64,000 bases of DNA, taken from contig CM022673.1 of the NCBI GenBank assembly GCA_012295275.1, positions 1,116,001 to 1,180,000 of the forward strand. Reading direction: 5' to 3'. This document shows, piece after piece, positions 1-64,000 of this stretch; the first letter of the stretch is position 1; each line of letters starts with the position of its first letter. The notes beneath the pieces are model-generated. The model was not told where the DNA came from and did no database searches. It saw nothing but the letters and a program-made list of their open reading frames with translations. A program made the position numbers and the translations under genes. This DNA is from Chrysomallon squamiferum. Taxonomy: Eukaryota; Animalia; Mollusca.

Positions 1-2462
1 ATGCACAAATGCTGTTAAGAAGGGATTTGACCGATTTAAAAAAATAATAAAAAGATTAATTTTTAATAGATTTATTTGAATGCTAATAGTATTATATAAT
101 TTTAAAGAACGTTTTTGTTGTCACTTGATTTTGGTTTCACTTTTTCTTTTAATTAATGGACTGTTTTGGGGTTTTTTCCAAAACCTTTTTAGGAAGATGA
201 TTCCAAATATATCAGATTATGATTATTATTATTATTATGATATTTATTATTATTTTTGTTTTTTAAATCGAAAGATAAAAAAAAAGTAAGTTTTTATATT
301 TATCATTTCAAAAAACAGAAGCATTTATAATATTATATTATATTAGATTTTTTTGTATCTAGATTTAACTGAGGGTAAAAAGGTAAAGAACTAACTAAAT
401 TTAATCAGAAGAGAATTTTAAAAATAAATATATAAAATGTACTCGAAATTATCTTAAAAACTATAAAGTAATCAGATATATTTATATTAAACTTACTCAG
501 GAGAACCATTTTTAACCGTAAGAATTGTTTCACAAATTGTCTTCACCGTTTGTTAATATAACACGAATATTTGAAAAAATTATTAATTATCATACTTTAA
601 ATAGTAACAAGAAGAAAAAATGAAAATAAAAATGTTATTTAATGAAATACCCACCTCAAAAACCAAGTAATCCTAACAACTGAAGTAATGAACTGAAAAG
701 AAAGAACATCTACTTATCCCAGTGCTGGATGTAATGAACTGCGACAACAAGTCTTGCACAGACATCCTCAGAATACAAATGTCAGTCAAGTGATCTTTGA
801 AAAAAGAACCCAGATTAGCTCTTCAAAGACCAACTAAATTGGACTGGGAGAAAAAGAAGAAGGAAAAGAAAAAGACCTACCAAAATAGTGAACAACTTTC
901 TTTGGTCGTCTATCCAGTGGATGGAAATTTTTATTTACTGATGGTGTACTTCTCACATAGACAATCCGAACATGATTTCCTGTCCACCTTCTTGGTGTTC
1001 TGTATCTACTTCTGTCCAAAAGCATAATTTCAGATTTTCAGATGTTCTTAATTACTTTGAAATTCTTAACTAAGTTGCATGATAGATGATACTGGCATGC
1101 TATATTAATTTTCAAGTCCTGTTCTTACAAAACTTTCAACACCAATGCTTGCTGGCTCACATCACTCTTAGCGCTTCCTTGTTTACACGATAGCTCAAAT
1201 GGATGTCCAGATTTTGTTAATCCATGGTAAACTTCACACCAGCTAAACATCCATTAGGGCAAACAAGCCTATCACCAAAGGAGAAACAGATACCACCCAA
1301 AAGTCGATAAAACTCTTAAAATGTTTGTCAACTGTACATGCTGCAGAACCATGATGGAAATTTTATGGTTTTTTTTATATTTAATTTTTTTTTTTAAATA
1401 GACAAAAGTACAAAATATAGTAGTAGAAGTAAAGTTTAATAGAAAAAAAAAAATGTAAACTTTTGCAAAAATGACCTTTTAACAGAAATATTAGGCTAGC
1501 AATTAGAAATTCTGAGAGCCTGTGTGGTATTTACAAAAAAACTAGTCTCTTTATTTGAACTTGGTTTTCTTTGTTGTCCTGTGATGTCTGTGCAAACCAA
1601 CCAGTCGGATTATTTATGCACACCATTATCATCACCATCAGCAGCAGCAGCACAACAACCTATCTGACCAGCATCTCTGAGGATCGTTATCAAATAATGC
1701 ATGCAGACAGAACAATCAGAGCACCACTAGGTATGCCACGACATCCGCTAGACTACAGTGAAAAAATGTCTGAAGTGACAGACTCTTGTCCACTACTTTA
1801 TCCCCGACTTCCGGCTAATAAGAAATGCAAGATATGTGAGCCTTGCTGTTATGTATGAAGACATGAAAATGAAAGCATCATGCCAAGATACTACATCTGA
1901 CACATCTTGTACAAAATAAATTACTTGGAAACAGCAAAGGGAAAATCTGCCAAATGTAATCTGTATTACTTGTCAGGATTAGCAAATCAAACATTAAGAG
2001 TTATGAAACAGTCTACGTATACATGTTGAAACTAGAACAAACTTCCTTTTAATGCAGACACTGTATAAGTAAGATTAATTTAATCAGTATTTTATTTTTT
2101 ATTATTATTATTTTTTTATTTGGTTTCTGTCTTTAACATTTGAAAGGACAAATATAAAAATATTATAAAAATCATGCCAATACTGATAATGTAGCTTTGA
2201 AAAAAAATTGGGATTTTTAATTTCTTTTTAAACTAATTAATATGAAAACATTAAATATATTTTTCTACATTACATGATTAAATGCATTAAAAAAATAAAA
2301 GCATGTTTTTTTTTATAAAATTAATGTACTGTTATCTTTTTCATTTATACATAACTACTACTACTACTACTATTATTATTATCTTACTGAATGCAAATGA
2401 AAAATCATTCTAATTTAAAAAAAAAACAATAATGATAAAACTGAAAAGTAGATATGAATATG

Positions 2463-2501
<39 letters not shown>

Positions 2502-2859
2502 TTACTCAGCCTGTATAAACTTTTTGTAATTTGTAAATGTTTACCTTTTGCTTATGAATACAAACCATTGAAGCCTCCATTCATTTCAAGGATATAAATG
2601 ATATGGATTATATTCAAATAATTTTCTTACAAATTTAATATTACAACATCATACCTATCTAAACATTACTATGTTAATTAAATCTTTTTTTGAAACCATT
2701 TAGAATTATATACAAGCTTGTGACTAAATTCTAATTCACAATTTTTTTTACTTATTATTTATTTTACTTACTTTTAATATAATTTCGTTATTTTATTTCT
2801 ATTTATTGTTATTTTGTTTTTATTAACATTCTTTTCCTCACTTTTCTGGTGGCTATGGC

Positions 2860-2913
<54 letters not shown>

Positions 2914-3663
2914 TAAATAGCAGCTGATAATTTACTTATTGACTTAGCAAAAGAACTTAATATTTAATTTTCAAAAATATATAAACTACTTACCAAACAT
3001 CAGTTTAAAATCTTAATTATATGAGGACACAGTCAATTATAATTCTTCTGTCATCACAAAAATATTTAGTTTCTATTTATTTTGCAAGTCGTCATCAGGA
3101 TAAATGCAAACAATGATTTTCAGGCGAGTGAAATACAAGTGTGTGTGTCACTGTGTTGTAACTTAAATATATCATGCAGTGAAAGGATTAACTACACACT
3201 GACCACACACAACATGTGGTTCACATTCCTTTACAGATAATAATCTAGTTTCTAAATTTTTACTGTTGTCGCTGTTTTCTTGTCACTTGTTTAGTGGTTT
3301 TATTAATAGGTTTCATGTTTAAAGTAAAATATTAAGACACTTTATTACTGTTATTATCTATTTATTTTGGTAATTTATTAATTGATATAAATTTTATCTA
3401 TTTATCTGTTTATCGTTATTTATTAGTATTGCTATAATGTATTTTTTTATTTATTTATTACTACCATTATAAAATTTATTATTATTACTTATTTACTTAC
3501 TTAAAACTTTAAATATCTGGGTGCACGAAGGTGATTTTGTTCATAACATTAATTCAAAATGCTTTAATTATCATATAAATTTGTATCTATTTTCTTAAAA
3601 ACTTGCAGTGCCATGATTATTAATACAAAGAGATAAAGGTTTAAACTGTGTAGTACACAGTCT

Positions 3664-3725
3664 CACCCACACACACCCACACACACCCACACACACACCC
3701 ACACCCACCCACACACACACACACA

Positions 3726-3798
<73 letters not shown>

Positions 3799-3813
3799 CC
3801 ACACACACACACA
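3664..3813. repeat. (CA)n microsatellite
   Basis: Long imperfect CA run. Similar CA/GT tracts lie at ~4403, 7402, 14109, 28069, 57351 and 63273. Confidence 0.95.
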
Positions 3814-4398
3814 TGTAGATGTGTGTGTATATGTGTGTGTGTGTGTTTTGTTAATTTTTAATTTTTATTTATTTTATTTTATTTCATTTTTCTTTTTTCT
3901 TTTATTATTATTTTTTTCTTCTAAATATTCTTTTTGTAATTATCAGTTTATCAGCTGTACATTATACTGATTTATTATTTTCTTTTTATTTTCTTAATAA
4001 AAACACCAGATGTGACATTATGAAGTGGTGCTAACCTAAATATCACAGATATAGCTAAGATTAGAATAACATACTGTAAAATGATGAAACTGATCATTTA
4101 AAAAAAAGAAAAAAAAAGGTAATTTTGTTATTGAATAATATCATTTTATATATTAAAACAAATCTAAGATCTATGTTAATTCTCATTTATCTGTTAATAA
4201 AGTTGAAATATTTAATCATGATATTTTAATATGGTTGCTATCAAGGCTTCAGTTAAAATGTATTTTTAAAAAACAAAATACTCTACTGGAAAAACAAATT
4301 CATGTCTTTTTACATATTGAATGCGATCATTACAAAAATCCACAAAGACTGAGTCAATAATATTTTTTTTTTTTTATAAAGCCAACCCAACCAAAAAC

Positions 4399-4444
<46 letters not shown>

Positions 4445-5669
4445 ATATGCTCTATTGGCCTCTTTTCATATTAATCCTGTGTAACAGAAACCACTGTGAA
4501 CTGTGAAAAACCTTTAACATCATTAAGTGTGACCATTTCCTTAATTGTTTAACAAAACAGCTGCCAGTAAAATTAAGTCCTTATAATAATTGCTTCCTGT
4601 GCACTTATTTCAAAGTAAATAAACACTTAAACTTGTTTATAGACATATATAGGCAACATAATAAAGAGAAGGAGAAAAAAAAATCTATGTTCATGCTGTC
4701 AAGATTTTTTTTTAATGAAAGAATTTTTCTATTTACTTAACAATTTGTATTTTTTTTTTTTCTTTTCTGTTATCTTATCTTTTTGTGTGTGGAGTATATC
4801 TTGCTAGATTTTACAATTTAATGTTATTTATTTAATGGAAAACTTCAGTTAATAAATAAAAAACGGTTAACTAAAAGAATTGCGATTGCAAAATCAATGT
4901 CATCTGTTTTAATATAATTTTGAAGATGTGATTAAGAAAAAAATATATACAATATTCTTTTTATAGTTTTCATAATAAATTAATATTTAATGATAGTCTA
5001 AACTTTTGTTGCTAATGCCTTCATTGTTTTCTTTCTTTTTACTTTAGGAAATTTTTTTTAAAAAAACATTTTAAAACTTTTGTAATAGTTTACATGACCA
5101 AAAATAAAAATGAATAATTATTTTTACTGAAAGAAATGTTTAAAAGAATAAACAAAGCTAAATTAAAATTCAAAATCTAAATTTAGAAAAATGTTGATAC
5201 AAAAATGTTTGTATTTACTCTGTAAAAAATCCTGAAAAGAAAAGGTCAGTGTTTGAAACTGTAATGTAAATCCATTGTCAACAGTTGTGATTTTTTTTAG
5301 TGTGTTTTTTTTTTTCTCTTTGCATTTGTTTGTTTTCATGCATGTGGATATTTTGTTTTGATTTTTTTTGTGGGTTTTTTCACAAATTAAAAATATTTAA
5401 GTTTTAATTTTCTAGAATATTCAAATAAAATGGTTAATTATATGTTTAAGATACGTAAAAAATAAATAAAATTAAATAAAATTAAAAATAATAAAAAAAT
5501 TCTGCTAATCCTAAATAGTATAGAGTGTATTAACAAAGAATTTTGACAACACAATTTTATATAAAATACTGCAGGAGTATATCAGTATCAGCAATCAAAG
5601 ATTTAGAAAATTATCTGAGAAATAATTTTTTTTTTTTTATCCAATCCTTGAAAAGTCAATAAATCATAA

Positions 5670-6180
5670 TAAACATGAAAGATACCAAATTTCATCAATA
5701 AATGTTTATAAATTTATCAATGGTTAAGACAACAGATATCTATAAATCATTTAGTCTTCAAAGTGTTTAAAGTATCTCAGATAATTCAAAATTATAAGAT
5801 GACGCTATGTTATTTGAAAATAACACATACATTATCAACAGATGTAAAAACTGTCAAAGGTTAAAGACAACAAAAATCTGTAAAATTTCATTCGAAGTGT
5901 CTAAAAGCACAAGTAAATCAGACAGAAAGATTTCTATAGATAATGCCATAATCTTCGAAGATACCACATTTTATGAATAAATATGTTTAAAAATTGTCAA
6001 AGCATCAAAATGAGTAGAATGTGTATAAATTAGTTTAAGTTTTCAAACGTGTCTGTAACATATGATAACATTAATTTATGCAGATGATGTCAGATTATTT
6101 TTGTAACTGGGAAGATAACCCAGTGAGTCAATAAATGTATTCATATATTATCCAAAGATTAAATCAAATCTATAAATGTT
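5670..6180 (+). repeat. Degenerate ~140-150-bp tandem array (about 4 units)
   Basis: Recurring gaagatacc...caataaatgt...tcaa.g.ttaa.ac...tctataaa...ttc.aagtgt at about 5677, 5817, 5957 and 6111. Confidence 0.55.
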
Positions 6181-7097
6181 TTATTCAAATTTATAAACTA
6201 TTTGGTCAAATTTATTTAATCTTTTAACAGTTTTAATAAATGAGGTAAAATTCTGTACATGCAGATACTGAAATTTTGCTGAAAATACTGCACTTACTGT
6301 ATAATTTAGTAAATTAGTGAATGACACCTACCCTCAAAATTGTAGCGAAAAGATGTCAAAGCAACCATATGTCTTTGTTCACAGTTAACACAAAAATAAA
6401 CGTGTCACATTATTAAGCAGCTTAGACCAAATACTTTTATCTTTAAGGAAATGTTTAAGTTATGTGGCCCGTAAGACTGTTGAACATAAGTTTATTTATC
6501 TTTTTCTTGTCACTTTTTGTATGCTGCAGTTGATGGATGCACATCATAAAATTCAGTGTTAAATGTTTTTAAATTCTTTTGATGTTGTATTATGAGCTTG
6601 TTTAAATGTCTGTTACTTTTTTTTTAATTAAAATTTATAAAAATGTTATTTTTTTTTTTTTTTTTTTTTTTTTAAATCCAAATGGATAGAGTGAATATAG
6701 AGGTATATTTGGTAGAAAATCTGTGAGAATAGCTTGGTTCAACTGTATTAAGATTTATAGTGATAAAGTCATAAAATGAAAGGAATGTTGTATTTTATTT
6801 GTAAAAGAAGTGATTGTTTTATAGTCCCTGTTCTTGGGTGGGAGCCCATTACTTTCATCAGACTGTCAAAAAGTCAGGTTCATGAAACAATTAGGAACAC
6901 TGTATGTTTGGGGATTTTTTTTTTTTTTGTATTTCAACATTTCTTTTATTTATTTTTTTTCAAAAAGGCATAAAACAACAAGAATATCAGTTCTTTGTTT
7001 TCCTGATACAAACACAAATTATTAAATAGTGTAAGTAATTTATTCACCACAGACCTGATCCACATTTCTATAATAAAGATATTAACAATGTACTTAC

Positions 7098-7160
7098 GTT
7101 TGAGAAGACGTCCATCTTGTGGATGCTTCGTGTACACTGAAACATGTCGGTGAACGGCAC
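7098..7160 (-). CDS. Isolated 63-nt internal exon of an unidentified minus-strand gene
   Basis: Strong acceptor ttttaatttcag and donor gtaagt flank a GC-richer 63-nt block. All three frames are open (phase 1: GAVHRHVSVYTKHPQDGRLLK; phase 0: VPFTDMFQCTRSIHKMDVFSN). Confidence 0.6.
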
Positions 7161-7399
7161 CTGAAATTAAAAACTTATTTAGTAAAACAGTTTCTGTGTT
7201 CTGAAACACTGCAACATGCTTACAACATTAGTAAAGTTACAGTCACATTCCAAACATAACATCACACCATTTTATCATCCCAGTCACAATCTCTGCAGTT
7301 ATAAAAATCTAAATAGGTATCAGATACCAAAACAACAAATACTGTCAAAAGAATAAAGTGTTTTCAGTTTATACACACACAAACATGAACCCATACCCA

Positions 7400-7467
<68 letters not shown>

Positions 7468-10400
7468 CAGGCCTATATACACATAAAATAAAAATTGAAT
7501 CTACTGATTATAAAATGACATTATCATGGCTTAGGTTGATATTTTGTACATATCATCACAAATTTATTTTTATTATTAGTTGGTTCTTTTCCATTAAACA
7601 TTAAAAAAAACTGAATTTAATAGTTATGCAGGCTATACATAAAGAGTTAATTTTTTTTTTCCCCTGACAGACATATGCATATATTTTCTGTATACTGTTA
7701 TATTTTCATAAACAACATAATAACTCCATAATAACACATGGTGTCTTTTCATAATCTGTTTGGAACTTGACTATATCGTTTTATACCATTTGTATTATTT
7801 TCTTTATCTTGCATACAGAATAACTTTTTAAATATATTCCGTTGTAAGTTTTCGTATTTCGTTCATGGTTATAATGGAACCAGTATTTAAAAGATAGATC
7901 GTTTTGTTTCTTTTAGTTATAATGAATGTAATGTGGATTTTTTAGTTTTTCTGAGGCTTTTTTTGTCTTTGTTATTGACAATGCTTATGTTATTAATTCT
8001 TTTTTCTTCACCATAAAAAGTAAAATGCCTCGAACACTATCATCAGAAGAAAAAAAAAAGGGGGTACAAATCAATATTAAGCATTCATTATTTTGGCACT
8101 AAAATCTATAAACCTAATCCATTCGAGAGGTTGGAAGGTTAATGAATGCAGTGTTAATACTGTCACCTCATGTTTCTAATTTGGCAGCAAAGGGGCACTT
8201 TTCACTGGCAAAGGAATTAACTTAAATCAGAGGCTTTCTCTTACAACCATCTTTAGATGAATCTGCTTTAAATCCTGGTTAATCTCACTCTGTAAAAAGG
8301 ATAAGAAGAAAAAAAAAAATGTCTGAGTCTGTAAGTCTCTGAAATCTAACAACAGTGCGCAGTTCAGAGCTTCTACATACAGTCACATGTCCATGTAAAG
8401 ACCCAGACCAGACACTGCTGCAGATCTGTGTTTGTGCACATCAGACAGAGATCCTAAAAAGAAATTGTGAATCTCTGCTCATGGATGGGAGAAAAACTGA
8501 TGCCGGATCCTCTAGTCAAAGAACAAACCTTCAACAAGGCAGTGCGAAGTTGCGCGTCATGCTGCAATGATTATTAAGGGTGGAAGTATCCAGCATTCCA
8601 CCTCGTTCCTTTGACAGAACAAAATGTATTCAAGTTTAAAGAAATGTTTTCGATTTAAGTAAAAATTTGTCAAAAACAATTGATAAAATTGACATTCAAA
8701 AAAAGAAAAGTTAATGTAACATCAGTGATAAATGGACATACAATAAAGAGGCAAAACTGCAAAAGCTAAAGTAAAAACAAAACTTCTTGCTCCCAATAAT
8801 TGTATGGATAAAAATATTATTTTACTAAATATTAAAATAATTATATATATATATATTATATAAAAAATAATAATAATCAAGGATTAAATATTATTTTTTG
8901 CCAACATTAACACTAATGCAGAATATTTTTTAAGGTGTTGAATAGTTATGATATGGTAATAATGCACTTTTGTTTAAAATATATTTTTTCTAAATACAAT
9001 GATAGAAATCCAAATTTAATTTTAAAAATAATAATAAAATAACATAATACATTTAACAACATAAAAAAAAGAAAAAATGCGTAAAATGTGAAAATTGAAA
9101 ACAATCTTTTGAAATCTAACATTTGGATGAAAATCAAAAAAAAAAAAAAAAAAAAAGGCCAAAATATGCTAACCAAAAATTTGTGGTAGATTAAACGAGA
9201 GTTTTAGCAAGTGAAAATATTGACTGAAAAAAGATTACTTCTTAGGTGTCAAGCCACCATTCGTAACCTGTAAATCTTTATAACACTTGACCTTGAAACA
9301 CAGCCAACCCAAACCCCACCAAAAACCCAGATTACAAGATTTCAAATAGAAAACATTTGTTTGTTACACCTGCATGCATGATCCTTTTAATCACTGCTAT
9401 TAACAGGCCATAATTATGTCATGTGGCTCCTTGGAAAAGAAAATGTTGAATCTTCAACACATCAATAATAATTCTAAAAGAAATTTCACAGATGGCAACC
9501 AACTGAAACAGCTGCAGGATCAGCTCTTTTCAAAGAGAAATTGGGCTATGTTTCCAGTTCTAGTTACTGCTCCACACCTGACTTGTTCATCGACAGTTGT
9601 CCTATGAATGCATGTAAAAGTTATGTTCCTGCTAATCAAAACGAAATAACCCATATTGTTACTTTTATCATTATTTGTGTGAGTCTTACATGTGATACCA
9701 TGTAACCATAGATATAATAAAGGGAGTTAATATCATTAAATAAAGTATTTGTTCCTTATTTTGTTTGAAATAATTGTCTTTAGTAACTCTTTTACTGTCA
9801 AGTTATGTGAAGCATACATTTACTGGCATTCAATACTTGCAATGCTGATAATAAAACTATTTCATTCTGAAATATTTGTCTTTCCTTGAAACTGAAGTAT
9901 TCTGTAGAGTATTTTAAACCTAAACAGTAAGGAAAACAATTGTAAAATACACAATTCACAAACAAAAAGCATAACAACAAACAAAAGGATTAATTACAGT
10001 ACAATATAATATACACTGAAGATGTCCAAATACATACATTAAGTGTCTGTAAGTGCAAAGAATAAATGCCTACATACTTTATACATACATACACACATCT
10101 ATATATATATATATGCATAAACAAAAAATAATATTTCGAACTAAAAAAAAAAAAATAAGCTAAAAGAAAATAAACACAAGATTTTCTAATTTTACATGTC
10201 CGTACCATTTTAATAATATGGCAATGAGATCATTTAGATATTAGTAAATTAATTTCCAAGTTGTATTACCATATTATTAATTGTATGTACAAAATCGAAA
10301 TTCATAAAGTCACAGTTCAATAAGAATTGTTTAAATATATATATATAATTTTCTATTTTCTCTTCTTCATTTTCTTGTTTTTATCAACAATCAAAAGTAA

Positions 10401-10477
10401 TAGAAAAAATAGTCAAACTACTTGAAGTGAAGAATGGATGAATCCATCACCAGAAGTTAGAACATTTCTGTTCTTAC

Positions 10478-10670
10478 CTTGTTTACCATGACACTTTTTT
10501 GCACGAACTCCTCGAAGCCAATTCAGAACCAGGTTCCAAGTATTTGTGTCATTTTCTTTGCAGGATTTTTCTTTTTTTTTAGTAACAATTTCTTCAGAAA
10601 GGTTTGCAAGTGTTTTATTGTCTTGTGCTTCCAGCCACTTTTTATCATTTAAGCTGTCTGCCCAAACCAT
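10478..10670 (-). CDS. Possible (alternative) first coding exon of the unidentified left-hand gene
   Basis: The ATG-initiated, protein-like ORF MVWADSLNDKKWLEAQDNK...CHGKQ ends at a strong donor CAAG|gtaaga in phase 1, compatible with the 7098-7160 exon. Confidence 0.35.
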
Positions 10671-13600
10671 TGTGAAATACTTGTTTTGATTAGGGTTTGG
10701 TTTTTTGGTATTTTTTTTTTTGTTATTAATGAATTAATTTAAAAAAAAATTCTTACTGACAATTATTTTGTACCTGAAATTCACATGAATTTTTACATCT
10801 AATTTTCAACCTTACAGAAAACAGATGTCAATAAAACGACTTTGAAGTATGCTGAATTACTTGAATGCACAAGAAATATGTAACACTGCAGTATCCACAT
10901 CCACACAGTTTTAGTGAACTTTCAATGTAATTTAATTAATACAAAATGAGTGAAGATGGTGAAAGTTATCAAAACAAGGTAATACTTTCTGATGAATATT
11001 ACGAAGTTCCCACAGAGCTGGTGTCTTGAAAACTGTCCAAATGGTGAAATGCACAGTCCCACTGTGAACACATGTATGAGAAACGTCAAATACTTGTTAA
11101 ATCATCTAAGCTTACCACACTTATTACTCCACAATTAGCAAAACTGCCACTTATGGTGCTCGTATATCAATCAAAAACACTTGCAAGGACAGAGAGTAAT
11201 AGGTTTAAATACTGTTAATAGCTTTTGGAAAAGCTGGTTAAACTTCAAGAAGAGAAAATATCTGAATAAATTATGTGATTTTTCATCCACTTGCAGTTAT
11301 GAAGTTTTTGGATTTAGTATATACTTTGAATAAAAAACACTTTATACAGAAGTTTTTATAAGAAACAGAAAAATATATTGGTGAAAAAAATAAATGGAAG
11401 TAACTTTTTTCTTTCTATGAACTTCAGACCGCAAAGACTTCTGAAATATTTCCAAATACTAACAATTTGTTACTGAAGCCAATCAGAAACCAAGTAGCAG
11501 CATTCACAGTAAACGATACTAATGGTTTTCAGAATTACTTTTAGAATAAACTGGTTTCCACAGATGTCTGCAATAATTACAAATATTCTTTATAAAATTT
11601 TAATCACATTGATTTAGTACTATTAAATCTGTTTTGAAAATCATCCATGTTATCCAAATCATAAATCAAAACTGAAAAATGATGTTCTTCACCGTATCAA
11701 CAAAATTTCTCAATCTGTACAAAAATCGTCTCTTCAGGTGTTATTAGATCTCTGCATTTGAAAATTCAGTTCTGACAGTATTTAACACGTCTTTCATCTT
11801 AACCAAAAGATATGTCAAAACTAAAAAAAAAATATTTCTTTCGCCCAGAGCTGAAGTCCAGATATCAACAAACTGTCTCGATCTTTGCAAAAACTGTTCT
11901 CTTCAGGTGTTACAAGATCTCTGCATATGAAAGTTGGATATTGAAAGTATTTAACGTGACTTGTGGCCAGCTGTGTGATTGGCTGTTGCTGTTTACTCAC
12001 AAGAAAAGTTTACAAACAAAACAAAACCAAAGAACATCTCAGGTTTTTTGGTTCCCAATGTCTTCGCAATCACGTCTAAGCAAGACAATGGAGACTGGGG
12101 ACAAGTACACAGCCCGCTCCCTAGTTAACACTGACTCACAGATCTGTCTAGCAAACCCAGTGTGTTAGACACACAGCCAATCTCGTGGCTGCAGAAACAA
12201 CACATAAACCTGACTTCTGCAACAACATTATCAAGAATAAATATGCACAGTGGACTGGGTAATTCTGAACTGAAACAAAAAGATGTTTTACAATGACTGT
12301 CAGGCAGCCGTAATCAAACAGAAATAAAATGAACCTAAATTTGGAGATCAACAAAATATTCCAATCCATGTGACTTTAAATGCATATTTATTCTAAAATT
12401 ATAATGAGCAGTATAAACAGCTGAAGAAAGAAATAGACATAAAATAAAGATCAAATATTTATCTTCTGGTGAAACTGGAAGAGCAGACAGATAAGAATAA
12501 ATCAAGTCATATTTGTAAAATATTTTTTTTTTTAATAGACACATGAAGAAAACTAATCATAATGCCAGTGTAAGCAATATATTAATCATGGTAATTTGTG
12601 ATAAATATGTTTATAAAAATACAGGTAAATAAATCTATATTATACTTGATTAAGCCTAAAATTAAAACAATACTTTACCAAATGATTTAATGCATTAAAA
12701 AAAAGATGGGGTTTTTTTGTTTGTTTTTTTGTGTTTTTGGGGGGGATTTTTTGACTGCATTTCTGTACTACTTACAATCTAGAACTAATCTTTAAATTAA
12801 ATGATATTGTTTATTAATCATTTTTAAAATTTTATGTAACAATGATTTGTTTTACACATATAATTCAAATTTTTATATGAAAGACCAAAATAAGGGTTCC
12901 CTAGCTATATCATTTACAAACTGATCTGATTAAAATAATATGTAAATTTTTTTATAAAAACAAAGTCATGTTAAACAGTCTGATTCCATCATTCTTATTA
13001 TTATGATAAAAAAAGAAGTTACAGATGACTTTCACTGTTTAGTAATAGTAATTTATAAAGTCGTATGATGTTTAAGTGGGTAACCATCCTGCATGTTCAG
13101 ACAACTCAACTGAAAACACTGAATATTGTTTGTATTTTACAATATATCTCAAAACATCAATCTATCAAATTATCACAACTCTACCCATTTACTGTTTGGT
13201 AAACCACACTTTAATTTTCAAGATATTACAACATTTTTAAATCACTTAAGAATTTGTTAAACCGTACTGAACAACAAACTGTACAGAATTTCATTATAAG
13301 CAGATAATTGATACTGCTGCACAAAGTGTAAATAATTGATAAGAAGCATTAAAACAAATAATAATGGGAAAAAAATGTTAATTAATTAACTGAATTTAAT
13401 TAAATTAAAATAAATATTAACTGACCTTTAGGATAAAAGGTGCGATGTTTCTTCAAGCACAGACAACCAATAGTCAACAATTTAGGTCTTATCCAATCAC
13501 GTGGGAAATTATTTTTCTTCTCTTTCAAATATTTCATTTCAACTTTTTCAAAATTTAAAAATACTTTAAACAGTAGAAGAAAAATACAGCAAAATTTTCA

Positions 13601-14128
13601 AATTAAAAAAAACGTGAAAATCGTGACAAAAAAAAGAAGAAAAAAAGTGCTACAATTTAAACATCAACTGTTTTGTACAGTACTTTTTTTTTTTCTTTTT
13701 AGTATCCCAAAACAAACTCCTTCTACATAACATCACATTTAAATGTCAGTTTGCGTGAAAAGTGTCACAAGTTGTCACAGGAGCCCAGTGAACTGTCAGC
13801 AGGAGACTTAAAAAGATGAACTACACTAAGCACTAACTGTATAGAAAAAAAAAAAAAAAGGCTTACACCTGGTTCACTGTCTAGCTTCACATCTGATTAA
13901 CTACATCATTCTAGCAATTATCTGCCATCCAAGCTGAACCCTGGATCATTAACAGCTGAACATGACTGCATTTTCTATTACACAATTAATTAGTTACAAG
14001 CAAACCGTTTGGCCTTTTTTATCTGGAGGTGGATATTTAATACAATTATCTTGCCTCCACATGTTTTTTTATTTGAAGGAAAATTTTGAGATGCAACCTA
14101 GATAGACAGTGTGGGTGTGTCTGTGTCT

Positions 14129-14205
<77 letters not shown>

Positions 14206-14913
14206 TGTGTGTGTGTCTGAATGTGTGCCTCTGCATGTATGTGTGTATGAGAAAGCCATTGGTTTTAAAAAATATTAAGTTTATTTATCATTTACTTCAT
14301 TTTTTTTTCTCACTTATTCTTTGAAATCCCTTCACTGGGATATTATTAATCAATCACTGCTTAAATGTTCAAACTCACCAATTCTGTTTCGGTCGTCATA
14401 TTTTATTTGTGTTGGTATCCTTTCCAAATTCCAACTGCGATTTTTAGAAAACCGTTTCATCGTGATACATGCATAAAGAATTTTATTAATCAAATTAAAA
14501 TATTGCTGTCAATCTTCCAGAAAATCTTCTGCGCTATTCCACTGATAAGAAAACATTTTCCTACACTGAATCATCAAAATGGTTTTTGTGAACGCAAACA
14601 AAAGTCATTATCTGTCTATGAAGTCCATGTATATGCATTGTTTATCCGAGGGCCAGTTACTACCTACATGTAGGCTGGGCAAAGTTAATCACCACGCTAT
14701 CATTGTTTAAACAAGAACAATCAACCTAGATGGTGGGAAAGATGCCAAACTAATCTGTCATGCTTTTTCACTTTTTTTATTTTTATTTTTTTTTAATTTT
14801 TTAGTTGTTTTTTTGTGACATCAAAAAATGAACTTTGTGTTTCAGTTAATTTAATGTAAATATTCAGTTATTATGTTTTTTGTGGGTTTTACTTTTTTAA
14901 TTACTAGAAGATG

Positions 14914-15048
14914 GCTTTTAATTTTTAGTTTCCATACTTTTTTTATAAAAGGATGATAACGTGGATAATTAAAAAAAAAGCTTTTAATTTTTAGTTTCCA
15001 TACTTTTTTTTATAAAAGGATGATAACGTGGATAATTAAAAAAAAAAG
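14914..15048 (+). repeat. Near-perfect ~67-bp tandem duplication
   Basis: gcttttaatttttagtttccatac(T)n ataaaaggatgataacgtggataatt(A)n occurs twice; the copies differ only in homopolymer length. Confidence 0.9.
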
Positions 15049-18000
15049 TTTTTATTTTTTGTTTGATCTAATTTTTAGTTAGTTAAAATAATAGTATTAT
15101 TAAATAAATAAAAGAAAATAAAGCAATGTTTTAAAAGCTGTTATAACTATTCAGTAATTTGTTTTATTTTAGTTCTTTAATAATAAACAAATTCTATTTT
15201 GCCAGATAATACTTTTCACTCCATCCATCCATTGCTTGATAAATGTAACTCTGCACATCCAAATAATAAATAAATAAATTAATTAATTAACTTACATAAA
15301 ATACATTTTAAAACTGTTTTCAATCCTGATTTTTACTATAACAACTAACTGAAAACACCATTTTTCTCAAATAATTTGTGAAGGTCATTATTATTATTTT
15401 TCTAAAATCTTATTTAAAAAGTATAGACAAATTGCTTTATTTTCTATTTATTTTATGTACACAAATATTTTTCTTTGTCACATTATTACTGTATATCACA
15501 CAAATGTAGCATGACAAATATCAATAATCATTTCTAAAGAAAATCAAAGCATATTTTTAAAAAACCCATAAAGAAATGACCAAAAAAAAAAAATCTTTAC
15601 AGAACCCTTGAAATGATTGTGCCATTTTTTTTTTTTATCTCAAAGTTATTTAAAAATAACATGTTGTTTGGTGGAGAATTTATATAAAATGACTGTATTT
15701 GTACTTGTATTTATGATCAAAATAATTTTTTTAACTAATTTTGCCTGATATTTCTGCATTCTTTTTTAAATGTCCACCCGCATCTATATGCATGCCTATA
15801 CCCACCCACCCAAAATGTTATTCATCAATCTGCTCTAAGTATAATTACACTCTATTAAAATACAATTCATCAGTTACATATAATAAATAAATCTATTCAT
15901 CTGTTAAGCAGTAGAATATATATCTTATTTTTTTCTCTAATATTTTTTTTAATTTATTCTTTTTTTAAATATTAATTTTTGTTTTGCAAACGAATGAAAA
16001 TAAAATTTTAACATATCACAAATGTTTAACTTTTTATTTCCACAACAACATGATTTTTATGGTTTCTTTTTGTTATCTACACAAACATGTTCTTTGGTAA
16101 AACTAATCATTATAATTTCTAGCTCATTCTTTTCTTCAGCCTAATTCCTTCAATAATGCGAGATTAAAATGTGCAAACAAAAAACAATCATATACAGAAG
16201 GCGATGACATAAAAAAGTGAAAATCAATGTGTGATTTACAGTGATCTCAACATCTGCAGCAGCTGCAGCTTTCAAAAACAACACAAGAAAAACAGTGAGA
16301 ACACACACAACACTGGCATAGAGTGTATTTCTCAAATACCAAGCTCTTATTGGATTATATTCGACTGGTTCCTAACACAGAGGTATTCATTCACAACAGT
16401 GAAAGAGTCAAGATGACAGTTTTTGTTCTTGGCTATTTAGAAAGTGAAAAGAGTGGACCTCAAGAGATAAAGTTTTTATTACTGAGAAAGAACCAGATAA
16501 ACAAATCTTACTGTCTTGTGCCAGGACAGATAATTATCTGAATCAACAGAAAAAATAACAAATGAAAACTGTAATTCTGAACATTATAAACATTCAAATC
16601 CTTCACTGTCAGTTATTATATATAATCTTGTCCTCTGATGGGATCAAAATTATTTTTAATCATTACAATTTAGAACATTAGCTTTTTATCCTTAGTACAA
16701 TTAAAATAAATAATTCACTAATCTTAATATCTAATTAAAAGATGGCTGGGTTTTTTTTTTGGGGGGGTTCTTTTCCATTTTTTCTGGAAGTTAACTATCT
16801 ATTTACAAACAGGCAGTTAAATTTATAAATGATTATTTCATCTCTTTTTTTTTTCTGCAACCCAAAATAAAACTTAGAATATGATTTAGAATTTTTTTTA
16901 AAGTTATTTAAAAATGGGTGAATAATCAGAACTAAATTGCAGGTTAAAATAACATATTTGTTTTTGCCATTTGTGTATCAGATAGATATTTATTTACATT
17001 TTTATGAAAAAGTCTGATAAAGATTCTTAAAAATATTTAAATAAACAAAGAATTACAACCTCAAATTCCTCACTTACCTCATTTACAAAAATGTTCCTTT
17101 TCAAACATCACAATGAATTCTAATAATTGGATTTCACAGAGATCAGTACAGAAGTCTGAAAAGATAAAATCAAATATGTTTGTATTAAAAAATCATTATG
17201 TGTTATTTAACCCAGAGTTCTAACAGTAACCTTTAATAATGGCATTTGAAAAGGACATCTCTGGTGTTTTTAATGATATTTATATCATAATTAGTACAAT
17301 ACAACATTAATAAAAACTGCCACCATTGTGAATCAGTGACATCTCTTCCATCAGCCTTGGAGGTCATTTTAAATTAAAAAAATAATTAACTATAAAAAAA
17401 ATTCTGCACTGACTTGAATTATTTTTATCAGTAACCATAAAAAATAAAAATTATTTATTTGTAACAGCATCAATACGTATCAAATAAAAATTATTTACTT
17501 AATTTTTTTTTCTATTTGCAGCTAATACATTTATCAATAATATTAACTAAATGTTATCTACATAAACCTTTCTTTATATAACTGCAACCATATTTATTAC
17601 TAGCAGTCTCAAATAAAAATAATTAATTCCTTATATTATATACATAATGCATTTAAATTTGCAACTGTCAATAATGATCCAGATGTAATTATTTTATATC
17701 TGTTTGTTATTATGTGCATGTAACTGTGGAATATCAAACAGATGAAATATGCAGACAATTACATGGGTGATGAAATGCAGTGAACTAATGATGAGGTAAA
17801 CAAGTTCACAACATTAACCAACTCGCACAACATTCTAAATATTGTAAAGTGAAAATGTCTCCAGTTAAAACAAAAAATACCAGTACTACAATATTCACAC
17901 TGATAGCAAAACAGCCTTTAAAATGGATGTGAAACAATAATTTGTTGTTACAAAAACCTGATTTATGATGTGTCAATTTAATAGTGAAAAAAAAATTAAA

Positions 18001-18424
18001 ACGTATTTTAAAAAATATATATATATATATATATATACATAAAATTACATAATATTCAGTTTAAAAATAAATAGATATATAAAGGAAAATAAATAGATAT
18101 AAAAAAGAAAATAAAGTTTGAAAACTGAAATTAATCCCAGTTATAAAACATAAAATAAAATAAGCTAGAAAAGAGATAAAAATGTCCAAAAATCTTTTAA
18201 TACATTTACCAGTGTATGTATATAAACTTTCAAATTACAAATCAATTACTTACATTTTTATTAAAAGTGAGTGGAAATGTTTTTAAATTTGACAAATATA
18301 AAAATGAGCCTGTGTGAATTCATAACTGGACATCAGTAATGTGGCAGTATTAATCAAAAATGAGAATCAGGTATTAACAGGTCACTCAATCCCATCACTG
18401 AATTGATTCTACATTCCACAAAGG

Positions 18425-19595
18425 AATTATAAAACTTACCATTTTATTTCACATACAAAGTCAAAGATATCAAAAATGTGTGGAACATGTTTTCACCAAA
18501 AAAAAACCTCTCAATACTCTTTTTGCAAAGCAGTTATATTTTAAATGTTTTTCCAAATCATATTTTAAAACATGAGAAATCTCTAATCTGGAAAAGGTCA
18601 ATGTTCAAAGTATCTTAAATGAATAACACTCAACAATTAAGGACTTTGTTATGTACAAAACAACTGAGAGACCAGCTTCTAGTTAGCAAGTTTACATTCA
18701 GACTCTGTTAGATTACGAACAATCTGAAATGATCAGGTTTATTACAGACCAAAACCTGATTCATTAATTAATTAAGTTTACCTTATGGACAAATTAAACT
18801 AGTAACAATTCAAAATGTGGATGAATTTGCTCTGGACAATACAGCTGGTGAACGAAAATTTAACAGTTACCGAGTTTGGTTACTGGATGTATTAAACAGT
18901 GAACTGTTAATATCTGAATACATTTTCTGTGGACAAAATAGCTGGTGGACCAGTGAGCAGTTACTGAATCTACGTATGACGTACTAGTTAATCAAACTAC
19001 CAGTAATTGTACTGTGGATGGTTTCTATCAGGATGAAAGGACAAAACAACAGTTGGTCTCACAAATGGATAAACATTTCTTACTTTTAAGGTAACGTTAA
19101 AAATTACTTATTCTTCTTGCAGTATTTTTTCTTCTATTTTCTGTTTATATATATTTAAAACAAAAGAGTGTGATACATAATTGTTATCTATAGTGTAACA
19201 TTAGAAATGACGTATTTAGTTATTATATTATAACCTCATCAAGAAAATAATATATGAGCACTTTAAAATATATTCAGAAAATCAATGGTGTGCGTTTGTG
19301 TGTGAAAGTGTGTGTAATAAACTCAAAACAGTTTTGACAAGACTGTAACTCAAAGACTTTTTAAATAAGGTAATATCATAAATACGTAATATTTAATCTT
19401 CTACATCAAGTAAAGCTATAATTATAAAACTTAGAAGATTCATCATTTTGTTTCAATTACAAAGTCAAAGATAACAAAAATGTGTGCAAAATTTTATCCA
19501 AGATAAAAATTCTCAAAACTCTCTTTGTAAAGCACAAACATTATGCAAGCAGTTATATTCTAAATATTTTTCAAATCACATTTCAAAACAGAGAA
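18425..19595 (+). repeat. Pair of diverged ~160-bp direct repeats (18425-18578, 19420-19595) about 1 kb apart
   Basis: Shared attataaaactta...tacaaagtcaaagata.caaaaatgtgtg...ctcaa.actct.tttg.aaagca...gcagttatatt.taaat.tttt...aaatca.attt.aaaaca. Confidence 0.75.
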
Positions 19596-20087
19596 CAATC
19601 AAAGTTTTATGCTGTTAATAATTTGGCAATCAAGTGTTATCTTTAACAGACAAGCAGAGGGCTTATCTTCAGCTAAAACGCTAAAAAGAAAATCTTCATA
19701 AAAAAAAGTCACATAATAAATTGTCTTAATTTTTGTCAATAACAAAACTGGCAATGAAATTCTGCAGGTTAAGGTCACAATATTGGAATGTTCAACAGAA
19801 ACATGCACAGAAATGCCAGCAACTTTTATTTTAGCTAAAGCATAAAGAAAACTAACTATGTGTAATTTTGGTTGTTTTCAAGACAAAATTCATACAAACT
19901 GATAATATAAAGGTATAAATACATGAATGTCATATCAATACATTTTAAATTATTTCTGTTATGGCTTTTTAAAATAGATATATTGTGCCATAGTTTTAAT
20001 TTAATTAATCTTTACTTAACATATTTGTTTGGGAATCCAGTATCCATAAATACAAAAAGTACAATTATAATTACAGTTCAATTTAAA

Positions 20088-20118
<31 letters not shown>

Positions 20119-22114
20119 CATTCATCAACCCACTTTTATTACTTGAACTGGAGTACAAATAAAGACTGTTACATATAATAAATTGAAAAGACAAAAAAAA
20201 AAAAAAAAAAAAAGGATGGTTTTACTCCCATGTTTTATTAACCTCACAGCAACAAAGTTGAAGCGAGTCCAAATTAAAAACTGTGTTTTACTTTTCAATC
20301 AACAACAAACAGAGCTCTCTGGAGCTGACCAGGCCTGCCACCAACTTTGTGACTTCAGCCTCTCCTTTTATTTGTATTCATCCAACGACACAGTGACAGG
20401 CTCCTTGTTTCACTTGTTTGCAGACACCTTGCCATGAAGTTCAAGAAATCAACACTAGTCATCTGAATGTTAAAAATACCAAGTGCAATCACACAGAGAC
20501 CAATTTAGTGTGCTTGACCCTCAATCTTTGTTAAAATGTGGAACCTGAAGAATACGTAGCACCTGCTGTTTCGGCTTTCAGTCTCGTTTTTCTGTTTGTA
20601 CACATTAACTGGATACTGTAACCGTGCTGGGAATTAGTTATTAAACTGTCGTGTGCTACTACTGTGACACAGTAATTGACAGAGAATTTTAAAATTGTCA
20701 AAGTGGACCAGTAACATTTGCATGCAATAAGCTGTTTGAGTTACCTGATACATGTGAAACGTTTTCTGTTTAATTTTTTTTAAACTACTTTTTTTTTTTT
20801 CCCATTTAATTTTACTATTTTAAATTTTTTCATGAGGTTCTTATTCTTCTGGTATATTTTCCTACTCTTTTTCACTTTAATTATTTAAATTGTTATAAAA
20901 TTTATATTTAAAAAAATACAAAGAAAAAAAAAAAAGAAAAAACACAAGCAATATACTTAGATATATTTCATACTATATTAACATAAATCATAATCATTAC
21001 TTTTTTTTTAAAAATACTGCCTTACCAGTATAATATAATTTGTTGAAATGCTTCTGTAAAACATATTTTTTTATCATGGTCTTTCAAATGTATTGAAATA
21101 TTCTTCACAGATTTGTGCATGAATGTTTTTTTACTTTTCTGGAAGGCAAATAAATAAAACTTTTAAAAAAAAATTAATTTTTTTTTTAGGAATAAATGAA
21201 AAACAAATTCAGGATTAATTAATGATTATCCAGAGTAGATTGGATTGGAATTTAATTTAATTTCTAACTGAAAGATACTTGACAGATTATAATTAATTAA
21301 TTTTCAATTAATTCTTATATACATGTGTATAAAAATGCAAACAACAAATGCATATCTTATTTGAAATAACAAAAAAAATAATTAAATTTTTTTTTAAATA
21401 TATTTACATGGAAAGATAGTAAGCATCCAGCTTTAACATTATAACAAGTACTGAAATAAGGATTTCAGTTTTAATAAGGTAAAGTTAACATTTACATAAT
21501 AAATGAAAAAAACCTTTTATATATATATATATATGTATGTATATATACACACACACTAAATACAATTTATTAAAACATTTTAATTTCTGAATTCCAAATA
21601 TGTTTTTAATTATACATTTACTTTACTATTTATATTAGAAAACAGGAGAGGCAGCAGTATCTTGTGAGGATATTCTAAACATGGAAACAAAAATAAAACA
21701 AGCTGGAAAGAGTTCCCTCCCTTCTCTATATCTATTAACAATGGTTACAATGATAGAAATAATAAGGAATAAGTTATTTATTTGTAAATTTATTTAATAC
21801 TATAATATTACTATTATAGTTATGATCAGTAACATTATAAATAAATAAGATTAATCAAATGATCATAAATGATAAATGATGAGTGTTCCAATAAATTTTA
21901 TAAAACAGATTCTTATTCATCTATAAAAGGTAATTTCACTGTAGCAGAATGTGCAAAAAATAATTATTATCATTAAACAGAAAATGTATCTTAATGTTAT
22001 TTTATTCATGAATGCGCATTATCATATATTTTCTGCTTACGTTATTTAGAAATAATGCACTTCATAGTTAATATCTTAGTGACATATTTTCTTAGTTTGC
22101 TGATGTATGTTCAC

Positions 22115-22147
<33 letters not shown>

Positions 22148-22539
22148 GCACACACATATTATTATTACTTACATAGAAAGACAAATAGATACTTTATATC
22201 TAATTTTTACTTTTTCGATTTTTGTTTTATTTGTTGTGTGTTTAAATGAACTGCAACACAAATTAATCAATGATTTACACAAAACATTTATAAAAAATCA
22301 AAAATGCTAATAATGCGAACTTAAATCATTATCTAATTCTATATAACAATATTAATTATCATTTAATTTATTACCTACTGTTAATGTCACATTAAAATAA
22401 TAATAGTATTATAAGTATTAGTAACAACAACACTGAACACAAATTCAAGTGAAATTACATGCTTTAATGTTTCAGTTTAAAATAACTATAAGGCCATACT
22501 TTGCAAATAAACATAAACAAATATCCCACAGATGGATCT

Positions 22540-22942
22540 TGTGGGAACTTTGTGAGCATGATACCACAGAATGTACAGCAAAGCGGTGTACGTAATATCG
22601 ATTTACTCAATCATAAATGATAAATTCGCCGGTTACCTCGCACCTGTTGGGTGGCACTTTAAAAACATTATTCACAATCAGTACATTTTTAGCAACATTC
22701 AGCGTTCGACATACTGCACAGAGAAGAAAAAATATTAAACAGAACTGCAAGTAAAATTACCCAAGCATAAAATTTCATTCCATTCTTCTTTCTGCGTATT
22801 CTAAATATGATATAAATAAATAAAAATGGTAGAATCAAAGCGGAAGTAATAGTGATGCAGTTCATGGAATATCTCGACCGATTCCGGTTCCGGTTCATTT
22901 ACAGCAGACAATAAACAAATTGTCCCATTTGGACCACTGAGC

Positions 22943-22988
<46 letters not shown>

Positions 22989-23070
22989 TTATTAACTTGA
23001 TTCAAGGACATGCATTTTGATTGCTAACGTTATTGCTGATATTCGAACAATATGCTTCCGTACTGACAGT
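22540..23070 (-). promoter_or_regulatory. CpG-retaining promoter/first-exon region of the left-hand minus-strand gene
   Basis: CpG rises abruptly after ~22 kb of CpG-poor DNA. ETS-type CGGAAGT at 22841 and tandem TTCCGGTTCCGG near 22882. Minus-strand donor candidates CGAG|GTAACC and ACAG|GTGCGA near 22632-22645. Confidence 0.5.
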
Positions 23071-23304
23071 TATCTAGAATAGATGAAAATTGAGTGTTCT
23101 TATACTGATCACAGAAATAATAACTTATGAATATGAAAGAGCTCACAAAATGCTAAAATTAAAATGTATATAAATATCAAAATTAATGCTAACATTGATT
23201 TTGTTACTTTAAAAATATAATATTATTATTTCTTCGGATAGAGAAGAATTCTAAGAAGTGTCTTAATTGGTTTAAAAATTAACTAAGTTAAAATGTATCA
23301 TAGG

Positions 23305-23387
23305 TTGAATGGTTGTGGAATGTGTGCAATGTAACCATCAATGGGAAGCATTGATGGTTACATTGCACACATTCCACAACCATTCAA
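23305..23387. repeat. Perfect 39-bp inverted repeat with a 5-nt loop
   Basis: TTGAATGGTTGTGGAATGTGTGCAATGTAACCATCAATG-ggaag-CATTGATGGTTACATTGCACACATTCCACAACCATTCAA. Confidence 0.95.
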
Positions 23388-23815
23388 AAAATGAGATCAG
23401 GAACGTCCAACAATCCTAAAAATATTATATAGGTTAAATATATTAATCATTATTTAGAGAGATAATGGACTTTGTATCGAACAGAATTACAGATCGATCG
23501 ACAAAAATTGTTATTACAATGACTATGGTGTATATTGCGTGTATATTGCATATCCAACAATTTGGTTTTTGTTGTTGTTCTGGGGATGGTTTTCAACTAA
23601 TTTTAATTAATCGTCAAAATTTAATATTAGTAACAAAGTGGGAAGATTAAACTAGTGACGTAAATGATTATTTCAGATGTTTAGGAGTAAATATATCTCC
23701 GAATATAACGATAATTTTACACACGTACGCAAAAACATATATTATTATTATCATCATCATCATTGTTGTTATTATTATTATTGTTGAATTGTTTCTTCGT
23801 TTGTTTTTTTCTTTT

Positions 23816-23872
<57 letters not shown>

Positions 23873-24394
23873 AAATTAATTATTTATTTTATATATTTAA
23901 ATAGCCCTAGGTTAGGATTGTACATTTTAATGGTTCTATGTTTATGAAATATTACTGTCAAAGATAAAATTTAAAATGAATCTGTTCCGTCCATCCGTCC
24001 ATGGGCATAAGGGAACAATTATGGTTATTCATAAACATAGTTATATTATTTTATTGTTTTAATTATTTATTATTATTATTATTATTATAATTATTATTAT
24101 TATTATTATTATTTTAATGGTGTATTTGATAAATGATACATTTAATAATCCGTCCATCCGTCCATTGGACAATGAAATCCATCAGTAAACACAGAGAATA
24201 TAAGATGTTTCTTGCAATAATAATAATTTACATACGTACATACTATATACATACTTAAATGCAAACAGACAGTTAGATATATAAATACAATTAAATCACA
24301 AGCAAAAGTTAGAACAATTTTCAAATTAGGATGTCCTTTACTTTATACGATATTGAACAATTCAGCAGATTTAAATTCATTTAAGAGAGTATTT

Positions 24395-24760
24395 ATTGAT
24401 GGTGATAATGACGACGACGACGACGACAACAATAATAATAACAGTTTTGATTACGATAGAAGCAGTAGCAGCAGCAATAGTAATATTATTAGAATTAGTA
24501 GTAGTAGTAGTATAGTAATAGTAGAAGCAGCAGTAGTAGCAGTACTAATGGCAGTAGTCGTAGCAGCAGTAGTAGCAGTACTAATGGCAGTAGTCGTAGT
24601 AACAAGAAGTAACAGAATAGTAATTATATTACTGTTATAGTAGTAGTAGTAGTCGAAGTAACGACAGAAGTAGTTGTAGTAGTAACAGAAGAAGTAGTAG
24701 ACGTAGCAGTAGCAGCATAATAATTATAGTAGTAGAAACTGAAGTAAAGAGTAATAATAA
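24395..24760. repeat. Compound trinucleotide low-complexity tract (GAC/AAT/AGT/AGC)
   Basis: Mixed (gac)n, (aat)n and (agt/agc)n with an internal ~33-bp duplication; it explains the spurious ORF 24353-24640. Confidence 0.85.
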
Positions 24761-27152
24761 TTTTTATATATTTAAAATGTGTGTGTGTGTGTGTGTGTAA
24801 TTTTTAAAAATACCATTTCCTTCGTCGAAAGTCAAAAGTGCACACTAACGCATGGCCATGGCATTTGGGCATATACATGGTTACTCGAGAACACATAATT
24901 ATGTGGATACACAAGAAAAACAACAGATGCATAAACACTGCCAGTCGTATTAACTGAACTTGGTTATCATCGAAACTTCAACAAATCAAGTTTAACACAC
25001 CAATAATATATTACTTCTATTTCGAAGAGGAAAAGTGTGTAATTTGAATCTACACATGGAATTTCTGAGCAAATTACGTTGGCGTGAAACTGTCACGAAA
25101 TATTTCACAACTAGATGATATTCTCGGGGAAAAAAAAAGAAAGAAAAAAGAAGAAGCATTGGAGAAAATTAACAATAAGAAAAACAAATCTATCTATTTA
25201 TATATTTGTACCGGTTCTGTTATTATTAAGGCGGAAATTAGTCAAAAAAGAAACGGACATACAACTTAATGCTTCAGTTATGCCTTAAAATGTGTAACAT
25301 TAGATACCTGAAATAGAACTTATGAATGTATTTTTGTTTCGAAATTTGATATCAAGGATCTAAATTTGATTCAGTCAGTAAACCGTTTTGAAAGTGAGAA
25401 ATGTTTTTTTTAAATTATTTTTGTTTTTATTTTTGTTTTATTTTTATTCTTTTAATGCAAAGGGTTAGTTTTGTTTTTCGTTTTGTTTTTGTTTTGTTTT
25501 TATTTTGTTTCACGTTGTTTTTTCCGAATTTTAATAGTAAATTTTGGTTCATTTGTCATTCTTAGGTTTTACATCAGTTTTTCATAAATAAATAATAACA
25601 ATGGCTATCACCATCATCATTATCATCATTATTAGTATCTTCATCATCATCATTGTCATTATTAGTGCCAGTAGTTATAATGGCAGTAGTGGTAGTAGTG
25701 GTAGTAAACCCACAGTGCCCATTTTCGTTTGACAGGTGCAAAATAAAGGTAACAGGTGATGAGAGAAGGAAGATCCGTTATCTTCTGTTTCTTCTAGGGA
25801 TGGTTCGAATATATGAAATTCTTTGATGATCACCATTATAAATATCCCACTGAATAATAATGCCAGATTACCTGCTTCAAATATATCATCTTTTAAAAAA
25901 AACAACAAAAAGGATACACCTACAGTATTTAATAATTCAGATACTTATATTTATTAGTATATATATATATATTTTTTTTTTTTTAAATGATCTAAATTTA
26001 TTGATAAATTAAGATATTACACCGTACAGGTAGCAATAATTTATAACAAGCATTGTATTAGGACAAGCAATAATAATAATAATATTGAAACAACAATAAT
26101 AATAATAATAACAACAACAACGACAACAAAAATAACAACGATAATTATGATTACTATTGTTGTTATTAACACTATTGGCATATTATTTTTTTGCTATTAT
26201 TATTATTATTATTAGTAGTAGTAGTAGTAGTAGTAGCAGTAGTAGTAGTAGTACACAAATGCTACAGTTAATAAATATAATGAAATAAATAAAAAAATTC
26301 TGACACTAAAAAGAAATTGTAAAATCGAATCAATGTCTAAAGTAATAATTACATGCACAGAGAGACATACGAAAACACACACGTACATATGTAGAGAAAG
26401 ACTCAAACAAACAGACAAACACATACACTAGAGGCAGACACACACTCACTCACGATATACAACTTAAACGCAAGTATAGGAATGCTGAATACAAATTAAA
26501 TACATATACAAACACATACATACATACATACACGATAAATACAATTTAAAAACACACACACACACACACACACACATGCACACACAATTTATGCTTATTT
26601 TTAAGTTATGACCTAAATGTATAATCTGATACAGCTAAAATAAATCGGTTATGAGATTTCTTGATCTATTATCACAAGTGGGGCATTCTCGTCTGCATTT
26701 ATCTTAATTATCCACTTTTGATAACTTTTATTTTCCCTTTCATTTTAATCACATGTGTATTTATTAATTTTTGCTTGTCAGTCTCAAAATAATCTTTAAC
26801 TGTTTTCTTTTTAGAATAGAGAAGAGAGGATGAATAAACGAGAGTGAAAGAAAAATCATCAGAGGGTGCTACAATGATATCATGCATGTGTTTGCGTGCG
26901 CATTAACGTGCGTGAATGTGAATATGAGAGAGTCGTAGACAAGGAGACAGAGACTGAGGAAATTAAGTATAAGAAAGAAAATTATTCAATGATTAACACG
27001 AAAGCTTCTTAATTTGCTCAAACCAAATGAATTGACATTCCTTTATTAACGAAATTATTCATTCGTCAGCTTAATAATAATAAACAAAATTATCAACCTT
27101 GTTCAAAATCATTTCTTTAGACAATATATAAACACACTTTCTATGTTTTGTC

Positions 27153-27187
<35 letters not shown>

Positions 27188-28065
27188 TTATTATTATTAT
27201 TATTTTTATTATGTTCAGTTTTTTTTTTTACCGTAAATGCTTTTTAACAATTATACGATATCATTTTATTTTCAGTAATGAAAACATTGAAAAAAAAAAA
27301 TAATAAAAAAAAAAATAATAATAAAAAATAAAAAATATCCAATAGGCTGTTTAAATATTAAAACTGAGAACGCTCCAGTTGTAAGTCTGATTCTTAGCAT
27401 GAGAAGACTTGTCAGTTTTAAGCGTAAAATAACACTGACGGAAGATAAAGAGTTATCTGGTATCCGTTTACGAAAAGGATGTGTTACACCAACAACGATT
27501 TGTTCCTTTTGTTTCTTCTTTACGACGATGTGCATTAGAAAAACCTGATAGTTTAAGCATTCCCTGTATTCTTAATTGTGTATAGGAAACTATTTCCGAA
27601 CCGGTTTTCAAAGTCACTGTTTCTAATTCTTCTCTTTTTAGATTTTAAATTATTTTTTTTTTTTTAATTGAGGGTGGATATAAATGTTCACCTATTAGTT
27701 TTAACTTTAGAAAAAAAAATAAAAATAATAATAATCTTTAAAATATATTATTTAAAAAAAAAATATATATATATATAGAAATAGAAATAAAACACTGAGA
27801 CTTTTAAAACATTTATACCGTTAATGTATGTATGTATGTATGTATGTATGTATGTATGTATGTGTGTATTTTTAGAATTTTGAATATTCTCTGTCTTATG
27901 TACTTCTGATTAAACTCTGTGCGTAGTCAGTAGGCGGGAACGCATGGACCCAGGAAGACAAAGTCCATTTATGACGACACAAACCCCGTAGACGCCGTTG
28001 ACGAGAAGGTGGATGTCATCCACGTTACCATTCCCCTGAAGCACGCAGTTCTTTTGTCATTCGTC

Positions 28066-28113
<48 letters not shown>

Positions 28114-28343
28114 GTGCGTGTGAGTGTGTCTGGGTGTGCAAGTATGTATGTATTTGTCTATAAGTATGTGTGTTCTTGCAGTTGTTTCTGTCTCTCACAT
28201 ACACACGTATTCATCTATTTGAAATATTTCAGCGAAGTTTAAACATAATGGCTTTATCAAAATTTTCTGTTACACAAAATAACTAAACGGAGAATACGAA
28301 TATTCATATCTTTTTAAAATATAACTAGACACAATATCTTTAA

Positions 28344-28369
<26 letters not shown>

Positions 28370-28376
<7 letters not shown>

Positions 28377-28715
28377 AATAAAGACAATATAACTGTCATA
28401 ATGTAGAAAAGGAAAAAAAAAATTAAAAAGAAAAATTATTAAATAATGTATGTCATCTGTAAAATATCAGATCGGCTATAGGAACTCATGCAGGATTATA
28501 TTATTATTATTATTATGTTTTTAATTTATACAAAAACAACAACAATCAAAAAAGAAAACAAACACAAAAAAAGTGTCGTAACTTGGATAATACAGAGTAG
28601 ACATCTGCAACATTTTGTTGTATAGATTTCTTCTTCAACGACACCACATTCATTTCTATGAACATTAAAATATTACTCAAATTCCTGAGTAAAATATTAA
28701 AAGAAATAATAATAA
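28370..28715 (+). repeat. Dispersed ~340-bp repeat, copy 1 (diverged interspersed element)
   Basis: Colinear with 42965-43300: gtaaaatatcagat..gc.atag.aactcatgca.ga.tata...acttggataataca.agta...tctatgaaca.taaaatatt. Confidence 0.8.
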
Positions 28716-29843
28716 TAACAATATAAATTCAGATTTGTAGATTGTAAATTTCATGATACAAATATTTTGCTTTTCACCGAGAAGAGGCAAATTAGAAGTG
28801 GTAGCAGTAGTTATAGTAGTCACGGTTTTAACTACACTGAGGCAAATGCCTCATACCGAAATTGGCCATTTTTATCATTTAATTTTATTTATTTATTTAT
28901 TTATTTAGATTTTAATACAAAGATTTTATTTTAAAAATATAAAATATAAATCTCTGTTCCGATTGCAAAAACGACATCCGCTGAATGAATTCGTTTTTAT
29001 CTGCGGTTACCGTTTGAAGCTGGAACTTCTGGGGGCCTTTATTACGGCTTTGGTAGTGATAATAAAACTAGTGGCATTTGAAGTACTAACAACGAGGATT
29101 GTAATTATCGAAAAAAAAAAAAAAAAGGAAAAAAGGAAACATTTTATTTAATGACGAAATGACAAGTTTTTTAACTGATAGTTATGTTATGTCGTGCATA
29201 AGATTAAGAAATATTAATGGATAATAATCACAAACATAAAAAAAAAAAAAAATAAATAAAAAAATACATTTTTAAAATTTCAGATTACATCAGTATCGCC
29301 GAGCATCGTAAGTAGCGGAATACGATATCCTCCGATATTTGCGATGGTTATTTATAGATTGTATTTGTTGTGGGCGAAGGTTTATCTCCTGTAACTGCGG
29401 GTCGTAACGTGATAACCGGTATTAAGTATCAAAACGTACATAAAAAAGATACACTAAACCGCGATGAAAACGAAAATGAAAGATACGACTTAATTAGGAT
29501 TGTCTGTTGATACTTTTACAACTGTTAACGTCTGTAACAAAAAAGAAAAAAAAAAAGTAAAGAAAAGAAAAAAAAGAAAAAAAAAGAAGGAAACATCCCC
29601 AAAAAGAAAGAAAATTTGATTTTTTTAAAAAGAAAAAAAGGGAAACAAAACCAAACCAAACAACGACAAAATAATCATAATAATAAATAAATAAATAAAT
29701 AATAAAAATAATATATAAATAAATAAATCCAAAAACAATTAAAAACAACAAAAAAAAAAAAAAAAACTACTACTAATATGAATACTAATACTAATACTAC
29801 AACGAAAACATTGACGATGGTGATGATGATGATGATGATGATC

Positions 29844-29877
<34 letters not shown>

Positions 29878-30165
29878 CAACAACAACAACAACAACATAT
29901 TTCAGTAACAAAGATTCAGTTTATACAAATAATATATATTTTATTTTAAGAAGGCCAAAATTTCACGAATTGAATATGACGAAAATATAGGTAAACACTT
30001 TTCTTGTCAATCTTGATATTTTGCACGTGTTAACTACTCCTTTATTTTATAACGAAACATATTCCTTACAACCAAAGACCCAAACCCAGAGAAGGATCCA
30101 ACATTACAAAAAAGAAGATGTCTTTATGAAGACTGGTTAAAGTTTCAGTATGAAACATATATCTG

Positions 30166-30208
<43 letters not shown>

Positions 30209-30574
30209 ATCTCTGTCTATATATATATATTATTATTGTTGTTATTCTTCTTATTATTACTATTATTATTATTATAATTATTAGAAGAAGAACAAGAAGA
30301 AATTAAAACCAAATAATAATTTATAAAAAAAGAAAAAAGTGACGGTGTTAATCTCCATCAATGGCGTGGCGCGTGTCATCCCACGCACAAACTACGTGAG
30401 AGTAATTTGAGAAGATCGATCTTTGACCTGTGATCAGCAACTGTTTCAGCTACCTATACTAACTGGGGAAAATGCAAAACGATGAAACAAGGAAATTCTG
30501 CTTCTCTGTCTTGATAATCACCTTTTTTTACCTGTCGTGGGCTTCCTTTGGCAGTTTCGTATTCAGGACATCTG

Positions 30575-30583
30575 TATATAAAG
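30575..30583 (+). promoter_or_regulatory. TATA box of the cytokine-like gene
   Basis: TATATAAAG lies ~90 nt upstream of the ATG at 30669, in a CpG-retaining block. Confidence 0.6.
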
Positions 30584-30668
30584 ACGATGGAACTGAAATG
30601 AAATTAGATTTGAAAAATAAGTTAAACAGGTAACGAGTTGTCTTTGTCAGCGTAAGCTTTATCTCATA

Positions 30669-32946
30669 ATGAACTCGTTTCAGTGTAAGTAGTTTAATTA
30701 TTGCTAATATCAAGTTAGTTTATGTTGAATTTGTTATTTATTATTTCACACACACATATCATCGTAATTAATAAAATTATTGTTAAATATTTTCTCCAAA
30801 ACGTATTCCAAATTATTTATTTGTTTACTTAAATATTTGTACAGTCTATTAAAGTTATAACTTTATATTTTTTAAATTATCCAGATATTCATAGAGTAAA
30901 TAATACTTATATTTATAATAAATAATTTGAAAAGCTCATTTAACAATAATTTAAGTAATTAACGGGATAACATTTTTACAAAATAAATAAATAAATTATC
31001 ATATTTACTGCACTGTTATTATATACATATAAGTACAAATTTAAATCATTACAAAGCTAATTTATTTGATAATAAATATATCAGATACATCACTGATTAG
31101 AAAAACACGATAAAAGATGTTTTCGTTGATCAATGTCAAAAAGAAATGTATTTTACTTTACTTTATTTTATTTATTTATTTATTTTTATACTTACTTGCT
31201 TACTTATTTTTACGCTTTTTGTTGTTGTTGTTTTGGGTTTTTTGTTTGATCTTTATGGGTTTTTTTTTAATGATTCTTATTTCGATTCTATTAGTAATAA
31301 ATAAAAAGGATAAAAAAAAAAATATTAATGACATTTGTATGAATGACAAGGTAACAACTACTGTTATTTAAATAAAATGACTATGTTAATGATAATGATG
31401 ATAATTATAATGACGGTGATGATGAAAATATCATTAATAATAACTAATTTTACCACATTTTTAAGTGTAGACTTGAATTTATAAAAAAAAAAAAAAAAAA
31501 TCATTATTAAATTAAATAATAAGTTATTTTTTGAAATAATAAATAAATTTACATCTATTTTATTTATATTATTTGTCTTCAGACATCTGCATTTTGGTCG
31601 TCTGCGCCACAACGAAGATGTCGTTTTCCAACGTCATTCCGTCAACTGTATCCAACGAGCCGGTGACAGCCCCCACAACGTTGTCCAGTCAGGAAGTTGC
31701 GTCTCTGAAACTGATCTTTGGAAACTGTACAACTCTGCTTCATATTGCTGAAAGTAACATGAACAACACTTTTAACTATGTGGTAAGCTTCTTCTTCTTC
31801 TACCTAATTATTATGAGTGTTGTTATTGTTGTTGTTGTTATTATTATTATTATTATTTTCTTTTCCTTTTTTTTTCTTCTTTTTTTTTTCGGTTATTCGG
31901 TTAAATATATAGAAAGAAAAAAGTTTTGTTCACAACACACAAACACGTAATAAAACTTATAATAACAATTATGTGCTAAGACATTTTGAATAATTATTTT
32001 CCATTTTAAGGTTTATATTTTAATGGCAATGATTCAGTTAAATTACTTTTAAAAACACGAGAAATTTTTTTTTTTAATTTTTAATTTTTTTTTTAATTTA
32101 ATATTAACTGCATTTGACATTGATTAATTTTATTTTTTACCACAACGCTTCTAGTTATTATTACTGTCGTTGCTGTTGTTATTCTTCTTATTCATATAAT
32201 TATTATTATACTGACATTTTACTATTTTAAAACATTTATTCGTATATTTGAGGGTGGTGATTCTTATCTGCCTTTCTGCAGAGGTCCATGGATATTCAGA
32301 AACATTTTTATCCTCTGTACGTCCTTATTTTATTATTTCATGTTTTGGTTTGTGAAACTTATTTCTCATCCTTTATCATATCTCTTGTTTTAGTGCAAAC
32401 GTTGGTGTGAATCATATAATCAACCGGCGGTCACGTGCTGCAGTACTATTCACTCATTGGCTGCTACCGGTGATAATCAAAATAGTGAGGACGAAAAAAC
32501 GTCTTCGTCAGAGGTATTTAAGATTTATAAACTAAATTATTTTTAGTATTAATTATTTCAGTTAGTACAGTAACATTATTAAATATAATTTAACATTTCT
32601 TTTATATAATTTAACTTTTCATCTTAGATTACTTACGATTTTTTTCTTCTTCTTCTTCTTACTATTATTATTTTTAAATTGTTCAAATAGGATAAACTGG
32701 AACAGATTTACACTACGGTCAACAAATACCGAGAAATCGTACAAATTCTAGCCCAACACGCGGAGAAGAACCTCTGCCAAATCCACTGGTCACGGGGTAT
32801 TCCCTGTGTGTACCCGACAAACTGTGTGACGACAAAGGACGATAAAGAGAAAACATTCTGTTACTATCGAAATGTAAAAATTAACATGGATAGTGTGTGG
32901 TTACTTCTGAAAGACGCTGTAAGTAATTAAAATAAATAATTAAGTA

Positions 32947-32992
<46 letters not shown>

Positions 32993-33384
32993 TAAATAAC
33001 ATATTTTTTTTTTTTTTTTATATATATTTTTTAGGGGTGTTGGGGGTTTTCTTTTCTTAATAAACAACAAACAAACCAACAACAAAAAAACAAAACAAAA
33101 AACCCCTACGAAATAGCAAAATTATTATTATTGTTATATTGCTCTTGTTGTTCTTGTTGTTTATTTTTCTTTCATTCTTTTTCTAATTAATTAAAAATGT
33201 ATTTTATTTTCTGTTATAGCTGAACTTAATAAATCGTGAGTCACAAACGGTAACGTCATCCACATCAGAAGATCCCAGTGGCGAAATGATGGAAGGACTG
33301 GCTGACTTAATGAATCTATCACGTGCCCTGATTACCATACAGGAAGTTACCACATCTTTGAAGACTCTCCAGAATTGGGACTAG
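30669..33384 (+). CDS. Secreted 242-aa protein, 5 exons; putative long-chain four-helix-bundle (IL-6/G-CSF/GH-like) cytokine
   Basis: Exons 30669-30684 (ATG AAC TCG TTT CAG T|gtaagt), 31583-31782, 32394-32513, 32691-32918, 33220-33384 (TAG). All have canonical splice sites, phases 1,0,0,0, and no internal stop. Protein: MNSFQYICILVVCATTKMSFSNVIPSTVSNEPVTAPTTLSSQEVASLKLIFGNCTTLLHIAESNMNNTFNYV|CKRWCESYNQPAVTCCSTIHSLAATGDNQNSEDEKTSSSE|DKLEQIYTTVNKYREIVQILAQHAEKNLCQIHWSRGIPCVYPTNCVTTKDDKEKTFCYYRNVKINMDSVWLLLKDA|LNLINRESQTVTSSTSEDPSGEMMEGLADLMNLSRALITIQEVTTSLKTLQNWD*. The gene model is well supported; the family call is inference. Confidence 0.85.
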
Positions 33385-34914
33385 GCCCTCTAATATGAGT
33401 GTATCAGAGATGCATTGAAAATTGAATGGAAGATAACGATCGTGAAAAAGATGTGTTACTAAAAATAATTATTTGATTTTTCTATACTATACATAAATTA
33501 TTTTCTTATTTATTTTTGACTTTATCATATGCTCCACAAAAAAAAAAAAAAAAAAAAGAAAAAAAAAAGAAAGAAAGAAAGAAAGGAAACAAAAGATAGC
33601 TTCACATAGATCCATCACGAATCGGAAAACCTGTAAGCATTTAAATATGTTAGAAAAACTTGTATTTAAATGTTTAAAATTAATTGGAATATTCGTATTA
33701 CATAAGTCCCAATAGCTTATATTTTTGAACTATACTCTGTGTATTGATGCTTCAGAATTAAATAATTCAAAAAGATGGGTGGGTCCGTACTTTATAGAGT
33801 AAAACAAAGTTTAAGATGTACGGTATTTTATATATTATGTATTGTTGTTGTTGTTGTCATTATTATTATTATTATTATTACTGATCAAGTTTAGCTATAG
33901 CAGAAAACATAATACGTCATTATTTAAAAAATACCATACAGTTTCGTAAAATTAGTTATATATTCAGTTTCGTTTCGCCTGCAGTTTGAATACAAGTTGT
34001 AGGCATTTTCTTTTTCTTCTTTTCTTTCTTTTTTTATTATTACGTTTTTGTTTACTAACAGTTGTGTGTCTTTGTGTATAACATTTTGTGTACAATAATA
34101 GCTGTTTTGTGGTATTATTTTTTATTTTTTACTATTACTACTACTGCCGCTACTACTAATACTACTGCTACTAATATTACTACAACATTTTGTATTTTTT
34201 GTATCAATTTCAGAAAGGTTTTTTAAGCGATAGTTACAACAGTGTTTTAGTAAGATGTTAAATTGTGTGTTGTATGCTGTATTTAATGTACAGAGACTCT
34301 TCAAACGTATTTTGCATTGATTAATAATTGGAAAACAATGTAAATGTCAATGTATGCAATATTTTGTGAATTAGATTTACTTTTTTTTTCATCTCATACA
34401 TCTACCTTTAATATGCTGATGTAATTATAATATTTTATAAATTAGACTTATTATTGTTATTTTTTTTTAAAATTCTCATTTTTATCTATAAAAATTGCAT
34501 GTTATTAATAATTTCATCAACAATAATTTTAAAAAAGCATTTATTTATTTATCTATTTTTCATTTATTTTATTCTTAACAATAAACCAGTTATAATAAAT
34601 TCGTAACTTAATAAACTGAACTAATTATTAATTAAATGAAGTTTGTGAGTTTATATAGTAAGACATACTGTCTAACATATACCGTTGTGTAATTAGTTAA
34701 ATTAATGTAATCTGTTTCTTCTTCTTCTTATTATTATTATTTACTAATATTTGTATGTCTTTTTGATGGAGCATTTCCATTTTTGTTATTTTTAAAAACT
34801 TTTTGTATCACATTTACTTTTAAAATGTACACATCTTTTTATCTCAATAAAGCATTTATATTTTTATTTGGCTTTCTGACTTGAGTTTGTTCTGAACAAA
34901 AGATGAAATAATAA

Positions 34915-34956
<42 letters not shown>

Positions 34957-37269
34957 CCCTCCAAAAAAACAATACAAACTTGACAACCTAGTTATATGTA
35001 TTATAAAACACTATGTATATTTGCATGTACTTACGTATTATTAGTACTTACTTTTATTAATAGTTCAAGTACTATTATTAATATTTTATTACTGTTATTA
35101 TTTTTTTTAAATATTCATGTCCTGTTCCTCAAATATTTATTGATATATTTTTAATTTTTAGATCAAAGCTGCAGCAGAAAAAACAAATTGTTTTTTTTTT
35201 TTTTTTTTTTTTTTAAGTACTTGGAGTATTGTAATAACAAATTTGTTTCATCAGAAAATATTTATGATTTCTTCATTAATCTGAAAGGAATAGTAACAAA
35301 ATAAATAAATATCTAGATGGCCTATACTTTCAACACTGCCATTTCATGGAACTGTATTCTGGATTTTGGAAAGTTCCAAACAAATCCTGAAAACACACAA
35401 AATTTGAAATTACAGCCATTTCCCACTTGAAACTGTTGGTACTGTTGAGTTATTCCAAGTCCCACTGTGTGATCACAGCAGTGCTCTCAACCCAAGTTCC
35501 ATCCAGGAAACAGTAAATTTTAAAATGATATCTGTAACCATCTTAACCTAACACACTTCACCCAACCTAGCCTACGTTTTTCTACTGTACATTTTCTTTA
35601 CAGTAACAGCATGACATTTGTTTACGTTGTTTTTAGGTCTGTATATTGTTCTTACATTATTTTATTACTTCATAACATAGCTGCTGTGTTCTAAAGTTTA
35701 ATTTTTTTGTAAATTTTAGGGTTAATATTTACATTTCTGATTTTCCAAACCGGTGCTCCTCTGTTAGTCTGAAGTTGAGAATCAACAGTTTATTTAAATA
35801 AAACCAGTTATAGTAAATTCTAGTTTTCTGAAATCTGGGTAATCCTTGTCAAAGACACACACACACACAACAGACTGAGATATTTTATCTCAGATATGTG
35901 GTACATACAACAATTAAGCCAATTATTGTAAGAACAACAAACACAAAATAAAAAGAGGCAGTAATTTATAATCATATAAAATAACAGTTATATGTACAAA
36001 GCACATTATGAATAATGAATTCTATTGCTGGTTTTGTTTTTGTTTTTTTTACTTAAATATGTGCAAAAATAAGTTTAATAATATATATATATATATATAT
36101 TTATATATGTATTTATTTATTAACAGTGATGTACATAGGTCTTCCCATGCCATTATTGCCAGATAAGTTTTAAAAAATAATAATTACAGACATGAAATTT
36201 CGAAAAGTTTAATTTTTAATTATATACAGATGAAAAATGACTGCACAAGATAGGTAAACTTAATTATTTATCAACTTGTAGTAGAAACATCCAGAAAATG
36301 ATTCCAAATGCCTGCCCTTGATTATCACAGCCACAAGAAAGTCTAATCCCTTATGATGATGAAGTATTAAACCTCACTTTGTTTAAATAGAATTCTACAA
36401 TCACACACTGTTCTTAAGTATTAACCAATTAAAAAAATATATATATATAATAATAATAATAAAATATAAAAAAAAATTAAAAAAATAAAAACAGTTAATA
36501 ATAAATGAATTAATAAATATTTTGTGATTCAGATAAATTAAGACCCAGACCTGTTTCAATGGATAGTAAAACTGAACTCGCTGGAGTAATTTGTTGTCAC
36601 CTGTGTCCATTGGCAGATTTGTGTTTGGTGTGTATTGCCCTATCTTTTTGGGAATGTGTTACACAAACAGCAGACTGCTAATTACAACAGGTTTTCAAGT
36701 AAGATCAACAGTTTTCAGCATTGTTTATTTCATTTAACAACAGGCATGAATAAGTTTGGCCAACAGGTATAACTATACAATATGTCTGTGTTTGTGTATA
36801 TACATGTATGCATGCATGTATGTATGTATGTATCAAAATCAGTGTGACAAAAATCTGAAGATGGCCATCTTATATATCTTGGGGACAAACAGAGGTGGTC
36901 ATGAAAGCATTTTACTGCATAATTATTTGACTGAATTTACTGTTGAACAAAAGTCACAAAAAATGTATGTGTTGGTTAAGATCAGAGGACAGTGTAGATT
37001 TATGCAATGTGAGTAGGGAGAAGAATACAGCATGGGACATAATAATTTCAAGTTATCTCTATTAACAAATTCACATCTGAATACAAACATCTACCTCTTC
37101 AATATAACTTTCGGTTTACCAATTCCTTAAGGAAGGAAATGGAAAACAAGGATTTATGGATATACATATCTTTCAATTTAAAATAAATGACTGAGTGGTA
37201 TAAAAATTTCAGATTTTCATAATTTTTTTTATTATAATTTAAGAATTGTAAAATGCCATTCACAATATA

Positions 37270-37275
<6 letters not shown>

Positions 37276-37350
<75 letters not shown>
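37276..37350. repeat. (GA)n microsatellite
   Basis: Pure AG run of about 75 nt downstream of the Su(H) stop. Confidence 0.95.
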
Positions 37351-37353
<3 letters not shown>

Positions 37354-38723
37354 AATTATTAAAATCAAAAATAATCAACAGATAAAACATCACTGACCAA
37401 ATGGAAACCTGCAGGTATGCTTTTTAACTGAAAAGTAAAACAATAATATAAATAATAAAACCTGAAAACAACACAAAAAAATATGAGGTTGAATGGTTGC
37501 AAGCATGTACATGTTGGACTGGCTCTTTGTTTTATAAATCACTAGACTACAATCTATAAGATGTGTTAAAAAATCTGTTTCACATCTGCCCAGTTCTGTT
37601 CATCAGTTTGTAACAACAGAAATGAAACAATTTAAAAACCAATTAATTTAATAACGAAGGCAGAATGCCTTTGTGACTGAAGATGACAACTGCACACAGC
37701 TCAGTGCATTTCAGGTTTTACATTACTGACAGGAATTAAAGGATGGTAGATGTTAATTTTGTAATCATGACAATGCCTGTGCAGCTATTCAATAATGCTA
37801 TCATGTACACTTGCATAACACAGAACCAAGTGCATACAAAATAATAAATCATAATCAAAATTAAAATGTGCTAATGATGATGCTGTCTTAAGAGGAACTG
37901 AGAAATGAAGGTTTTGAAAATGGTGGAAATAAAAGAGAATTATTGGAGCATATATTATAAAAATATTATTAATTAATGTTTTTTTTTCTTTTCTTGGGAC
38001 AATTTTGGCATATGCAGAACACGTATTCTGACTATTTGTTTGGGGACCAGTCTTTATCACATCCCTGAGAACAAAAGTTAAAAAAAAATTAATTTGTTAG
38101 ATTGTAAGTGCTTACAATTTGTGTGTATCTCAGTTTGTCCATTATTAGAGAAACTGAAATAACTACTGACTTTTATGTTAAAAAAAGAAAGAAAAGAAAT
38201 TTAATAAATTGAGGAATTTTTTTTTTTTTTCAAAGTTTTAAAATTTTTGACTGTATCCTCGTTTCAAATCTTATATATAAGCTTATATACACACTGGAAT
38301 CAGATAGTCATCATTATTAATTGCATCAAATTTTTTTGTATAAAATCTGAATTTTAAAGTTAATGAGTAGAGGTATATGTGAAAATTAACCGATATTGCC
38401 GTTACACACTGAACATTTGTTTTGATAGTCCCATTTTGTTGAAAATGATTTTGACTTGGGCTGTTTTACAGGACAAGTACGACACACTGCATGAATGGAG
38501 CTCAGATTAACAACATTATGTTCTAGATGCCATAAACCACTAAGTCAAGATGTCAAGTCTTGAATTTTTTCTTTTCTTCTTTCTTGATTGTTTTAATAAA
38601 AAAATTAAAAAAATTATAGTAAAAAAATGAAAAGAAGCTGACAGTGTAACACGAAGGCACAAGAGAGTCCAGCACTTCTTGCACTGACTTGTAAAACTTT
38701 CCTCAACTAACCAGCGATAAAAA

Positions 38724-38758
<35 letters not shown>

Positions 38759-38980
38759 AAAAGCACTTATTATTTTTTTTTTTCTTTCTTTCTTTCCCCT
38801 TCAGTTTTTGGTTTCTTGGATAAATGGATTTTGTAACTTCACAGTTCTCATTTTTCGGCTGCAGAAATTATCACATCACAACAGCAATTAAAAATGTTTG
38901 CCAATTATCACAAGATATTAGAAATGTTTGATGTGGAGTCTGGGCTGGCTGTTGTGTTATGTCTGAAAGCTTCGTCCACT

Positions 38981-54091
<15,111 letters not shown>

Positions 54092-55377
54092 TATAAAGCA
54101 TTAAGTTACAACTGGCCCTCTTGTATCAGATCTCAACTTTATGAACAACACACTAGCATCCTCTTTATTTCTCCCGTTAGCGAAATTACACAGATTAAAT
54201 CCTTACTTATTACTCTGTAATGTTGTGCAAGTCAACAACAAAAAATATATTTACGTATGTCTTTTACTACTTGTTATATATCTTAAAACTTGATGCAAAA
54301 CTTTGAAAGAGACACTCGTGGGAAAATCCAGTTGTAATTGACATCGTGAGAACAAAGATGCCCTGCTATTCGATTCAGTTCACTCACTTGACGGTAACCA
54401 AAAAATAAGACAACACACTATATTCAGTCAAATAACGAGTTAAAATGTATGCCGTTTTATTAATAATGATTATATTTCAGTATCTGAGTCAAAATATTAG
54501 ATTATAACTCAAATTAATTAGACTTATGCGTATTGTACGTCAACAATGTAAAACAAAGGCGGCGAACAGAACAGCCATTTTCCCATGTTCGGGACAAAGC
54601 CCATTGGTACATTCCTTATAAGGAATGCAGGTGTTCCCACGACAGTCAACCGGTTATGCTTGGCTGGTTGCAAATGACAAGCGATCATGTCTTAGCTGAG
54701 ATGTGATTTCACACTCTGCTATGTCTGCTTTTCTGATAAATTACACATACTGTCTAAGAAAGATCAAAACATTAGTGGCTAATATATTACGTATTTTTCA
54801 TTCAACTTCTAGGTCGATCAGTGCATCATTACCACCTATCGCTTCATCAGTTCATGAGTTTGATTTTTTCCTCCCTAGCCTAAACTAGACTTCGCAACAC
54901 AAAATGTTGTTTTGCAGATTGATCGATGACCTTACAATTATTTGCACCTATAACTGGGTACTTACAAAATGACTCTTGCAATGTCGATATAGCTCCCGTG
55001 TTGTACGTTGAGGTTTCGGAACTTGACACTTCTTCAATATCTGAAAGGCTTCAGCAAAAAGACATTATGTCAATGCCTTATTGACTTTTGGAGATAATTA
55101 TTCAAAGAAATGCAATAAACGAATTCATTGCTTTAAATTTATAAAATATTGTCAAGCAAACAAATAATTATGTATCGAATAATTTATAACTTTTGACAAA
55201 TACACGAAAAACTTTCCAGCAATATGGCCGAAATATTCACCACACATGCGCATGTTTTTGTTCCTATTTCCGGTATTGAGAAAGGTGTTGTTGGACAGAT
55301 GTCATTTCGTTTTGTAAAAAATATTTAACATTATAAATTTTATATAGATACAAATAATCTATTTCGCTAAATTAATC
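54092..55377. promoter_or_regulatory. Divergent (head-to-head) promoter region of Su(H) and MINDY
   Basis: The start codons are ~1.3 kb apart and CpG is retained. YY1-like GCCATTTT (54574) and AATATGGCCG (55221), NRF1-like CATGCGCATG (55245), ETS ATTTCCGGT (55266), CCAAT (ATTGG, 54603). Confidence 0.75.
54317..54641. promoter_or_regulatory. Cluster of CSL/Su(H) binding sites
   Basis: CGTGGGAA 54317-54324, CGTGAGAA 54345-54352 and TTCCCACG 54634-54641 match YGTGRGAA; a variant TTCCCATG is at 54580-54587. Confidence 0.7.
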
Positions 55378-57346
55378 ATGGCCTCTTCAGAAGGCCCATG
55401 TACAAATACAGCAGACTGTGGTTCCGACGATCCAAAAATAACAAGTCCTAATCTGAACACCTGTAAAAATACAACACAAGTTTTACAGAGAAATGAACAC
55501 CAGGACACAATTCCTCCTGCTGCATCTACTGAGACTGAAGATGACAGTTTTAAAAACATAGGTATCACTTATTTAAATGCTTCAAACGTTTTGGTGGTCA
55601 CTGGTGTAGAATTTTATTATTTGGTTGTTCAGAATTAGTGATGTCAATAGAGTGAATTATCATATTGTGACTTTGACTATGAGTAACTATATTATGTAAT
55701 ATATTATTTATTTTATTGATACTAACTAATGATGCAAGGGTAGATGAACTGACTAGTCAGAAATGTTAATAATAAAATACAGGTTTTATTTGGTAAAACC
55801 TCAGAAATGTCATAAATAGAAATAAACCGGGATCACTTTGTCTGCACAGGTGTCGGTTAATATTGCAAATGGGTTAAATGATCTGACTGTAATTGTATAT
55901 ATAATTTGTTTCAGAGTTAACTAACTGTACAAAATGCATCAGTAATTAACTGTATATTGTTATTGCTGATCATATTAATGTATCAAAACAATTAATCTTC
56001 TACATAAATGTTAGAGAAAACCATAAACACTGTTAATAATATTAATAGGATACATTTGATGTTTGTTTTCTATATATGGATTCTTTTGAAAGTAGTATGG
56101 CAAAGCCACTTAAATCTGACATAGCAAATAAATAATTTCAAATTATATTTTAACTGGTGACTGTTTTCACTGGTCTTGAAATAAATTAAACTGGTGTTGT
56201 GCTGTGTCATATTTATATTTAATAAATTAAATAAATGATTATGTATTCAAGTCATTGAGGCGTTCATATTGATAGCAGACAAGAAGAAGAAGAAAATATT
56301 GGGCTATCTTCAATTTCCAGACAGTCTTTTTTATTTTATAAACACATTTTAAATAAAATGACAGAAGGGATGATACAGACATCCTTACAGACTTTGTTAT
56401 TTTCTTTTTCTTTTATTTTTAACAGTGATTATTTTTGACTGCTATTTAAGCCATATGAATGAACTTACTGTATATACCATTGTATCATTTAAGCAGTATG
56501 AAAATATCACGAAAGATACATATGATGAATACATTGCATGTACATTTATATCAATATACGTATATTCATATCTGTATATATTTCTTGTACACTGTATGTA
56601 CATTTATATTAATGTATATATATTTATATCTGTTCATATTTCTAGTACATTGTATGTACATTTATATCAATGTATGTATATTTACATCTGTGTATATTTC
56701 TTTATTTAGATGATACTGAAGAAGGAAGTGTAAATTCGAGTAACCCATCTCAGGTAAAAGATTCAACAGACGAAGATGGTACTCCATCACATATTCGTTC
56801 TGTGGAGCAAGAAAGCACATCATCAGACACAAACAACTGTTATGAGGACATTTCCTTGGATCAGATCAGTTTTGGTACAAACAGCGACCTTGTTAAACTA
56901 GAAGATACTGTAGATGCAGACTCAGATAACTGTAGTCAGTCTAATGTTGTGGACTTACCTCCCTTGAAAGACAAATCGCAAGAAAAAGATAGCATTTGTG
57001 GTGGTGCTTCTGCGAAGGACGAGAATGGTCAGTGCGTGTACTACATTAAGTGGATAATGTTTGACAGTAACAAAGTGCCCATTATTACTCAGAACGAGAA
57101 TGGCCCCTGTCCTCTGCTGGCAATCATGAATGCTTTGCTGCTGAAAGGAAAGGTTAAACTGGCTCCTATGATTGAGATGATCACATCTGAACAGTTGATG
57201 ACATACCTAGGAGAATGTATTCTGGAGAGCATGCCCCAGGTAGGACTTAATTAACTCTGACCTGTATTTGGTAACGGTGACTTAAATTAATCTTTCATCA
57301 GTTGGGCAGTTTTTTGACATTTTTGATTTATTTTGTTTTGAATACG

Positions 57347-57400
<54 letters not shown>

Positions 57401-59797
57401 TGTTTGTGTTTTATTGTTACACTGTATGGTGGGTTTTTGTTACACATTTCCTCTGTGTATATCATTTCACATATTGATAAGCAACAAATAAGGGACAGCA
57501 TTTCAGTTGATGTCTGTCTCAGTGTCTGTTTTGAAGTCATTTTGGATGGATGAAAACCAAAGTATGAGCAGTATGTCATGATAGTAATTCTCATTGTTTT
57601 TATTTTTTTACTGAATATTTATTGTTAATATTGTTCAGTAATTTATTTATTACACATTTAGTATTGTTTGAAGTTATACTACAATATATTTATGTAACTT
57701 ACTGGTGCTTCTGAAAATTATTTACACTATTTACACTATTTACATTAATTCCTTTTCATATGCTGTTTTATTATTTGTTGTATTTCCATGGTGTGCATTG
57801 ACAATGTATATATAACCCAGCAATTTTTTGACAGCATTCAAGTGACTCTTTTGTATAAATAGGTATTTTAAATTCAGTCATTAAAATGTATTCTAAACAG
57901 TAAAGATCTTCTGAATTTATAGATAAGTAGATGTACATACACGTATATAATTTCTTTTTTTGCTTTCAGGATCTGTCTGAAAATGTCAGACCCAATTTTG
58001 AACAAAACATGCAAGATGCAATGTCTGTGATGTACAAATTGCAAACAGGAATTGATGTTAATGTTAAATTTACAGGGTATGTTTAAAATGTTATAAATTT
58101 TCTTAATTATTATTTAGTAAAAAAAGATATATTAATTTTTATTTTACTGGAGAATATATGAAAAAATCTGTTTATAATCAGTCATTAATTCTAGATTGAT
58201 AACAGTGGAATAATATAGTTAAACTAGCTACATGAATTTTATCTTTTGAATCAGGGGTTGCCAAACCTTTTGTCTCACTGACCCCTTTGATGATGCCATC
58301 CAAATCTGGAAACCTTCTTCCAGAGATCAGTTTTTCTCTCATTGGTTCCCCAATGACCCTTCTTTCTGAGTCCTTGAAAGAATCCACCAACCACTTTGGC
58401 AATTCCTGATTTGTATGTTGTTCAGAATTTCAATAACTATTAACAATACTGACATTTTTATAATATCTGTACTCTCTCTCCATACATGTGTGGACAAAAT
58501 CAATTTATATCCAAAAAATGTATACATATATATATTTTCATCTGGCATAGTGATATGTAATGTTTGTTTTTTTTTGTTTTTTTTACTGCAGAGTGAAAGA
58601 TTTCGAGTATACTCCTGAATGTATTATATTTGATCTGCTGGAAATGTGCCTCTACCATGGTTGGCTGGTTGACCCTCAGGACGTAGTCTGTGTCAAAGCT
58701 GTAGGCACATGTAGCTATAATCAGCTTGTTGAAAAAATTATTGCTCAGAAAAGTTCTGACAAATCAGAGTTAGTACATGAAGGTCAGTTTTAAAATACTT
58801 TTATTACTTTTATTTAAAAGTACTATCATCACAACAGCAATAATATGATAATAATTTATTATATTAATTAAATATTGTGTTAATTTAGATTTTTCAGTGC
58901 AGACTTTACTTTATGTTAAAAATGATAAAAACTGAATTTCTAGTCAAGCCAAAATAATTCAGGTAGGAGTTATTCCTCTTTTCTCACAAACTGCAGAATG
59001 TAGTTGATTTAAAAAAATGTCAGGTTTGAAAAATTAGTGCAATGTAAAAATAATATAGACTTTTTTGAGCAAAAAAAAAAAATCTGTTATATCCTAATGA
59101 AATTAATAATAATTTTTTTTAGATAAATGTTTGTAATACCATGTATGAAGAACAATAATAAAAAATTGTACAGATATTAATAATCCAGGATTTTCAGAAA
59201 CAATTTATTTTATTTTATAGTGACTTTAATAATTTAAATATATTAAAAAAACATTTCTGTTACCTAACAATATTACTGGTAACAATTTTTCATAATATAC
59301 ATTTTGTTATCTTTCATTATTTATGTTACCTCCTATTAACGTTTTTAGAAACAAAATTTATTATATCATATGGAAAATAATAATAAAATTGCCATAAAGT
59401 ATATTTAAATATTCTTTTCCTAACATTAAAATCCCCCTCCCCCCCAGTAAAGCAATTTTAAAACAAATTCCCATTTGTTTAGCAATAAAAAATTCAGTTA
59501 CCTAATATTAACATCAATAATTCAAAAATTTTGGAAACAAAATTACTGTTGATTTTTGTTTCAGGTCTAATAACATTCAAAATGCTTAATAAAAAGTTTC
59601 TGTTATCTCATGTAACAAAGAGTGTTATATGTTTCTTGTTTTATTTTTCATTAGCTCTCGTTGCTGAGCATTTTTTGAATGAGACTGCCGCTCAGTTGAC
59701 GTATTATGGTCTGTGTGAACTGGTGACAACCGTACAGGAAAATGAACTGGCTGTGTTTTTCCGAAACAATCATTTCTGCACACTTTACAAACACAGT
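55378..59797 (+). CDS. MINDY1/2: MINDY1/2-type (FAM63A/B) K48-specific deubiquitinase, first 5 coding exons; gene continues beyond the window
   Basis: Exons 55378-55561, 56710-57239, 57970-58076, 58592-58782, 59655-59797 join in frame with GT-AG sites. Catalytic Cys motif IITQNENGPCPLLAI, then LQTGIDVNVKFTGVKDFEYT, LYHGWLVDPQ, SYNQLVEKII, and catalytic His motif VFFRNNHF. The acidic disordered N-terminus is typical of MINDY1/2. Confidence 0.95.
56536..56700 (+). repeat. ~58-bp minisatellite (about 3 units) before MINDY exon 2
   Basis: tgtacatttatat.aat.ta..tatatt.a.atctgt..atatttct repeated. Confidence 0.7.
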
Positions 59798-60756
59798 GTA
59801 AGAAATACTGATTTATTTTATCTTTATATATCATATGTTAATATATACACAGACAGATATATATATATATCTGTATTTATTTGTGTATGTGTGTCTGTAG
59901 GTGTATGTTTGAGTATATATGTGTATGTGTGTTACATAAATTTCATAGAATTCACAGTTGATGACTAAAATACTTTATTATATGTTTCCTTTCTATGTGT
60001 GTGTGTGTGATCCAGTAACTATCCCTTCATCTGAGACCATGATACCTAATTTGCTACTTACCAGAAAATGTATATAAAGGGTATTGCCAGTTGTTAAAAA
60101 TAACTCTGAAAGAGTGTCTGTAGCTTTCTACTTAATATCACAAATAACCCAACTTGCTTGATTTAATAACTTAATACACCAAACAATTATTGTTTCATTG
60201 TGTACATACGTTTTCTGGTTTTATTGTTAAAACAAACTATTTTCATCAGTTGTCAAATGTTTTATTGTACATAATGAATGAGATTATAAACTGAATGTGT
60301 AATGATTTATTATACACAGATTGAAAGTTTTTCCAATACCCAATTTATTTACAGAATAAAATTTAAAAAACTAACTGTTGATGATGTATAATGGTAAATT
60401 GTTCCGTGTGCCTATGCTATTTTTGGAACCAAACATTAAGAAAACAAAAAGAAATTATAATTCTTGAACATTATAAAGAAACACAAATGTTTGGGAAAAA
60501 ACCCACAGAAATCTTCAGTATACATACATACATACATATGTACATATAAAAAATTCCAATAAACAAACAAGAATGAAATTAAATTTATTTAATAGGGTTC
60601 ATTAACTAGTACTGTTACTTAATAACAAAAAACATTATATATGTGTAAAATTGCGATAATAAAATTATTACTGTTTTTACATAAATGTTTTGTATATGAA
60701 AAAGAGTTTTATTCCTTTGTTCTTAACATTAATTTACTTTAACACTTAAAATATAA

Positions 60757-61015
60757 AGTATACAGTTGAATAGTAATAATAATAGTAATAATAGTAGTAA
60801 TAATACATTTTGCACTTCTTATAAAATAATAGCAAGTTATTGCTAGAATAAATCAAATTTAAGAATATTTAAATTATAAATATATATTTAAATATATAAA
60901 TAACCATTATAATATTGTACATATGATTCAATACAAATAAAAATAAAAATATCATCTCCAAAATATACTTTAAAAATATAAGAATAAGAAAAAACTAAAA
61001 ATTTAAGTATAGAGT

Positions 61016-61055
<40 letters not shown>

Positions 61056-61205
61056 TGTACACTTCCTATAAAATTATAGCAATTTATTGCTAGAATAAAA
61101 TAAATTTAAAAATATTAAAAGAACAAAACAAATACCAATGCAATATTGTATATATGATTCAGTACAAATAAAAATAATATATAATCCCAAGAAAATACTT
61201 CAAAA
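60757..61205 (+). repeat. Diverged ~245-bp tandem duplication in the 3' UTR region of the nested gene
   Basis: aagtata.agttgaata(ATA)n...acttc.tataaa..atagcaa.ttattgctagaataaa...aatattgta.atatgattca.tacaaataaaaataa occurs twice. Confidence 0.8.
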
Positions 61206-61260
61206 TAATAACAATTATTTTGAATTGATATTTTTGATCAGTACATTTTGGTAATAACAC

Positions 61261-62616
61261 TCATAATAACAGTAAAATCAACATGGCAATAGATGATGAT
61301 ATTGCCAAGGCATACAGGAATTCACACTTTCCACCAGAAGCTGAGCTAGGTTCAGAAACAGTTTCAAGGTCATTTGAGGTGACTGCAGTAGTTTCAGCAT
61401 TTTCAGTGGTTGTGATAATAGGTGCTGTTGTTGTCATCACTTCTGTTGTTTCAGCAAAAGTAGGTGATGATAATGTTGTTGTTTCTTCAGTTGTCGGTTC
61501 TGTTGTTGTAGTTGCTGAAAAATTCGACAATATATTTTAGTTTAAAAAAAATATATTATTAGTGAGTTGTTAAGAATGTGTAGAATGATAATTTTACATG
61601 GATTATAAAATTAACTGGGTTTTTTGGGGGGGGGGGTTTAATAATTGAAATAATATATAATTTATTTTTTATCTTTATTAATATTAATTAAAGCATTACA
61701 TGTAAAAATTTACTTTTAATGTATAGATATTAATCAGAAGTTTACTATGTAACTCATGAAATGTTTTTATTTTTGTTTATTTTTTTTTTTCTCCTCTCCA
61801 GACTTTTAAATTATAAATACAGAAGTGAGATTTATGATGTATCTTTTATACAAACAGATGTGTACTAGGTATATAACATTCACATTTCATATAAATTAAT
61901 GAATTAATATCTGTTGTGAGACATTGTGAAATCATTTCTGGACAGGGTCTGTTATGTGGACAGTTGTTATGCAAGTGTGTTTGAAACCACAGATGTGATA
62001 AATGTACACTTTACACTGTTCAAAGAAACATGAGATAAAACACAATTAAACCTGAGACAGTGTACACTTTCTGGATGAGTTCTTGTGTGCAACGTGATGA
62101 ACACTGTTTTAATTGATAGTGTTTGTGTAAATACCTTGGAGTTCATTAAAATAACATCTTTGATAAAAATATTAAAGCAAAACAAAAAATACAAAATAAA
62201 GTAAAATGATATAAAAAAAAAACAATAACAATAAAAGTTTAATGTTGTATATTAATATATGTTTATATTAACTATATGTTTCAGTGTATTTTTATTTAAA
62301 AAAAAAAAATTCTGATTAATTTTATTTTAATTTAAGAAAATTTGATTAAGAATACTGCAAAATTAGTTTGATTTTATACAAATGAATGCAAAAATACATC
62401 AATAAACATAATTATAGATTATTATCTATTTTAATCTTTTTGCCTAAAATTGATATACTTGTTGTAGTTGTTGTTGGTGATGTAGTTGGAGACACATCAC
62501 AGTTGAAACGTCCATCCATTGAATATCTCTGTTTCATCACTGTATAGGCTTCAATTAACTTCTGGTCACAGTTTTGAACTCTTGGTTCCATGCAGTTTAC
62601 ATACTGTTCAAAAGCT
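61261..62616 (-). CDS. 3' two exons of a nested antisense gene: Cys-containing helical domain, Thr-rich mucin-like stalk, C-terminal GPI-anchor-like signal
   Basis: Exon 62616-62459 (AFEQYVNCMEPRVQNCDQKLIEAYTVMKQRYSMDGRFNCDVSPTTSPTTTTT) splices in phase 1 to 61514-61261 (TTTTEPTTEETTT...SEPSSASGGKCEFLYALAISSSIAMLILLLL*). Upstream exons were not found in the window. Confidence 0.8.
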
Positions 62617-63317
62617 CTGAAGTAAATAAAGAAAGAAAGAAAGTTTGAAAAGGAAGAATATAAAGAAGAATAAATATCATTATGCAACATCAAACATTTA
62701 GTTCATTTGTGTTTGCACCTTAAGATACTCAAAAACAGGACTGTTTATTGAAAGTAAAGATGAGCTGCAATAAAAACTCACATTTGTGCATTGTTCTTAA
62801 ACATTGGTTTAAAATACATATTAAGTAAATAATAGTAATAAGCAAATAAGCAAATACATAGAAATGATACTTAGTCCTGTATGCTCATTTGATTCATCTC
62901 AGTTTTAAATCTTTTGTTTTCTGTAAATCAAGAACTGAAATATCTGTTTATTCATTATTACAACATTTGACTTAAGTCACACAGTACATGTTGCTGTCAA
63001 CAAACAAAACGTGAACTTTTAAGTCAACAAAAATGTTACAAGCTTAAAGCTGGAACATTCTTTAGTGCATGACAGCTGAGAAAAATTCTCATTGTTCCTG
63101 CTTGATGAGCATTTTCGTTTACATTACATAGTCAGCCTGGGTTGTTATTGATTGAAACCTTCCATGACAATACAGTTGTTTTCTAATTTGGAAGTAAATG
63201 AATTTCAGTTATCTGGTAAATGTGAGATTCACTTTGTGGGCATTCTTGATTTGAAATCCGCTTCACACACTCTCACACACACAGACAGACACATAGACAC
63301 ACACACACACAGACACA

Positions 63318-63355
<38 letters not shown>

Positions 63356-64000
63356 TATACTACACACATTAAATTATATAACTAACAGGAGTAAAGTAAC
63401 TGCTAGGCATTTTGTTTTATAGTTTAAACAGTTTACTCAAACACCTGGTCAATTAAGTAACTGTCAGGTAAACTGATGGCAAACATGGACATCTCCTACT
63501 GTTTTGAGACGAACAAATCAACATTGATTCAGAGAAATTGTCGCGACACATCTTTATATGCCTGAACCTTTTGTCTTTTGTTGCTTCTTACAGAGAAGAT
63601 CTGTGTGGTGAAGAAACAATTAACAAAGTCCTAGATTAGTAGTCATTTCGATGAAATAACTTGGAAGATGTCATCATGTTTGAATTAGTTTGAACCAGTC
63701 TGTGATACGTTACGTAAACAGCAGTTAACATGTCATTTTATTTAGTAATGGACAGATTCACAGAAACTGAATTTATATTTGTTGTTATGCTGATTAATTA
63801 CATTGTGGATAGGTTGATATACAGAAGTAATGTCATCATATTTGACTTAATTAACCACATCATGGTTAGTCATAATTATTTCCTGTAATTTGTAATTTTA
63901 TTTAAGTTAATTAACAAAGTTGATAGTAGATGTATAAACGGTATGACTTGTAATGACATGATATTTGAATTAAAAACTAATTCATGGTTAGTCAAGTACA

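Follow-up and report, generated by a model that had tools for sequence, protein, structure and literature searches.

The window, that is the whole 64-kb stretch of DNA analysed here, is AT-rich (GC 0.21-0.33 per 2 kb) and carries a five-exon candidate gene, a Su(H)/RBPJ gene and a gene for a MINDY1/2-type deubiquitinase (Table 1). The candidate gene and Su(H) are convergent, with about 5.5 kb separating their coding ends; Su(H) and the MINDY gene are divergent, with a CpG-rich patch between them at 54-55.5 kb. The variable N-terminal exon of Su(H) was matched by 3 of 186 candidates, from Gigantopelta aegis (84% identity), Haliotis rubra (41%) and Liolophura sinensis (49%); this places the host among the gastropods, near Gigantopelta (Neomphalina). 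The region at 1-22000 is CpG-poor and resembles a methylated gene body or a very long UTR; nine frames within it were compared with Pfam, and none scored above the cut-off.

Table 1. Position and basis of the features located in the window.
Feature	Position	Strand	Content	Basis
Distal exon, 3' end	19059..19090	+	spliced onto exon 2; donor GT at 19091	one RNA contig
TATA box, putative proximal promoter	30575..30582	+	94 nt upstream of the ATG	sequence
Predicted coding exon 1	30669..30684	+	signal peptide begins here (residues 1-5); donor GTAAGT, phase 1	sequence only
Exon 2	31583..31782	+	signal peptide (continued), N-terminal arm rich in Pro/Thr, helix A (predicted)	X1 and X2 RNA contigs
Met18	31618	+	in frame within exon 2	sequence
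Predicted helix A	~31687-31782	+	residues 41-72, end of exon 2
Exon 3	32394..32513	+	C-x3-C at start; A-B loop (predicted) of 40 aa with 4 Cys	X1 contig, contiguous with exons 2 and 4
Exon 4	32691..32918	+	helix B predicted at 32691-32768; B-C spacer, rich in Cys, at ~32769-32849; helix C, uncertain, at 32850-32918	RNA contigs
Exon 5	33220..33384	+	end of helix C, Ser/Thr-rich C-D loop, stop TAG	sequence
Predicted helix D	33274-33372	+	residues 207-239, exon 5	single-exon AlphaFold model
Su(H)/RBPJ	38911-49009	-		coding matches; Pfam TIG_SUH
MINDY1/2-type deubiquitinase	55348-59800	+		Pfam near 56.6-57.3 kb

The coding exons of the candidate gene measure 16, 200, 120, 228 and 165 nt, and the four introns, all with GT-AG ends, are of phase 1, 0, 0 and 0. 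Once spliced, they produce a frame of 242 amino acids without internal stops. The chain of exons, with these sizes, phases and open frame, had been proposed by the first-pass annotation and is found exactly in the DNA. The hydrophobic N-terminus and the lack of any other transmembrane segment are likewise borne out, since 19-residue windows with a hydropathy above 1.2 start at residues 3-8 only. The signal peptide, predicted at about 21 residues, is short in its hydrophobic core. The predicted protein contains 11 cysteines and three N-glycosylation sequons; the mature chain, taken from residue 22, retains nine cysteines and has a computed mass of 24.8 kDa and a pI of 5.0. GC content is about 0.38-0.46 in the exons vs about 0.16-0.23 in the introns. 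No paralogue of the gene was found within the 64-kb window.

Expression was evaluated by comparing four sequencing runs, three of them RNA from one study, with positions 30200-33000; run X4 gave no real cover of this interval, and carries no weight either way. In the X1 contig (1191 nt, depth 9.5) exons 2, 3 and 4 are exactly contiguous, while the X2 contig shows exon 2 spliced to exon 3, with 70 nt of intron 1 retained. The candidate gene is real, transcribed and spliced. The match of the X1 contig ends at the donor of exon 4, where 277 letters remain, the stretch used for the RNA comparison having ended at 33000; in length, the remainder fits exon 5 followed by about 112 nt of UTR. Depth over 30576-30763 was zero in all three RNA runs. 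Of the predicted junctions, those joining exons 2, 3 and 4 were therefore recovered in RNA, but the junction between exons 1 and 2 was unsupported. One variant was seen in exon 1, synonymous, and two in exon 2, one synonymous and one nonsynonymous.

A non-coding or read-through transcript, in which the open frame arose by chance, is a reading to which we give very little credence. The expression level is low and no orthologue was found, Gigantopelta proteins in the collection included; but three exons are spliced exactly in frame, the exons are GC-rich, 242 codons are free of stops and the encoded chain has a strong helical patterning, described below.

The CpG content divides this part of the window into distinct domains. 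Observed/expected CpG ratios range between 0.09 and 0.44 at 1-22.5 kb, between 0.75 and 1.58 at 22.5-34.5 kb, and between 0.05 and 0.53 at 34.5-54 kb. Positions 22500-34500 thus form a 12-kb CpG-rich domain with sharp borders and CpG-poor domains on either side; the TATA box falls inside it. At the edge of the CpG-rich domain, a short frame with a signal-peptide-like stretch is found on the minus strand (22689-22898), with no Pfam match above the cut-off. The ratio is 1.0 in the coding exons of the candidate gene vs 0.36 in those of Su(H). In gastropods, according to the sections available of PMC11050768, housekeeping genes are methylated and inducible genes poorly methylated; the CpG-rich gene body of the candidate fits an inducible gene. 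No gene could be identified in the 8 kb that precede the candidate gene, and this stretch may be regulatory. A scan of the promoter detected two kB-like sites (equalled in 133 of 1000 shuffles) and one CRE half-site (342 of 1000), both at chance level, while STAT, IRF, AP-1 and CSL sites were all absent; promoter motifs were accordingly dropped as evidence.

The 5' part of the X1 contig comes from a different exon. It matches positions 19059-19088 exactly, followed by AG (one match in the window, none in 100 shuffles), so that the junction leaps 12.5 kb, from 19090 in the CpG-poor upstream region to 31583. An in-frame stop in the distal exon, just before exon 2, leaves this form without a signal peptide and with a 225-codon frame starting from Met18. 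Upstream of Met18 there are up to nine ATGs, if the distal exon is contiguous, and one of them opens an overlapping frame of 64 codons. Given that the candidate gene belongs to the CpG-rich domain and the distal exon to the CpG-poor one, the X1 form is probably a read-through from another, upstream unit, and the gene's own promoter would be the TATA box. Two GT donor-like sites, at 30630 and 30652, are found between the TATA box and the ATG; splicing from either of them to exon 2 could make a leaderless transcript from the proximal promoter.

If exon 1 were unused, the protein would begin at Met18 without a signal peptide, and would act inside cells or after cell damage, as leaderless cytokines do. 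We regard this as improbable. The sole RNA contig with a 5' junction does come from the distal exon, with its in-frame stop and the 225-codon frame downstream, and a precedent is offered by fish IFN-a: 5' splice variants of it that lack a leader and have intracellular signalling activity are described in the portion of the source at hand. Against this, the form is represented by one contig, of depth 9.5; its distal exon is located within the CpG-poor body of a different unit; its many upstream ATGs and the 64-codon frame overlapping Met18 make it resemble a poorly translated read-through; and the TATA box, the ATG and the canonical donor of exon 1 yield a signal peptide in the correct phase.

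The ability of the mature chain to form helices was analyzed by amphipathicity, in comparison with shuffles of the sequence. The best four amphipathic 21-mers start at residues 62, 118, 179 and 206. The score of the fourth-best non-overlapping window was reached by none of 500 shuffles at widths of 18, 21 and 25 residues, and by none of 300 in a separate run; for four control stretches of Su(H), the corresponding score was reached by 24, 26, 134 and 83 of 200 shuffles. Any helical protein can outscore shuffles in this test. No enrichment in beta periodicity was observed. When single segments were tested for helical periodicity (seven tests, uncorrected), helix A (residues 41-72, p=0.041), helix B (p=0.028) and the exon 3 "loop" (p=0.013) reached low p-values, whereas helices C (164-192, p=0.23) and D (213-239, p=0.63), as they had been drawn, did not. 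From these results, helix A may extend beyond exon 2 by about 10 residues of exon 3, and the likely position of helix C is about 174-196 rather than 164-190.

Structures were predicted by AlphaFold on single exons only, without alignments and with no control for the scores of isolated peptides. The exon 5 model consists of a coil (1-18) and a helix (19-51) of 33 residues, corresponding to 207-239 of the protein, with a pLDDT of 92-98 over the helix; its shape would be that of the loop and helix D of a long-chain cytokine. Helix D is supported; the segment as drawn, 213-239, was not periodic. The exon 4 model (mean pLDDT 50.5) has a helix at 2-34, which corresponds to residues 114-146, then a beta hairpin, and nine residues of helix at 66-74. 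The long helix at its start supports helix B as annotated; most of what had been drawn as helix C is modelled, at low confidence, as the hairpin and the short helix, and that assignment is doubtful. A Foldseek search, proposed by the first-pass annotation and carried out on the exon 4 model alone, gave no match at E<=0.001, a result which is uninformative at this mean pLDDT.

A register motif of helix B, chosen post hoc, has one match in the protein, which falls on the second residue of exon 4 (residue 114); the motif is found in 21 of 20000 shuffles and in none of 14 other proteins, most of them Su(H) homologues. As to the loops, the length of A-B (about 30-40 aa) fits a long-chain cytokine and that of C-D (about 15-20 aa) is borderline, a C-D loop as short as about 15 residues being atypical. 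The B-C spacer, of 27-35 residues with up to four cysteines, is too long for the class unless it is an insert. The proposed assignment of helices and loops to exons is therefore upheld in part. Helices and loops are distributed among the exons as a long-chain cytokine requires, but helix C is weak; helix A is supported, with a possible extension beyond its exon; and exon 3, of fitting A-B length, is itself periodic as a helix.

All the similarity queries were single exons of 40-76 aa, less sensitive than the full length and prone to miss distant relatives, and the results are to be read within this scope. A confident match to the profile of an unrelated family, which the first-pass annotation had seen as decisive against its reading, did not arise: Pfam gave none at E<=1 for any of the four exons scanned (exons 2-5). 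Sequences from PDB gave none at E<=10 for exons 2, 4 and 5, and no orthologue was found by these single-exon queries among the Gigantopelta proteins of the sequence collection. Exon 4, compared with 1.84 billion representatives, matched two sequences, both tandem-repeat proteins, and the matches were attributed to chance. A 5.8-billion word search, covering longer proteins only, confirmed none of 7 candidates for exon 4 and none of 33 for exon 2. In the ESM Atlas the best value for exon 4 was 0.80, a level that provides a lead only, and there was none for exon 2. A metagenome scan found one stretch out of 151 (L001) sharing a short cysteine motif only; as C4A4 telomere repeats are present at both its ends, it was ruled out as a relative. 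This contig (positions 1-1935) resembles an entire nanochromosome of a ciliate, and its small Cys-rich product is a secreted or membrane protein.

Vertebrate IL-6, IL-11, G-CSF and GH/PRL genes have five exons, with a tiny first coding exon and introns of phase 1, 0, 0 and 0; in long-chain cytokines helix A is encoded by exon 2, the A-B loop by exon 3, helices B and C by exon 4, and the C-D loop with helix D by exon 5. The candidate gene has the same five-exon layout, introns 2 and 3 being spliced in RNA and introns 1 and 4 predicted. Compared with the coding exons of IL6 (about 19, 191, 114, 147 and 168 nt), four of its five exons are within 10 nt; the excess of 81 nt in exon 4, about 27 codons, equals the 27-residue B-C spacer, which is Cys-rich, whereas the B-C link is short in IL-6 and G-CSF. 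Exon 3 opens with C-x3-C, as does that of EPO, unlike the C-x5-C of IL-6 and G-CSF; no cysteine precedes helix B, and the four-cysteine pattern of IL-6 is not found. EPO/TPO and GH/prolactin share the five-exon 1, 0, 0, 0 layout with the candidate, and no sequence similarity to them was detected; the long helix D predicted for the candidate is a feature of the IL-6 group and a difference from EPO/TPO and GH/prolactin. The first intron, of phase 1, sets the gene apart from class II cytokines (IFN/IL-10), which have five exons and phases 0, 0, 0 and 0.

The length of 242 aa falls within the 150-280 aa given for long-chain class I helical cytokines in the accessible text of the work on lamprey IL-6-like genes (bioRxiv 10.64898/2026.04.02.716188). 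Neither Su(H) nor MINDY is present among the 13 neighbours of IL-6 listed in the same text. IL-6 proper, to which the first-pass annotation had likened exon 3, can thus be set aside: cysteine pattern, Pfam profile (four exons) and neighbourhood all differ, and no sequence or profile match to IL-6 was found. Because the spacing at the start of exon 3 is unlike that of IL-6 and G-CSF and matches that of EPO, "class I helical cytokine" is a safer label than "IL-6". According to the accessible text, lamprey IL-6 was also missed by BLAST (bioRxiv 10.64898/2026.04.02.716188).

The main alternative is a lineage-specific secreted, disulfide-rich helical protein of some other fold, with a function in mucus, shell or signalling, for example, and a cytokine-like exon layout acquired by chance. 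The searches run gave no family or structural match, helix C is weak, the B-C spacer is long and Cys-rich, and nine cysteines in the mature chain are in keeping with such a protein. Intron phase alone is weak evidence: a comparable screen of lamprey for 0-0-0-0 genes, as far as described in the text at hand, kept 132 genes, 14 of which were secreted and only one the interferon sought, so that the phase pattern by itself was right once in 14 times. In the candidate gene, however, exon sizes, phases and the position of helices and loops agree simultaneously, which raises the odds for a cytokine, and helix B begins where exon 4 does, with the register that would be expected, as noted post hoc. 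We therefore take another fold to be unlikely, if well short of negligible, and consider it probable, from the modelled helices and the gene layout, that the product of the candidate gene is secreted and is a long-chain class I helical cytokine, of the IL-6/IL-11/G-CSF/EPO/GH kind. The points that weaken this reading are exon 1 without RNA, the weak helix C and a B-C spacer of at least 27 residues with up to four cysteines. The cytokine identity is that of a well-supported candidate, not a demonstration.

Oyster proteins have been called IL-12p35-like and IFN-like. In the literature search, subscription journals and supplements lying outside its reach, no report of a molluscan class I helical cytokine was found. 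A 2026 survey (PMC13203501), in the sections available, finds IL6R-like receptors, JAK and STAT in molluscs, with the IL-6-type ligand missing; it suggests that other ligands drive the molluscan pathway, and describes Unpaired as restricted to insects. The Aplysia immunome, as far as the text at hand goes, includes five SOCS but a single JAK and a single STAT; in its passage on cytokines, only MIF, progranulin, TNF and IL-17 are named. The portions seen of PMC12162339, PMC1963337, PMC13524488 and PMC12943528 hold no information on ligands. With the insect Unpaired proteins (Upd1-3), ligands of Domeless, the candidate would have in common the proposed role of secreted ligand of an invertebrate IL6R/gp130-like receptor; no sequence similarity between them was detected.

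According to the mechanism we propose, the short predicted signal peptide would lead to export of the protein, and the four amphipathic helices would pack as an up-up-down-down long-chain bundle, in which exon 3 would supply a long A-B loop. In the predicted order, helix A would end exon 2, B would open and C would close exon 4, and the C-D loop and the long helix D would follow in exon 5. Helices B and C would be separated by a disulfide-bonded, Cys-rich insert of 27 residues, and the chain would be stabilised by disulfides and N-glycans. Expression of the protein may be inducible from the TATA promoter. Once outside the cell, it would engage a class I cytokine receptor of the IL6R/gp130/Domeless type and switch on JAK-STAT; that the protein is also a ligand of such a receptor in the snail has, in our estimate, roughly even chances.

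More broadly, IL-6/G-CSF/EPO-type cytokines may have an ancient protostome branch, to which this gastropod gene would belong; its five-exon 1, 0, 0, 0 structure would then predate the protostome-deuterostome split. Its protein, in which the Cys-rich B-C insert would be novel and which may also occur as a leaderless splice form, would be the ligand so far missing from the IL6R/Domeless-JAK-STAT pathway of molluscs. For this wider reading the balance is an equal one. If it is true, the cytokine fold and its intron layout date to the last common bilaterian ancestor. The candidate is a specific protein to be expressed and tested on snail cells, and the combination of exon layout and fold provides a recipe for searches in other molluscs, farmed ones included.

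Near the right end of the window, the minus strand of 61200-62700 holds exons of an unnamed gene, with sub-threshold Pfam matches only. Their product combines a helical segment containing Cys with a Thr-rich stalk and has a hydrophobic C-terminus, features which suggest a mucin-like protein, membrane- or GPI-anchored.
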